Notes under the pieces: model-generated
What the model saw: the letters and a program-made list of their open reading frames with translations, nothing else
Database searches by the model: none
What the model was told of the DNA's origin: nothing
Part shown: piece after piece, positions 1 through 64,000 of the stretch
Layout of the letters: each line of letters starts with the position of its first letter
Position numbering within the stretch: position 1 is the stretch's first letter
Assembly (NCBI GenBank): GCA_963711565.1
Contig: CAVQEQ010000004.1
Coordinates: forward strand, 1,280,001-1,344,000
Length of the DNA stretch: 64,000 nucleotides
Reading direction: 5' to 3'
Origin: an uncultured delta proteobacterium
Lineage (GTDB): Bacteria > Desulfobacterota > Binatia > Binatales > Binataceae
Program-made: the position numbers and the translations under genes

Positions 1-816
1 GCCGATCGTGCGTTCCACCGGATGCCGCGTGCCGCCCGAGACGCGCTCGTACATCAGCGTCGCGATCGACACCTGCCATCCCGCGTTCAGATCGCCGACG
101 AGGTTTTCTTTCGGCACGCGCACGTTGTCGTAGAAGACCTCGTTGAATCCGGCGTCGCCGGTGATCTGAACGAGAGGCCGCACCGTAATTCCGGGGCTAT
201 GCATATCGACGAGCAGGTACGAGATTCCCTTGTGCTTCGGCGCCGCGGGATCGGTGCGCACCAGCAGCACCTGCCAGTCCGCGCGATGCGCCAAACTGGT
301 CCACACTTTCTGCCCGTTGATCACGAAGGTGTCGCCGTCGAGTACGGCGCGCGTCTGCAGGCCCGCGAGGTCGGAGCCCGCGCCGGGTTCGGAGTAACCC
401 TGGCACCAGATTTCCTCACCGGTCAGCATCTTGAGCAGGTAGCGCCTTTTCTGCTGCTCGGTGCCGAGATGCATGATCGTCGGCCCGATTCGATCGATCG
501 CGAGCTGGTTGGCGCCGTAGAGCGGCAGTCCGAGACGCAGCACTTCGTCCTGGTAGATAGACTGATCGATCATGTTCGCGCCGCCGCCGCCCCATTCCTT
601 GGGCCAGTGCAGCGCAACGTAGCCGGCCTTGTAGAGCCGGCGATGGTAGTCGAGCAGTTGCGCCCAGCGGCCGTCGTCGCGCACGTCGAGCAGGCTCGCA
701 GTCGAGCCGCCGAGACCCTCGCCCTTGCTCCCGAAAGCTGCGGCGGAGTTCTTCTGGAGCCATCCCGCAATCTCAGCGCGAAATTTTTCCTGTTCCGGCG
801 TGTAGGTAAAATCCAT
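1..816 (-). CDS. acyl-CoA dehydrogenase (FadE-like), runs off the left edge of the window
   Basis: Read manually on the minus strand from ATG at 816 (MDFTYTPEQEKFR...). Contains WPKEWGG, WCQGYSEPGAGSDLA, INGQKVWTS and FNEVFYDNVRVP motifs. Absent from the ORF track because its stop lies outside the window. Confidence 0.92.
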   Translation of the reverse strand, partial: MDFTYTPEQEKFRAEIAGWLQKNSAAAFGSKGEGLGGSTASLLDVRDDGRWAQLLDYHRRLYKAGYVALHWPKEWGGGGANMIDQSIYQDEVLRLGLPLYGANQLAIDRIGPTIMHLGTEQQKRRYLLKMLTGEEIWCQGYSEPGAGSDLAGLQTRAVLDGDTFVINGQKVWTSLAHRADWQVLLVRTDPAAPKHKGISYLLVDMHSPGITVRPLVQITGDAGFNEVFYDNVRVPKENLVGDLNAGWQVSIATLMYERVSGGTRHPVERTIG

Positions 817-923
817 CGGCTGCTCCGCGTGATTGCTCGCCGCGAGTATAGCGCGGTCGAAGCACAGGCGTTAACGGCGGAGCGAAGGTTGATCGTGAGA
901 TATATCCGTGGTAGATACCAATC

Positions 924-1157
924 ATGAAACGTGAGATCGCCAAAGTCTTTAAGACGGGCCGGAGCCAGGCGGTTCGGATTCCTAAGCGATTCAGGTTCGC
1001 CACAGACGAGGTTCTGATCGAGCGTGACGGGGAAAAGGTGATTCTCACACCCCGTCCTCGCTCATGGAAGGAATACTTCGCGACCGCGCCGCGGTTGCCC
1101 GCTGACTTCCCCAGACGTATCCGCGATCGCCGTCCCGAGAAAGTTGAGCCGCTCTAA
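924..1157 (+). CDS. vapB: VapB antitoxin (AbrB/MazE-type)
   Basis: 77 aa; AKVFKTGRSQAVRIPKRFRF is typical of AbrB-fold VapB; immediately upstream of a PIN-domain toxin. Confidence 0.9.
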   Translation: MKREIAKVFKTGRSQAVRIPKRFRFATDEVLIERDGEKVILTPRPRSWKEYFATAPRLPADFPRRIRDRRPEKVEPL

Positions 1158-1556
1158 TTGCCGCGAGTGATGCTCGACAGCGATGTGTGTATCGACGTGA
1201 TGCGCGGCCGGTCGCCTTCGATACGCGCGCGCCTCGAACGCATGAGTCCTGAAGAAGTTGCGGTTTCCTCCGTTGTCGCAGGCGAATTGTGGACCGGCGT
1301 GTCGAAATCAACGCAACCCGAGCGCTCGAGAAGTGCGATCAACGCATTTTTAGCGTATGTCTCAGTTCTCGATTGGCCAGCCGAGTTAGCCCCAAGCTAC
1401 GGTGAGCTCAGAGCGCAACTGGAGAGTTCCGGTCGGTCTATCGGTGCAATGGATCTGTTGATCGCCGCGCACGCGATCCACGAAAAGGCGATCTTCGTTA
1501 CGCGCAATCTGTCCGAATTCCGTCGAATCAGTAATCTAAAGATAGAGAGCTGGTGA
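1158..1556 (+). CDS. vapC: VapC PIN-domain ribonuclease toxin
   Basis: MLDSDVCI, E in VAGEL, IGAMDLLIAAHA and VTRNLSEF acidic PIN motifs; TTG start abuts the vapB stop. Confidence 0.92.
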   Translation: MPRVMLDSDVCIDVMRGRSPSIRARLERMSPEEVAVSSVVAGELWTGVSKSTQPERSRSAINAFLAYVSVLDWPAELAPSYGELRAQLESSGRSIGAMDLLIAAHAIHEKAIFVTRNLSEFRRISNLKIESW

Positions 1557-1568
1557 TGCCATTCCTCA

Positions 1569-1588
1569 ATACTGGCATCACGAATCCT
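1569..1588 (+). repeat. 20-bp direct repeat copy 1 (ATACTGGCATCACGAATCCT)
   Basis: Identical 20-mer at 2262-2281; both copies are followed within a few bases by a TATA-like hexamer. Confidence 0.85.
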
Positions 1589-1634
1589 CTGGTATAGATT
1601 GCTTGTAGTCACAATCTGAACTACAGTAGCTGCG

Positions 1635-1934
1635 TTGCCTAAGCGCGCCATCAAGCTTGGCCACGATGCGGTTCGTCAGTTTGCGGCGCTCAGTGCCGCC
1701 GAACGCTCGCGGCTGGCGGCGGCCATGCAGGCCGCGCTCGGCGAAGATGACGCCAACATTGAAAACAAGAACCGCTTTCGCTTGCGGCGGCCGTCTGGGC
1801 AGTTCGAATTTGAGTTCCGCGACGGCAACTTGCGTGTCTTCTATCGCGTCGGAGATCGGGAGGTGCTGGTTGATGCCATCGGACGTAAGCGGGGCAATCA
1901 GCTTTTCATCGGCGGCAGAAGGGTGACCCTATGA
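1635..1934 (+). CDS. RelE/ParE/HigB-like toxin
   Basis: 99 aa with FEFRDGNLRVFYRV...VLVDAIGRK typical of the RelE superfamily; ATGA overlap with the downstream antitoxin. Confidence 0.75.
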   Translation: MPKRAIKLGHDAVRQFAALSAAERSRLAAAMQAALGEDDANIENKNRFRLRRPSGQFEFEFRDGNLRVFYRVGDREVLVDAIGRKRGNQLFIGGRRVTL

Positions 1935-2251
1935 AGATTGAGAACATTCGCGAGGTCAAAACGCGGTTCAGCCGCTACGTCAAGGAGCTGCCCAAAAGCG
2001 GCTCGGTCCTGATCACGAAGAACGGGCGACCGTGCGCGGCGCTGGTGCCTGTTACCGAAGACACCGATCTTGAAGCGCTCGCGCTCTCTCAGAACAAGAG
2101 CTTCTGGAAGATAATCGACGACGCGATCGAGCGTGGGAGAAAAAAGGGCTTCGTCAGTTTAGCAAGTCTCCTGGACGCCGCGCCGCGACTGCCCGCCGAT
2201 TTTCCTAAACGGATTCGAGATCGAAGGCCTGAAAGAGTGAAGCCGCTCTGA
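1931..2251 (+). CDS. Phd/YefM-family antitoxin with a VapB-derived C-terminal tail
   Basis: NIREVKTRFSRYV...VLITKNGRPCAALVP is a Phd/YefM N-terminus; the last ~25 aa nearly duplicate the VapB C-terminus. Confidence 0.8.
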   Translation: MKIENIREVKTRFSRYVKELPKSGSVLITKNGRPCAALVPVTEDTDLEALALSQNKSFWKIIDDAIERGRKKGFVSLASLLDAAPRLPADFPKRIRDRRPERVKPL

Positions 2252-2261
2252 CCGCGCGCCG

Positions 2262-2281
2262 ATACTGGCATCACGAATCCT
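2262..2281 (+). repeat. 20-bp direct repeat copy 2, probably part of the icd promoter
   Basis: Identical to 1569-1588; lies about 70 bp upstream of the icd start. Confidence 0.85.
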
Positions 2282-2353
2282 TTGCTATATGATGTCGAGA
2301 TACTGCGCGCGCGGGCGCGCCATCATTAACACACGAGGCAAATTGCGACTCCG

Positions 2354-3601
2354 ATGGCATACGAGCACATCAAGGTTCCCAGCAACGGCGAGAAGATCAC
2401 TCTTGGCGCCAATCACACTCTGAAAGTTCCCGACCGCCCGATCATTCCGTTTATCGAAGGCGACGGCACCGGACCCGACATCTGGCGCGCGTCACAGTAC
2501 GTCTTCGACAATGCGGTCAAGAAAATTTACGGCGGCAAGCGCCAGATCGCCTGGATGGAAGTATTCGCGGGCGAGAAACCGTTCAACCAGTGGAAGAATT
2601 GGCTGCCCGACGAAACCGTCGAGGCGTTCCGCGAATTCCTCGTCGGCATCAAGGGGCCGCTGACGACGCCGATCGGCGGCGGCATCCGATCGCTCAACGT
2701 AGCGCTGCGCCAGATGCTCGATCTCTACGTATGCCTGCGGCCGGTGCGCTACTTCGCGGGCGTGCCGAGTCCGGTCAAGCATCCGGAGAAACTCGACGTC
2801 GTGATCTTCCGCGAGAACACCGAAGACATCTATGCGGGAATCGAATGGCCGGCGGAGTCGCCCGAGGCAAAGAAGCTGATCAAGTTCTTGCAAGACGAAA
2901 TGGGCGTCCAGAAAATCCGCTTTCCCAACACGTCGGGAATCGGTATCAAGCCGGTTTCGCGTGAAGGCAGCGAACGGCTCATCCGCGCCGCGCTCGACTA
3001 TGCGATTAAGCACAAGCGCAAGAGCGTGACCTTCGTGCACAAGGGCAATATCATGAAGTTCACCGAGGGCGCGTTCCGCGATTGGGGCTACGAACTCGTC
3101 CGCCGCGAGTACAAGGGCAAGGCCGTTGGATGGGACGATTGCAACGGCAAGCCGCCCGCCGGCGAGCTGCTGGTCAAGGATGCGATCGCGGATATCACTC
3201 TGCAGCAGGTGCTGACGCGGCCCGACGAATTCGACGTCGTCGCCACGATGAATCTCAACGGCGACTACATCTCGGACGCGCTGGCGGCGCAGGTCGGCGG
3301 CATCGGAATCGCTCCTGGAGCCAACATCAACTACCTTACAGGTCACGCGATCTTCGAGGCGACGCATGGCACCGCGCCCAAGTACGCCAACCAGGACAAG
3401 GTGAATCCGGGCTCGGTCATTTTGTCGGGCGTGCTGATGTTCGAGCACATGGGATGGCAGGAAGTTGCCGACGGCATTATCCGCGGCCTCGAAAAGACGA
3501 TCGGCAAGAAAGAAGTGACTTACGACTTCGAGCGGCTGATGACAGGGGCGAAGCTGCTGAAGTGCTCGGAGTTCGGCAAAGCGATCGTCGACAATATCTG
3601 A
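2354..3601 (+). CDS. icd: NADP-dependent isocitrate dehydrogenase
   Basis: [54 protein letters not shown] and [11 protein letters not shown] motifs. Confidence 0.98.
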
Positions 3602-3615
3602 GCCGCGATCCCTTT

Positions 3616-3660
3616 AATCCGGTTCCCCTTCCCGCGCGGGAAGGGGATTAGGGGTTAGGT
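3616..3660 (-). repeat. REP-like palindromic element family A, copy 1
   Basis: Perfect palindrome CCCCTTCCCGCGCGGGAAGGGG (3625-3646) plus CCTAACCCCTAA tail on the minus strand; near-identical copies at 57551, 58402 and 60623. Confidence 0.9.
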
Positions 3661-4964
3661 TGCAGGATGATCTGATCCGCGCACCACTGCCCGGTCTCGA
3701 TTGCCGACTCGAAATGCGGCAAGCCCATGTAGTCGCCCGCCAGCAGGACGCGCCGCGAGGACGGCCGCGACTTGCGGTATTCCGCGAGGTCGCGGCTGCG
3801 GCCTACCGGTGACTTGGGCAGCGCAATGGGCAATCGCATGATTTCCGCGAAGCGCTTCGTCGCCGTAGCGCCTGGGAAGAATCGCTCGATGTCCGGCAAC
3901 ACCTTTGCGACGATCTCGTCGTCCGATAGATCCATCAACGCGGCCGCTGCTCGGGTCTTGACGAACAGGTTCAGCATCTCACCGTCCGGCACGCGCGTTA
4001 TATCCTTGGCCGACTCGAGCGTAGCCGACGCGACCAATTGACGGTCTGGGCGCGGGACCAGAAATCCCCAAACATCCTTCAGCCCCGGTTCATCGCGCCA
4101 ATGGCGGCTGGTGGCGAGACCAATCTTGACCCCCTGTGCGTACTCGGTCGCCATCAGCCGGCGTTCAACCTCGTCGCCGCCGCGATACAGCCGCGCCGCA
4201 ATCGGCGCAGTTGCCGCGAGCACGACCTGATCCGCACGCAACTGCTCGCCCGATAGCTGAACGACAGCGCCGTCGTCGTGAACCTCGATAGATTGCACCG
4301 GCGATTCCAGCTTGACGTTGACCTTCGAGGCGAGAGTCTCCGGCAACGAACCCATCCCGCGCACGAGAGTCATCTCTTTGCTGCGGCCGTTGTCGGTGAG
4401 AGCCAGCGTTGCCAGCGTCGCCGCGCGCGACGTTTCTTCGATATCGCAGAGCAAGCCTCCCGAGACGAGCGGCTCGACCAGATAATCGGCGGCGCGGCCC
4501 ATCCGTGGCGCACACCACGTGGCCGTGTCCTCGTCGTCGTATTCGGCCCACGCCGCGTAGTTATCGACGGGCGGCCAGTGCAGTTTCGTCGTATGCCAGA
4601 TGAAGCGGGCGAGGTCGGGCAGGCTGACCAGTCCCGAGGTCAGCGCATATATCGGGAACATCGCGCCCGACGGCATCCGGCGCGGGCGGCCATCTTTGAC
4701 GATCGCCATCCACGGGCTCGTTGGCCTCAGCTCCGCCTCGAGCCCCAGCTCCTTCACGAGGCCGAGGGCGTTGCGATAAGTGCTGGTGATCAGCTGCGCG
4801 CCGCGCTCGATTTTGTAACCGTCGCGCGAGTCGGTGCCGACCCGGCCGCCGACGCGGTCGTTCGCTTCGAGCACCGTCACGTCAACTCCCGCCTTTCGCA
4901 GTCGATACGCGGCGGCGAGTCCGGCCATCCCCGCGCCAACGACGATTACCCTTTTGTTCGCCAT
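3648..4964 (-). CDS. FAD-dependent oxidoreductase (flavin amine oxidase / protoporphyrinogen oxidase-like)
   Basis: [14 protein letters not shown] Rossmann motif, EANDRVGGR and C-terminal LAGDY...ESAIETG. Confidence 0.88.
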
Positions 4965-5022
4965 GTGAATCTCGCGGGCGAAGCTAGCAGAGGTTGTTGT
5001 CGAGGGCTAATCGAGCAGGCTC

Positions 5023-5875
5023 TCAAGATTCGCCGAAGTTGGTCGCGATGATAAGCGAGCAGAGTGCTTCTTCGACGAAGTCGATGACGGATATTCCGAA
5101 TCGGCCCCGCGGATTCGCCGCGAAGAAGTCTGCGACCGCCGGGTTGATGCGATCGGACACGAAGGTTATGTCGGGAAGCCCGCGCAAGCCGGGTTTGTAG
5201 CCGCTTGTGAAGTTCAGGTAGAGCGCATCATCGCGCGCGGCTGCGGCCTCCCGGTAGTGACGTTTAATCGCGGCAATCTTCGCCGACGTGTCCGGCACGA
5301 TGTAGTCGTCCTGGATTCTGAGGTTTGCTTCACCGTCTATCGTGAACGTCGCATTGACCGGCCAGTTTGTGGCGTCGATGCCTTTCGGGGAGTTTGTCGT
5401 CGGAAACTGCCGCAGCAGGACGATCTTTGCCGCGGCTTCCTTCAGGGTCGGAATCTTCCCACCCAGGTGCCACCTGTTAGGATCTTTCGCGACGTACCAG
5501 TCGAAGGTCTCTTCAAATAAGCGAGTGCTTCGCGCGGGCGCGGTTTCCTGCTTGACACTCATGATGATGCATTCGGTGGCGTTCTCGGACAGGAAGCTCG
5601 TGCAGGCTGTCAGGACGTTCCTCAAAGTTCAGCAGCTGAGAGACGCGTCCATGGTAGATCTTGAACAAGTTGTCAACGTTACGGCATCGGATGTCGAGGT
5701 AGCGGACTCCGATCGCGAGCTGTTCGGCAATCGCCAGGTTCTGGCACCTGGATGTTCCGCGCAACGGCTCGTGCAACGCACCCGAGTCGTGGGAGCCGGG
5801 AATCGACAACGCCGAGAGAAGCGTGCCGCCATCGAGCGCTCCCATCCAGCCGCGACCGGTATAGGAGGGCGCCAT
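5023..5875 (-). pseudogene. phosphatidylinositol-specific phospholipase C (PI-PLC X domain), single frameshift near 5618
   Basis: N-terminal part has SIPGSHDS, QLAIGVRYLDIR and IYHG; C-terminal part has ECIIMSVKQE, KIVLLR, IQDDY and LYLNFTSG. Removing one A from GAGGAACGTC restores a continuous frame (FEDVLTAC). May be a sequencing error. Confidence 0.82.
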
Positions 5876-5891
5876 CCGGACGTCGGGAGCG

Positions 5892-6725
5892 CTAGTACGG
5901 CCTATCGCCGTTGATCGTTATCCGCTCCATCCGGCGGTTGGCCGTCTTGTTGTCGGCGACCACTCGATGCTGCGTGCAGCGGTTGTCCCACATCGCGACC
6001 GAGTTGGCGCGCCATCGGAAGCGGCAACTGAAATCCGGGGTCGTCATATGATGGTAGAGAAAAGAGAGCAGCGCCGTGCTCTCGGCCGGCTTCATGTCCT
6101 TGATGTGAGAGGTGAAGGTCGTGTTGACGAACAATCCCTTGCGGCCGGTCTCGGGATGCGTGCGGACCACGGGATGCTCCGCAGACATCACGGGCGGCGG
6201 CTGTCGTCCGGTGCCTGCGGTGTCGTAGCTTGGGCGTGAGAAGCTTCGAACAGTGTCGTGCACCGCGACGAGGTCCGAGAGCATCCGCTGCATCTTGTCT
6301 GACAGCGCATCGTAGGCCGCGTACATGCTCGCCCACATCGTGTCGCCGCCGAACTCGGGCGCCTCGACGCATCGCAGCACCGAGCCGAGCGGAGGTTCCT
6401 GCACGAACGTCACATCGCTGTGCCAGTTCTCCGCCAGGTACGGACTCTGCGCGTTGCTGTAGAGCAGGATGAACTCGGGATGTCCTTCATTCTTGAGCGG
6501 CTGGAGGAAGGGATGAATCTGCAGCGTGCCGAAGCGGCTTCCGAACGCCTTTTGCTGGTCGCGCGTGATCTCCTGGTCGCGGAAGAAGAGAACCTGGTGC
6601 TCGAGGAATGCAGCGCGCACTTCCTGGAACGCGTCTTCGTTGACGTCGCCGAGGTGAAAGTCGCTGACCTCTGCCCCGAGCGCGCCCGCAACCGGATTGA
6701 CAGTGATGTGCTTGAAACTCGTCAT
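5892..6725 (-). CDS. TauD/TfdA family Fe(II)/2-oxoglutarate dioxygenase
   Basis: WHSDVTF (HxD), GGDTMW, HPVVRTHPETGRK and WDNRCTQH; start taken at MTSFKHI. Confidence 0.93.
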   Translation of the reverse strand: MTSFKHITVNPVAGALGAEVSDFHLGDVNEDAFQEVRAAFLEHQVLFFRDQEITRDQQKAFGSRFGTLQIHPFLQPLKNEGHPEFILLYSNAQSPYLAENWHSDVTFVQEPPLGSVLRCVEAPEFGGDTMWASMYAAYDALSDKMQRMLSDLVAVHDTVRSFSRPSYDTAGTGRQPPPVMSAEHPVVRTHPETGRKGLFVNTTFTSHIKDMKPAESTALLSFLYHHMTTPDFSCRFRWRANSVAMWDNRCTQHRVVADNKTANRRMERITINGDRPY

Positions 6726-6840
6726 CGCAATATCTCCCCGGCCAACATATAAGACCGCGCCGACGCGGGCCACACCGCCCGGGAAGGTTATTGGCTGCGG
6801 TCCCCCCACGGCTTAGACTCTGATGCGGGGAGGAGCGGCA

Positions 6841-7590
6841 ATGTTCGTCCGAATTCCAGCGTTGACGCTTACGGCTGCGCTCGCGGTGGCACTGGCGCTA
6901 TCGGTGCCCGCTCGCGCGCAGGATATGAAAGGCATGGACATGAGCGGCCATGATATGTCGGACATGTCGATGTCGGGCGATTCGATGATGGATCACGACG
7001 TGCACATGGACAACGGCAATATGAAAAATATGGCGCTGCACATGGCGTTCACCGACCTGCGGCCCGCCAACGATGCCGACAAGGCGCGCGCCGCGGTGCT
7101 GGTGACCGATCTTCAGCATGCGCTGGCCAAGTACAAGGACTATCACGTCGCCGAGGCCGATGGCTTCAAACCCTTTCATCCTGAGCTTAAACAGCAGAAG
7201 GTCGTGCACTTCACCAAGAACTGGTACGGCCTCAAAGCCATGTTCACGTTCAACACGACCGAGCCAACGTCGCTGCTCTACGAGCGCACACCGGACGGCG
7301 GGTACAAATTGATCGGCGCGATGTACACCGATCGCAAGGACGCCACCCTGGATCAGCTGAACCAGCGAGTCCCACTGAGCGTCGCGCGATGGCATCGGCA
7401 CATCAACTTCTGTTTTCCGCCGAAAGGCGCCGACATGAAGACTGCCGATTGGACGAAGTTCGGCATGGGGTCGATCGCCACCAAGGAAGCCTGCGACGCT
7501 GTCGGCGGCCGCTTCTATCCGCAAATATTCGGCTGGATGGTTCACGTCTATCCGTGGGAGACCAACCCGCAACTCGTGTGGGCGCACTAA
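6841..7590 (+). CDS. secreted hypothetical protein with Met/His-rich N-terminus (putative metal binding)
   Basis: Signal peptide ending in ARA-Q, followed by DMKGMDMSGHDMSDMSMSGDSMMDHDVHM; conserved-looking His/Cys motifs WHRHINFC and WMVHVY. Confidence 0.7.
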   Translation: MFVRIPALTLTAALAVALALSVPARAQDMKGMDMSGHDMSDMSMSGDSMMDHDVHMDNGNMKNMALHMAFTDLRPANDADKARAAVLVTDLQHALAKYKDYHVAEADGFKPFHPELKQQKVVHFTKNWYGLKAMFTFNTTEPTSLLYERTPDGGYKLIGAMYTDRKDATLDQLNQRVPLSVARWHRHINFCFPPKGADMKTADWTKFGMGSIATKEACDAVGGRFYPQIFGWMVHVYPWETNPQLVWAH

Positions 7591-7596
7591 CAACTG

Positions 7597-8502
7597 GTGA
7601 CGCCGTCCGTCGAATTGCTCGAGGTCCGAAAATCGTACGGCGGCTACGCGGCCGTTGACGGCATCTCGTTCGCAATTCCGCCGGCGCATATATTCGGCCT
7701 GCTCGGACCTAACGGTGCGGGCAAGACCAGCACGATCCGCATGATGATCGGGATCACGTCGCCCGATTCCGGAATCGTGAGGCTGTTCGGCGAGCCGCTG
7801 CGCCGTCGCGCGCTGCGCCGGGTCGGCTATCTGCCGGAAGAGCGCGGCCTGTACCGTCGGATGACGGTCGGAGCCAACTTCGTTTTTCTCGGACAGCTCG
7901 CGGGTCTGTCGATCGCCACGGCGAAGGAACGGATCGACAGGTGGACGAGGCGGCTCGAGATTGCGGATTGGGTCGATCGGCGCGTCGAGGAGTTGTCGAA
8001 GGGGATGCAGCAGAAAATCCAGTTCATCGCGGCGCTGCTGCACGACCCCGACTTGATCGTGATGGACGAGCCGTTCGCCGGCCTCGATCCCGTCAACACG
8101 ATGCAGCTCAAGGACGTGCTGGTCGGCCTGCGCGCGGCGGGGAAATCGATCCTGTTTTCGACGCATCGGATGGACCAGGTGGAGAAGCTGTGCGACTCGA
8201 TCTGTCTGATCAATCGCGGCAAGGCGGTGCTGCAGGGGAGCTTGAGCGAAGTGAAAAACGGCAACGGCCGCCGCTTTGTGCAGATCGATTACGAAGGCGA
8301 CGGCGCGTGCCTGGCCGGCAATCCGCTGATCGATTCGTTGAATGACTACGGCAATCACGCCGAGCTGCGCCTGAAGCCGGGCGCCGACTCGCAGGTACTG
8401 CTGGAGACCGCGATGCGGCAGTTACGCGTGCTCCGCTTCCAGGTGATGGACCCGTCGCTCGAACAGATCTTTATCGAACGAGTCTCAGGCAAAGATGACT
8501 GA
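7597..8502 (+). CDS. ABC-2 type transporter ATP-binding protein (NatA/YhaQ-like)
   Basis: Walker A GPNGAGKT, signature LSKGMQQ, Walker B DEPFAGLD and STH switch. Confidence 0.95.
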   Translation: MTPSVELLEVRKSYGGYAAVDGISFAIPPAHIFGLLGPNGAGKTSTIRMMIGITSPDSGIVRLFGEPLRRRALRRVGYLPEERGLYRRMTVGANFVFLGQLAGLSIATAKERIDRWTRRLEIADWVDRRVEELSKGMQQKIQFIAALLHDPDLIVMDEPFAGLDPVNTMQLKDVLVGLRAAGKSILFSTHRMDQVEKLCDSICLINRGKAVLQGSLSEVKNGNGRRFVQIDYEGDGACLAGNPLIDSLNDYGNHAELRLKPGADSQVLLETAMRQLRVLRFQVMDPSLEQIFIERVSGKDD

Positions 8503-9770
8503 CTTCTCGGTCAAAAAAGTCTGGATTATTGCGAAGCGTGAATACCTCGAGCGGGTGAGGACACGATCGTTCCTGCTCTCGACTTTCGTCACTCCGCTGC
8601 TGATGGGAGCGTTTCTGGTCCTGCCCACCGTGATCAGCGAATCCGCAGCCCGCAACATCATGCGCGACAGCGAGCGACCGGCGCGAGTCGTGATAGCGTC
8701 GGACAATCGCGCGTTGGCGGAATTGGTGAGCGGCGAATTAATCCGCCAGAAGGGCACGCGCTACGAGCCATCCGTCGTATCGCCAACGTCGACGGGCGAG
8801 CGCGAGCGGCTCGACAAGCAACTCAATGACAGCGACATCGAGGGCTATGTGTGGCTCGACGGCCCGGCGATCGCTTCGCGCCAGGTGGTTTTCTCGACGC
8901 GCCGGATAAGCGATTTCATTCTCCAGCACCGGCTCAGTGACGCCTTGTCGTACGCATTCGCCGCGCAGCGCATGGTGCAGCAGGGCAACAGCACCGGTGA
9001 CGTGGCCGCAACGCTGGAGCCTGTGACCCTGACCGCGGTTCGTGCGGGCAATACGTCGGCGATGTACAACGAGCTGCGCGGCGCCATAGTCGTGTTCATC
9101 CTGATGTTCGTGATGCTGTTCTCGCTGCTGTCGTACGGCGTGATGGTGATGCGTTCGGTCATGGAGGAAAAGAGCTCGCGCATCACCGAGGTACTGATGT
9201 GCGCAGCGAGCGCGCCGGAACTGATGTCCGGGAAGATTCTCGGCACCGGCAGCGTCGGCCTGACGCAGATCGGAGTATGGCTTTCGCTCGCGGGGTTCGG
9301 CGCGTCGCGCAGCCTGTTCCTGCGCACCACGATGGCAGCGCTCGAACGTCGGGCCGTCGCTGATAATTTATTTCGTCATCTTCTACACGCTGGGCTACCT
9401 GCTTTACAGCGCGATTTTCGCCGGCGTCGGCGCGATCTTCAATTCGATCGACGAAGCGCAGCAGTGGAACTTCGTGGTCATCCTGCCGTTGATCGCCGCG
9501 TCGGCGATGATTCTGCCGGTGGCGACCTCGTCGGATTCGATGCTCTCGGTGGCGGGTTCGCTGTTTCCGTTCTGCTCGCCGATCCTGATGTTCGAGCGGC
9601 TCGCGGTTCACAATCCGCCGCTATGGCAAATCGTGCTGTCGCTGATTCTGCTGCTGGCGACGATCGGCGGAACGATGTTCGTCAGCGCGCGAATCTACCG
9701 GACGGGAATTCTGATGTATGGCAAGCGTCCGACGATCCGCGAGGTCTCACGATGGATGCGGGCCGCGTGA
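8495..9770 (+). pseudogene. ABC-2 permease (NatB/YhaP-like), single frameshift near 9345
   Basis: IAKREYLERVR and VMEEKSSRITEVL motifs; hydrophobic helices continue in another frame after CTCGAACGTC and end ARIYRTGILMYGKRP. Likely sequencing error. Confidence 0.85.
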
Positions 9771-9980
9771 GCGGCTTATGCACCGAAGGTCGCTCGCGGC
9801 ACCATCCGATTGCTTCACAAGTTCCGCAAACGCTGCTATCTATCCGACGTTTGCTTGCTTGGCCGCCGCGATGGTTGGAGCATTAGGCGCGACGACTCAC
9901 TTAAGTATTGCTCATTAACAGAGACGCGAATATAAGGTAGGCTTCAGGAAGAGGAACGACCGGAGGCAGGGAGCAAAAGC

Positions 9981-10922
9981 GTGGCTCGGAAGAAAATTGC
10001 GTTCATCGGGGCGGGTAATGTCGGCGCGACCTGCGCCCACCTGTTCTTCCTGCGCGGACTCGGCGACATCGTGCTCTACGATATTATCGAGGGCCTGCCA
10101 CAGGGCAAGGCGCTCGACATGCTCGAGTCGGCGCCGGTCCTCGGCATCAACGTCAACGTCACCGGCACCACCGACATCAAACAGATCGAGGGCGCCGATT
10201 GCTGCGTGGTCACGTCAGGATCGCCGCGCAAGCCCGGGATGTCGCGCGACGACCTGCTCAAGATTAATGCGAAGGTCATGACCAACGTCGGCAGCGCGAT
10301 CAAGAAGCACGCGCCCGGCGCGTTCGTGATCGCGGTCACCAATCCGCTCGACGCGATGGTTACACAGCTCAAGCGCGTGACCGGGTTTGCGAAAGGCCGC
10401 ATCGTCGGGCAGGCGGGCGTGCTGGACTCGGCGCGCTACCGGACGTTCCTGGCGGCGGAGCTTGGCGTCTCGACGGAGAGCGTCTCCGCGATGGTGCTCG
10501 GCGGGCATGGCGACGACATGGTGCCGATTCGCAGCTACACCACAGTCGGCGGGCAGCCGATCGAACGCCTGATCGCAGCGAAGCGGCTCGAGGAAATCGA
10601 GAAGCGCACGCGCGGAGGCGGAGGCGAGATCGTCGAGCTGATGAAGACGTCGTCGTACTACGCGGCTGGAACCGCGGTTTACAAAATGGTCGAGGCGTAC
10701 ATGCTCGATCGCAAGTCGGTGCTGCCGTGCGCGGCGTACCTTGACGGCGAATATGGCGTGACGGGGTTGTTCGCGGGAGTGCCGGTCGTGATTGGCGCGG
10801 GCGGCGTCGAGCGCGTGGTGGAAATCCAGCTGACGCCCGCCGAGAAGACCGCCTTTGACAGTTCGGTCGGGCACGTGCGCGAACTGGTCGAGGCGATGGA
10901 CAAAGTAATCGCGGCCGGCTGA
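9981..10922 (+). CDS. mdh: malate dehydrogenase
   Basis: IGAGNVG, PRKPGMSRDDL, TNPLD, LDSAR and LGGHGD motifs. Confidence 0.97.
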   Translation: MARKKIAFIGAGNVGATCAHLFFLRGLGDIVLYDIIEGLPQGKALDMLESAPVLGINVNVTGTTDIKQIEGADCCVVTSGSPRKPGMSRDDLLKINAKVMTNVGSAIKKHAPGAFVIAVTNPLDAMVTQLKRVTGFAKGRIVGQAGVLDSARYRTFLAAELGVSTESVSAMVLGGHGDDMVPIRSYTTVGGQPIERLIAAKRLEEIEKRTRGGGGEIVELMKTSSYYAAGTAVYKMVEAYMLDRKSVLPCAAYLDGEYGVTGLFAGVPVVIGAGGVERVVEIQLTPAEKTAFDSSVGHVRELVEAMDKVIAAG

Positions 10923-10949
10923 CCGGCGCACGCGATTCGGGAAAGTCTT

Positions 10950-11612
10950 ATGGCTGAAGCAGAAGCGGTGGCGGCGCCTGCGATTGCGTCCGGGATGACG
11001 GCGGACGAGCGGCACTGGCTGCTGCGCAGATTGCACTCGCTGTCGGGAATCATTCCGATCGGCGGATTCCTGTTTTTCCACCTGTTCGAAAACGCCTTCG
11101 TGCTGAAAGGCGGCGGGACGTGGTGGAAGGAGACTGAGTTTACCCGCAACATTCCGTTTCAGATCGCGGTCGAAGCGCTGGTGTTGTGGATTCCGATCCT
11201 CTACCACGCGATTTACGGCATCGTCATCACGGCCACCGCGCAGCCCAACGACTACCCGTACGAGCGTAACTACCAGTACACCTTGCAGCGCATCACGGGG
11301 ATTCTAGCGTTCCTGTTTATCGGCTTTCACGTCTTCTCGACGCGCGCGTACTTCTACGCCACCGGAGTCGAGACCGATTACATGCGGATGCACAACTTCA
11401 TGATGAATCCGCTGATTCTCACCACTTACCTGGTCGGGACGATTGCGTGCGTCTATCATCTGACCAACGGCATTTTCACATTCACGATCACCTGGGGAAT
11501 CGCGGTCGGCGCACGGGCGCAAACGCTGGTGAACCGCGCATGCGTCGCGCTGTTCGTCGTGCTGACTATTGTCAGCGTCTCGATCCTGATCGCATTTCGC
11601 GCACCCGCCTGA
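10950..11612 (+). CDS. sdhC: succinate dehydrogenase cytochrome b subunit (single-anchor, Bacillus b558 type)
   Basis: LRRLHSLSGIIP, LQRITG, YHLTNG and ITWG motifs; five hydrophobic helices; upstream of sdhA. Confidence 0.92.
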   Translation: MAEAEAVAAPAIASGMTADERHWLLRRLHSLSGIIPIGGFLFFHLFENAFVLKGGGTWWKETEFTRNIPFQIAVEALVLWIPILYHAIYGIVITATAQPNDYPYERNYQYTLQRITGILAFLFIGFHVFSTRAYFYATGVETDYMRMHNFMMNPLILTTYLVGTIACVYHLTNGIFTFTITWGIAVGARAQTLVNRACVALFVVLTIVSVSILIAFRAPA

Positions 11613-11624
11613 GGAGAACAACCA

Positions 11625-13382
11625 ATGCCAGGGCATCACATCATAGTAGGCGGCGGGCTGGCTGGGTTGACGGCGGCAATGAAGCTCGCGGAGCAGGGCG
11701 AGCAAATCGATCTGTTCTCGATCGTGCCGGTCAAGCGTTCGCATTCGGTGTGCGCGCAAGGCGGAATCAACGGCGCGGTCAATACGAAAGGCGAGGGCGA
11801 CTCGCCGATGATTCATTTCGACGACACGATTTACGGCGGCGATTTTCTCGCGCATCAGCCGCCCGTCAAGGCGATGTGCGAGGCGGCGCCGTCGATCATC
11901 TACCTGTTCGATCGGATGGGCGTGATGTTCAATCGCACGCCTGAGGGCCTGCTCGACTTCCGGCGCTTCGGCGGCACCAAGCATCATCGGACGGCGTTCG
12001 CGGGCGCGACCACCGGCCAGCAGCTGCTGTACGCTCTGGACGAGCAGGTGCGCCGCTACGAGGCGGCCGGCCTCGTGCGCAAGTTCGAGGGCTGGGAAAT
12101 GTTGAGCCTCGTGCAGGACGAGTCGGGCGATTGCCGCGGGATCGTCGCGATCGACACGCGCTCGCTCGAAATGCGCGCGTTTCCCGCCGACACGACGCTG
12201 ATTGCGACCGGCGGACCGGGCCTCGTCTTCGGCCGATCGACTCAATCGCTGGTGAACACGGGATCGGCGGCCAGCGCGTGTTACCAGGCGGGCGCGACGT
12301 ACGCCAACGGCGAGTTCATCCAGGTGCATCCGACCGCGATGCAGGGTGAGGACAAGTTTCGCCTCATCTCGGAGTCGATTCGCGGCGAGGGCGGCCGCGT
12401 GTGGACCTATCGCGACAGCAAGCCGTGGTACTTCCTCGAAGAGATGTACCCGGCGTACGGGAACCTGGTGCCGCGCGACATCGCGACCCGCGCGATTCAC
12501 AAGGTCGTGTTCGAGATGAAGCTCGGCGTTGACGGCAACCCGATCGTTTATCTCGACGTGAGCCATCTCGATCCCGAAGAGCTCAATCGCAAGGTCGCGG
12601 GCGTGCTCGAAATCTACGAGAAGTTCGCCGGCCAGGATCCGCGCAAAGTGCCGATGAAAATTTTCCCCGCGATGCACTATTCGATGGGCGGGCTGTGGGT
12701 CGATTACCATCAGCAGACCAACGTGCCGGGGCTGTTCGCGGCGGGCGAGTGCGAGTTCCAGTATCACGGCGCGAATCGGCTCGGCGCCAACTCGCTGCTG
12801 TCGTGCATGCACGGCGGAAATATCGCGGAGCCGGCGATGATTGGATACGCGAAGTCGAAGAAGAGCGCGGTCAGCTCGACGATTTTCGATCAGGAGCTGA
12901 GCTTGCAGCGCGAATCGTTCGACAAGATCTTCAAACTGAACGGCCCCGAGAACGCATTTGCGCTGTGGCGCGAGCTCGGCGACATCATGACCGAGAACGT
13001 CACGGTCGTGCGCCACAACGACAAGCTCAAGCTGACTGACGCCAAGCTGCTGGAGTTCAAAGAGCGATGGGGCAAAATCGGCCTCAACGACAAGGGCAAG
13101 TGGGCGAACCAGGAAGTGCTGTTCGTTCGGCAGTTGTGGAACATGCTCGAACTCGCGCGGCCGATCACGCTCGGCGCGCTCAATCGCAACGAATCGCGCG
13201 GGGCGCACTACAAGCCGGAGTTCCCCGAGCGCGACGACGAGAAATTCATGAAGACCACGATGGCGGCATGGTCGTCCGACGGTCCGCGCTTCAGTTGGGA
13301 GCCGGTTGACGTGAGCCTCATCAAGCCGCGGCCGCGGCGCTACAACGTCGAGAAATCCGCCGGCGAGCCGAAAGCGGCGTAG
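11625..13382 (+). CDS. sdhA: succinate dehydrogenase flavoprotein subunit
   Basis: RSHSVCAQGG (covalent FAD His), QVHPT, SESIRGEG, HYSMGG, HGANRLGANSL and RNESRGAHY. Confidence 0.97.
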   Translation: MPGHHIIVGGGLAGLTAAMKLAEQGEQIDLFSIVPVKRSHSVCAQGGINGAVNTKGEGDSPMIHFDDTIYGGDFLAHQPPVKAMCEAAPSIIYLFDRMGVMFNRTPEGLLDFRRFGGTKHHRTAFAGATTGQQLLYALDEQVRRYEAAGLVRKFEGWEMLSLVQDESGDCRGIVAIDTRSLEMRAFPADTTLIATGGPGLVFGRSTQSLVNTGSAASACYQAGATYANGEFIQVHPTAMQGEDKFRLISESIRGEGGRVWTYRDSKPWYFLEEMYPAYGNLVPRDIATRAIHKVVFEMKLGVDGNPIVYLDVSHLDPEELNRKVAGVLEIYEKFAGQDPRKVPMKIFPAMHYSMGGLWVDYHQQTNVPGLFAAGECEFQYHGANRLGANSLLSCMHGGNIAEPAMIGYAKSKKSAVSSTIFDQELSLQRESFDKIFKLNGPENAFALWRELGDIMTENVTVVRHNDKLKLTDAKLLEFKERWGKIGLNDKGKWANQEVLFVRQLWNMLELARPITLGALNRNESRGAHYKPEFPERDDEKFMKTTMAAWSSDGPRFSWEPVDVSLIKPRPRRYNVEKSAGEPKAA

Positions 13383-13401
13383 GTCGAGCAGGAGCATCGC
13401 A

Positions 13402-14151
13402 GTGCCAGAAAAGACGCAAGTCTTGAGAATCAAGCGCCAGGAGTCGCCGAACTCCGAGCCGTACTACGAAGAGTTCGAGATTCCGTTTTTGGGGAATCAC
13501 AACATCATCTCGATGCTGATGGAGATTCGGCGCAACCCGGTGACGCGGCAAGGCAAGCGCGTGGCGCCGGTGGTGTTCGATGCCAACTGTCTCGAGGAAG
13601 TCTGCGGCTCGTGCACGATGGTGATCAACGGGCGCGTGCGCCAGGGATGCTCGCAGCTGGCCGACGATCTCGACGGCCCGGTGACGGTCGAGCCGATGTC
13701 GAAATTCCCGGTGATTCGCGACTTATGGGTCGATCGATCGAAGATGTTCGAGGCGCTGAAGAAAGCGCACGCGTGGATTCCGATCGACGGCACCTACGAC
13801 CTCGGCCCCGGTCCGCGAATGGCGCCGAGCGTGCAGGAGTTCGCGTACTTGTTCTCGCGATGCATGACGTGCGGATGCTGCCTCGAGGCGTGTCCGCAGG
13901 TTAACGCGCACTCGAAGTTCATGGGCGCCGCGGTGATCGGGCAGGTGTACCTGATGAGCCAGCATCAGACCGGCAAGATGAATCACGAGGAGCGGATCGA
14001 GGCGATGATGTCGGAAGGCGGCGTCGCGGATTGCGGCAACGCGCAAAACTGTGTCGAGGTCTGCCCCAAGGAAATCCCGCTGACGACGGCAATCGGCGCA
14101 GTCGGCAGGCAGACGTTGATCAAATGGCTCCGCGACCTATTTATGAAATGA
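13402..14151 (+). CDS. sdhB: succinate dehydrogenase iron-sulfur subunit
   Basis: CLEEVCGSC, CMTCGCCLEACP and CGNAQNCVEVCP cysteine clusters. Confidence 0.97.
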   Translation: MPEKTQVLRIKRQESPNSEPYYEEFEIPFLGNHNIISMLMEIRRNPVTRQGKRVAPVVFDANCLEEVCGSCTMVINGRVRQGCSQLADDLDGPVTVEPMSKFPVIRDLWVDRSKMFEALKKAHAWIPIDGTYDLGPGPRMAPSVQEFAYLFSRCMTCGCCLEACPQVNAHSKFMGAAVIGQVYLMSQHQTGKMNHEERIEAMMSEGGVADCGNAQNCVEVCPKEIPLTTAIGAVGRQTLIKWLRDLFMK

Positions 14152-14170
14152 GCGCTGCGCAGGTAACTGA

Positions 14171-15334
14171 ATGAACATCCACGAATATCAAGCCAAGCAG
14201 ATTCTCGGACGCTTCGGCGTTCCTGTTCCCAAAGGGCAATTCGCGACGACGCCCGATGAAGCAGCGGGCGCATTCACCGCGCTCGGTCAGCCGAAGGCTG
14301 TAGTCAAGGCGCAAATCCATGCGGGCGGGCGCGGTAAGGCGGGCGGCGTCAAGCTGCTGACGGGCGCGTCCGACGTGCGCGACTTCGCGGCTAAGCTGCT
14401 CGGCAAGCCGCTGGTGACGCATCAGACAGGCCCCGAGGGCCGCGTCGTGCGTCGCGTTTATATAGAGGAGGCGAGCGACGTCGCGCGCGAGCTGTACCTC
14501 GGGATGCTCGTCGATAGGAAAGCAGGGACCGTTTCCGTGATCGCGAGCACCGAAGGCGGGATGGATATCGAGGAAGTCGCCAACAAGACGCCGGAAAAAA
14601 TTCTAACCGAGCAAATCAGTCCGCTGCTCGGCGTATCAGGTTTCCAGGCGCGCAAAATCGCTTTTTCACTGGGGCTTAAAGACAAGCAAGTCGGCCAGTT
14701 CGTTGCGCTGCTCACGGCGCTCTACCGGGCGTTCATCGAAACCGACGCGTCGCTAATCGAGATCAATCCGCTCGTCGTGACGAAGGACAACCGCGTCATC
14801 TGCCTCGACGCGAAAATGTCGTTCGACGACAATGCGCTGCTCCGCCATCCGGATATTCGCGAGCTGCGCGATCCCAACGAAGAAGATCCCGCCGAGACCG
14901 AGGCGGCGAAATTCGACCTCAGCTACGTGCATCTCGACGGCAACATCGGATGCATGGTGAACGGCGCCGGCCTCGCGATGGCGACGATGGACATCGTAAA
15001 GCTCTACGGCGCGGAGCCTGCCAACTTCCTCAACGTCGGCGGCGGCGCGAGCACCGAGAAGGTCGCCGCGGCGTTTCGCATCCTGCTCGCGGACAAGCGT
15101 GTCAAAGGCGTGCTCATCAACATTTTCGGCGGCATCATGCGATGCGACGTGCTGGCGCAAGGCGTGGTCGAGGCGGCGAAGCAGGTGAAGCTCAGCGTGC
15201 CGCTGGTCGTCAGGATGGAAGGCACCAACGTCGTCGAGGGCAAGAAGATTCTCGCCGACTCGGGCATCAAGGTGATCGCCGCCAGTGACATGGCAGACGC
15301 CGCCAAGCGCATCGTGCAAGCAATCGCAGCTTAG
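14171..15334 (+). CDS. sucC: succinyl-CoA synthetase beta subunit
   Basis: [37 protein letters not shown] and [10 protein letters not shown]. Confidence 0.98.
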
Positions 15335-15343
15335 GATTTTCAG

Positions 15344-16222
15344 ATGAGCATTTTAGTCGATAAGAACACGCGCGTGCTGACGCAGGGAATCACCGGCGCG
15401 GTGGGACAGCTCCACACGCGCGCGTGCAAGGAATACGGCACCAAGATGGTCGGCGGCGTGGTGCCGGGCAAGGGCGGCACCGACTTCGAGGGCATCCCGA
15501 TTTTCGACAGCGTCGAGCAGGCGCGCAAAGCGACCGGCTGCAACGCGACGGTGATCTACGTGCCGCCGGCGTTCGCTGCCGACGCGATGCTCGAAGCTAT
15601 CGCCGCGGGAATCGAGCTCGTCATCTGCATCACGGAGAACGTGCCGGTGCTCGACATGGTCAAGGTGAAGGCGTACATGGCGGGCGGCAAGTCGCGCCTG
15701 ATCGGGCCCAACTGCCCGGGAATCATCACGCCGGGCGAGTGCAAAATCGGCATCATGCCGGGATACATTCACAAGCCGGGCGACATCGGCGTCGTGTCGC
15801 GCTCGGGCACGCTGACCTACGAGGCGGTGTATCAGTTGACGCAACTCGGAATCGGGCAATCGAGCTGCATCGGAATCGGCGGCGACCCGATCGTCGGCAC
15901 GACGCATATCGATGCACTGAGGTTGTTTAACGAGGATCCGAAGAGCCGCGCCGTTATCATGATCGGCGAAATCGGCGGGACCGCCGAAGAAGAGGCGGCG
16001 GAATACATAAAGCAATACTTTAAGAAACCCGTGGTCGCGTTTATTGCCGGTCAGACCGCGCCGAAGGGACGGCGGATGGGCCACGCGGGCGCGATAATCT
16101 CGGGCGGACGCGGCACCGCGGCGGACAAGGTCGCGGCGCTCAAGGCGGCGGGCATCACGGTGGCGTCGAGCCCGGCGGACCTCGGCTCGACGATGAAAGC
16201 CGTGCTCGAAGGCAAGAAGTAA
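15344..16222 (+). CDS. sucD: succinyl-CoA synthetase alpha subunit
   Basis: [16 protein letters not shown] and RRMGHAGA (phospho-His). Confidence 0.98.
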
Positions 16223-16226
16223 TTCG

Positions 16227-16643
16227 ATGGAACGAACTTTCGCAATCGTCAAACCCGACGCGGTGCGGCGCGGGCTCACCGGCGACATACTCAAGCGGAT
16301 CGAAGCGTCGGGGCTGACGATCGTCGCGCTGCGCAAGACTCAGCTGTCGCGCGCCGACGCCGAGAAATTTTACGACGTGCACAAAGCGCGGCCGTTCTTC
16401 GACGGGCTCTGTAAGTACATGACTTCCGGGCCGGTGGTCGTGCTCGTGCTGCAAGGCGAGGGCGCAATCGGCAAGTGGCGTCAGTTGATGGGCGCGACCG
16501 ATCCGAAAAAAGCCAACGCCGGCACGATTCGCAAGGACTTTGGCATCAACGTCGAGCAGAACGCCACGCACGGCTCCGACGCGCCCGAGACCGCGGCACA
16601 GGAGATCTCGTTCTTTTTCCCCGCGCGCGAGATTTTGGCGTAG
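16227..16643 (+). CDS. ndk: nucleoside diphosphate kinase
   Basis: [10 protein letters not shown] and NATHGSD active-site motif. Confidence 0.98.
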
Positions 16644-16692
16644 AACCGCCGTCCTGCTTTCACGGCTGCGTTTCGATTAGAATAGTCGGGCC

Positions 16693-17766
16693 GTGAACGA
16701 GAACCGCCAGACATCGGCTGAGCCAACGCCGACCAGTAGCGATTTCCGCGACCTGACGCTCGATGAAGTCGAGCAACTCGTCGCGAACGCGGGTGATCGC
16801 TCGTATCGCGCGCGCCAGATTCTGCACTGGGTACATGCTCGCGGGGCGGAGTCGTTCGACGAGATGCGCGAGCTACCGACTTCGCTGCGCAACTATCTGA
16901 AGCAGAACTTCACGATCGGGCATCCGGTGTCGTCGTTTGTCTCGCGCTCGTCGGACGGCACGCGGAAACTGCTCATCCGTCTCGACGACGGTGAGGAAAT
17001 TGAATCGGTAATAATCCCCACGGAAAAGCGCGTGACGCTTTGCATGTCGAGCCAGGTCGGATGCGCGATGGCCTGCGAATTCTGCGCGACGGCGCGCATG
17101 GGATTGCATCGCAACCTCACCAGCTCGGAGATGCTGGCGCAAATATTCGCGGCGCGCCGCGAACTGGCCGCGGGCGAGGAACTCACGAACTTTGTTTTCA
17201 TGGGGATGGGCGAGCCGCTGGCCAATTATCCGCGACTCGTGCGGACGCTCGCGATCATGACGTCAGAGTGGGGGCTGGGCATCTCGCCGCGTCGGATTAC
17301 CGTTTCTACCGTTGGCCTGGTACCGATGATGGAGCGGCTGCTGAACGACACGCCGGTTAATCTTGCCGTGTCGTTGCACGCGACGACCAACGAGGTTCGC
17401 GATCGGCTCGCGCCGATCAACAAACGCTATCCGCTGGAAGTGCTGCTCGACGCCTGCCGCAATCTGCCAATCAAGCGTCGCAGCCGTATTACCTTCGAAT
17501 ACGTGATGCTCGCCGGGGTGAACGATTCCCTCGCCGACGCGCGGCGTCTGTTGAAGTTGCTCGCGCCTTTGCGTGGCAAGGTGAATTTGATCTTTTACAA
17601 TCCGATGGAGGGATCGCCGCTGCGGAGCAGCTCGCGCGCCGCGGTGGAGGCCTTTCAAGCGATCCTCAAGAACGGTAATTTGACCGCTACGATCCGCGAA
17701 AGCCGGGGACTCGACATTGCGGCGGCATGCGGTCAGCTTTACGCCGAACAGCATACCCCGGCCTGA
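16693..17766 (+). CDS. rlmN: 23S rRNA/tRNA m2A methyltransferase RlmN (radical SAM)
   Basis: SSQVGCAMACEFC, FMGMGEPL, SLHA and DIAAACGQL. Confidence 0.96.
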   Translation: MNENRQTSAEPTPTSSDFRDLTLDEVEQLVANAGDRSYRARQILHWVHARGAESFDEMRELPTSLRNYLKQNFTIGHPVSSFVSRSSDGTRKLLIRLDDGEEIESVIIPTEKRVTLCMSSQVGCAMACEFCATARMGLHRNLTSSEMLAQIFAARRELAAGEELTNFVFMGMGEPLANYPRLVRTLAIMTSEWGLGISPRRITVSTVGLVPMMERLLNDTPVNLAVSLHATTNEVRDRLAPINKRYPLEVLLDACRNLPIKRRSRITFEYVMLAGVNDSLADARRLLKLLAPLRGKVNLIFYNPMEGSPLRSSSRAAVEAFQAILKNGNLTATIRESRGLDIAAACGQLYAEQHTPA

Positions 17767-17781
17767 AACGTCAGAAGAAAA

Positions 17782-18645
17782 ATGTCACAAAACGTACTCG
17801 GAGTGATCGGCGGCAGCGGCTTCTATCAGTTGAAGGGGCTGGACAAGGTCGAGCTGATGGAGCTCGAAACGCCGTTCGGCCGGCCGTCCGATCCGTTCTA
17901 CCAGGGACGCATCGGCAACGTCGAAGTTGTATTTCTATCGCGCCACGGCCGCGGGCATCGAATATTGCCGTCCGAAATAAACTTTCGCGCCAATGTTTTC
18001 GGGATGAAGCAGCTCGGCGTCACACATCTGGTTTCCGTCTCGACGGCGGGCAGCCTGAAAGAGGAAATCCATCCCGGCGAGTTGGTGGTGCCAAATCAGT
18101 TTATCGATCGTACATTCAAGCGCCCCGAGACATTTTTCGGCGATGGTCTCGTAGTGCATGTTTCGCTGGCGGATCCTGTATGTGCAAATCTCGCGAACGA
18201 CCTGGCCGCTGCGACACGAGCCGGCGGTGCAGTGGTTCATGACGGCGGCACTTACCTTTGCATGGAAGGTCCGCAGTTCTCGACGCACGCGGAGTCGAAT
18301 CTTTATCGCAGCTGGGGCGCGAGCCTCATCAGCATGACGGCGATGCAGGAAGCGCGGCTCGCCCGCGAGGCGGAGATGTGCTACGCGGCGCTGGTGCTGG
18401 TGACCGATTACGATTGCTGGCATGAGTCGGTGGCCGCAGTGGATATCGGCGAGATCCTCCGCGTGATGAAACTCAACGTGGACAAGGCGCAGAGTGCGGT
18501 CTCGGCGCTGGCGCATACGCTTGGCGATCGTCCGCGGACCTGCATGTGCCAGGACGCGCTGAAGAACACGATCATTACCGATCGCGCCGCAATCCCGCAG
18601 CGCTTGATCGACGATTTGCGACCGCTCGTAGGCAAATATCTTTAG
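17782..18645 (+). CDS. mtnP: S-methyl-5'-thioadenosine phosphorylase
   Basis: GVIGGSG, RHGRGH, EGPQFST and VTDYDCW. Confidence 0.93.
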   Translation: MSQNVLGVIGGSGFYQLKGLDKVELMELETPFGRPSDPFYQGRIGNVEVVFLSRHGRGHRILPSEINFRANVFGMKQLGVTHLVSVSTAGSLKEEIHPGELVVPNQFIDRTFKRPETFFGDGLVVHVSLADPVCANLANDLAAATRAGGAVVHDGGTYLCMEGPQFSTHAESNLYRSWGASLISMTAMQEARLAREAEMCYAALVLVTDYDCWHESVAAVDIGEILRVMKLNVDKAQSAVSALAHTLGDRPRTCMCQDALKNTIITDRAAIPQRLIDDLRPLVGKYL

Positions 18646-18684
18646 GACCAACCAAAAGCTCTCGGCGCTGAAGGTGCAATATAG

Positions 18685-19608
18685 ATGAGTATCGTTGTGG
18701 TGGGGTTTCTTGCGTATGACACCGTCGAAACGCCCGGTAGCAAAGTCGAGGAAGTCCTGGGTGGCGGCGCCAGTTACTTCGCGATTGCGGCCCGATTCTT
18801 TTCGCCGGTCAGCATCGTCGCGGTGGTCGGTTCGGATTTCAAGGCTGAAGATATGCGGCTGTTCACGGAACGGAATATCGACGTGCGCGGTGTCGCCAAG
18901 CGCGAGGGTAAGACCACGCGATGGCATGGGCGCTATCACGAAGATATGAACGTGCGCGATACCGTCGCGCTCTCGCTCAATGTCCTCGAGAACTTCACGC
19001 CGCAATTGCTGCCTGACCAGTGCCGCGCCGACTACTTATACTTGGCGCCAAACGATCCTGCGCTGCAGGAACACGTGCTGGACCAGGTGCTCAGTCCCAA
19101 AGTGGTAGTGGCCGATCTCTACGACTATTGGATCGAGAACACGCGTCCGGGCCTGGCCAAAGTGCTCGAACGGATTCAGATCCTGCTTTGCAGCGACAGC
19201 GAGGCGCGCACGCTTACCGGCGAGCACAACCTGGTGAAGGCGGGACGCGCGATTCTGAAGATGGGTCCCTCGACCGTTCTGATCAAGCGCGGCGAGTATG
19301 GTGTGCTGCAATTCAGCGACGAAGGAATGTTCGCGGTGCCGGCGTATCCGTTGGAAGAGGTCGTCGATCCTACCGGCGCGGGCGATACGTTTGCGGGCGC
19401 AATGATGGGATTCCTGGCGCGGCACGGGCGCGTAACAGAATCCTCGCTGCGCACCGCGGTCGTCTACGGCAGCGTGCTCGCGTCGTTCGTGGTCGAGCGT
19501 TTCTCGCTCGAGCGGCTGTTGGATTTGACCTGGGAAGAAATAGACAATCGCTATCGGGAGTTTATCAATCTAATAGACTCTCATCATTCGAAATGGACTA
19601 CTCAGTAG
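18685..19608 (+). CDS. PfkB-family sugar/nucleoside kinase
   Basis: LGGGASY N-terminal motif and DPTGAGDTFAG PfkB signature. Confidence 0.92.
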   Translation: MSIVVVGFLAYDTVETPGSKVEEVLGGGASYFAIAARFFSPVSIVAVVGSDFKAEDMRLFTERNIDVRGVAKREGKTTRWHGRYHEDMNVRDTVALSLNVLENFTPQLLPDQCRADYLYLAPNDPALQEHVLDQVLSPKVVVADLYDYWIENTRPGLAKVLERIQILLCSDSEARTLTGEHNLVKAGRAILKMGPSTVLIKRGEYGVLQFSDEGMFAVPAYPLEEVVDPTGAGDTFAGAMMGFLARHGRVTESSLRTAVVYGSVLASFVVERFSLERLLDLTWEEIDNRYREFINLIDSHHSKWTTQ

Positions 19609-20531
19609 TCATTCCGCTCTACAACGAGCGGGATAATCTCGCCCCGCTGCACGCCGAGTTAAGCCGCGTGATGCAGGGTCTCGGGCGCGCCTACGAACTG
19701 ATATTCGTGGACGACGGCAGCGTCAACGGGAGCCTCGACGCGCTGCGGCAGATCAAGTCCGCGGACCAGAATGTGCGAGTGATTGCGCTCGCGCGCAATT
19801 CGGGACAGACGGCTGCGCTGGCGTGCGGCTTCTCGCACGCGAACGGCGCCGTGATAATCGCGATGGACGGCGACGGGCAAAACGATCCTGCCGACATCCC
19901 GCGGCTGCTGGCCAAGCTCGACGAGGGCTACGATCTGGCCAGCGGCTGGCGTACGGAGCGATGGCAGGAGGAACGCTTCACGCGCAGATTGCCCTCAATG
20001 GCGGCAAATTCGCTGATCTCCGCGATGACCGGGGTCAAGCTTCACGACTACGGCTGTACCTTCAAGGCGTACCGCCGCGACCTCGCGCGCAGTCTTCAGC
20101 TCTACGGCGAGATGCATCGATTTGTCCCGGCGATTGCGGCGGAGCAGGGCGCGCGAATCGCGGAAGTCGAAATCGGATTTCGACCGCGTCGCGCAGGCAT
20201 CTCGAAATATGGACTGTGGCGGATCGTGCGCACATTGCTCGACCTTATCACCGTTAAATTTCTATCCGGTTACTCCACTGCGCCGATACAAGTGTTCGGT
20301 TTGATCGGAATCATCCTCGGCGGCCTTGGCAGCTTGTGGACCTTCATCCTGGTGGTCGAGAAAGTAGTATTAGGACGCGAACTGGGTAATCGGCCCGCGC
20401 TGTTGTTGGCAGTGTTGTTAGTAGTAGTCGGAGTACAGTTTGTGAGTATAGGCCTGCTGGGCGAGATGCTCGCGCGGACCTATCACGAATCGCAAGGAAA
20501 GCCGATCTACGTAATCCGGGAAGAATTCTAG
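19593..20531 (+). CDS. GT2 polyprenol-phosphate glycosyltransferase (ArnC/GtrB-like)
   Basis: Start at MDYSVVIPLYNE; VDDGS, MDGDGQNDP and LYGEMHRF motifs; two C-terminal TM helices. Confidence 0.93.
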   Translation: MDYSVVIPLYNERDNLAPLHAELSRVMQGLGRAYELIFVDDGSVNGSLDALRQIKSADQNVRVIALARNSGQTAALACGFSHANGAVIIAMDGDGQNDPADIPRLLAKLDEGYDLASGWRTERWQEERFTRRLPSMAANSLISAMTGVKLHDYGCTFKAYRRDLARSLQLYGEMHRFVPAIAAEQGARIAEVEIGFRPRRAGISKYGLWRIVRTLLDLITVKFLSGYSTAPIQVFGLIGIILGGLGSLWTFILVVEKVVLGRELGNRPALLLAVLLVVVGVQFVSIGLLGEMLARTYHESQGKPIYVIREEF

Positions 20532-20540
20532 AGGCCACCG

Positions 20541-21848
20541 ATGAACATCGCAGTTGTGGGGAGCGGATATGTCGGACTGGTGAGTGGCACCTGCTATGCC
20601 GAAAGCGGCAACGAAGTATTCTGTGTCGACATCGACAAGCAGCGCATCGCCCAGTTGACCGAGGGCAAGATTCCAATTTACGAGCCGGGACTCGAAGAAC
20701 TGGTGCGCCGTAATCTGAAGGAAGGCCGCCTTCATTTCACCACCGACATTAACGAAGCGATCAAGCAATCGATGGTCTCCTACATTGCCGTCGGCACTCC
20801 TATGAGCGCATCGGGTGCGGCCGACTTAACCGCAATCTTCAAAGCTGCCGAGGACATCGCCAAAGCGATCACCGGCTATCATATCGTGGCGGTCAAAAGC
20901 ACGGTGCCGGTTGGCACCAACGATCGCGTGCGCGAGATCGTCGGGAAAGTCGCCAAGCATCGCGCCGATGTGTGCTCGGTGCCGGAGTTTCTCAAGGAAG
21001 GCTCAGCGATCGAAGATTTCATGCGGCCTGACCGGGTCGTGATCGGCAGCCTGAGCGAGCAGGCGACGGCTATTCTCAAGGAGATTCACAACCCTTTTGT
21101 GCGTACCGACAATCCGATCCTCGTGATGGATCCACGCTCGGCGGAGCTGACCAAATACGCGTCGAACGCGATGCTTGCGATGCGCATCTCGTTCATCAAC
21201 GAGATGGCGACGCTGTGCGACGCCGTCGGCGCCGACATCAACGCCGTCCGCCGCGGTCTCGGTACCGACAAGCGCATCGGCTCGTCGTTCCTGTTTCCGG
21301 GGGTCGGTTACGGCGGTTCATGCTTCCCGAAGGACGTGCAGGCGATGATTCATACGGCGAGCGAGCACAATCTCGACTTCGCGCTTTTGCGCGCGGCGGA
21401 GGCGGTGAACTCGCGGCAGAAGCGGCTGATTCCCGCGCGTGTGAAGCAGCATTTCGGGCAAAACCTGACCGGCCGCACCTTCGCGATTTGGGGACTTGCC
21501 TTCAAGCCGCGAACCGACGACATGCGTGAAGCGCCGGCGCTGGTCGTGATCGAGGAACTCCTGCAGGCCGGCGCCAAGTGCCAGGTCCATGATCCCGAGG
21601 CGCTCGAGAATGCGCGCAAGATTTTTGGCGATCGCGTGACTTACCACAAAACCAATTACGAGGCCCTCAAGGGCGCCGACGCGCTGCTGATTCTGACCGA
21701 GTGGAACGAATTCCGGCATCCCAACTTCCAGCGCATCAAGGCCGAGCTGAAAGAGCCGGTGATATTCGACGGCAGGAACCTGTATGATCCTGATCTGATG
21801 AAGGCGCTCGAACTCCGGTATTACTCAGTCGGGCGCCACCCGGTTTAG
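20541..21848 (+). CDS. ugd: UDP-glucose/GDP-mannose dehydrogenase
   Basis: GSGYVG, KSTVPVG, PEFLKEG, GYGGSCFPKD and FKPRTDDMRE. Confidence 0.95.
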   Translation: MNIAVVGSGYVGLVSGTCYAESGNEVFCVDIDKQRIAQLTEGKIPIYEPGLEELVRRNLKEGRLHFTTDINEAIKQSMVSYIAVGTPMSASGAADLTAIFKAAEDIAKAITGYHIVAVKSTVPVGTNDRVREIVGKVAKHRADVCSVPEFLKEGSAIEDFMRPDRVVIGSLSEQATAILKEIHNPFVRTDNPILVMDPRSAELTKYASNAMLAMRISFINEMATLCDAVGADINAVRRGLGTDKRIGSSFLFPGVGYGGSCFPKDVQAMIHTASEHNLDFALLRAAEAVNSRQKRLIPARVKQHFGQNLTGRTFAIWGLAFKPRTDDMREAPALVVIEELLQAGAKCQVHDPEALENARKIFGDRVTYHKTNYEALKGADALLILTEWNEFRHPNFQRIKAELKEPVIFDGRNLYDPDLMKALELRYYSVGRHPV

Positions 21849-21863
21849 GACAAGGACAATGCG

Positions 21864-22805
21864 ATGAGAATTCTGGTGACCGGCGGCGCCGGCTTTATCG
21901 GCTCGCACACGGTGGATGCGCTGGTCGCGTCCGGCGCCGGCGAAGTTTCGGTGCTGGACAATTTTTCGACCGGCAAGCGGCACCAGGTGAACCCGAAGGC
22001 GACGCTCTACCAGACCGATCTGCGCGACGCCGCCGCGGTTGGGTCGGTCGTCGAGAAGGCGCGGCCCGAGATTATTTTCCATCTCGCGGCGCAGATGGAC
22101 GTGCGGCGTTCGGTCGCGGATCCCGCGTTCGACGCGCAAGTGAACGTGGTCGGCTTTCTCAATTTGATCGAATCGGCGCGCAAACAGGGCCTCAAGCGCG
22201 TCGTCTTTTCTTCGACCGGCGGCGCGATTTACGGCGAGCAGGACGAGTTCCCGTGCACCGAGGAGCATCCGAAACGGCCGGTTAGTCCCTACGGCGTCGC
22301 CAAGCTCGCGACCGAGGCTTACCTGTTTTTTTACAAGATCGAATACGGAATCGACTATCTCGCGCTGAGATTCGGCAACGTGTACGGCCCGCGCCAGGAT
22401 CCTCATGGCGAAGCGGGCGTGATCTCGATTTTCTGTGGGAAAATACTCGACGCCCAACCCGTGACGATTTATGGCGACGGCACGCAGACGCGCGACTACG
22501 TTTACGTCGGCGACGTGGTGCGGGCCGTGGTCGCGGCGTCGAAGTCCAACGCGTCGGGAATCGCGATCAACATCGGCACCGGCATCGAGACCAACGTGAA
22601 CGATCTCTATTCGACGCTCGCGGGCATTGCCGATTTCCCGACCAAGGCCGAGCATGCAGCCGCGCGCCCTGGCGAGCAAAAGCGCTCGGTTATCTCGCCG
22701 GCGCGCGCCGAAAAGGAGCTTGGATGGCGGCCCGAAAAGAAGCTCGCCGACGGGCTCGAAGAGACGTTCAAGTATTTCAAGCAGCAGCGCGACCGTCCAA
22801 GTTGA
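21864..22805 (+). CDS. NAD-dependent epimerase/dehydratase (UDP-glucose 4-epimerase-like)
   Basis: [23 protein letters not shown] (YxxxK) and NVYGPRQ. Confidence 0.93.
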
Positions 22806-22806
22806 A

Positions 22807-24609
22807 ATGACCGACCCCGCTTCGATTCGTAACTTTTCGATCATCGCGCATATCGATCACGGCAAATCCACGCTCGCCGATCGAATCCTCGAGCGCACCG
22901 GTGCGCTCACGATGCGCGAATCGAAGGACCAGTTTCTCGACTCGATGGACCTCGAACGCGAGCGCGGAATTACGATCAAGGCGCGCTCGGTACGCCTCAA
23001 CTACACGGCCAAAGACGGCAAGGGCTACGTCCTCAACCTCATCGATACTCCGGGCCACGTCGATTTCGCCTATGAAGTTTCGCGCAGCCTGGCCGCGTGC
23101 GAGGGCGCGCTGCTGGTGGTCGATGCGAGCCAGGGCGTCGAGGCGCAGACGCTCGCCAACGTCTATCTCGCGCTCGATCACGGCCTCGAAATTATTCCGG
23201 TAATCAACAAGATCGATCTTCCCGGCGCGGATATCGAGCGGACCAGGCAGCAAATCGAGGAAATTATCGGGCTCGACGCCTCCGACGCGATCCTCACCAG
23301 CGCCAAGGAGGGCGTCGGCATCGACGACGTGCTCGAAGCGATCGTCGCGCGCATCCCGGCGCCCAAGCCGACCAACGAATCCGCCGTCCGCGCGCTCATC
23401 TTCGACAGTTGGTATGACGTGTACGAAGGCGTGATCGGCCTGGTCCGCGTATTCGGCGGTGAACTCCGCGTCGGCATGAAAGTTCGGCTGATGGGCACCG
23501 ATAAGCTCGGCGAGGTGATGCGCCTAGGGCATTTCACGCCGCACGAGCGTCGCGCAGACGCGCTCGGCCCCGGCGAGGTCGGCTTCGTCGTGGCGAATAT
23601 CAAGACCGTCGCGGACATGCGCGTGGGCGACACGATTACCGACGCGGACAATCCCGCGGTCGCGCCGCTGCCGGGCTTCAAGGAGTTGAAGCCGATGGTC
23701 TTCGCGGGGCTGTATCCGACCGAGGCGAATCAGTACGGTGCGCTGCGCGACGCAATCGAGAAACTACGTCTGAACGACGCGAGTCTTATCTGCGAGCCCG
23801 AGACTTCGCAGGCATTGGGCTTCGGCTTTCGCGCCGGCTTTCTGGGCTTGCTGCACATGGAAATCGCGCAGGAGCGGCTCGAGCGCGAGTTCGGTATCAG
23901 CCTGATCGTAACCGCGCCGACCGTCGCCTACCAGGTGCGCACCGTGTCGGGCGCGCTGATGACGGTGGACAATCCCGCACATCTGCCCGACGAGAACACC
24001 ATCGAGGCGATCGAAGAGCCGTTTATCCTCACGTCTATCCACATGCCCGAGGAGTACCTCGGCGCCGTGATGAAGCTGTGCGAGGATCGCCGCGGCCTCC
24101 AACGCGACCTGCGCTTCCTCGGCGAGAAGCGCGTTATTCTGCACTACGAACTGCCGCTGGCCGAAATCGTCTTCGATTTCTACGATCGCCTGAAATCCGT
24201 AAGCCGCGGTTACGCGTCGCTGGACTATGAGTTTCTGGACTTCCGGGCCGGGCCTCTGGTTAAATTGGACATACGGATCAACGGCGAGGTGGTGGACGCG
24301 CTTTCGATAATCGTGCATCGCGACAAGGCTTACGAACGGGGCCGGGCGTTGTGCGAAAAGATGCGCGAGCTGATACCGCGCCAGATGTTCGAAGTCGCGA
24401 TTCAAGCCGGCATCGGCGCCAAGATTATCGCGCGCGAATCCGTAAAGGCGCTGCGCAAGAACGTCACCGCCAAATGTTACGGCGGCGACATCACGCGAAA
24501 GCGGAAGCTGCTCGAGAAGCAAAAGGAAGGCAAGAAGCGGATGAAACAGGTCGGGCGCGTCGAGATTCCGCAAGAGGCTTTCCTGGCCCTGCTCAAGGTC
24601 GGGGAGTAG
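22807..24609 (+). CDS. lepA: translation elongation factor 4 (LepA)
   Basis: [32 protein letters not shown] and [14 protein letters not shown]. Confidence 0.98.
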
Positions 24610-24616
24610 GGCAGTC

Positions 24617-25357
24617 GTGGCCGAACCAGCTCGCAAAGTACAGCCGCTCAACGCCCGCGAAGCAGATCGCACGTCCGCGCAGAAGTCTGTCGCGCGCGAA
24701 TACGGCGAGGCGATGTTCATCGCGCTTCTGCTCGCGATCTTCATCCGCACATTTTTCGTCCAGGCGTACAAAATTCCGTCAGGATCGATGGAACCGACGC
24801 TGCTCATCGGCGATCACATACTCGTCAACAAGATCATTTTCGGACTGCGAATTCCTGACTCGATCTTCGGCCTCGAGATTCCCGGCCTCCCTTTGGGTAA
24901 GTACGTCTTCCATCTTGAACCCGTCCATCGCGGCGACGTCGTTGTGTTCGTCTTTCCACCCGATCGCACCAAGGATTTTATCAAGCGCGTAATTGGCATT
25001 GCCGGCGATACTGTCGCTGTGAAGAACGGAGTCGTGTGGCTCAACGGTTCGCCGATGGACGATCCGCATGCACATCGCGAGGTCGCAGACAACGACCGCT
25101 CGCCCGTCTCGCCGCGTGACAACTTCGGACCTGTGACTGTGCCGCCGGACAAGCTGTTCATGATGGGCGACAATCGCGATCGCAGCTACGATAGCCGTTT
25201 CTGGGGTTTCGTCGATCTCAACAACGTCGAAGGTCGCGCGACGATCATCTATTTGCCGTGGAATGAGGAGAAAGCGGACAGCGCCTCGACCCTGAGCGAC
25301 CTGCTGTTGTGGTTCGAGTACATCAGGTGGGATCGGCTCGGGATGATCGTGCATTAA
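24617..25357 (+). CDS. lepB: signal peptidase I
   Basis: IPSGSMEPTL (Ser), FIKRV (Lys) and GDNRDRSYDSR. Confidence 0.96.
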   Translation: MAEPARKVQPLNAREADRTSAQKSVAREYGEAMFIALLLAIFIRTFFVQAYKIPSGSMEPTLLIGDHILVNKIIFGLRIPDSIFGLEIPGLPLGKYVFHLEPVHRGDVVVFVFPPDRTKDFIKRVIGIAGDTVAVKNGVVWLNGSPMDDPHAHREVADNDRSPVSPRDNFGPVTVPPDKLFMMGDNRDRSYDSRFWGFVDLNNVEGRATIIYLPWNEEKADSASTLSDLLLWFEYIRWDRLGMIVH

Positions 25358-25375
25358 CCAAAGAGGAACCATCAG

Positions 25376-25975
25376 GTGGCGGACGAAGCGGTGAACAGGA
25401 TTGGCGCGATCCTCGAGGAGCTGGGCGCACGGTTCGATCTCGTGGTCGAGGCCGTTTCGGGTTTCGGCGGACGCATGGATACGCTGCGCGACGAGATCTT
25501 CGGGCAGTTCGCGGAAGTCGGCGGCCAGATTCGATTCCTGTCCGAGCAGATTGCCGAGAATCGCAGGGGTATCGTCGCGACGCGCGACGATCTCGGCGCC
25601 GAGATGATCCGGCTGGGCGAGGCGCTCGGCAAGGCCCGCATTGAGTTCCGCGACGAACTGGTTGCGGCGCAGACGGGGCTTCGAGGCGAATTTGCCGCGC
25701 GCGCCGTCGAGTTCCGCGAAGAGGCCGCGCGCGCGCTCGCATCCACCGGCCAGCAGGCGGTAGCCACGGGCGGCGAGACGACGAAGATTCTCAAGCGCGA
25801 AATCGCGGCATCAGCCGAAACGGCGGCAAAAAAACTCGGTGCGGAGTTGAAGCAGACGAGCAAATCGCTCGCGAACCTCGCTCGCAAGTTCGACCGCTTC
25901 GACGATCGGATTACAGTTCAAACGCGCGACCAGGATCAACGCCTACGAAAGCTCGAGCGCAAGCGCGGCGCGTAA
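25376..25975 (+). CDS. hypothetical coiled-coil protein
   Basis: 199 aa, Ala/Glu/Arg-rich, helical heptad-like pattern; follows lepB on the same strand. Confidence 0.6.
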   Translation: MADEAVNRIGAILEELGARFDLVVEAVSGFGGRMDTLRDEIFGQFAEVGGQIRFLSEQIAENRRGIVATRDDLGAEMIRLGEALGKARIEFRDELVAAQTGLRGEFAARAVEFREEAARALASTGQQAVATGGETTKILKREIAASAETAAKKLGAELKQTSKSLANLARKFDRFDDRITVQTRDQDQRLRKLERKRGA

Positions 25976-26165
25976 CTCTCGTCGCTCTCCTTATTGGATG
26001 TGCACCAAACGTCGGTGCGCGAACTCGAATTAACCGTTTGGTGTTCCTCCGGTAACGCGTCGCTTGTAGGCTCTCACTGGAGGCAGTGTCAGGTTCGGGG
26101 CTCTAAGCGGAGGACTATGTCCAACAATATTCGACGCCCGCGTCGTTTGAGCGCGAGGAGTTCCG

Positions 26166-27491
26166 GTGGCATCTACCGCGCCCGCTGACGTGCGGTCCGC
26201 TGTCAACGTCGCAGGAGCTTCGCGCGGGCCTGCTGAGCAGGAGGGCGCGCCGAACAGTCGCCAGCTGGCGTTCTCGATCGCCCGTGTGCTCGCCTTCAAC
26301 GGATTCGCGATGTCGATCAACGGCATCGGCGCACCTTGGATCTCGAAGAGTTTTCACCTTGGCGAGTCGGGAATCGCGGGCCTGTTCGCATGGATTTCGC
26401 TGTCGGCGATCGGCGCGCTGGGACTCTCGCGCATGATCGATCGGATCGGGCGCCGCCGGATGCTGCTAGGCTGCACCGCCGGCACCTCGGTCAGCGCGCT
26501 CACTGCCGCATTCGCTACCAACATCGCGGCGTTCGCCGTGTGCGAGATAGCGCTCTACGCCTTCATCGGCGCGACGGTCGCCGGCGGCATTGTAATCCTG
26601 GCCGAGGAACTCCCGATCGAGGAACGCGCGCGAGGGCAAAGCTGGGGCGGGCTGGGAATCGCCCTCGGCGGCGGGCTCTGTCTGATCGTGATGCCAATGG
26701 TGACGAGTCGTTACTCGTGGCGATGGATGCTGGTGGCGGCGTCGGTGATGGGAGTCGGCGCGCTACGGAGGGCGGCCTTAGTCGTGCCGGAGAGCGGACG
26801 CTGGCAACGCGCCGCCGCGAGCGGCACGACCTCGAGCAGCAGCTTCTTCGATGCGTTCGGGCACCTGTACCGGCGTCGCGCGATAACGATTCTGTTCTGC
26901 TCGTTGCTGGGCAACATCGCAGGGGTGGCGGCCAGCAGTTGGGCGTACTTCCACCTGGTTTCGGTCCTGAAACTGGCGCCGGGAACCGCCAGTGCCATGA
27001 TGCTGATCGGCGGCGGCGCCGGGGTGCTCGGGTTTCCGCTAGGCGCACGAGGATGTGAGCGTTACGGCCGCATCCCGACGATCTTCGTCGCCGGCCTACT
27101 GACCAGTCTCGGCGCGGTCGCTTTCTATTGGGGTCCCCCGGCGAATTTGCCTCTTCACTGGCTATGGATCGAGCTTACGTATTGTTGTTTCACCGCCGGC
27201 CTGAGTGCGGGGCAGGTGGGCGGCAATTCGCTGGGGACCGAACTTTTTCCAACCGCAATCCGAGGCGCAATGATGGGCTGGTTCGCGTTGATTGGTGCGG
27301 TCGCGGCCGTCGCCGCTCACACTCTGATCGCGGTCTTCGCCGCGCGTCTCGGCGGGCTGTCGATCGTGGTCGGCTACCTGAGCATGCTCGCGATACCCAA
27401 CGCAATCATCGTCGCACTCATGCTCCCGGAAACGCGCGGCCTCTCGTTGGAAGCCGCCGCGATGGAAGAAGAATTCGAGAAGTCGCAGTAG
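26166..27491 (+). CDS. MFS transporter
   Basis: DRIGRRR motif A, EELPIEERARG, ELFPTAIRG and LPETRG; about 12 hydrophobic segments. Confidence 0.9.
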   Translation: MASTAPADVRSAVNVAGASRGPAEQEGAPNSRQLAFSIARVLAFNGFAMSINGIGAPWISKSFHLGESGIAGLFAWISLSAIGALGLSRMIDRIGRRRMLLGCTAGTSVSALTAAFATNIAAFAVCEIALYAFIGATVAGGIVILAEELPIEERARGQSWGGLGIALGGGLCLIVMPMVTSRYSWRWMLVAASVMGVGALRRAALVVPESGRWQRAAASGTTSSSSFFDAFGHLYRRRAITILFCSLLGNIAGVAASSWAYFHLVSVLKLAPGTASAMMLIGGGAGVLGFPLGARGCERYGRIPTIFVAGLLTSLGAVAFYWGPPANLPLHWLWIELTYCCFTAGLSAGQVGGNSLGTELFPTAIRGAMMGWFALIGAVAAVAAHTLIAVFAARLGGLSIVVGYLSMLAIPNAIIVALMLPETRGLSLEAAAMEEEFEKSQ

Positions 27492-27535
27492 AGCGGTAGC
27501 GCAACGCGCAACTTGCGATCGCGGGCGCGCAGATC

Positions 27536-28771
27536 ATGAAACTTTACGAAACCGAACGACACGAACGCTTAATCGAAACCGAGTGGAACGAAGACCGCGC
27601 GCGCGACGCCATCGATAGAATCGTCACCGACACAAATCGAAGCTTCAGCTCGGAACACCTGTGGCCAATCCATCCAGTCGATCGGTCCGCTGAACGGCCG
27701 ACGGATTCCCTCAAGTACCTGTACCACGGCGCGGCAGGAGTGATCTGGGCGCTCGGCTATCTGAATGAGACCGGCGCCGCGGCCGTCAAGCGCGACTATC
27801 TCCCCACGGTGCGCCAGTTGATTGCGCGAGTTCGCGTGGACTTGGAAAAGTACCCGGTAGTGCGAAAGTACATGGGTGCCGAGGTCGCGTCTTACATGCT
27901 GGGCGAGGCCGGGATTCTTCTCCTGCAGTGGAAGCTGGCGCCGTCAGATGACGTCGCCCAGCAACTCTATAGCCATTGCGAGGCGACGATCGGAGATCAA
28001 CGCGGTTTAGCCTGGGGTAGTGCAGGCACGATGCTCGCCGCGCTTTTCATGTACGAGCGGATCGATGACGCGCGCTGGAGGGAGCTGTTCCTTCGAAGTT
28101 TCCAGCCGCTGTGGGATCAATGGAAATACAGTGACGAAGCGCGCTGCCATCTTTGGACGTCGAGTCTGTACGGCGTTACCGAAATGCGCATGGGAGCAAT
28201 TCATGGGTTCGCGGCCAACGCGTATGTGATGATTCGTGGACGTCATTGGTTCGAGCCGAATCTTGCGGACGAAATGTTGAGGCGAATCCACGAGACGGTT
28301 CACGCAACTGCTTTGATCGAAGGATCGCGCGCAAACTGGCCGAACAACGTCGGACTCACGACGAGGCCGGCACCGCTGGCGATTGTCGTGCAACACTGCA
28401 ATGGCGCTCCCGGGATTGTCAATTGTCTGGCGGAGTTTCCGAATGATGCGCGCTGGCCCATCGACACGTTGCTGCTGCGGGCAGACGATCTGATCTGGGA
28501 GGCTGGGCCGCCAGTCAAATTTCCCAGCCTATGCCACGGCGCTGCTGGCAGCGGCTACGCCTTCCTGAAGCTCTACGTGCGCACAGGCGACGGCCGATGG
28601 CTGGACCGGGCAAGAAGATTTGCCATGCACGCTATCGACCAGTGCGACAGCGCTGTCAAAAAATACGGCCAGCGGAAGTTTTCGCTATGGACCGGAGACC
28701 TGGGCCTCGCGATCTATCTGTGGGACTGCATCGGAGGGACCGCGAAATTCCCGACGCTCGATGTTTTCTGA
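27536..28771 (+). CDS. LanC-like (lanthionine synthetase C-like) protein
   Basis: Repeated LYHGAAGV/GxAG barrel motifs, GAIHGFAA, HCNGAPG and LCHGAAG Zn ligands, SLWTGDLG. Confidence 0.88.
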   Translation: MKLYETERHERLIETEWNEDRARDAIDRIVTDTNRSFSSEHLWPIHPVDRSAERPTDSLKYLYHGAAGVIWALGYLNETGAAAVKRDYLPTVRQLIARVRVDLEKYPVVRKYMGAEVASYMLGEAGILLLQWKLAPSDDVAQQLYSHCEATIGDQRGLAWGSAGTMLAALFMYERIDDARWRELFLRSFQPLWDQWKYSDEARCHLWTSSLYGVTEMRMGAIHGFAANAYVMIRGRHWFEPNLADEMLRRIHETVHATALIEGSRANWPNNVGLTTRPAPLAIVVQHCNGAPGIVNCLAEFPNDARWPIDTLLLRADDLIWEAGPPVKFPSLCHGAAGSGYAFLKLYVRTGDGRWLDRARRFAMHAIDQCDSAVKKYGQRKFSLWTGDLGLAIYLWDCIGGTAKFPTLDVF

Positions 28772-28794
28772 TCGCAGCTGTGATGTGATCGGGG

Positions 28795-28823
28795 TTGACG
28801 CACATCCATTGCGATCATAGATT
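28795..28823 (+). promoter_or_regulatory. sigma70-type promoter of the pyr operon
   Basis: TTGACG (28795-28800), 17-bp spacer, TAGATT (28818-28823), immediately upstream of the attenuator. Confidence 0.7.
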
Positions 28824-28830
28824 CTGATCA

Positions 28831-28861
28831 CCTTTAATCCGCTACTGAGATAGCGAAAAGG
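28831..28861 (+). promoter_or_regulatory. PyrR-binding RNA stem-loop
   Basis: CCTTT-AATC-CGCTA-CTGAGA-TAGCG-A-AAAGG: lower stem with UUUAA and a CNGNGA hexaloop as in Bacillus pyr binding loops; directly upstream of pyrR. Confidence 0.75.
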
Positions 28862-28889
28862 AATGACAATGAAAGTGTATACTTTCGGA

Positions 28890-28920
28890 CCCGGCTGTTT
28901 TTGCAGCCGGGATTTTTTTT
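28890..28920 (+). terminator. intrinsic terminator of the pyr attenuator
   Basis: CCCGGCTG-TTTTTG-CAGCCGGG hairpin followed by A and eight T, about 10 bp before the pyrR ATG. Confidence 0.88.
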
Positions 28921-28930
28921 GGGCCGCACG

Positions 28931-29479
28931 ATGACCGCCGCGCCCAACGTCGCGCTCGACGCCGCGCAGGTCGGGCGTTCCGTCAAGCGGATCGCGATGG
29001 AAATCGCCGAGCGCAACGGCGGGGCCGACAACGTCGTGCTGGTCGGGATCGTTCGCCGCGGCGCCACGCTGGCCGAGCGTATCGCGGTCGAGCTGCGCGC
29101 CAACGGCAAACGTGAGATTCCCGTCGGCACGCTCGACATCTCATCCTATCGCGACGACGGCAAAGGTTTTCCCGGCGACCCGCGGCTGATAGGCCGCGAG
29201 ATTCCGTTTTCGCTCGACGCGAAGCGCGTGGTGCTCGTCGATGACGTGCTGTATACCGGGCGAACCGTACGCGCCGCGCTCGACGCGATTTCCGATCTGG
29301 GCCGCGCGGAATCGGTTCAACTCGCGGTACTGGTCGATCGCGGAGAGCGTGAGCTTCCGATTCGCGCCGACTACGTCGGCAAGAATATCCAGGCCCCGCG
29401 GGGGCAACGTGTTTACGTGCGGCTTACTGAAATCGACGGCGCGGACGCGGTCGTGATCGGCAATGCTAATGGAAAATGA
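28931..29479 (+). CDS. pyrR: bifunctional pyrimidine regulator PyrR / uracil phosphoribosyltransferase
   Basis: RSVKRIAMEIAER, LDISSYRDD, VLVDDVLYTGRT and DRGERELPIRADYVGKN. Confidence 0.95.
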   Translation: MTAAPNVALDAAQVGRSVKRIAMEIAERNGGADNVVLVGIVRRGATLAERIAVELRANGKREIPVGTLDISSYRDDGKGFPGDPRLIGREIPFSLDAKRVVLVDDVLYTGRTVRAALDAISDLGRAESVQLAVLVDRGERELPIRADYVGKNIQAPRGQRVYVRLTEIDGADAVVIGNANGK

Positions 29480-31464
29480 GGTTGAACTCCTGCGCTCGAC
29501 GCGCGACGAACACTGAAGTGTCACGCTTGGCTAAATTTGACGTCGTTTCGATCGAGGACCTCGAAACCTCGGACATCGAACGCGTATTTGCGCTCGCCGA
29601 CGGCTTTGCTGAACAGCTCGATCGTGGCAAACAGGTCACAACCGCCGCCGGACTGATCATGGCTACGCTATTCTACGAACCCTCGACGCGAACGCGCCTC
29701 AGCTTCGAGTCCGCGATGCATCGCCTCGGCGGCGCCGTGATCAGCTCGGCCGACATGCAGGCGAGCTCGGCCGCCAAGGGCGAGAGCTTGGCCGACACGG
29801 TGCGCGTCGTCGCCGGTTACGCTGACCTGATCGTGCTGCGCCATCCACATGACGGCGCGGCGCGCGTCGCCGCGGAGTACGCGCCATGCCCGGTGCTGAA
29901 CGCGGGCGACGGCAGCCGCGAGCATCCGACGCAAACGCTGTGCGATCTGTTCATCCTGCGCAAAAAGAAGGGCCATCTGAAGGGGCTGACCGTCGCGCTG
30001 TGCGGCGATCTGAAATTCGGTCGTACCGTCCATTCGCTGATCTACGCGCTCGCGCGTTTCGGCGCGAACATCGTCGCCGTGCCGAACAGCGGCATGAATG
30101 TTCCCGACTACGTGCTCGAGCGGCTCGCCGCCGAACGCAATTACAGCTTCTCGACTGTAACGATGGAGGAGCTGAAGTCGTTGGCCGGCGGTCTCGACGC
30201 GCTCTACCTCACGCCCAGCTCGCCGCATCAGATGGCGCTATTCACCGGCGACGACGCCTTGCGAACGATCCCCGCGGCCGAACCTCCCGCCGCGCTCGAC
30301 GCGTTCTACGTCACGCGCCTGCAGAAAGAGCGCATGTCGGGGAAAGAAGCGGGTGCTGCCGATTACGTACGCTTCGACGCGCGCGCGCTTCGCACCAGTC
30401 GCACGAATGAAGCCGTCGTGATGCATCCGCTGCCGCGCACCAGCGAGCTGGCGTACCAGCTCGACGCCGATCCACGTGCGGTTTATTTCGAGCAAGCCGC
30501 AGCTGGCGTGCCAGTCAGGATGGCTTTGATCGCATGGCTGATGGAAAAAGCCGACCACGCCTCGATCGCGCCGCGTCCGACCGTGGAGCCGATTCGTTTC
30601 AAGGCCGAGCCCCAGCCGCGATGCGCCAATCTGAACTGCATCACGCGTTTCGAGGGAGCACACCTGGCGCCACGCTTCACGCTCGGCCGGAGCGTCGATA
30701 GGACCGTGCTCGCGCTGAAGTGCGGCTTCTGCGAACGCGAGCTGAAAATTGAGTACGTCGGTCATGCGCGCTCGCATCGCTACTATCGCTTCGACGAAAA
30801 CCTGCAAGGCTACGTCCGACAATGGATCGAAGAAGGATCGCTGGCAGTGTTCGACAGCGTGAAGCAGGCTGAGGAAGGCGGCTACGAACCTTACAAGCGC
30901 GGCCCTCAGCGCGAGGTCATGAACGAAGAGGAAGTCGTCAGCGCGGTCGAATCGCTTGCCGAGCAGGTGGTCGCGGACGTGCACGATATGGCGAGCGTCT
31001 CGATTGTCGGGGTAGTCAGTCGCGGCGCGATGCTCGCGCTTCGCCTGCGCGATCTCATCGGATCGAAGACGGGCGTTCTTCCTCCGTGCGCCGCGCTCAA
31101 CGTCTACAAACCAGCCGACGCGATGCATCCGATCGATGGCACCGAGAACTTTGTCGTCGAAGAGCGCACCATCGTGCTCGTTGATGACGTGATTAACAGC
31201 GGCTGGACCGTGCAACGCGCGATGGCGACGATCTGGCAGCGCGGGCGTCCAGCGGCGGTCAAGCTGGCGGTGCTGATCGATCGCGGGCATCGCGCCGTCC
31301 CGATTCGGCCGAATTATGTCGGCAAGAACATCCCGACCTCGCGCACCGAGCGCGTGCAAGTGCGCCTCGCCACGGCTGGAAGCGATCCGAAGGCTAAATC
31401 GCACGACCGGGTCATGATCTATTCAATCGTCGAACCGATGAAAGAACCCGAGGCGGCGCATTGA
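29476..31464 (+). CDS. pyrB: aspartate carbamoyltransferase fused to a PyrI-type Zn domain, an Ada-like domain and a PyrR-like PRTase domain (true start may be GTG 29518 or TTG 29527)
   Basis: FYEPSTRTRLSFE, KGESLADT, HPTQ, GDLKFGRTVHSL, TRLQKER and MHPLPR; then CANLNC...CGFC; then VLVDDVINSGWT and DRGHRAVPIRPNYVGKN, all in one frame. Confidence 0.92.
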   Translation: MRLNSCARRATNTEVSRLAKFDVVSIEDLETSDIERVFALADGFAEQLDRGKQVTTAAGLIMATLFYEPSTRTRLSFESAMHRLGGAVISSADMQASSAAKGESLADTVRVVAGYADLIVLRHPHDGAARVAAEYAPCPVLNAGDGSREHPTQTLCDLFILRKKKGHLKGLTVALCGDLKFGRTVHSLIYALARFGANIVAVPNSGMNVPDYVLERLAAERNYSFSTVTMEELKSLAGGLDALYLTPSSPHQMALFTGDDALRTIPAAEPPAALDAFYVTRLQKERMSGKEAGAADYVRFDARALRTSRTNEAVVMHPLPRTSELAYQLDADPRAVYFEQAAAGVPVRMALIAWLMEKADHASIAPRPTVEPIRFKAEPQPRCANLNCITRFEGAHLAPRFTLGRSVDRTVLALKCGFCERELKIEYVGHARSHRYYRFDENLQGYVRQWIEEGSLAVFDSVKQAEEGGYEPYKRGPQREVMNEEEVVSAVESLAEQVVADVHDMASVSIVGVVSRGAMLALRLRDLIGSKTGVLPPCAALNVYKPADAMHPIDGTENFVVEERTIVLVDDVINSGWTVQRAMATIWQRGRPAAVKLAVLIDRGHRAVPIRPNYVGKNIPTSRTERVQVRLATAGSDPKAKSHDRVMIYSIVEPMKEPEAAH

Positions 31465-32819
31465 ACTCGATCGTGCTCAGAGGAGGCCGCGTGATCGATC
31501 CGGCGAGCGCACTCGACGGCGACTATGACGTGTTGGTGCGCGATGGCCGGATCGCAGCGGTCGAACGCGCCGGTGCTCTGAAGAGTATCCCGGATGCGGA
31601 GGTGGTCGATACGAGTGGATGCTGGATCGTACCGGGCCTGATAGATCCGCACGCGCATCTGCGCGACCCCGGCTTCCCGGAAAAGGAAACGATTTCCACT
31701 GGCCTGCGAGCCGCGGCTGCCGGTGGCTTCACAACCGTTGCGGCGATGGCAAATACGTCGCCGGTCAATGACAGTCCCGCGACGACGCGCTACATGCTCG
31801 ACCGCGCGAGGGATGCTCACGCGGCGCGACTGGCGCCGGTGTCGGCGGTCACAAAAGGTCTCCGCGGGATCGAGCTGGTGGATTTCGCCGCGATGCTTGA
31901 AGCAGGCGCGCGGTTGTTTTCTGACGACGGTATTCCGATCGACGATGCGATGGTTCTGTCACGCGCATTGGATGAAGCCGGGCGGCTCGGATACGCGGTG
32001 TCGCTACATGAAGAGGATCGCGCGCTGTCATGCGAGGGAGCGCTGAACGCCGGCGTCGTGTCGAAGCATCTGGGCGTCAGCGGCTACACTGATTCTGCGG
32101 AATCGCGACGCGTCCGTCGCGATCTTGCGCTGGCGATCGGCTCAGGCGCGGCGGTTCATATAGCCCACGTGTCCACGGCCGAGTCTCTCGATCTTATCCG
32201 CGCCGCTCGCCGGCATTGCGCGAAAGTCACGTGTGAAGTCACTCCCCATCATTTCACCTTGGACGAAAGCGCCGCGCTGACCTGGGGTCCGAACGCGAAG
32301 ATGAACCCTCCGCTGCGCAATCGCGACGATGTGGAAGCGCTCCACGCGGCGATTGCCGACGGCACTATCGACATGATCGCGACCGACCACGCACCGCACG
32401 ATCCGAGGTCGAAGCGGATGGAGCAGTTGGGCGTTTTCTTCGGTCCCGGGCATCCGGCTCAGCATCTTGACCACGACAACGCGGAGGAATTCGCGCATGC
32501 GGCGAACGGAGTCGTCGGGCTCGAAACCGCGCTCGGCCTCGGGCTTCAGTTGGTGCATCGATCGTTGATACAACCCGCGCGATTGGTTGAGATGATGTCG
32601 CTGAATCCGGCGGCTTTACTGCGGTTGGAGGCGGGGACACTTGCGGAGGAAGGGATCGCGGACATCACGGTGATCGATCCGAATCTCGAATGGACTGTCG
32701 CGCCGGAAAAGTTTCTCTCGAAGAGCCGCAACACTCCGTTCGCAGGGATGCGACTGAAGGGCAGGGCGGTCATGACTATTGTCGGCGGCGAAATCGTTTA
32801 TGACGGGAGGAAGCCGTGA
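31461..32819 (+). CDS. pyrC: dihydroorotase (type I)
   Basis: [35 protein letters not shown] and SKSRNTPF. Confidence 0.95.
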
Positions 32820-32826
32820 CGGATCG

Positions 32827-34032
32827 ATGAGCAAGGGACGCGAAGCGATACTGGCGCTGGCCGACGGGCGAGTCTTCCACGGCCGCGCATTCGGCGCGGT
32901 CGGCGAGGCCGTCGGCGAAGCGGTCTTCAACACCGCGATGACCGGCTACCAGGAAGTTCTGACCGATCCGTCGTATAAGGGCCAACTGGTCTGCATGACC
33001 TATCCCGAAATCGGAAACGTCGGCATCAACGCGGAAGATGCGGAGTCGCGCCGCGTGTACGTCGAGGGTTTCATCGTCAAGGAATATTGGGAACGGCCGT
33101 CGAACTGGCGCTCGGAGATGCCGCTGGGAAAGTATCTCGACGAGGCGGGCGTCGTGGGCATCGAAGGTATCGACACGCGCGCGCTGGTACGCCATCTGCG
33201 GACGCGCGGCGCGCAGGAGGCGGTGATATCGAGCGTCGATCTCGATGCTGACTCGCTGGTGCGCAAGGCCAAAGCGTCGCCCGGATTGGTCGGCCGCGAC
33301 CTCGTGAAAGAGGTTACCTCGGCCGAGCCTTACGATTGGGATTTCGGCGATTGGAAACTGGGAAGCGGCCATGCCCGCGTCAACCACGACGCAAGGCGCG
33401 ATGCGCCGACGATCGTCGCGCTCGATTACGGAATCAAGTTGAACATTCTGCGGCGGCTGGTCGCGACCGGATTTCGAGTGAAAGTTTTGCCGGCGGCTTC
33501 AACCGCGGAGCAGATACTCGCAGACAACCCCGACGGAGTTTTCCTGTCGAACGGACCCGGCGATCCTGCCGCGCTGCCGTACGCTTACAGAGCCATCGCG
33601 GGCGTTTTGGGCAAGAAGCCGGTGTTCGGCATTTGTTTGGGGCATCAGCTGTTGGGGCTGGCGCTTGGCGGCAAGACTTACAAACTCGATTTCGGACATC
33701 ATGGCGCAAATCACCCGGTGATGGACTTACGCACGCGGCGCGTCGAGATCACGTCGCAGAACCATGGCTTCGCGGTCAATGACGAGTCGTTGAAGGGGCG
33801 CGCGATTCTTTCGCATCTCAACCTGAACGACAACACCGTCGAGGGTTTGCAGGGAACCGGTGTGCCGTTTTTTTCCGTGCAGTACCATCCGGAGGCATCG
33901 CCGGGGCCGCATGATTCGAGCTATCTGTTTGCGAGATTTCGAAAACTGGTGGAAACGTTCCCACACTATGGCGCGGAGGCGCTCGAGCGAATCATTGCGG
34001 CCGAGGCCTCCGCGAAAGCGCAAATCTTGTGA
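32827..34032 (+). CDS. carA: carbamoyl-phosphate synthase small subunit
   Basis: [31 protein letters not shown] and [10 protein letters not shown]. Confidence 0.98.
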
Positions 34033-34047
34033 CTCAGGACTTTCAAC

Positions 34048-37000
34048 TTGCCGCTTCGTAAAGATCTGAAATCGGTTTTGTTGATCGGCTCGGGACCGAT
34101 CGTTATCGGGCAGGCGTGCGAGTTCGATTACTCGGGCACGCAGGCGGTCAAGGCGCTGCGCGAGGAGGGGTTGAAGCTGATCCTCGTCAACTCGAATCCC
34201 GCGACGATCATGACCGATCCTGAGCTGGCGGATCGCACATACATCGAACCGATGACGCTTGAGGTGCTCACCAAGATCATCGAGCGCGAGCGTCCCGACG
34301 CTCTGCTGCCGACGGTAGGCGGGCAGACCGCGCTTAACCTCGCGATCGAGCTGGCGGAGGCCGGCGTACTGGATCGATTCAAGTGCGAACTCATCGGCGC
34401 CAAGCTCGAAGCGATCAAGAAGGCCGAGGATCGCGAGCTGTTCAAGAATGCGATGCTGAAAATCGGGCTCGAGGTACCGCGATCGTCGATCGCGCGTTCG
34501 ATGGAGGATGCGGAACGAGTGCTCGGCGAACTGGGCTTGCCCGTGATCATTCGGCCGTCGCGAACGCTCGGCGGGACGGGCGGCTCGATCGCGCGCGAAC
34601 TGGGCGATTACCGCGCCAAGGTAGCGTACGGCCTCGAACAATCGCCGAACCACGAAGTGCTGATCGAGCAATCGGTCGAGGGATGGAAGGAATTCGAGCT
34701 CGAGGTGATGCGCGACACCGCTGACAATGTTGTGATCATCTGCTCGATCGAAAATCTGGATCCGATGGGCGTGCATACCGGCGATTCGATCACGGTCGCG
34801 CCCGCGCAGACGCTGACCGACAAGGAATACCAGCTGATGCGCGACGCCGCGATTCGGATCATCCGCGAGATTGGCGTCGACACGGGCGGCTCGAACATCC
34901 AGTTCGCAATCGATCCGGCGACGGGACGGATGGTCGTGATCGAGATGAATCCGCGCGTGTCGCGAAGCTCCGCGCTGGCGTCGAAGGCGACCGGATTTCC
35001 GATCGCCAAGATCGCGGCGCGGCTTGCCGTCGGCTACCGGCTCGATGAGATTCCCAACGACATCACGCGCATGACGCCGTCCTGCTTCGAGCCAACGATT
35101 GACTACGTGGTGACCAAAATTCCGCGTTTTACGTTCGAGAAGTTCCGCGGCGCGGCCGACGAGCTGGGGCCGCAAATGAAGTCGGTGGGCGAGGCGATGG
35201 CGATTGGGCGGACCTTCAAGGAGTCGCTGCAAAAGGCGCTGCGCTCGCTCGAGATAGGCTCACACGGCCTCGAGAGCGGGTTCTCAGAGCCACCTAGCGC
35301 TCATGCGCTCGCGGAAATACGCCGGCAGGTCGCGATGCCGAGCAGCCATCGCCTCTATCATCTGGCGGATGCGCTCCGGCTCGGCATTACACGGGCGGAA
35401 GTTTACGAGCTGAGCAAAATTGATCCGTGGTTTATCGACGCGGTCGCGGAGCTGGTTGCGGAGGAGGAGCGCGTCGCGCGCGAGCCGCTCGGCGCGGCGT
35501 ACTTTAGCGAGTTCAAGGCGATGGGATTTTCCGATCGGCGAATCGCTGATTTACGAGGGATCGATGAAGGGGCGGTGGCATCAGCGCGACGCGACGCTGG
35601 AGTGACGCCGGTTTTCAAATCGGTGGACACTTGCGGCGCCGAATTCGAAGCGTTCACGCCTTATCTCTACTCGACCTACGAAGGCGAGGACGAGGCGCCG
35701 CCAACTGCGCGCAAGAAAGTGATCATCCTGGGCGGCGGCCCTAACCGGATTGGGCAGGGGATCGAATTCGACTACTGCTGCGTACACGCGAGCATGGCGC
35801 TCAAAGACGCCGGTTTCGAAACGATCATGGTGAATTGCAACCCCGAGACCGTGTTGACCGATTACGACATCTCGGATCGATTGTACTTCGAGCCGCTGAC
35901 GTTTGAGGACGTGATGGCGATTGCGGAGCGTGAGCGGCCGGTCGGCGTGATTGTGCAATTCGGCGGTCAGACGCCGCTCAAGCTTGCGGTGCCGCTGGCG
36001 CGCGCGGGCGTGCCTATTCTGGGGACGACGCCCGATGCGATCGATCGTGCGGAAGATCGCGAGCGATTCAACGCGATGGTCACCAAGCTCGGCTTGCGAC
36101 AGCCGGAGGGAGTGCTGGCGCGCGGGCTCGAGGATGCTGTTGCGGGCGCGTCGAAAGTCGGCTATCCGGTGCTGATTCGGCCGTCGTATGTGCTCGGCGG
36201 CCGCGCGATGGAAGTGATCCCGAACGAAGAAGAGCTACGTCGATACGTGACGCAGGCTCTGCAAGCCTCCGAGCGCCATCCACTGCTGATCGATCGCTAC
36301 CTGCAGGGCGCAATCGAAGTGGATGTCAACGCGATTTCCGACGGCGAGCTTGTCGTCGTCGGCGGAATAATGGAGCACGTCGAGCACGCGGGAATACATT
36401 CGGGGGACAGTGCGTGCGCGCTTCCGCCGACGACGCTGAGCGGCGCGTTGCAGCAGGAACTCATCAGGCAGACGAAGCTGCTGGCGCGCGAACTCGGCGT
36501 GATCGGGCTGATTAATATTCAATACGCGATCTACGGCGGCGAGGTTTATATCCTCGAAGTGAATCCGCGCGCGTCGCGCACGATCCCGTTCGTCAGCAAG
36601 GCGATCGGCGTTCCGCTGGCGAAGCATGCCGCGCTCGTGATGGCCGGGAAGAAGCTCAGCGAGATCGGTTTCACCTCCGAGCGCGTGCCGTCTCACGTCG
36701 CGGTCAAGGAGTCGGTGTTTCCGTTCGGACGCTTCCCGGGCGTCGACACCATCCTTGGCCCCGAGATGAAATCGACCGGCGAGGTGATGGGAATCGACAC
36801 CACGTTCGCGATGGCGTTTGCGAAGGCGGAGCTGGCGGCGTCGTCGAATCTGCCCGACGCGGGTCTTGTGTTTATTAGCGTCCGCGACGAGGACAAGCCC
36901 TCTCTCGAGCCGATTGCGCGCGGGCTGGTTGCGATGGGATTCGATTTGATCGCGACGCGCGGAACTGCGACCCATATTCGAAAACTCGGGCTCAACTGCG

Positions 37001-37254
37001 ATAGCGTCAACAAGGTGCTCGAAGGCAGCCCGCATATCGTGGATGCGATGAAGGCCGGGCGGGTCGCGATGGTTGTCAACACTCCCGACGCGAGCGGCAC
37101 GAAAGACTCGTTCTCGATTCGGCGCACCGCGCTGGAAATGCGGCTGCCATATTTCACTACGATGGCGGGCGCAAAGGCTGCGGTCGAGGGGATCTACGCG
37201 CTGAAGCACGAAAGGTTCGAGGTGCGCGCACTGCAGGACTATCACCAAGGGTAA
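34048..37254 (+). CDS. carB: carbamoyl-phosphate synthase large subunit
   Basis: [17 protein letters not shown], duplicated ATP-grasp halves, [11 protein letters not shown] and C-terminal MGS domain. Confidence 0.98.
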
Positions 37255-37292
37255 GGACGCAAAAAATCACTCTATCAAGCCCGGTCGGCGCG

Positions 37293-39344
37293 ATGCCCGG
37301 AATCGGCCCCAAGCGCGCGGCCGCTCTGGAAGCGCGCGGGATCGTTTCTGCCGGCGACCTCATTTTTTGTTTGCCGGTACGCTACCAGGACTGGCGCGAG
37401 CGCTCGTCCGCAACAGATCTGCGCCCAGGGAATATCGTCGTTGTCGAAGGAGAGCTCGGGAACATTTCCGAGCGGCCGATGCGCGGCTCGCGATGGCGGC
37501 GCCTTGCTTCGGGATGGCTAAATGTTGGCGGGCGGCAAATACGCGTTGTTTGGTTCAATCTGCCTGCTTACATGCGCGGATATCTGCCGGGCGGTGAGCG
37601 CGTTTTGGTTCGGGGCCGTGTCGCTGCGGGAACGGACGGGGGAATCGAGATCTTGCAGCCCGAGTTGCATCGGCTCTCTGAGGGCGAGCCGAAAGCGATC
37701 CGGCCGGTTTATCGCTTGCCTTCTATTGTCGGCCAGCGGCTGTTCGCCAGCCTGGTGGCGCGTGCGCTGGTCGAGGCGGGCGATTCGATTCGAGGATCGA
37801 TTCCCGACGAAGTCCGCGGCGACTTAACTTCCGTTCGCGAGGCGCTGAGTTACCTTCACGATCCGCCGCCCGATGCCGACTTCGACGCTCTGGCCAACTG
37901 CGACTCGCGCGGTCATCAGGCGCTCGCGTTCGATGAACTGTTTGCCTTCGAGCTGGCGCTCTCGATCGAACGTCTCCGTAGCGCACGCCGAGTTGGAATC
38001 GCCCTCGATGGCTCGCAGAGCCTTGGCGCGAAGATGCTCGAGGGACTGCCGTTCACCTTGACCGGATCGCAGTCGCGCGCGATCGAGGAAATCTCCTCCG
38101 ACCTTGCGCGGCCGAACCAGATGAACCGCATGCTGATGGGCGACGTTGGCAGCGGCAAGACGCTGGTCGCGTTCTGGGCGATGATTCGCGCGATCGAATG
38201 CGGGCATCAGGCTGCCATGATGACGCCGACCGAACTGCTCGCCGAGCAGCATTGGCGCGGATTCGCGCTCATGTGCGGACGGCTGGGAGTAAGGCACGCG
38301 CTGCTCACCGGGAGCGTGACGGGTGCGGCGCGCGATCAGACTTTGCGCGGGCTTGCGAGCGGTGAAATCCAGGCGGTGTTCGGAACGCATGCGCTGATCC
38401 AGGAGCGCGTGCGAATGCGCGGACTCGCGCTCGGCGTGATCGACGAGCAGCATCGCTTCGGCGTTTTCGATCGCGCGAAGATGAAAGCATTGGGGCCGAA
38501 AGCGAATCTGCTGATGATGACGGCAACGCCGATTCCGCGAAGCCTGGCGATGAGCCTGTTCGCGAATCTCGACGTATCGTTTCTCGACGAGTTGCCGGTC
38601 GGACGCACGCCGATCGCGACCGATATTTACACTGAGGACGATATCACGCAGGTGCATGAAGGTTTGCGTGCAGAGATCGACGGGGGAGGGCGCGCGTACT
38701 ACGTCGTGCCGTTTATCGAGGGCGATGAGGACGAGGCCAAGTCGGTGTCGGCCACGGCGGCGCGCCTCAAGAAGGGGGCGGTCCGCGGCGCGAGAATCGG
38801 CACGATGCACGGCAGGATGAGCGCTGCGGAAAAGGATCGCGCGATGCGCGAATTTCGCGACGGCGCGCTCGACGTGCTGGTCTGCACGACAGTGGTGGAA
38901 GTGGGAATCGACGTGCCTGAGGCTACGATAATCGTGGTAGTCGCGGCCGAGCGGTACGGCCTCGCGCAGTTGCATCAGCTGCGCGGCAGAGTCGGGCGCG
39001 GCGAGAAGGTGTCGCGCTGCTGCATAGTGGCGTCGAACGACGCCGATGAAGCCGCGATGGAACGCCTTGAGGTAATGCGCGAATGCACGACAGGCACAGC
39101 GGTCGCGGAGGCCGACTTGCGCCTGCGCGGCCCGGGCGATTTGCTCGGCGCGCGCCAGACCGGGGCGCTGCAGTTGAAGTTTGTGCATCTGATTCGCGAC
39201 CATCGCATGATTGAGCGCGCACGCAAGCTGGCCGACGAGTGGATCGCGCGTGATCCGTCGTTGTCGAGCCGCGAATCGGAGGGTGCGCGCGCGGCAGTTA
39301 GAAAAATGCTGGCGCTCGGGTTCAGTCTAGGCGATGTGGGCTAG
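37293..39344 (+). CDS. recG: ATP-dependent DNA helicase RecG
   Basis: GIGPKR N-terminus, GDVGSGKT, DEQHRFG, MTATPIPR, QLHQLRGRVGR and DLRLRGPG. Confidence 0.96.
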   Translation: MPGIGPKRAAALEARGIVSAGDLIFCLPVRYQDWRERSSATDLRPGNIVVVEGELGNISERPMRGSRWRRLASGWLNVGGRQIRVVWFNLPAYMRGYLPGGERVLVRGRVAAGTDGGIEILQPELHRLSEGEPKAIRPVYRLPSIVGQRLFASLVARALVEAGDSIRGSIPDEVRGDLTSVREALSYLHDPPPDADFDALANCDSRGHQALAFDELFAFELALSIERLRSARRVGIALDGSQSLGAKMLEGLPFTLTGSQSRAIEEISSDLARPNQMNRMLMGDVGSGKTLVAFWAMIRAIECGHQAAMMTPTELLAEQHWRGFALMCGRLGVRHALLTGSVTGAARDQTLRGLASGEIQAVFGTHALIQERVRMRGLALGVIDEQHRFGVFDRAKMKALGPKANLLMMTATPIPRSLAMSLFANLDVSFLDELPVGRTPIATDIYTEDDITQVHEGLRAEIDGGGRAYYVVPFIEGDEDEAKSVSATAARLKKGAVRGARIGTMHGRMSAAEKDRAMREFRDGALDVLVCTTVVEVGIDVPEATIIVVVAAERYGLAQLHQLRGRVGRGEKVSRCCIVASNDADEAAMERLEVMRECTTGTAVAEADLRLRGPGDLLGARQTGALQLKFVHLIRDHRMIERARKLADEWIARDPSLSSRESEGARAAVRKMLALGFSLGDVG

Positions 39345-39353
39345 AGCGGTGGG

Positions 39354-40691
39354 CTATTGGAGCAGTGAGCTGGCGGACGGCTCGAAGCGCGCGGCGACGC
39401 CGCCGGTTTCGATCGCGCTCGCGTTCCAGATCGCGGGTGCCAGGCTATCGAAATAGTCCGCGCCCTCGCCGATCACGACCAGGACCGCGTTCGAGCGGAC
39501 GTCGATGCGATGCGGAGTAGAGTCTCCAAGCAGTCGATCGAGCAGGGTCTGATAGACGACGGCGAAATGGCTGGCGGTATGCGCGTCGCTGAACGCGAGC
39601 ATCCAGATGACGTTCACGCCGCGGCTTTGCTCCAGGATGATCATGCGGTCGGCGATCCATCGCGCGGCGAGTCCGACCTCGCTGGACTGCTTGCCGAGAT
39701 TGCGCTCGAGAATCACGCGGATGAGCAACTCGCCGTACGTATCGTCGTCCGCTTTTTTCCATCCGCTCATGATTCCGTCGTAGCCGGCCAGTTCGATTCG
39801 CGGCGCCGGCGCGTTGCCGTCGAAATAGAGCTCGGGATGCAGAATCTGGTGACTGGACTGCGGCGGATTGCGATAGAGCGCGTCGACGGCCGTCCATCCA
39901 CCACGCCGATAAGCCTCGGCGACGAAGCGGACTCCTTCGGAATACTGGAACAGCAGCGGAACGCTGAGGCCCTCGGGCGTGTGGGGCGCTTCGGCTGCCA
40001 GAGCCTGCGGGAGCTGTTTGAGACTATTCGTGAGCGAGTCCGCCGTGCTGTCATCCATGCGCCCGACGGCGTAGGCGAAACCCGCGATGGTCGCGTCGCC
40101 CTCTGCCACCGACTTGAGCGCGAGCGCCCGATCGTCGTTGTCCTTCACCTTGTCGAGGCTCGATTCGAGATCGAAATTCTGGTCCTGGAGGGCGTGCGTC
40201 AGCTCATGCGCCAGCAGCATCTCGCCGACCACGTCGCGCTGGATCATGAACTGCGCGGCGCTGTTCCAGGCCCCGACATCAGCGCCGCCCTCGACCAGCA
40301 CCATTTCTTTGCCATGAAGATCGTAGAAGCCCGCGACCTGGCTTTTGAGCAGCTTGAGCGACGCGGCCTTGAGATCCAGCCCCGCCGGATAGAGACCGGT
40401 GAGCGCGCCAGCTACCGAATCGGCCTCGAGCTGGTTGTCGGTGTAGTCGCGCATCATGTCGGCTTCCATCATCGATTCGGCTTCGTCGGGGGTTTTCACG
40501 ACGAGCGGAACCGGCTGCTTGAACCTAAGCTGGCGAAGAGCCTGGATACCAGCCTCGATATGCGCGGCCTCCTGCGAGTTGACCCGGTCGCCGCGGACCA
40601 GCGAGTAGGCGCATCCGCGCAGAAGTATCAGGGCGGCGATAGCGCATATTGGCCACCAGAGCCGTCGAGTGAAACTTTCCCCACTGGTCAT
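39354..40691 (-). CDS. exported hypothetical protein with HEXXH-like zinc metallopeptidase motif
   Basis: N-terminal signal with possible lipobox Cys (LRGC); VAGFYD, LAHELTHALQDQNF, EGDA and YRNPPQSSHQILHPE. Confidence 0.7.
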   Translation of the reverse strand: MTSGESFTRRLWWPICAIAALILLRGCAYSLVRGDRVNSQEAAHIEAGIQALRQLRFKQPVPLVVKTPDEAESMMEADMMRDYTDNQLEADSVAGALTGLYPAGLDLKAASLKLLKSQVAGFYDLHGKEMVLVEGGADVGAWNSAAQFMIQRDVVGEMLLAHELTHALQDQNFDLESSLDKVKDNDDRALALKSVAEGDATIAGFAYAVGRMDDSTADSLTNSLKQLPQALAAEAPHTPEGLSVPLLFQYSEGVRFVAEAYRRGGWTAVDALYRNPPQSSHQILHPELYFDGNAPAPRIELAGYDGIMSGWKKADDDTYGELLIRVILERNLGKQSSEVGLAARWIADRMIILEQSRGVNVIWMLAFSDAHTASHFAVVYQTLLDRLLGDSTPHRIDVRSNAVLVVIGEGADYFDSLAPAIWNASAIETGGVAARFEPSASSLLQ

Positions 40692-41392
40692 TCGGTGATG
40701 ATTACGGCCGGAAATCCAAATCGGGCCGAGTCGGACGCGCGCGCCTCGGCTGCCGATCGAGTTGCAAACGCGCCCATCCGTACACGGTAATAGTGGCGAT
40801 GGTCAGCATCAAGCTGATCGATGTGAACGTCGGGGTAGTAGGCGGCCAATTTGCTGCGCAACTGCTCGGCGTTCTGTTGCTCGGAAAATGAACCGGCCTG
40901 GACGACGTAGCGCAGCGGCGCGCCGACCTCGCGAGTCCCGCGCGGCTTGCTGATGAGCGAGATGCGAACGTGCGCGGTGCCCTGGTCGAGCATTCCGATC
41001 ACCCGCGCCGCCTTGTGCGAGAGATCGATCTTGCGGCCCTTCTTGAACGGCCCGCGGTCTGTAATCGTCACCTCGACGGAACGGCCGTTGTCGAGATTCG
41101 TGACCATCACGCGGCTGCCCAGCGGAAATTCGATCGAGGCCGCAGTGAGGTCCTCCTGGTTGTAATACGAGCCGGCCGAGGTCTTGCGACCGTGGAATCC
41201 TGGCCCGTACCACGACGCCATCCCCACGACCGCGGGCGTCGGAGTTGCCCGCGGCACAGCAACCTCGGGAGGCGATGGCGGTGGCGGCGGAAGCTGGGCT
41301 GGTTGCGAGGTCGCGCAGGCGGCGAAAATCGCGCTCATAGCGATCGTCAAAGCGATCTGGCGCAGGTGGCCGCAGTTTGGAATGCGCGACAC
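40688..41392 (-). CDS. rlpA: RlpA septal lytic transglycosylase lipoprotein with SPOR domain (start uncertain)
   Basis: Lipobox FAAC, ASWYGPGFHGRKT, DRGPF and IDLS; SPOR motifs VQAGSF and YRVRMG. Confidence 0.9.
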   Translation of the reverse strand: MSRIPNCGHLRQIALTIAMSAIFAACATSQPAQLPPPPPSPPEVAVPRATPTPAVVGMASWYGPGFHGRKTSAGSYYNQEDLTAASIEFPLGSRVMVTNLDNGRSVEVTITDRGPFKKGRKIDLSHKAARVIGMLDQGTAHVRISLISKPRGTREVGAPLRYVVQAGSFSEQQNAEQLRSKLAAYYPDVHIDQLDADHRHYYRVRMGAFATRSAAEARASDSARFGFPAVIITE

Positions 41393-41521
41393 GTCAAGCA
41401 ACCCAACACTTATTATAGGAATCCTCGAGTCGCGGCATAAGTCCGCATCGTGTGGAACGATGTCGAGTGAGACGCTTCGGGAGCCGTCGGCGGCGTGGTA
41501 GCATCTCGGCTGTTGAACGCA

Positions 41522-42682
41522 ATGCTGCGGACGAGGCAGGAGCTCGAGGAAATAGAGGCGCGCACGCTGGCGCCGTATGCGATGGCGTCGCGGGCCAGTC
41601 GCGGGCGCCGCTTTCCCGAGCCCGAGCATCCGATGCGTACAGTCTTCGCGCGCGATCGCGACCGCGTCATTCACTCGGCTGCGTTTCGGCGCCTCGAATA
41701 CAAAACCCAGGTCTTTGTAAATCACGAGGGCGATTACTACCGCACCCGCCTGACGCATACCCTCGAAGCCGCGCAGATCGCGCGCACTGTGGCGCGGGCG
41801 CTCGGCCTCAACGAGGAACTGGCGGAGGCGGTTGCACTCGCACACGACCTCGGGCATACCCCCTTCGGCCACGCCGGCGAGAAAGTGCTCAACGAGCTGA
41901 TGGCGCCGTACGGCGGCTTCGATCACAACGCGCAGAGCCTGCGGACGGTGGACTGGATCGAGATTCGCTATCCGAATTTTCGCGGACTCAATCTCAGCTT
42001 CGAGGTGCGCGAGGGAATCGTCAAACATTCGCACTTCCAGAATCGTCCGGCCGCGCAGGAATTCGACCCGAGCACCTATCCATGCCTCGAGGCTCAAATC
42101 GTCAACCTGGCCGACGAGATCGCGTACCTGGCGCACGACGTTGACGACGGCCTGAAGGCGCAGATGCTCTCGGTCGAGGAACTTAACGCGTCGTCCCTGT
42201 TCAGGGAGTCGGCGGCTGCGGCGCGAGACACGTCGCCGGCGGCCGAAATGCGCGTGCTTCGCTACCAGACCGTGATCAGGATGATCGACGCGATGTCAAC
42301 TGACTTGATGACCAACCTTGCAAGCGAACTGGACCGCAACAAGATTCGCAACGTCGAGGACGTGCGCAAGGCGGGCAGGGCACTCGTGTCCTTCGATTCC
42401 GCGATGGGTGCGAAGGTCGATGAAATCAAGCAAGTGATGCGCGATCGGCTGTATCGGCATTACCGGGTCAGCCGCATGACTGAGAAAGCGGGCAGGGTGC
42501 TGGCGGCCCTCTTCCAAACTTACATGACCGAGCCGCGCCAGATGCCGGAGCACGTAGTCGCGCGCGCCGAGAAATACGGCGAGCCGATTTCGCGGGCGGT
42601 CGCGGACTATATCGCTGGGATGACAGACCGCTTCGCACTGGACGAATATCGCAAACTTTTCGATCCCAATGAGCGCGTCTGA
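41522..42682 (+). CDS. dgt: deoxyguanosinetriphosphate triphosphohydrolase-like HD protein
   Basis: RDRDRVIHSAAFRRLEYKTQV, RTRLTH, AHDLGHTPFGH, ADEIAY and DYIAGMTD. Confidence 0.95.
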   Translation: MLRTRQELEEIEARTLAPYAMASRASRGRRFPEPEHPMRTVFARDRDRVIHSAAFRRLEYKTQVFVNHEGDYYRTRLTHTLEAAQIARTVARALGLNEELAEAVALAHDLGHTPFGHAGEKVLNELMAPYGGFDHNAQSLRTVDWIEIRYPNFRGLNLSFEVREGIVKHSHFQNRPAAQEFDPSTYPCLEAQIVNLADEIAYLAHDVDDGLKAQMLSVEELNASSLFRESAAAARDTSPAAEMRVLRYQTVIRMIDAMSTDLMTNLASELDRNKIRNVEDVRKAGRALVSFDSAMGAKVDEIKQVMRDRLYRHYRVSRMTEKAGRVLAALFQTYMTEPRQMPEHVVARAEKYGEPISRAVADYIAGMTDRFALDEYRKLFDPNERV

Positions 42683-43310
42683 CAAGCCGTCGCCACCGAG
42701 GAAGACACGCGCGCGGCGCTCGCTCGTGATCCGGCGCGTCGATCACGTCGGCGATCCCGTGGGGCTCGCATTTCTCGAATCGCCGGAAACCAACGGCGAT
42801 GCGGTGCTCGAGCGGCTGGGCGAGTACCTCGGCGACAAGCTGAAGGTCGTCAAGGCGGAAGTCGCGCACGGCGAGATCACGGTCGAAGTCGAATCGCGCA
42901 GGTGGACCGAGGAGGGCGCTCGGATGGCCGCAGTCGCGCGCGAATTATACGAGAAGGGAGCCAAACGGTCGGCGCTGGCGATGTATCGCGACGCGCTCGA
43001 CCTGGACCCGCTCAACGCGGAAGCGATGTTGAGACTCGGCCTGGCATTTGCAGAGCAGGAGAAATTCGCGGATGCGCTCGCCGCCCTTAAGCGCGCGCGC
43101 GAGTTCGGCGCCGGCGGCGTCGATCTGCTGATCGCGATGGGCCGATGCGCGGCAGGATCGGATCGTAGCGCGAACGCCATCGCGTACTACGAAGAGGCGT
43201 TGACAATCGAACCGCGCAATTTCGTTGCGCGCCGGGCGTTGAGCTCGCTCGGGCGCAAGCCGCCGGCACCCAGCAAGCAATCAGGCGCTGTACGGAGCGG
43301 TCGCGATTAG
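42669..43310 (+). CDS. TPR-repeat protein
   Basis: C-terminal repeats such as ALAMYRDALDLDPLNAEA and AIAYYEEALTIEPRN. Confidence 0.75.
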   Translation: MSASDKPSPPRKTRARRSLVIRRVDHVGDPVGLAFLESPETNGDAVLERLGEYLGDKLKVVKAEVAHGEITVEVESRRWTEEGARMAAVARELYEKGAKRSALAMYRDALDLDPLNAEAMLRLGLAFAEQEKFADALAALKRAREFGAGGVDLLIAMGRCAAGSDRSANAIAYYEEALTIEPRNFVARRALSSLGRKPPAPSKQSGAVRSGRD

Positions 43311-43578
43311 CTAAAACTGTGCGGAATCGGCTGGCTGTATTTTTCTCGATTCACGCCGACCCAATCATTCTTGAAGCGAGGAACCTTGGAGCACTCAATG
43401 ATTTCAGGCCTTTTTAGATTTCGAGCCAGTACGGCTAGTGGGGATTAGGTGAATGTAGACACCCACCTGAAAAACCTTTAGATTCAAGCCGTGTTCTCAA
43501 GAAACCCAATGCGCCGGACCTCCTCGAATCGAGTCCGGACAGTAGTAGCGCATCTACTCGCCGTGCGCGAGGTGCGTT

Positions 43579-44226
43579 GTGAACGAACAGCGCTCCTACG
43601 GCGCTGGATGGGGGCTTGATCTGGTGCGGTTCACCCTAACCTACGACGGCCCGCTACCCTCTGGCGGCAATTCCAGCCATCTACCGATCAAGCAAAGAAT
43701 CCGGCAGACGCTTCATCCTCAAATTCGCAGCGTGTGGAGAAACCATCCCGCGTTTGATGAAGATGAGTTATTGAAAGCGATGGTTGAGAATGAAGATCGG
43801 TTCATCAATCGTGGTCGCTTTACATTCATCCCGATTGTCCGACGGTATCTCCATCTATTTTGTGAGATTGATATTTTGCTCCTCAGGCGAGAAGCGCCGG
43901 GCGCTATCGTGCATCGGGGCGATCTAGACAACCGGCTAAAGATTCTCTTCGACGCCTTGCGAGCGCCTAACGATCCGTCAGAACTAAAGGGCTTGCGATA
44001 TCCACGACCAAAAGGGAAAGCGGTAAAATTGGATGGTCACGTCTATCCGCCACCGTTCTTCTGTCTGCTAGAAGATGACGCGTTGATAACGGGGGTCAAG
44101 GTCGATACAGCGCAATTGTTTGAGCCGCTGAAACGAGGGACCGAAAATCACGTTCGCCTAGTGATGCGAGTGTCCGTGAAGCTCAGCAAACTGACAAAGG
44201 CAAACTTGGCTTTTGTCGGAGACTAA
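43579..44226 (+). CDS. passenger protein with RusA-like nuclease motif
   Basis: GDLDNRLKILFDAL...LLEDDALI resembles the RusA DxDNxxKxxxDAL...DD motif. Confidence 0.6.
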   Translation: MNEQRSYGAGWGLDLVRFTLTYDGPLPSGGNSSHLPIKQRIRQTLHPQIRSVWRNHPAFDEDELLKAMVENEDRFINRGRFTFIPIVRRYLHLFCEIDILLLRREAPGAIVHRGDLDNRLKILFDALRAPNDPSELKGLRYPRPKGKAVKLDGHVYPPPFFCLLEDDALITGVKVDTAQLFEPLKRGTENHVRLVMRVSVKLSKLTKANLAFVGD

Positions 44227-44229
44227 TGA

Positions 44230-44367
44230 TCAGTCTCGTTTGATGTCGAAATTTATCGAAGTCAGAAAGACTAGCGCGACACCCGGCCAGCCGATCCACC
44301 AGTAGCCAAGAGCAGCGACGGCCGTTACGTAGAGCCAGCGCCACCAGCGGAATTCGAGTCGGGTCAC
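44230..44367 (-). CDS. 45-aa Trp-rich membrane protein (passenger)
   Basis: GTG start overlaps the upstream stop (GTGA); RWWRWLYVTAVAALGYWWIGWPGVALVFL is hydrophobic. Confidence 0.45.
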   Translation of the reverse strand: MTRLEFRWWRWLYVTAVAALGYWWIGWPGVALVFLTSINFDIKRD

Positions 44368-44555
44368 TGGTTTCGGGGTGCGCCGAGACCCCACTCGACT
44401 CCGCAATAGTACGCATAGTAACTGCCGAACAGATAAGCCATCACCCAAAGCGCCCACGCGGGGTGCTCCGGGATGAAGAACCGTAAATATAGGGCGACAG
44501 CACCAACCACAAACCCAAGCCACCAAATAATCTTAGCCTTCGTATTCGCTTTCAT
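44364..44555 (-). CDS. 63-aa two-TM membrane protein (passenger)
   Basis: MKANTKAKIIWWLGFVVGAVALYL...WALWVMAYLFG; 10 bp downstream of the preceding ORF. Confidence 0.5.
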   Translation of the reverse strand: MKANTKAKIIWWLGFVVGAVALYLRFFIPEHPAWALWVMAYLFGSYYAYYCGVEWGLGAPRNQ

Positions 44556-44565
44556 CGTTGGTGCC

Positions 44566-44832
44566 CTAGAAGATGTAAACGAACACCGTGCGAGAATCCA
44601 ATGCGCCGCTGCCACGGGCGCGCATCATTTTCTTATCGACGAAGTGCTCTTCTATTTCTTGAGCGTCCGCCAAGGAGTCTGCCGCCCACTGTCTCCAACA
44701 TGAGATATTTGCGGTGTTTGCCATTCGAGTTTTCCGGTCGCTCGGATCGTTCGCGATGCCGATTCGCCAATCCCCGTAATGCCCCTGAACGGTGCCTTCG
44801 ATTTCAGAAATGATCCGTTCTGAGGTTGTCAT
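44566..44832 (-). CDS. 88-aa passenger protein, possibly GIY-YIG-like
   Basis: WRIGIANDPSDR followed by AQEIEEHF resembles the YIGxTxDxxxR...AxxxE pattern. Confidence 0.55.
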   Translation of the reverse strand: MTTSERIISEIEGTVQGHYGDWRIGIANDPSDRKTRMANTANISCWRQWAADSLADAQEIEEHFVDKKMMRARGSGALDSRTVFVYIF

Positions 44833-44844
44833 CGGCTGGGACTT

Positions 44845-45045
44845 TTAACCTGATGCGTCAATCTCTTTCAGTTCTTGCGAATACACATTCCAAAGCTTCT
44901 GAAGCTGTACTGCGGACACGGGAGCATGAGCTAGGTTCTCGATAGTCAGCGCACGCAGACGGCCATGCGCCAGTAGCCAACGTCTTCGATCCAGCGACAC
45001 CGCTTGTTGTTCTTCTCGAATCTCATCAGGGTGCGACACAAACAT
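44845..45045 (-). CDS. 66-aa hypothetical passenger protein
   Basis: ORF with GGAG upstream, collinear with neighbouring small ORFs; no recognisable motif. Confidence 0.35.
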   Translation of the reverse strand: MFVSHPDEIREEQQAVSLDRRRWLLAHGRLRALTIENLAHAPVSAVQLQKLWNVYSQELKEIDASG

Positions 45046-45147
45046 CTCCTGCTCCTCTTGCGCATCTTCTCTGCAAGTGGCATTGGTTTATTGTCGCAGT
45101 TCTGAGCGGTCCACCTGGCAGGGTTGGGCCGCTCGTTTATTTCTCAC

Positions 45148-45300
45148 TCAGTGCTCAGTCTTCGATGAACGGAAAAGCGGTCTGATTAGGCGCTTGAACT
45201 TTTCTGGATCGGCCTGTTCCAACTCGCGCCTTAAGAGATCGTCGCTTTCGCGCTGCTTCTCGCTGATAGGCTTTGGCGTCTGCGATTTCTTTTTCCGCAC
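45148..45300 (-). CDS. 50-aa charged helical protein downstream of the transposase
   Basis: Read manually: GTG start, RKKKSQTPKPISEKQRESDDLLRRELEQADPEKFKRLIRPLFRSSKTEH; below the ORF-track size cutoff. Confidence 0.45.
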   Translation of the reverse strand: MRKKKSQTPKPISEKQRESDDLLRRELEQADPEKFKRLIRPLFRSSKTEH

Positions 45301-45332
45301 GTCGCCAGTGTAGCGCGGAAAAATTTAGTCCG

Positions 45333-46295
45333 CTACTGGCTGCACGTCGTAATCAAATCGGCGAACATCTCCGAATTGTTGCGATTGTTGAACCGGAACG
45401 AAAACTCGTTCAGGTAGAAGGGCAGATATTTCGCGCTGACGTTGTGATACGAACCCATCACGCCGCGCTTGAGCAGCGACCAGAACGATTCAATCGAATT
45501 GGTGTGAACATCGCCGCGAACGTACTCGCCAGCCGAGTGCCGAACCGAATCATGCGGCAGGTCTTTGTGGACGTAGTTGTAATCTTTGTTTTCGTCGGTC
45601 ACGACCAGTCGAACGTTTTTCCGGTCCACGACTTTGCGCACGAAGCCCGCGAGGGTGGGCGCATCCTGACTGCCAATCACACGCGCCACGACGTTGCCTT
45701 TGCGCTCGATAGCGCCGATGACGCCGATCTTTCCGTAGCGATGCCCGCCGATGCCCAGCTCGCGCTGGCGTGCGGATTTCTGCCACGCATGGCGATTGCG
45801 ATCTTTCCCGCCGACGTAAGTTTCGTCGGCCTCGACAACGCCGCTCAGAGGAGCGTACATGTCGCCAGCCATCGCAGCGCGCCAGCGCATGCAGATATAC
45901 CAAGAGGTGTGATAGTCGTGCGTGGATCGTTCGCCAAAAATCACGCGATGAATCTGTAGAGCGCTGATTCCTTTCTTTGCAGTCAGCATCAGATAGCCGA
46001 CTTTGAACCAGAGGTTCAGCGCGATCTTTGTATCCTCGAAAATGGTTTTGGTTGTGACGCTGAAGCGGTAGCCGTTGCGCTTGTGGCAGACCATCACAAC
46101 GCCAGTCTCTTTATCGACTGTCTCAGCGCCGCTCTTGCAGACCCAATGCCACGGACGCGCCGCGAGCTTGTAGACTTTCTCGCTTGCCTTGCAGCGCGGG
46201 CAGCGCACACCGTCGCGCCAGCGCATCTTCGCTAGGAAGGCGCGGCACTGTTCATCGGTTCCAAATTCGCGGTCGAATTCGCTAAGTGTCTGCAT
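45333..46295 (-). CDS. IS1595-family DDE transposase
   Basis: Zn ribbon CPRC...C, KKGISALQ HTH, VEADETYVGG, VTDE, HTNSIESFW and YLNEFSFRFNNR. Confidence 0.95.
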   Translation of the reverse strand: MQTLSEFDREFGTDEQCRAFLAKMRWRDGVRCPRCKASEKVYKLAARPWHWVCKSGAETVDKETGVVMVCHKRNGYRFSVTTKTIFEDTKIALNLWFKVGYLMLTAKKGISALQIHRVIFGERSTHDYHTSWYICMRWRAAMAGDMYAPLSGVVEADETYVGGKDRNRHAWQKSARQRELGIGGHRYGKIGVIGAIERKGNVVARVIGSQDAPTLAGFVRKVVDRKNVRLVVTDENKDYNYVHKDLPHDSVRHSAGEYVRGDVHTNSIESFWSLLKRGVMGSYHNVSAKYLPFYLNEFSFRFNNRNNSEMFADLITTCSQ

Positions 46296-46379
46296 GTTTG
46301 GTACATTAGCCTAAATATGAATGAGTGTCAACAATCACCTAATCCCCCGGCTAGTTTACATAATACTTCTTATGCGAAG

Positions 46380-47321
46380 TTGCAGTATTCGGCCAAAGTC
46401 GCTGGCATCTGTGCATTCGTTATCGCCGCGTTGATGATTCTGGGCCGCGCTAGGACGGCGCTCGCGCAGGGTGCCTCGGGATTCTCCCCTGCCGTCGCGG
46501 CGCCTGTGGCTACCGATCCTGCGAAGGATGCGGCGTTGAAGACCTATCTCCAGAAACGCTTCAAGATTCCTAGTCCCGACCTGATCAAGCTAGGCCCGGC
46601 CTTCAAGACGCCGATCGAGGGTCTATACGCGCGCCAGTTGACCGTCGGCAATGCTGCCGGACAGACCGTCGCCACAACTCTGTTCTTCGACAACAGCGAG
46701 ACCAAGGCGATCGTCGGACAATATATCGACGCCGGTACGGAGCCGTGGGGACGGGTCAACATGGGCGCCGTGAACCTCGAGGATCGGCCGACGCAGGGTC
46801 CGGCGGACGCGCCCGTGACGATCGTCGAGTTTGCCGACTTCGAATGCCCCTTCTGCGCCCATGCGTTCAGCGTGATCGAGACGCTGGTCAACACGACCTA
46901 CAAGGGCAAAGTGAAGGTGATTTTCAAAGCCTACCCGCTGAACGTGCATCCGTGGGCGATGAAAGCCGCGGAGGCGGCCGAATGCGCCCGGCTGCAGAAC
47001 CCTGCCGCTTTCTGGGACTTCGCGCGCTACTTCTACACGAACCAGGGAAGCATCAACGCGGGGAATCTGCAGAGCAACGTGGACAAGTTGGCGAAGGAGC
47101 AGAAACTCGACGCGCCTTCATTGAAGGCATGCATGGGCAGCGCGCAGACCGCCGCTCGCATCAAGCAGGATCAGACGGACGGCGACACGATTCGAGTCTC
47201 GTCAACGCCGACGTTCTTCGTCAACGGGATACCGGTCGTGGGCTTGCCTGACGGCAAGGTGCTGGACTTCGTGATCGACTCGGAGCTCAAGGGAAAATCA
47301 ACGTCGGCGTCGGCGAACTAG
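46380..47321 (+). CDS. DsbA/DsbG-like thioredoxin-fold oxidoreductase (start uncertain)
   Basis: GPADAPVTIVEFADFECPFC (CxxC) and cis-Pro STPTFFVNG; N-terminal signal peptide. Confidence 0.9.
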   Translation: MQYSAKVAGICAFVIAALMILGRARTALAQGASGFSPAVAAPVATDPAKDAALKTYLQKRFKIPSPDLIKLGPAFKTPIEGLYARQLTVGNAAGQTVATTLFFDNSETKAIVGQYIDAGTEPWGRVNMGAVNLEDRPTQGPADAPVTIVEFADFECPFCAHAFSVIETLVNTTYKGKVKVIFKAYPLNVHPWAMKAAEAAECARLQNPAAFWDFARYFYTNQGSINAGNLQSNVDKLAKEQKLDAPSLKACMGSAQTAARIKQDQTDGDTIRVSSTPTFFVNGIPVVGLPDGKVLDFVIDSELKGKSTSASAN

Positions 47322-47394
47322 TGACCGACGACAGGCAGGGAACCGCCCTCCCCTGACGCCCGCGATTTCCTGGAGGCTCAGCCTTCGCATGGCG

Positions 47395-48168
47395 TTAGGG
47401 CGTGCATGAATGCGCAAAGGCCGGTGGCTTTTCCTCAGGCTGCGTCCGGAGCCCCTTTTGCAGCAGGAGAAGCGCCGCGGCTGGATCGTCCACAAAGCTG
47501 AACAGTTTGAGATCTTCTGGACTGATTGTGCCGTGCCGCACGAGCGCGTCGAAGTTGACGATCTCTTTCCAATATTGCGAGCCGTAGAGCAGCACTGTGA
47601 TCGGGCGATCCAGCTTTTGCGTTTGCTGCAACGTCAGTATCTCCATCATTTCGTCCAGCGTGCCGAAACCTCCGGGAAAAGCTACCATCGCGCGCGCGAG
47701 ATGCGCGAACCACAGCTTGCGCATGAAAAAGTAGTGGAACTCGAACGATAGCCCTCGCGTGATGTACGGATTGGGCCGCTGCTCGTGCGGCAGTCCGATG
47801 TTCAGCCCGATCGTCCGTCCCCCCGCTTCGGACGCGCCACGATTGGCCGCCTCCATGATGCCGGGGCCGCCGCCAGAGCAGATCACGTAGCGATGACAAT
47901 TCGACCGAAGACCCTTCGACCAGGTCGTGATCAGTTTCGCGAGCTCGCGCGCATCCTGGTAGTAGCGTCCGAGCGGGCCGTCCGGAGCAATCCTCGCCGA
48001 GCCGAAGAACACGATTGTCTCGTGCACCTGCTCGCGGCAAAAGATCCGAAGCGGATCGAGATACTCCGCAAGAATCCGTACCGGGCGCGCTTCATCGCTA
48101 TCGAGAAACTTCTCGTCCTTATAGGCGAGCGGTGGAATGGCCGGCGAATCTGATTTGCGCGCTTTCAT
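47395..48168 (-). CDS. LOG-family nucleotide phosphoribohydrolase
   Basis: VFFGSAR, SGGGPGIMEAANRGA, FFMRK and FPGGFGTLDE. Confidence 0.92.
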   Translation of the reverse strand: MKARKSDSPAIPPLAYKDEKFLDSDEARPVRILAEYLDPLRIFCREQVHETIVFFGSARIAPDGPLGRYYQDARELAKLITTWSKGLRSNCHRYVICSGGGPGIMEAANRGASEAGGRTIGLNIGLPHEQRPNPYITRGLSFEFHYFFMRKLWFAHLARAMVAFPGGFGTLDEMMEILTLQQTQKLDRPITVLLYGSQYWKEIVNFDALVRHGTISPEDLKLFSFVDDPAAALLLLQKGLRTQPEEKPPAFAHSCTP

Positions 48169-49643
48169 GATTTCCGGACCCCTTCAAAATCGACGAAGCC
48201 GCGCTCAACGTCGGTCTCGAGCAGTTCGACCGTGACGTGGTCGCCGACATCAAAACCCTTGTACTTTTTCACGACTCTGCCCTCCGCTGCCGGATGGTCT
48301 ATTCGCACCCAGGTCCCCTTCTCCGAGGCTCCCGTGACAATCCCGTCGAACCGCTCCCCGACCCGCGACTCGAGCAGCAGCGCGGCCGCCGACTTCCGCA
48401 CCTGCCGTTCCACCTTGCTCGCGTTGTCTTCCTGGTCGGTGCAGTGTCCCGCCAGGTCGTTGAGCTCGTCGGAGCTGTACGGACTCGTCGTTCCGGAGAG
48501 CACAGCCTTCAAGAGACGCTGCGTGATCAGGTCGGGGAAACGCCGGTTGGGCGCGGTCGAATGGGTGTAGTCGTTGACCGCGAGACCAAAGTGTCCCGCC
48601 ACTGGCTGGCCGGGGAACTCGACCACGTATTCGCCGCGCCCCAACAGCTTGACGACCGAAAGCGACAGGTCTGGAAAGCGCACGGGGTCCGCCTGTCGCC
48701 GCTCCTCAAGGAACTCCTGCAGCGCGCGGGAATTCGGACGCGGCGGAAGACTTCCGCCCAAGTCTCTCGCCAGCTCCGCTATTCTCGCCCAACGCTCGGG
48801 CGAACGAAGGACTCGGCGCAGCGCGGGGAAGCCTCTCTGCTCGAGGTATCTCGCCACTACCCCATTGGCGCCGATCATGAAGTCTTCGATCAGCTCGGTC
48901 GCGCGATTCTTCTGGTCTGCCTGCAGATCCCGGAGCGAATCGCCGTCGAACACCGGCCGCGCTTCGATCGTCTCGAGCGTCAGCGCGCCATGCTGATGAC
49001 GCCGCGCTTTCATCGCCTGTGCCACTCGATCCTGCAAGCGCAAATTCTGATCGAGGCCGGGAACCGCGGAGATCGGCGTCGGCGCGGGCCCTGCCCCATC
49101 GAGCCAGGCCGCGACGCTGTTGTAAGCGAGCTTCGCGCGATTCGTCACCGCCGCGCGATAGATATCCGACTTCCCAACCTCCCCGTCGCCGCTCACCTCA
49201 AACTCGATCACGATCGCCAGGCGGTCCTTGCGATCCGCGAGCGACGTCAAATCGGTCGAGAGCTTCTCGGGCAGCATCGGAAATATTTGCGCCGCGGTAT
49301 AGACCGAAGTGGTATTAGTCCGCGCGTGGTCATCGATCGCCGAGCCTTTTTTTGCGATCGCATCGACATCGGCGATCGCGACCAGAATCTTCACGGCGCC
49401 GTCCGGTAGTTGCTCTGCGACAGAAAGCTGATCGAGGTCGAGTGAATCATCGTTGTCGATCGATGCCCACAGCAATCGCCGAAGGTCTCGCAGCGATGGA
49501 TCCGAAGCGGCGGCCGCCTTGGCGATGGAGTTTGTTTGCCCGATGACTTCGGCGGAGAAGTCCGGCAACAGGCCTCGCTGAAGCATCGCCCGTCGCGCGA
49601 TGCTCCTGAGCTGGTCTCTACAGGGCGCGGTGGTTGAATTCAT
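48165..49643 (-). CDS. RNB-domain exoribonuclease (RNase II/R family, lacking N-terminal cold-shock domains)
   Basis: SIDNDDSLDLDQ, VAIADV, LIEDFMI, YTHSTAPNRRFPDL and a C-terminal S1-like region. Confidence 0.9.
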   Translation of the reverse strand: MNSTTAPCRDQLRSIARRAMLQRGLLPDFSAEVIGQTNSIAKAAAASDPSLRDLRRLLWASIDNDDSLDLDQLSVAEQLPDGAVKILVAIADVDAIAKKGSAIDDHARTNTTSVYTAAQIFPMLPEKLSTDLTSLADRKDRLAIVIEFEVSGDGEVGKSDIYRAAVTNRAKLAYNSVAAWLDGAGPAPTPISAVPGLDQNLRLQDRVAQAMKARRHQHGALTLETIEARPVFDGDSLRDLQADQKNRATELIEDFMIGANGVVARYLEQRGFPALRRVLRSPERWARIAELARDLGGSLPPRPNSRALQEFLEERRQADPVRFPDLSLSVVKLLGRGEYVVEFPGQPVAGHFGLAVNDYTHSTAPNRRFPDLITQRLLKAVLSGTTSPYSSDELNDLAGHCTDQEDNASKVERQVRKSAAALLLESRVGERFDGIVTGASEKGTWVRIDHPAAEGRVVKKYKGFDVGDHVTVELLETDVERGFVDFEGVRKS

Positions 49644-49749
49644 CGGCGCATCATAGCCCACCGCGCGGCTCAATAGTCAAAACTGCGATCTGGATCTTGG
49701 GGTAAGACTCCGGGACGTTGAGCGTAACGAATCGCGCGATTAATGAATG

Positions 49750-50751
49750 TTACTTGTAAGCAATCATCACGCGATTAGGTACGGGCGGAAGTTCGCGGAG
49801 TTCAACGCGTCCGAAGCCCGCGCTCTCAAGGGATTTGGCGAGTTGTGAAGGCGTGCGCGCTTCGCCACCAGGCGTCGTCGCCAGGAGTGCAAGATTCAGG
49901 GAGACTGCAGCGGCTGGCGAAGTTCGGTCATCATCGAGCATCAGTTCGAAGGCGGCCACGCAGCCATCTTTCACCAGCGCCGAGTGAATTCGCTCAAGCA
50001 TTACGGTAGTGGTTTTTAGGTCCGGAAGAAAATTGGTTATCAGCGCGAGGTCGTAACCGGTTCCGAAGTCCACGGTGAGCGCGTCGCCCGGTATCGAGTG
50101 AAAGCGCGGCCCCACGCCGGCGGTATCTGCGTTGCCGCGTGCGATCGCGAGAACTTCGGGCCAGTCAACGGCGAATACCTCCGCGTCAGGATTCCGCTTC
50201 GCGAACTCAATGCCATAGAGTCCGTGGCCCGCTGCGATGTCCAGCACCTTGGTCGGGCCCTTCGCTTCCTGGTCCAGGCTATCGGCCAGCAAGCGGGCCA
50301 GGAATGCGCCTGGCACTCCCATCGCGCGCGCAAACTCGACCCAGATTGGATGCTCGGGTGCGAGTGTGCCTCCGCCCGGCAGCGCCGTTCCTCCGCGGCG
50401 CACCGCTTCCGTTAGCGTGGCGAATGCCGCGGCCTGAGCCTTGCCCGATATGGTCTCGGCCGCAGCTTCACCGATGCACGCGGGCGAGCGTCGATCGAGG
50501 AAAGCGGCTGTGTCGGCAGCCAACGAATATCTCTCGTCATGTTTCTGGAGAAAGCCGATCATGACCAGATAGGCGGCCAGGATTCCGAGCCCGCGCTCGG
50601 ACGCGGAACACCGCTGGGCGAGCATCGCTGTCGTGTCGGCACCCTCGCCGATAGCGGTGAATAGGTCGAGCTCGATAGCCGCTCTGAGCGCCGCAGTTCG
50701 CTGGAACGCTGCCAGCGTCTCAAAGATTCGCTGTGGTGACAGTGCCGGCAT
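49750..50751 (-). CDS. SAM-dependent O-methyltransferase with dimerisation domain
   Basis: ALRAAIELDLF dimerisation helix and KVLDIAAGHG SAM motif I. Confidence 0.88.
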   Translation of the reverse strand: MPALSPQRIFETLAAFQRTAALRAAIELDLFTAIGEGADTTAMLAQRCSASERGLGILAAYLVMIGFLQKHDERYSLAADTAAFLDRRSPACIGEAAAETISGKAQAAAFATLTEAVRRGGTALPGGGTLAPEHPIWVEFARAMGVPGAFLARLLADSLDQEAKGPTKVLDIAAGHGLYGIEFAKRNPDAEVFAVDWPEVLAIARGNADTAGVGPRFHSIPGDALTVDFGTGYDLALITNFLPDLKTTTVMLERIHSALVKDGCVAAFELMLDDDRTSPAAAVSLNLALLATTPGGEARTPSQLAKSLESAGFGRVELRELPPVPNRVMIAYK

Positions 50752-50785
50752 TGAAGGCCCTCCGCTTGCTTCCGGAGATTACTTC

Positions 50786-50800
50786 TAGAATAATCTTCTA
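50786..50800. promoter_or_regulatory. candidate TetR operator (TAGAA-N5-TTCTA)
   Basis: AT-rich inverted repeat in the short gap between the divergent methyltransferase and TetR genes. Confidence 0.5.
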
Positions 50801-50814
50801 CGAATATTCCTCTA

Positions 50815-51459
50815 GTGGAAAGCTCCGGTCAAGAGATAAGATTACCTGCCGTGGAAGACGGCATAAGAGTCCGCGCCTCGCGCGCGCGGCGGCAACAGAT
50901 CCTCGATGCCGCGCTCGACTTGTTTCTTGAAAAGGGAGTCGGAGCCACGACCGTCGAAGATCTCCTTGCCCGGTCAGGCGCCAGCGTCGGCAGCTTTTAC
51001 CATCAGTTCAGCAGCAAGGCCGACGTGGCCTCTGCGCTCTATCTTGAGACGTTGAGCTCGTACGAGCGATTGTTTGTTGCCGAGCTCCGCAAACATGATC
51101 GCGCGCGCAACGGAATCGAAAGCGCGGTTCGCCGGCATCTTCGCTGGACCAAAAAGAATCCGAGGCTCGCCAGCTATCTGATCCATTGCCGCGAGCCGGA
51201 GGTCGCGGAACTCTCTGAAGAGCGCGCCCAGCAGCTCAACCGCATCTTCTACGACGAAGTCCTGAAGTGGCTGCGCCGTCACGTTGAGGCCGGCGAAATC
51301 AGGAAGCTGCCCTCAGATATCTACCTTGCGCTCTGGATGGGACCGGCCAACGAGTTTACGCGGCTGTGGTTGCTCGCATCCGACCGAGCCTCTCGCCGAA
51401 TTGCGCGAGCGGAAAGCCTGCTGGCGAGTGCCGCTTGGGCCGCGCTGCGCGATGATTGA
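50815..51459 (+). CDS. TetR/AcrR family transcriptional regulator
   Basis: RRQQILDAALDLFLEKG...TTVEDL...SVGSFYHQFSSK HTH. Confidence 0.92.
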   Translation: MESSGQEIRLPAVEDGIRVRASRARRQQILDAALDLFLEKGVGATTVEDLLARSGASVGSFYHQFSSKADVASALYLETLSSYERLFVAELRKHDRARNGIESAVRRHLRWTKKNPRLASYLIHCREPEVAELSEERAQQLNRIFYDEVLKWLRRHVEAGEIRKLPSDIYLALWMGPANEFTRLWLLASDRASRRIARAESLLASAAWAALRDD

Positions 51460-52193
51460 TTAATGAATGACGACGGGCTGCGGGCTACCCGGCGCGCTTG
51501 AAGGCGGCGGAATGTCGGCGGGCGCGCCCAGCAGGGCCAGGGATTCCATCACGCCCTGGCGCTGCTGCGCGAACGGATGCGCGGCGAGGAAGCCGCGATA
51601 GGCGTCGATCGCGCCCTGCTTGTCACCCGACCTGGCCAGCATCCGCGCGACACCCAGCTCCGCACTCGCCTGCTCGGGTCCTGGATCGGCGGCGGCCTGC
51701 TGATAGGCTCCAGCCGCCTTCTTCCAATCAGCCATGCGCTCGTAAACCACTGCCAGGTTCGTCAGCCCGAGGCTGCGAAACAACGGGTCGCGCTCCTCGG
51801 CCAGAAACGCGACGAGCGAGTCGCGCGCGTCAGGCAGGTCGCTGTCGGCAATGTATGCGCTCGCGAGGTAAAAACGCGCGAGGCGTCCAAGCCGGCGCCC
51901 GGCTCTTCATCGGCGAGCTGCTTGAACTGCGTCTCGGCCTGTTTGTTCTGACCGGCGTTGAGCGCGGTGATCGCATCGTAGAACTGGGCCGCGGCGACAG
52001 TGTCGCGATGACGCTCGTAGTAGTACACGCCAATTACGATCGCGCCGGCCGCCACGACGACCGCGGTCGAGACGAGCACCTGGGTGAGATTGTTGACGAG
52101 GAAGTCGCGCGCGCTGTCGACGAAGGTCGTGAACTCGTCGGGCGCTTTGAGTTCCTTTTGAGTTATTTTTCGGCGATGGGTAGTCGGCGGCAT
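51460..52193 (-). pseudogene. YfgM-like membrane-anchored TPR protein, single frameshift near 51899
   Basis: KELKAPDEF, TM helix, then TPR-like helices. Adding one G to the minus-strand G-run at 51898-51900 joins ORFs 51762-52193 and 51460-51783 (GRLARFYLASAY...). Likely sequencing error. Confidence 0.78.
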
Positions 52194-52250
52194 AGAATGC
52201 TCAAGCGGACACTGCCCGCCGGAGGACCAGAGGGTTAGCGCGCACGCGCC

Positions 52251-52784
52251 TTACATTTTGTATTTGAAATCCTCGGGCGACATCCGCTCGAGGATCTCGG
52301 ACCATTTGTCGCGCGAGACACCGGCGAGGTTTTGATCGGAAGTCTGCTGTTCGCCCTGGGATTCATGGAGCTCGCTGCTCGCTTCGAGCACTTTCTTGGA
52401 AACGTAGATGGGCGACTTGGTGCGCAGCGCCAGCGCGATCGCGTCGCTCGGGCGCGAATCCATTTCGAGCGCCTTGCCGTCGCGCGTCTTCAACTGAATT
52501 CGCGCGAAGTAGGTATTCTCGCGCAGCTCGGTAATCTCGGCGGACTCGACCGTCGCGCCGAACTCGACCAGCAGATTGCGCAGCAGGTCATGCGTCATCG
52601 GGCGTTGCGGCTTGGCGCCTTCGAGCTCGATCGCCATCGCGTTCGCCTCGAGCGGGCCGATCCAGATGTGCAGGTTGAGCTTGTTGTCGGGATCCTTGAG
52701 GACGACGATCGGCATCTTGGTGGACGGATCGAGAATGAGCCCGCCTACAATCATCAAAATGAAGTCTTCCCTGTGACCGGCCAT
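52251..52784 (-). CDS. bifunctional nuclease family protein (DUF151)
   Basis: IWIGPLEANA, RPMTHDL and DSRPSDAIALA; C-terminal PEDFKYKM. Confidence 0.92.
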   Translation of the reverse strand: MAGHREDFILMIVGGLILDPSTKMPIVVLKDPDNKLNLHIWIGPLEANAMAIELEGAKPQRPMTHDLLRNLLVEFGATVESAEITELRENTYFARIQLKTRDGKALEMDSRPSDAIALALRTKSPIYVSKKVLEASSELHESQGEQQTSDQNLAGVSRDKWSEILERMSPEDFKYKM

Positions 52785-52924
52785 AGCGGGGCTCATCAAC
52801 CTTTTCCCATCAAGCGCGCGCGGTTTCGGGTCGAATTCCCGCGTGGTGCTCGATGAAAATATCTTGGCCCAAAGACGCCACGTGGTCAACCGAACAAGCT
52901 GCGCAGCCGCGAGGATCGAGTCCG

Positions 52925-54337
52925 TCAGCCTGCGACCAAGCGATCGACCACGCGGTAAAGCTGGTTGAGATTGCGGCACTCTTCCACCAGATCGCAGTGC
53001 GGGGCGTAGCGATCCATTTCGCTGTCGCCGAAGCCCCACGTATTGCGGCTTTCAGGATTAAGCCAGATCACTCTTTTGGCGCGCTGGCGGATTTCACGCA
53101 AGCACCAATCGTGCGGGAGGTTGTAATTGTTGCGCGCGTCACCGAGCACGATCACCGTCGTGCGCTTGTTCACCGCGCCCAAATGATCGGTGACGAAGTT
53201 GCGGAACGCGTAGCCAAAATTCGAGTGGGCGTACACGTTGATGATATCGCCCTTGAGCGCGACGTCGAGCGCTTCCTTGGCGTCGTTGTTGCGAAAGCAT
53301 TCGGTCACTTCGCCGATATCGGCGACGAAGATGAAACTGCGCACGCGCGAGTAGAGATCTTGCAACGAGTACACGAACTGGAGCATGAAGCGCGAGGCGT
53401 TGCGCACCGAGTCGGAAACGTCGCACAGAATCACGACCTGCGGCTTTTCTTTCTTCCGCTTCTCGAAGCGGAGCTTGAAAGGCACGCCGCCGTACTCGAG
53501 GTTCTGGCGCAGCGTGCGCTTGATGTCGAAGCGGCCCTTCTTCGAGCGCTTGCGGCGCACGGTGATCACGTTCTTCAGGCGCTGCGCGAGGCGCGTCACC
53601 GCCTCGTTCATCTTCTTCAGCTCTTCCTCGGTCAGGTAATAGAAACTCTTCTCGCCAATCTGGTTGAGTCGCTGATCTTCTTTCTGCTTGATGTCGCGCT
53701 TCTCGCGCTCCATCCGGACGTAGCGGCGGATGATATCGTCGAGCGCCTTGAGCCGCCGCTCGAGGTACTCTTCCATTTTCGCTTTGAGCTCGGAGCCGAT
53801 ATCCATCTTCTCGAGCTGCTCGCGCAGTTCCTTGATCTCGGCTTCGATCTTGTCGAGCCCGAGCTGGCGGGCGAGCGCGCGGGCGAAATAGTTTTCCTCG
53901 ATCGTGCGCTCGATGCCTTGCAGCTTGACAGCGCGCGAGGCCTCGCGAATCTTGCGCTCCATCTCGCCCGAATTGTTCTGCAGTAGTTGCTTCGCAAGCT
54001 CGGAAAGATTCTTGCCCTCTTTCTTGAGCATCTTCTCGACTTCGTCCAAGAACTTCTGGAATTCCTGATCGGACATCGAGAGCGCGTTCTGCACGGCCTG
54101 GCTCGCCTGCTTGATGATCTCGCCGAGGCCGGAGAAATAGATATCGAACAGCTCTTCGAACACCGGTAATTCGCTGGACCGCTTCACCATCGTGGCCCGC
54201 AGCGCGGCACGGAACGCGTCGCGCTCGTTCAGCCCGGTGACTTCGGAAGCGCTGAATGCGTCGAGCGTTTCCGCCAGCGAGACACGCACGCCGTTCTCGC
54301 GCAGCAGATTTGCAAATTCGACCAGCTTTTCTTGCAT
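52925..54337 (-). CDS. VWA-domain protein (CoxE-like)
   Basis: FANLLRENGVRVS, MIDAS LCDVSDSV, LGDARNN, WLNPE and ECRNL. Confidence 0.9.
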   Translation of the reverse strand: MQEKLVEFANLLRENGVRVSLAETLDAFSASEVTGLNERDAFRAALRATMVKRSSELPVFEELFDIYFSGLGEIIKQASQAVQNALSMSDQEFQKFLDEVEKMLKKEGKNLSELAKQLLQNNSGEMERKIREASRAVKLQGIERTIEENYFARALARQLGLDKIEAEIKELREQLEKMDIGSELKAKMEEYLERRLKALDDIIRRYVRMEREKRDIKQKEDQRLNQIGEKSFYYLTEEELKKMNEAVTRLAQRLKNVITVRRKRSKKGRFDIKRTLRQNLEYGGVPFKLRFEKRKKEKPQVVILCDVSDSVRNASRFMLQFVYSLQDLYSRVRSFIFVADIGEVTECFRNNDAKEALDVALKGDIINVYAHSNFGYAFRNFVTDHLGAVNKRTTVIVLGDARNNYNLPHDWCLREIRQRAKRVIWLNPESRNTWGFGDSEMDRYAPHCDLVEECRNLNQLYRVVDRLVAG

Positions 54338-54365
54338 GGTGAGGTGGTGCCCTACCCTACTTCGA

Positions 54366-55328
54366 TCAGTTCAAAAGATCCTTGTCGCTGCCAGCTTCGG
54401 TGCCGCGACGCGCGCGCACGCGGCGCACGTAGTCTTTCAGCTCTTCCTGCGCCTTGCGCACGTCACCCTCGTACTTGACGATCGTGTCGAGCGTCTCGGT
54501 GACGAGTTCCTGGTCGAGGCTGTTCACGTTGAGCAGCGTCAGCGCCTTGACCCAATCGAGCGTCTCGCTGATGCCCGGAGTCTTTTTGAGATCGAGCTTG
54601 CGCAGCGACTGCACGACGGTGACGACTTCCTCGGCGAGCTTGTTCGCGGCTTCAGGCACTTTGAGCTTGACGATCGCGAGTTCCTGCGCGCGATCGGGAA
54701 AGTCGATGTACAGATGCAGGCATCGACGCTTCAGCGCGTCGGACATTTCGCGTGCGTTGTTCGAGGTCAGCACGACCAGCGGGATGTGCTTGGCCTTGAG
54801 CGTGCCGAGCTCGGGCACGGTCACTTGGAAATCGGAAAGGAGCTCGAGCAGGAAGGCTTCGAACTCGGCGTCGGCCTTGTCGATCTCGTCGATCAGCAGG
54901 ACCGACGGCTGCTCGCTGGAGATTGCTTTGAGCAGCGGGCGCGGGAGCACGAAGCGCTCGGAGAAGAATACTTCGTCCTGCGCGGCGATTCGATCGACCG
55001 CCTCGGTCAGGCCCTTGGCGCCGACGAGCACCTCGCTGATTTTGTCCTTGAGGATTTGCGTGTAGAGGAGCTGCTTGGCGTACTCCCATTCGTAGAGCGC
55101 CTTGCCCTCGTCGAGGCCCTCGTAGCACTGGAGGCGGATCATGTCGAAGCCAAGGGACGCGGCGAGCACCTTGGCGAGGTCGGTTTTGCCGACGCCGGCG
55201 GGACCTTCGACCAGGATGGGCTTGCGCATTTCACTCGCCAGGTAGATGACGGTCGCGATTCGCCGGCTGGCGATATAATTGTTCTTGGCGAATCGCTCGA
55301 TTACGTCGTCGATCGATGAAAACATCAA
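54366..55328 (-). CDS. MoxR/CoxD-like AAA+ ATPase
   Basis: EGPAGVGKT, RLQCYEGLD, LLIDEIDKAD and SDALKRRC. Confidence 0.93.
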   Translation of the reverse strand: MMFSSIDDVIERFAKNNYIASRRIATVIYLASEMRKPILVEGPAGVGKTDLAKVLAASLGFDMIRLQCYEGLDEGKALYEWEYAKQLLYTQILKDKISEVLVGAKGLTEAVDRIAAQDEVFFSERFVLPRPLLKAISSEQPSVLLIDEIDKADAEFEAFLLELLSDFQVTVPELGTLKAKHIPLVVLTSNNAREMSDALKRRCLHLYIDFPDRAQELAIVKLKVPEAANKLAEEVVTVVQSLRKLDLKKTPGISETLDWVKALTLLNVNSLDQELVTETLDTIVKYEGDVRKAQEELKDYVRRVRARRGTEAGSDKDLLN

Positions 55329-55443
55329 TCCTCCTCGACAGCGGAAGCTGAAGGGGCAAGCCCCGCGCGGATTAGATTAAATATCACGCCGAGTTAAGGC
55401 GAGGAAACCCAGCAGGGGTGGCAGAACGCCGGGCGCAGAATTT

Positions 55444-55505
55444 AATGTGAAACCCAACGTGGGTTTCACGCTTCCCCGGCAGGGGTGACCCCTGCACCCG
55501 GTGTC
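55444..55505 (+). repeat. two-hairpin repeat family B, copy 1
   Basis: GTGAAACCC-AACGT-GGGTTTCAC, CTTCC linker, GCAGGGG-TGA-CCCCTGC-ACCC. Confidence 0.88.
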
Positions 55506-55563
55506 AAAAGATGCGGGACTTCGTCCCTGTTAGAATTTTTTGGGTGTGTGGATCATCCGCGGC

Positions 55564-56782
55564 TCAAATGTGCAGTTCCTCCCAGACTTGCTCGTTGCGA
55601 GCGAAGCGGTCGCGCGATAGTGCCGAGGCGTCGAAGGCGCTGTATTTGCCGTTCGCGATCAGATCGGCTAGGGCCTGGCCGGCGCCGTAGGACTGCATCA
55701 CGCCGCGGCCGCTGAATGAGTGCCCTTCGTACACGTGGGGCGCGGCGCGGCCGACGATTGCGCTGCGGTCGGGGCTGACTTCGTACAAGCCGGCCCATCC
55801 GGTGATGTGGCGCAGGCGTTCCATAGAGGTCATGCGCGCGAACATCCGCGGCCAGATCTCGTTCAGGAAGAACGGCTCGCCGTCGTAGTTGAAATGATAA
55901 CCCGGTGGCTCGTCGGGCGGCGAGTATCCGGCGAGGATGTGTGCGCCCTCGTGGTGGAAGTACACGCCCGAGGTGTCGACGATCATGCCGTAGTTCGCGA
56001 GGTTGGTGACGCGATTATCGACGATACAGACCTGGCGGCGAATCGGCTGCGTCCAGTTGCGGAGGTTGAGCAGCTTCATCGCGGCCGGCGACCATGCTCC
56101 GCCGGCGACTGACGATCGAGTCGGCGACAAGCTCGAACACGCGGCCGGTCTCGGCTTCGCCGGAGCCGTCTTGGGTCATCATGCGGACGAGGCCTTCGTC
56201 AGTGTGAGGCTCGTCGGACTGCCAGCATTGGAGGCGCACTTCCGATGCGCCGGCGTCGAGCGCGACGACGTAGGTGCGATCGAGAAACTGCGCGCCGAGT
56301 TTCAGCGCGCGGGCGCGATAATGCTCCTTGAGCAGGTTCGGGTTGATGAGGCCGTCGGCGGGCGAGAACGTGGCGCCGGCGATGCCGTCGAGCTTGTCGA
56401 TCTCGGGCACACGGCGATTGACCTCGGCGGGGGTGAGCGCCTCGATCGGATGGCCGAGCTCGCGCTGGAGCGGGATATGCTCGACGGCTTGCGCGAACGT
56501 GGCGTCGTCGTACAGCCAGAGGTAGCCTTGCTGGCGGAAGCCGACCTCGTCGCGCACGCGCTGGCAGTATTCGATCGACGCGCGGCACAGCGCGATATTG
56601 ACGCGCTGCCACCATGTGGCGCGCATTCCGCCCGCGTTCTTCTCGCTGGAGCTGAGGCGTCCGCTGAGATCGATGTCGACGGCGAGCGGTTTGAGACCGC
56701 GCTCAGCTAGGCCCATCGCGACCGAACTGCCGACGATGCCCGCACCGATCACGATCACATCGAATCGCTCACCAGCAATCAC
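55564..56782 (-). pseudogene. FAD-dependent oxidoreductase (DAO / sarcosine oxidase beta family), frameshift near 56110
   Basis: VIGAGIVG, SSEKNAGGMR and GYLWL in ORF 56015-56782; GAWS, WAGLYEVSPD and FSGRGVMQ in ORF 55564-56130. Confidence 0.82.
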
Positions 56783-56829
56783 ATGACGACACTAGCAAAG
56801 TCGTTTCGTTGATGGATGCGTAATCGTAC

Positions 56830-56887
56830 GTGAAACCCACCGTGGGTTTCACACTTCCTTGGGCAGGGGTGACCCCTGCACCCAGTA
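56830..56887 (+). repeat. two-hairpin repeat family B, copy 2
   Basis: GTGAAACCC-ACCGT-GGGTTTCAC...GCAGGGG-TGA-CCCCTGC-ACCC. Confidence 0.88.
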
Positions 56888-56986
56888 ATAAGGAAGCGGC
56901 GACCAGACGCTAACTCAGGCTTGGATCCCCGCGCGGGGCTTTGGCAGAGCGTGGTCTCTTATTTCGGATGGACCGTTGAATGATGG

Positions 56987-57271
56987 CTAGAACTGTTCCG
57001 GCCACTTTCTGGCCGCGTGGAAGACGCGCAGAATTTCGACGGTCTCGCCGCGCACGCGGTATGGAACGATGTACGCTGTGCCGCTCACGACTAGCTCGCG
57101 AGTGCCGGGAACTCGTCCGATACGGCCCGAGGCTGGATGGGTGGCGAGCCGATCGACGGCGATCGCGATACGTCGCACTGTTCGAGCGGCGGCATTCGGG
57201 TCGTCGCCTGCGATGTACTCGGCTTCGTGGTCGAGATTGGTTAGCGCGGCCCTAAGCCATCTTACGTGCAC
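56987..57271 (-). CDS. RelE/ParE-family toxin
   Basis: AEYIAGDDPNAA, HPASGRIGRVPGTRELV, YIVPYRV and ILRVFHAAR. Confidence 0.92.
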   Translation of the reverse strand: MHVRWLRAALTNLDHEAEYIAGDDPNAAARTVRRIAIAVDRLATHPASGRIGRVPGTRELVVSGTAYIVPYRVRGETVEILRVFHAARKWPEQF

Positions 57272-57503
57272 GGCGCCGCCACTTTCCGATCACGGCCTGG
57301 ACTTCTTTTTCACTCGCGAAGTCACCGGCCTCAGCTTCCGTGATTGCGGCTTTGATCTCTGTGATTTGCCATTCGTTCAAATCGACGTAGGCGCGGATTG
57401 CTTCGGCGGCGACGTAGGACTTGGTGCGTTCCATCGCCTTGGCCAGTTTATCGAGGCGGCTTTTCGTTTTGCGATCCACACGGATCGTCATGATTTCGGA
57501 CAT
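57252..57503 (-). CDS. CopG/RHH antitoxin
   Basis: MTIRVD...RLDKLAKAMERTKSYVAAEAI ribbon-helix-helix; overlaps the toxin start. Confidence 0.9.
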   Translation of the reverse strand: MSEIMTIRVDRKTKSRLDKLAKAMERTKSYVAAEAIRAYVDLNEWQITEIKAAITEAEAGDFASEKEVQAVIGKWRRRARKMA

Positions 57504-57550
57504 GATTGTATTGTGGTGTACACATTGCCATACCGCAAGCGGTCCCGGCC

Positions 57551-57590
57551 AACCTAACCCTAGCCCCTTCCCTCGAGGGAAGGGGCCCGG
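57551..57590 (+). repeat. REP-like palindromic element family A, copy 2 (variant)
   Basis: AACCTAACCCTAG plus perfect palindrome CCCCTTCCCTCGAGGGAAGGGG (57564-57585). Confidence 0.88.
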
Positions 57591-57644
57591 TCGTTGATGA
57601 AAGGGGCTTGTGCGGATGCCTGTTTGGCTGCCAATTTTAGTTCG

Positions 57645-58415
57645 ATGTGTACGCTGGCGATTTATTTTCGCGCTACGCGCGACGGTCCGGTGGTGATTGC
57701 GGCTAATCGCGATGAGTTCCTGGAGCGGGCGGCAGCGGACCCTATTACCCTACTCGAGCGGCCGCATATCGTTGGCGGCAAGGACCTCAGGGCGGGCGGG
57801 ACCTGGCTTGGAATCAGCGAGCACGGGATCGTCGCGGGGCTGCTGAATCGGCGCGCTGAGAACGGCGGCAATCCCGATGCGCGATCGCGGGGGCTTCTGT
57901 GCCTCGATGCTTTGCGATGCCGCACGGCGCGCGAGGCGGCGGAATTTGCGGCGCGCGAGCGCGGGTCGGATTACAATCCGTTCAATTTGTTGATGGTGTC
58001 GCGGACTGAAGCCTTCGTCGCTTACAATCGCGGCGCTGCGATCGAAGTCGTCGAACTCAAGCCGGGGCTGCATCTGCTGTCCAATCTCGACGTGGATGAC
58101 TTCGAGTGTCCGAAGATTAGCGCGTCGTATGGAAAGTTTGCGGAGCTTGGGAACCGCGCGGATTTCCAACGCGACCCGATCGGACAGCGCGCCGCGCTGG
58201 GGGCGTTGCTGGCCGATCACAATACGCAGCTCGATTCGCGATCGGGACGGCCTAATGCGTTGTGTCTGCATCTCGAAAATTATGGGACGCGATCGTCGAG
58301 CTTGATCTTTATGCGCGATACTCATGAGATCGCACATTACTTTGCGCCGGGGCCGCCGTGCCGTACCGCGTATGCGTCGGCGATTGTGCCGCGTACGCAG
58401 GAACCTAACCCCTAA
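57645..58415 (+). CDS. NRDE / TANGO2 family protein
   Basis: MC start, AANRDEF, GGKDLRAGGTWLG, SRGLL, YNPFNL and YGTRSS. Confidence 0.93.
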   Translation: MCTLAIYFRATRDGPVVIAANRDEFLERAAADPITLLERPHIVGGKDLRAGGTWLGISEHGIVAGLLNRRAENGGNPDARSRGLLCLDALRCRTAREAAEFAARERGSDYNPFNLLMVSRTEAFVAYNRGAAIEVVELKPGLHLLSNLDVDDFECPKISASYGKFAELGNRADFQRDPIGQRAALGALLADHNTQLDSRSGRPNALCLHLENYGTRSSSLIFMRDTHEIAHYFAPGPPCRTAYASAIVPRTQEPNP

Positions 58416-58441
58416 CCCCTTCCCGCGCGGGAAGGGGGACC
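58402..58441 (+). repeat. REP-like palindromic element family A, copy 3
   Basis: AACCTAACCCCTAACCCCTTCCCGCGCGGGAAGGGG; contains the NRDE stop codon. Confidence 0.9.
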
Positions 58442-58454
58442 AAATGATAAGGCA

Positions 58455-58640
58455 CTAAGGACCGAAATAGGCGGCGATGCCGGTGAGGATGAAACAGGCG
58501 ATGGCGATTGAGGCGGCGGCCAGGAAGATCGAAGCGAGGAACGGAGGCTCGATCACGAAAAACAGGATAAAGCCCGCGACAATCGCAACGACGCTCGCGA
58601 TTATCGCGAAGACCATGCTCACCGTGCGCAGTTGCGCCAT
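58455..58640 (-). CDS. 61-aa two-TM membrane protein
   Basis: MAQLRTVSMVFAIIASVVAIVAGFILFF...; two hydrophobic helices; GGAG upstream. Confidence 0.55.
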   Translation of the reverse strand: MAQLRTVSMVFAIIASVVAIVAGFILFFVIEPPFLASIFLAAASIAIACFILTGIAAYFGP

Positions 58641-58742
58641 CGCGGATCTCCAAATCGTCTTGACGCCGAGGCGCAACCGAGTATACGCCGTGGGTTTATC
58701 GTGCAGGTCGCCGTTGCGTGACCGCTTGGGGGTTTTGATTTG

Positions 58743-59804
58743 ATGCGCATTAGCCGAACGCCGATTGCATCTCTGATTGTCGCGATTGCGGTCGCTGTTG
58801 CAACCGCGGCTTCGGTGCGCGCGCAACTGGGTGAGTCGGGGCTCAATTGGCAGCAACGCTTTCTCGGCATAATTCCCCTGGTCAAGCCCGATCCGAAAGA
58901 TCCGGTGCTGGTGACGGTCAACGGCGCGCCGATTACGGCGGCGGAAATCACGGACTACGCGAAGACCGAGGCGCAGATGATCAACGCGACCACAACGGAG
59001 GAATCCAAGGCGGTCTTTCGCGATGCGAGTGAAAATCTAATCAACCGCCAGCTCCTGCTCCAGGAGGCGGCCAAACGCAAGATTGCGATTCCTGACGGCG
59101 AAGTGGCGCAGCGCGCGCGCGAGTTCCAGATTGCCGGTGCGGAGGGCCAAGCGGCTCCCCAGACCGGTGCGCCGGACGCGCAGTTGATGAACGCGGTGCG
59201 CGGCTCGATGGAAATCGAGAAGATGCTCGACGACGAATTCCGGGCGCATCACGTGCAGCCGACTGACGCGCAGATTCAGCAATACTACGACGAGCATCGC
59301 GATCTGTTCGTGAAGGATCCCGGCGAAGTGGAAATCGCGCATATCGCGGTGAAGCTGCCGCCGAACGCGACCGACGCGCAGAAGAAAGCGGCCGCCGAAA
59401 AGATAATCAAGATCTACGACGAGGCGAAGAAGACCAAGGACTTCGCCGCGCTCGCCAAACGGACCTCCGAGGACACCGAATCGGCGGCCAAGGGCGGCGA
59501 CCTCGGCTACTTTCGGCCCGGGCAGTTGCCGCCGGTGGTGGACAAGACGGTATTCGCGACGCCGGTCGGGCAGCTGACGCAAATCGTCGAGTCGAATCTC
59601 GGCTTTAGCTTTATCAAGGTGGTCGCGCGGCGCGGGGAAACGATCTCGCCGTTGCCGGAAGTGAAGGCGAAGATCGCGATGTTCATCCTGGATGAAAATG
59701 AAGACGTGGTGGTGAAGGGGCTGCTCAAGAAGCTCGCGAAGGGGGCGAAGATCGAGTTCAAGACTCCGCCGGGACAGAGCGCGTCGGCTAATACACCTGA
59801 TTGA
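58743..59804 (+). CDS. PpiC-type peptidyl-prolyl isomerase (SurA/PrsA-like)
   Basis: Signal peptide, TVNGAPIT, AHIAVK and DFAALAKRTSED...KGGDLGYF. Confidence 0.92.
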   Translation: MRISRTPIASLIVAIAVAVATAASVRAQLGESGLNWQQRFLGIIPLVKPDPKDPVLVTVNGAPITAAEITDYAKTEAQMINATTTEESKAVFRDASENLINRQLLLQEAAKRKIAIPDGEVAQRAREFQIAGAEGQAAPQTGAPDAQLMNAVRGSMEIEKMLDDEFRAHHVQPTDAQIQQYYDEHRDLFVKDPGEVEIAHIAVKLPPNATDAQKKAAAEKIIKIYDEAKKTKDFAALAKRTSEDTESAAKGGDLGYFRPGQLPPVVDKTVFATPVGQLTQIVESNLGFSFIKVVARRGETISPLPEVKAKIAMFILDENEDVVVKGLLKKLAKGAKIEFKTPPGQSASANTPD

Positions 59805-59868
59805 ATGTGAAACCCTTCCATGGGTTTCACTCTTCCTTCGGCAGGGCTGAGCCCTGCACCCAGTGTTA
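59804..59868 (+). repeat. two-hairpin repeat family B, copy 3
   Basis: GTGAAACCC-TTCCAT-GGGTTTCAC...GCAGGGC-TGA-GCCCTGC-ACCC; fills the whole gap between two convergent genes. Confidence 0.88.
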
Positions 59869-60597
59869 AGAAAGTAAGCGGCCGCCTTCGAGGGTCAGTA
59901 TCGAGCCCGTGGCGAAGTCGGTCTCGCAGAAGAAGATTACCGCGCGGGTTACGTCTTCGAGGGTGCCCAATTTTTTCGTCAGGGTGCGAGCTACCAAGCG
60001 ATCCACTTCGTCCTTGGTGTATTTCTCTGGCGGCATCACCATGCCGAGCGCTATGCAGTTTACCTGGACCTCAGGGGCTAGTTCTTTGGCGAGAGCTTTT
60101 GTCAGACCTATCATGCCGCTCTTGGAGACCGAGTATGGCAGGTAGTCCTTGTAGGGACGGATGCCCGCCCAATCGCCGAGGTTGATGATTTTTCCGGCGC
60201 CTTGCCGACGCATCGCGGCGCCCGCGAACTTCGAGAGGAAGAACGGCGCTTTCAGGTTCGTGTCGAGGTTCGCGTCCCAGTCGCGCTCGGTAAGTGTTTC
60301 GAGAGAAGTGCGAGCGAAGACCGAGGCGGAGTTGACGAGAATGTCGATGCGGCCGAAGGCGTCGAGGACTTCGGCGACCATCCTTTCGATTTCGGCGACG
60401 CGCTCGAGGTTGGCGCGGAATGCCTGGGCCTTGCCGCCGTTAGCGGCGACCTTGGTGACGACTGCTTCGGCCTCGGCCCGAGAGTTCCGATAGTGAACTG
60501 CGATTGACGCGCTGCGAGCGGCGAGTTCGAGCGCGATCGCGCGGCCGATGCGGCGGCCGGCGCCGGTGACGAGCGCTACTTTGTTTTTGAGGTCCAT
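59866..60597 (-). CDS. SDR oxidoreductase (pteridine reductase / FolM-like)
   Basis: TGAGRRIG, VHYRNS, NSASVF and YSVSK (YxxxK). Confidence 0.9.
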   Translation of the reverse strand: MDLKNKVALVTGAGRRIGRAIALELAARSASIAVHYRNSRAEAEAVVTKVAANGGKAQAFRANLERVAEIERMVAEVLDAFGRIDILVNSASVFARTSLETLTERDWDANLDTNLKAPFFLSKFAGAAMRRQGAGKIINLGDWAGIRPYKDYLPYSVSKSGMIGLTKALAKELAPEVQVNCIALGMVMPPEKYTKDEVDRLVARTLTKKLGTLEDVTRAVIFFCETDFATGSILTLEGGRLLS

Positions 60598-60622
60598 GAT
60601 TGGGGCATCTGCGCGCGCCTCG

Positions 60623-60668
60623 GAACCTAACCCCTAACCCCTTCCCGCGCGGGAAGGGGAACCGGATT
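60623..60668 (+). repeat. REP-like palindromic element family A, copy 4
   Basis: GAACCTAACCCCTAACCCCTTCCCGCGCGGGAAGGGGAACCGGATT; near-exact reverse complement of copy 1. Confidence 0.9.
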
Positions 60669-61943
60669 TTAGGAAAGCGAGGCGTGGATTGCTTTGACCA
60701 GGGCCAGGTTGTCGGAATGGCCGGTCTTCGCCGCGGTTACGTGCGCGTGCAGCGGGCGGCCTAGCAGGTAGAGGTCGCCGATCAGGTCGAGGACCTTGTG
60801 GCGCGCGAATTCGTCGGGGAACCGGAGCGTCGTGTTCACGACCTTGTCGTCGTCGACCAAAATCGCATTGTCGATGCGGGCGCCGCTGCCGAGGCCCAAC
60901 TGCGCCAGCTTGCGAAACTCCCAGACGAAGCCAAACGTGCGCGCCGGTGCAATTTCGCGCGTATAGGCTTCGGGCGAAGTCAGTTCGAAGTGCAACTGCT
61001 GAATTCCGATCGGTTTCGGGTAGTCGAGCGTGTAGTCGATGATCAGGTGGTCGGCAGGCTCGACCTTGATAAACTCGAGGCCCGCGCCTTCCTCGCCGAC
61101 GATGATCTTGCGCTTGATTCGGATCGGCTCGACCGTCGCGTCCTGCTCGGTGAGTCCCGCCTCGCCAAGCTGCTTGCAGAACTCGAGCGCAGAGCCGTCG
61201 AGTGCGGGGACTTCGTCGTCAGTCTTGATGAGGAGGTTGGTGATTCCAAACGCGTGGAGCGCAGACAGCAGGTGCTCCACCGTGCGGACCGATCGGCCGC
61301 CGCTGGCGAGAGTGGTGTTGTAGCCGGTGTCGGTGACGTTGTCGAAGCGGACGGGGATGGCGGTTTCGTCGGCGAGCGAGGTGAATACGATTCCGAATCC
61401 CGCCGGTGCGGGATGAAGTATGACCCCCGTCTTGAGTCCGGTGTGCAGCCCTTGCCCGCCCATCACGATCGAGCGCGCGACAGTTCTCTGAGGCGTCGCG
61501 CCGGCGCGGATCGCCTTGCGGCCCGCGGCGCGGCCCTCGGCGCTTATGCCGCGCGGGTTGGATGGATCGGGGCCGGCGGAATCACCCTCGAGCGCACGCG
61601 CGATCGACGCGAGCAATCCGCTGACTGAGAACGGCTTCTGGATAAAATCGGCGGCGCCGAGCTTGGTCGCGGCGACCGCGCTCTGGATGTTGGCATGACC
61701 GGAGATCATGATCACCGGCACGCGCGGCTGCTCGGATTTGATCCGGCGCAAAAGCTCGATGCCGTCCATTTCAGGCATCCAGACGTCGAGCAACACGATG
61801 GCCGGGCTCTCGCTCGCGATGATGTCCATCACGCCGGGCGCGTTGCCGGTATCGACGACCCGAAAGCCTTCGTCACCTAAAATTCCACGCAACGACGACC
61901 GAATCCGCTCCTCGTCATCCACCACCAACACGGTCTCATTCAC
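60669..61943 (-). CDS. lpxC: response-regulator receiver domain fused to UDP-3-O-acyl-GlcNAc deacetylase LpxC
   Basis: REC: VVDDE, LLDVWMP, ISGH, QKPF. LpxC: QRT...GQGLHTG, TVEHLLSAL, EVPALDGSA, IAPARTFGF, HKVLDLIGDL, GH. Single frame from GTG 61943. Confidence 0.93.
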   Translation of the reverse strand: MNETVLVVDDEERIRSSLRGILGDEGFRVVDTGNAPGVMDIIASESPAIVLLDVWMPEMDGIELLRRIKSEQPRVPVIMISGHANIQSAVAATKLGAADFIQKPFSVSGLLASIARALEGDSAGPDPSNPRGISAEGRAAGRKAIRAGATPQRTVARSIVMGGQGLHTGLKTGVILHPAPAGFGIVFTSLADETAIPVRFDNVTDTGYNTTLASGGRSVRTVEHLLSALHAFGITNLLIKTDDEVPALDGSALEFCKQLGEAGLTEQDATVEPIRIKRKIIVGEEGAGLEFIKVEPADHLIIDYTLDYPKPIGIQQLHFELTSPEAYTREIAPARTFGFVWEFRKLAQLGLGSGARIDNAILVDDDKVVNTTLRFPDEFARHKVLDLIGDLYLLGRPLHAHVTAAKTGHSDNLALVKAIHASLS

Positions 61944-61995
61944 GTCAGATTCTCTCCGGGAAGCGCGCTTCGTCGAGGCGCGGTTGAGGGTCGCA

Positions 61996-64000
61996 TCAGC
62001 CGGTTGCCTTTGCGAATTGCTGCATTTTAACAGGAAATTCGAGCACAAATCTACTTCCGCGAGGGCGGTTGTCGGTCACGCGGACGAAGCCGTGATGGTC
62101 GGTGACGACGGCGGACACGATCGCGAGGCCGAGTCCGGTGCCGCCCTTTTTGCCCGAATAGTACGGCTCGAAAATGCGGGTGCGCAGGCGCGGATCGATG
62201 CCGGGGCCGTTGTCCGCCACTTCGAGGGTGACGAGCGAATTGTCGGAAAGCCGGTGACTGCGCACTTCGATCCGCGGGCCGGCGCCGTTGTGACTGATCG
62301 CGGTCACGGCGGCGACGGCATTGTCGAGCAGGTTGACCAGCGCGCGCTTCATCGCGTCGCGATCGATCGGGATGAGCGGAATCGCGGGGTCGAGCGCGAG
62401 CGTAAACTCGACGTTGGGATTCGCCTCGCGGAAATTCGCGACGGTCTCGCTCGCGAGCGCGTTGATGTCGCCGGGGACCGGATTCAGATGCGGCATCCGC
62501 GCGAACGCCGAGAATTCATTGACGAGCCGCTTCAGATCCTCGACTTCGCCGATGATCGTCTTGGTGCATTCCTCGACCAGCGTCGATTCGATACCGGGGC
62601 GCGCGCCGAGCTGGCGCCGCAGCCGCTCTGCGGAAAGCTGGATCGGCGTCAGCGGATTTTTGATCTCGTGCGCGATTCGGCGCGCGACCTCGCGCCACGC
62701 CTCCATCCGCTCCACCTTCGCAATCTGGCTGACGTCCTCGAAGAACAACACCGTGCCGGCCGGCTCGTTGGGAGCGTCACCAAGCGGACTCGCGGTCATC
62801 ATCAGCTCGGTCTCGCTGCCCGCAATTTCCAGCTTGATCGTCGAGCGCGCCTCGCGCGGACGGGTGGCGAAAGCGAATACGTCGTCGAGCACGCGCGCGA
62901 GCGCGGGCGGAAAGGCGCCCTGGTAGTTGCGGCCGATGACGGCATCGGCGCTGAGATCAAGCAACCGCTCGGCGCATGGATTGATCGTGGTGACGACGCC
63001 GTCGTGGTCCAGCCCGACGACGCCGGCCGACACGTTGCGCAGCAGCGTCTCCGTGTATTGGCGGCGGCGCTCGAGCTCAGCGGCGGACGCGCGCAGGTCG
63101 GCGGTCATTTGGTTGAAGGAATCGACCAGCTGGCCGATCTCGTCGTCGCCCACCGCCGGGATACGGAAATTGAGATCGCCGCCGGCGATAGCCTGGGTGC
63201 CGCGCGCGAGCAGCTTGATCGGGCCGGTGATTCCGCGCGAGAGAAATATTCCGAACCAGCTCGCCAGCGTTACGACCACCAGCCCGATCAGCACCAGCGT
63301 CAGCAGGTAGCTGTTCATGATGGGCTGGCGAAGAATTCGGAGCTGGAAGTAGTCCTCGGATCCGCGCGAGATGTTGGTCGCGCGCGTCGCGAGGCTTTGC
63401 GGCAAATAGTAGTCGACCAGCACCGCGCCGAGCACGTTGTCGGTTTCGCTCGAGACGTAAATCGGCGCGGAGCCGCGCACCACGTCGGCGTTGCCGAGGC
63501 GGTCGGTGCGCGTGAGCGCCTGGCCTTTCAGCGTTTGCGAGATGATCGGCGAATCGGGCGACGCGCCGATGCCGGTGGGCGTCTTCGGACTGATGTCGAT
63601 GAGCAACAGTTTGCGATCGGCGGAGAACACCTCGATGGTGCCGAGGTTGTATTCCTGCTGGCGCTTGGCGATGAAGGTCTTCAGAGCGTCGCGCTTTTGC
63701 GGCGCGAGCAGGCCTTCCGCCGAGATCTGCTCGGCAAGCACGCGAGCGAAATGCGACGCGTTGTTGGCCGAGTTCAGGTAGTAGGTCTTCGCAATTTCGA
63801 GCGAGTCGTTGAGAATCTGCTCGTACTCGGGATTGAACCAGCTATTGATATTAGCGTGCAGGAAGACGCCCGACACGTAAAGCAGAAACGCGCTCGGAAT
63901 CAGCGCCACGGCGATGAATCCGGTCACCAGCCGGACCTGAAATTTCGATCCGATGAGGCCCCGGCGGCGCTCGAAGATGACCTTGGCGAGATTGCGTCCG
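61996..64000 (-). CDS. NtrY-like sensor histidine kinase (HAMP-PAS-HisKA-HATPase), 5' end outside the window
   Basis: DEIGQLVDSFNQM (HAMP), AWREVARRIAHEIKNPLTPIQLSAERL, NLLDNA, DNGPGI and GTGLGLAIV; frame stays open to 64000. Confidence 0.93.
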   Translation of the reverse strand, partial: GRNLAKVIFERRRGLIGSKFQVRLVTGFIAVALIPSAFLLYVSGVFLHANINSWFNPEYEQILNDSLEIAKTYYLNSANNASHFARVLAEQISAEGLLAPQKRDALKTFIAKRQQEYNLGTIEVFSADRKLLLIDISPKTPTGIGASPDSPIISQTLKGQALTRTDRLGNADVVRGSAPIYVSSETDNVLGAVLVDYYLPQSLATRATNISRGSEDYFQLRILRQPIMNSYLLTLVLIGLVVVTLASWFGIFLSRGITGPIKLLARGTQAIAGGDLNFRIPAVGDDEIGQLVDSFNQMTADLRASAAELERRRQYTETLLRNVSAGVVGLDHDGVVTTINPCAERLLDLSADAVIGRNYQGAFPPALARVLDDVFAFATRPREARSTIKLEIAGSETELMMTASPLGDAPNEPAGTVLFFEDVSQIAKVERMEAWREVARRIAHEIKNPLTPIQLSAERLRRQLGARPGIESTLVEECTKTIIGEVEDLKRLVNEFSAFARMPHLNPVPGDINALASETVANFREANPNVEFTLALDPAIPLIPIDRDAMKRALVNLLDNAVAAVTAISHNGAGPRIEVRSHRLSDNSLVTLEVADNGPGIDPRLRTRIFEPYYSGKKGGTGLGLAIVSAVVTDHHGFVRVTDNRPRGSRFVLEFPVKMQQFAKATG

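Follow-up and report, generated by a model that had tools for sequence, protein, structure and literature searches.

In the synthesis of lipid A, the committed step is carried out by LpxC. In the passages that we searched of a 2025 review of LpxC control, the enzyme is described as regulated through proteolysis in E. coli and, in Neisseria, by way of Ght-dependent localisation at the membrane, and as altered in its activity by bound proteins, upwards by MurA and downwards by LapB (PMC12444477). FtsH/LapB/YejM of E. coli, the MurA of P. aeruginosa and Ght of Neisseria, as presented there, also set flux at LpxC post-translationally, but none of them is a covalent phospho-receiver, unlike the fusion described here; these passages mention neither a fusion nor control by phosphorylation.

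Control of lpxC transcription by NtrY/NtrX is already known (PMC3333781, PMC4045070, PMC7240162). The Desulfovibrio systems DVU2931/DVU2934 and Dde_3000/Dde_3003, which we liken to the present locus from their description, are likewise NtrY/NtrX-type pairs dedicated to lpxC: for DVU2934, an ntrX whose cognate kinase is DVU2931, lpxC is the single target (PMC3333781), and lpxC alone is raised in a mutant of the kinase (PMC4045070). In S. fumaroxidans, lpxC lies directly upstream of the orthologous operon (PMC3333781, PMC4045070, PMC4641369), which is the order that we found in unfused relatives. The Desulfovibrio NtrX is a separate sigma54 activator (REC-AAA-DBD, with GAFTGA) that acts on the lpxC promoter, whereas in the source genome the receiver lies inside the enzyme itself, and AAA+, HTH and the sigma54-like site are absent. 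The alphaproteobacterial NtrY/NtrX pairs govern a broad transcriptional regulon; loss of NtrYX in R. sphaeroides raises the lpxC transcript 8.8-fold and doubles LPS, with the effect on lpxC judged indirect (PMC7240162), and these systems have no LpxC fusion, unlike the source genome.

Response regulators of the CheB/PdeR type also fuse a receiver to an enzyme, whose activity phosphorylation is expected to gate (PMC12471899). The present protein similarly carries receiver and enzyme in one chain; the outputs of the CheB/PdeR-type examples, however, are signalling enzymes, whereas here the output is a committed core biosynthetic step. Our literature search found no published description of a receiver-LpxC fusion or of its mechanism, in agreement with a preliminary description of this DNA, which did not know it as a characterised mechanism. 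The fusion and its position behind an NtrY-type kinase suggest that the signal sent through transcription in relatives is here likely to act directly on the enzyme.

The fusion gene and its assembly

The window, by which we mean the whole stretch of 64,000 nucleotides analysed, contains at 60669..61943 (minus strand) a single open frame of 424 aa, with a GTG start at 61943, a stop at 60669, and Pfam and NCBIfam matches. Pfam Response_reg covers residues 5-114 (E 2.4e-30) and Pfam LpxC residues 152-420, at profile positions 1-267 of 268 (E 1.4e-84), which bears out the continuous REC-LpxC frame first proposed. The 52 bp then reported between this gene and an NtrY-like kinase were also recovered, as a spacer from the kinase stop to the fusion GTG (61944..61995, minus strand), with a ribosome-binding-like GGAGAG 8 nt ahead of the GTG. 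A scan for promoters and terminators near the fusion operon gave results at chance level. The source organism is a soil bacterium.

The two domains are joined by a flexible linker (residues 121-148; 61500..61583, minus strand) with a dN/dS of 0.21 and predicted disorder at residues 121-144 (pLDDT <50); a linker had been noted before, at about 35 aa, and we put its length at about 28-34 aa. The same place in longer family members holds a decayed AAA+ and HTH.

Misassembly at 61500-61600, or a private deletion joining ntrX to lpxC, was an evident concern for such a gene, and we now give it practically no credence, because nothing was found in its favour, the full-length fusion recurs in 37 of 41 genomes of the class Binatia, the linker is spanned without a break by contigs from three further studies (X5, 60788-61927; X6, 61371-61743; X8, 61312-61658), and receiver and LpxC domains occur together in hundreds of protein clusters. 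Among the pieces listed for a fourth run (X7), none crosses the linker, and the RNA runs (n=4) yielded short scattered contigs, none of which spans it.

A complete and single LpxC

The deacetylase domain (60672..61499, minus strand) is complete, without a C-terminal tail, by Pfam, by TIGR00325 (247.8 bits versus a cut-off of 187.25) and by its structure model, which agrees with solved LpxC at an rmsd of 1.5-1.8 A over 264-273 residues. TVEH, HKVLD and GH are all present, as the preliminary description had it, and align with those of P. aeruginosa LpxC; we take TVEH, HKxLD and GH to be the zinc ligands and the catalytic Glu/His pair. E223, H224, H382, K383, D386, D390 and H409 are kept in 92/92 non-redundant fusion proteins, and the dN/dS of the LpxC part is 0.088 (42 pairs). 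The fusion is likely to have UDP-3-O-acyl-GlcNAc deacetylase activity, because it is the only LpxC match in a genome that also encodes LpxA, LpxB and LpxK. Across the class, a single LpxC locus was found in 119 of the 121 genomes with a match, one locus being in two pieces.

An NtrX-derived receiver behind an NtrY-type kinase

The receiver (residues 1-120; 61584..61943, minus strand) is of the NtrX type. NtrX is its best NCBIfam regulator match, the closest solved receivers by sequence are those of Brucella NtrX (4d6x, 5m7n), and identity to one unfused NtrX receiver is 54%. Against a profile built from the receivers of 12 unfused NtrX proteins it ranks first of the 44 REC matches in the source genome (152.7 bits versus 109.8). 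The NtrX model NF051870 gives only 123 bits versus a cut-off of 600, with the match confined to residues 4-121, and the short fusion lacks the AAA+ and HTH that define NtrX; on these profile scores, the regulator part is NtrX-derived rather than an NtrX. A separate NtrX orthologue, which had been raised as a possibility along with a second lpxC, was not found in the source genome, where the best candidate reaches 44-45% versus 61-69% in three unfused genomes.

The receiver set of acidic pair, phospho-Asp, Ser/Thr and Lys is complete, with D9-D10, D53 in LLDVWMP, S81 in ISGH and K103 in QKPF exactly as first described. The predicted phospho-acceptor Asp53 (61785..61787, minus strand) is under strong constraint across fusion proteins, being Asp in 90/92 non-redundant and 515/517 distinct sequences; K103, D10 and S/T81 are kept in 91, 91 and 90 of the 92, and the dN/dS of the receiver (0.047) is below that of the LpxC part over the same 42 pairs.

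Upstream lies an NtrY-type membrane sensor histidine kinase of 742 aa (61996..64000, minus strand), the gene of which starts 224 bp past the window end. Four predicted membrane stretches and the HAMP, PAS, HisKA and HATPase_c domains give it the membrane sensor-HAMP-PAS-HisKA-HATPase layout of NtrY. Its predicted phospho-acceptor is His519 in HEIKN (62668..62670, minus strand), and the H-box HEIKNPLxPIxLS occurs in the source genome in this frame only. The match to NtrY_N is weak for the kinase part inside the window (19.1 versus a cut-off of 23.2 bits), and the NCBIfam kinase models stay below cut-off for the full kinase, likewise for an unfused-operon kinase; kinase orthologues precede the best-NtrX-scoring genes. 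The kinase lies directly upstream of the fusion in 16/16 class genomes outside the genus and at 72 of 77 named loci, the remaining 5 ending at a contig edge. Outside Binatia it adjoins the fusion at only 6/40 loci, some of them cut short, and in 24 genomes in which fusion and kinase lie apart, ntrX follows ntrY at 0/24 loci (one too short to judge). By adjacency and descent, Asp53 is likely to be phosphorylated and dephosphorylated by this kinase. That LpxC is tied to an NtrX-type receiver and an NtrY-type kinase, as first proposed, has good support: lpxC is the sole copy, no separate NtrX was found, the kinase is adjacent across the class and the phospho-site is strongly constrained.

The signal could also run in reverse or sideways: LpxC substrate or occupancy would modulate the receiver, which would serve NtrY or other regulators as a feedback partner or a sink for phosphate, and LpxC activity itself would be constitutive. 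Such a flow would suit two genomes (G071, G227) in which, in addition to the fusion, ntrY is still preceded by an unfused lpxC, and it would suit the kinase gene being separate from the fusion across most non-Binatia lineages; we consider it improbable, as the source genome has no other NtrX-type receiver to take the signal and the only target of the ancestral system in Desulfovibrio is lpxC. Still more improbable is that the receiver rides along as a remnant of an old fusion, or assists folding, and its phosphorylation has no effect. Two related members (P0142, P0150) have indeed lost the phospho-Asp while their LpxC is intact, and the AAA+ part of the longer forms shows that decayed fused pieces can linger; that part, however, decayed and was repeatedly deleted while the phosphorylation-specific residues stayed in all but two of the 517 proteins, and an intact NtrY-like kinase was found in each genome that the phylum sample lists as carrying a fusion.

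A candidate docking surface on LpxC domain I

The domain I strands of the LpxC part (61224..61472, minus strand) carry a fusion-specific conserved patch, S158, V160, K171, G173, I175, L238 and K240, which is the predicted docking surface. Alternating strand positions that were formerly polar and variable are now fixed in fusions (G173 in 91, K240 in 90, V160 in 77 and I175 in 73 of 92), while 12 comparable domain II positions, taken as a control, are unchanged (entropy 3.00 versus 3.10). The receiver likely docks on this outer sheet, but the patch could instead be bound by the kinase, by a further subunit or by some other protein. How the patch would be coupled to catalysis is not obvious, because it is remote from the active-site motifs.

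Single-chain AlphaFold2 modelling of the fusion gave a pTM of 0.87, which exceeds the 0.60-0.62 covered by the LpxC domain alone. A two-chain prediction (REC 1-122 with LpxC 148-424) scored 0.03 versus a mark of 0.32, in a setting in which the controls were unfolded. Covariation over 517 proteins (effective depth ~95 for 389 columns) placed 14 of the top 40 pairs between the domains and was treated as noise, because this is about the chance share. No solved chain spans both domains among the matches listed.

Phosphorylation might set the amount or place of LpxC instead of its catalytic rate, by receiver-gated proteolysis or by tethering or sequestration by NtrY at the inner membrane. The E. 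coli proteolysis and Neisseria Ght localisation covered in the review are precedents (PMC12444477), and the receiver conservation data fit equally. Fused LpxCs also stop straight after the last helix and share no common tail, so that the role of the E. coli degron could fall to a handle at the N-terminus. We nevertheless hold this to be unlikely, if deserving of serious attention: extra partners would be needed, no conserved third gene was seen beside the fusion among 34 neighbours scanned, and the fixed patch together with the pTM of the single chain points to intramolecular contact.

A working model and its significance

We prefer, with somewhat better than even confidence, a model in which NtrY sets the phosphorylation of the receiver at Asp53 and the receiver, probably docked on the outer sheet of domain I, tunes the deacetylase by its phosphorylation state, and hence lipid A flux. 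Phosphorylation would raise LpxC output, and with an intact envelope NtrY would hold LpxC down as a phosphatase; this direction, mildly favoured because the ancestral sigma54 activator would behave so, is the point of which we are least sure. With one kinase, one target and the target an assayable enzyme, two purified proteins make testable how lipid A flux is controlled outside enterobacteria and which signal, at present disputed, is read by NtrY. If the model is true, direct two-component phosphorylation would join the known modes of LpxC control, the system would point to an allosteric surface on an antibiotic target, and it would be a clear case of a regulator that shifted from transcriptional to post-translational control with intermediates still living in genomes.

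Distribution and origin of the fusion

Besides Binatia, 14 further families of the phylum carry the fusion, as does Nitrospinota, with linkers of 20-63, 91-110 or 254-344 aa across the family. Unfused relatives have the gene order lpxC-ntrY-ntrX with a sigma54-like promoter, the site standing ahead of unfused lpxC in 10/17 cases (opposite strand 0/17), ahead of fused genes in 1/56 and ahead of Binatia ntrY in 0/17. The long fusions are REC-AAA+-HTH-LpxC proteins in which both GAFTGA and the Walker B DE are lost (0/26 each), while unfused NtrX (n=12) keeps them in 10/12 and 12/12. They may work differently from short ones, because Walker A is retained in 22/26 and the HTH often; a long-form model (25-sequence alignment) gave a pTM of 0.44 and no sign of fixed domain packing. 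Short forms, missing the whole AAA+ part, are scattered among the long ones.

The preliminary description had the receiver exchange its transcriptional output for LpxC. Descent from NtrX holds, but a swap in a single step is probably not what happened: fusion followed by loss fits better, because NtrX-LpxC fusions with a decayed AAA+ exist and the short forms are scattered among these. On this view, an NtrX acting at a sigma54 promoter to activate lpxC would have become fused to LpxC, its ATPase would have decayed, and the AAA+/HTH part would then have been deleted several times. A wider reading, which we advance tentatively and rate a little short of even, is that in Binatia, Nitrospinota and several Desulfobacterota families the envelope sensor NtrY has an LpxC phospho-switch as its sole output. 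This two-protein lipid A feedback loop would replace sigma54 transcription and FtsH-type proteolysis, act through an allosteric site on domain I, and stem from a transcription factor that was joined to the protein encoded by its own target gene, its transcriptional parts having been shed repeatedly.

A one-time loss of the AAA+ part was rejected by the AU test (p 7.5e-6). We also rejected the idea that the AAA+ part went because sigma54 had been lost, since the source genome keeps rpoN. Two lpxC copies in most unfused relatives also proved wrong; four such genomes have one, and the second match of the lpxC search in unfused relatives is probably a receiver.

The fusion gene and its kinase

The preliminary description had claimed a continuous frame joining a receiver to a complete LpxC, 52 bp downstream of an NtrY-like kinase, and both points stand. 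A single 424-codon open frame occupies window 61943-60669 (minus strand), in which a domain scan places the receiver (REC) at residues 5-114 and a complete LpxC, scoring above the curated lpxC cut-off, at residues 152-420; the kinase upstream, at that distance, is a 742-aa membrane protein containing HAMP, PAS, HisKA and HATPase domains. Continuity across the linker, proposed there as a check, is borne out by contigs from three other studies that span it (a fourth run has no listed piece there).

A second stand-alone lpxC and a separate ntrX were also looked for in the host genome (G000, 95% complete), and neither was found. The fusion is its sole LpxC match, and LpxA, LpxB and LpxK are also encoded, lpxA in two copies above the curated cut-off (G000:C3:760383-761144 and G000:C4:1186772-1187524). 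A full NtrX query from an unfused relative, that is, a genome with separate lpxC, ntrY and ntrX, gave 61-69% matches in three unfused genomes, nothing in G000 beyond 44-45% paralogues, and a 47% match in G071, which carries the fusion. The fusion receiver is 54% identical to NtrX of an unfused relative and ranks first among 44 G000 receiver hits when scored with a profile built from the receivers of 12 unfused NtrX proteins, and the adjoining kinase is the only G000 ORF carrying its H-box type. Databases label fusion proteins LpxC or NtrX; the protein is both an LpxC and a regulator derived from NtrX, but not itself an NtrX.

Distribution and synteny

Relatives at 85-93% identity bear the name Candidatus Binatus, and the class is therefore called Binatia. 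Full-length fusions were found in 37 of 41 class genomes (35 of 39 leaving out the unpublished G018 and G023, on which no conclusion rests), with partial matches spanning the junction in three and none in one (87% complete). LpxC was present at one locus each in 119 of 121 class genomes, in an open frame of at least 411 codons in 115 and cut or frameshifted in the other four, including G018. Outside the genus, each of 16 class genomes has the kinase directly upstream of the fusion; for named loci the figure is 72 of 77, and the remaining five end at a contig edge. Among 201 genomes sampled across the phylum, 49 carry the fusion, and 42 of these lie beyond Binatia, spread over 14 families; REC and LpxC share one frame in all 40 of these 42 that were fetched. 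Named carriers, from a look-up of 30 fusion proteins, many nameless, include Nitrospina, other Nitrospinota, Entotheonellia and one Spirochaetota record.

G071 (L134, L192) and G227 (L168, L190) each combine the fusion with an unfused lpxC that sits immediately before ntrY, with no ntrX behind that ntrY, and the unfused lpxC of G071 retains a sigma54-like site. In G041, G083 and G119 the NtrY-like kinase is distant from the fusion and more diverged (28-29% identity vs 35-46% elsewhere). In the four loci scanned from family f19 (L142, L151, L152, L158), the fusion is followed each time by a small HTH_17 gene.

A probable route from separate ntrX to short fusion

Three fusion forms occur: REC-AAA+-HTH-LpxC (650-740 aa), REC-HTH-LpxC (~500 aa) and REC-LpxC (410-485 aa). 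Among 16 ntrY loci of unfused relatives, lpxC is directly upstream in 15, a biased rate as these loci were mostly picked for a known nearby lpxC, and full ntrX is directly downstream in 12; this arrangement is the likely starting point of the fusion series. Where fusion and kinase lie apart, ntrX follows ntrY in none of 24 loci, five having less than 1.5 kb downstream and one of the 24 being too short to judge. With our own pattern based on the sigma54 consensus, sigma54-like sites lie within 300 bp of 10 of 17 unfused lpxC genes (opposite strand, 0/17); of 56 fused genes one is preceded by such a site, and of 17 ntrY genes in Binatia none is. Unfused NtrX has GAFTGA in 10/12 and the Walker B DE in 12/12; 26 long or HTH-bearing fusions have neither, and Walker A persists in 22.

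In the LpxC tree (133 rows), one branch (0.935) splits fused from unfused proteins, bar three that are apparently stand-alone; in a 62-sequence subset omitting these three the branch has an SH-aLRT of 99. The three (P0173, P0187, P0219), nested in the fused side, are either fissions or truncated gene calls. Four changes or more are needed to explain the short forms, and grouping them in one clade was rejected (AU test, p 7.5e-6). The tree root is not fixed; we treat the long form as the ancestor, since its AAA+ resembles that of NtrX and regaining it repeatedly is unlikely.

Constraint and predicted structure

Across 92 non-redundant fusions, the predicted phospho-Asp D53 is kept in 90 (515 of 517 distinct fusion proteins), K103 and D10 in 91 each, and seven residues of the LpxC active site in every one of the 92; dN/dS against 42 close relatives is lowest in REC (0.047), followed by LpxC (0.088) and the linker (0.21). 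The phosphorylation site has thus persisted through the decay of the transcriptional part. That the receiver is a mere passenger seems very improbable. The two exceptions (P0142 and P0150, on one shared branch) carry Asn or Ser in place of the phospho-Asp with LpxC motifs intact, and P0150 has also lost the conserved receiver Lys.

An AlphaFold2 model of the fusion has a mean pLDDT of 89, a pTM of 0.87 and a disordered linker. Since LpxC by itself is just 0.60-0.62 of the model, this pTM implies that REC is confidently placed against LpxC in the prediction; for the long form, modelled from 25 sequences, pTM is 0.44 and docking is unsupported. In a comparison of 92 fused and 82 unfused LpxCs, S158, V160, K171, G173, I175, L238 and K240 are fixed in the fused set; they occupy alternating strand positions of domain I where unfused enzymes have variable, polar residues, and from this polar pattern we infer that they face outward. 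Twelve comparable domain II strand positions are unchanged. The sets differ in diversity (mean entropy 1.65 vs 2.01), a gap smaller than the drop at the fixed sites. We lean towards a mechanism in which NtrY would set the phosphorylation state of D53 and LpxC activity would be altered by the receiver packing against domain I; that the receiver instead controls LpxC stability or location is a lesser, rather doubtful possibility.

Relation to known systems

According to the excerpts consulted, DVU2934, named ntrX, with cognate kinase DVU2931, has lpxC as its single target (PMC3333781), mutating the orthologous kinase strongly raises lpxC alone, from a sigma54 promoter (PMC4045070), and DVU2934 has GAFTGA (PMC4641369). 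Likewise in excerpts, NtrYX loss raised lpxC 8.8-fold, judged indirect (PMC7240162), and LpxC control is attributed to FtsH/LapB, MurA, Ght and NtrYX transcription (PMC12444477). Phosphorylation probably raises output, a weakly held view drawn from analogy to the sigma54 activator and to the kinase mutant; signalling in reverse or sideways we consider unlikely. If the phosphorylation step holds, the fusion would work like a CheB-type enzymatic response regulator. The word "fusion" is absent from the consulted parts of PMC12444477, as is the REC-LpxC architecture from those of bioRxiv 10.1101/2021.11.05.467447 and PMC12471899. Literature searches covering few subscription papers listed none that deals with LpxC fused to REC or to NtrX; response-regulator censuses or supplements could include the architecture.

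Other features of the window

Two short palindromic intergenic repeat families were recognized by eye (58401-58440, 60622-60662 and 57552-57590; 56830-56885 and 59808-59860), one copy overlapping the region just past the fusion stop codon. Judging from translations by eye, we take 56987-57500 (minus strand) to be a RelE/ParE-like toxin-antitoxin pair and 45333-46295 (minus strand) presumably an IS1595-like transposase. At 55564-56782 (minus strand), an FAD-dependent oxidase-like gene, also seen by eye, appears split across two overlapping frames, reflecting either a frameshift or a sequencing error.
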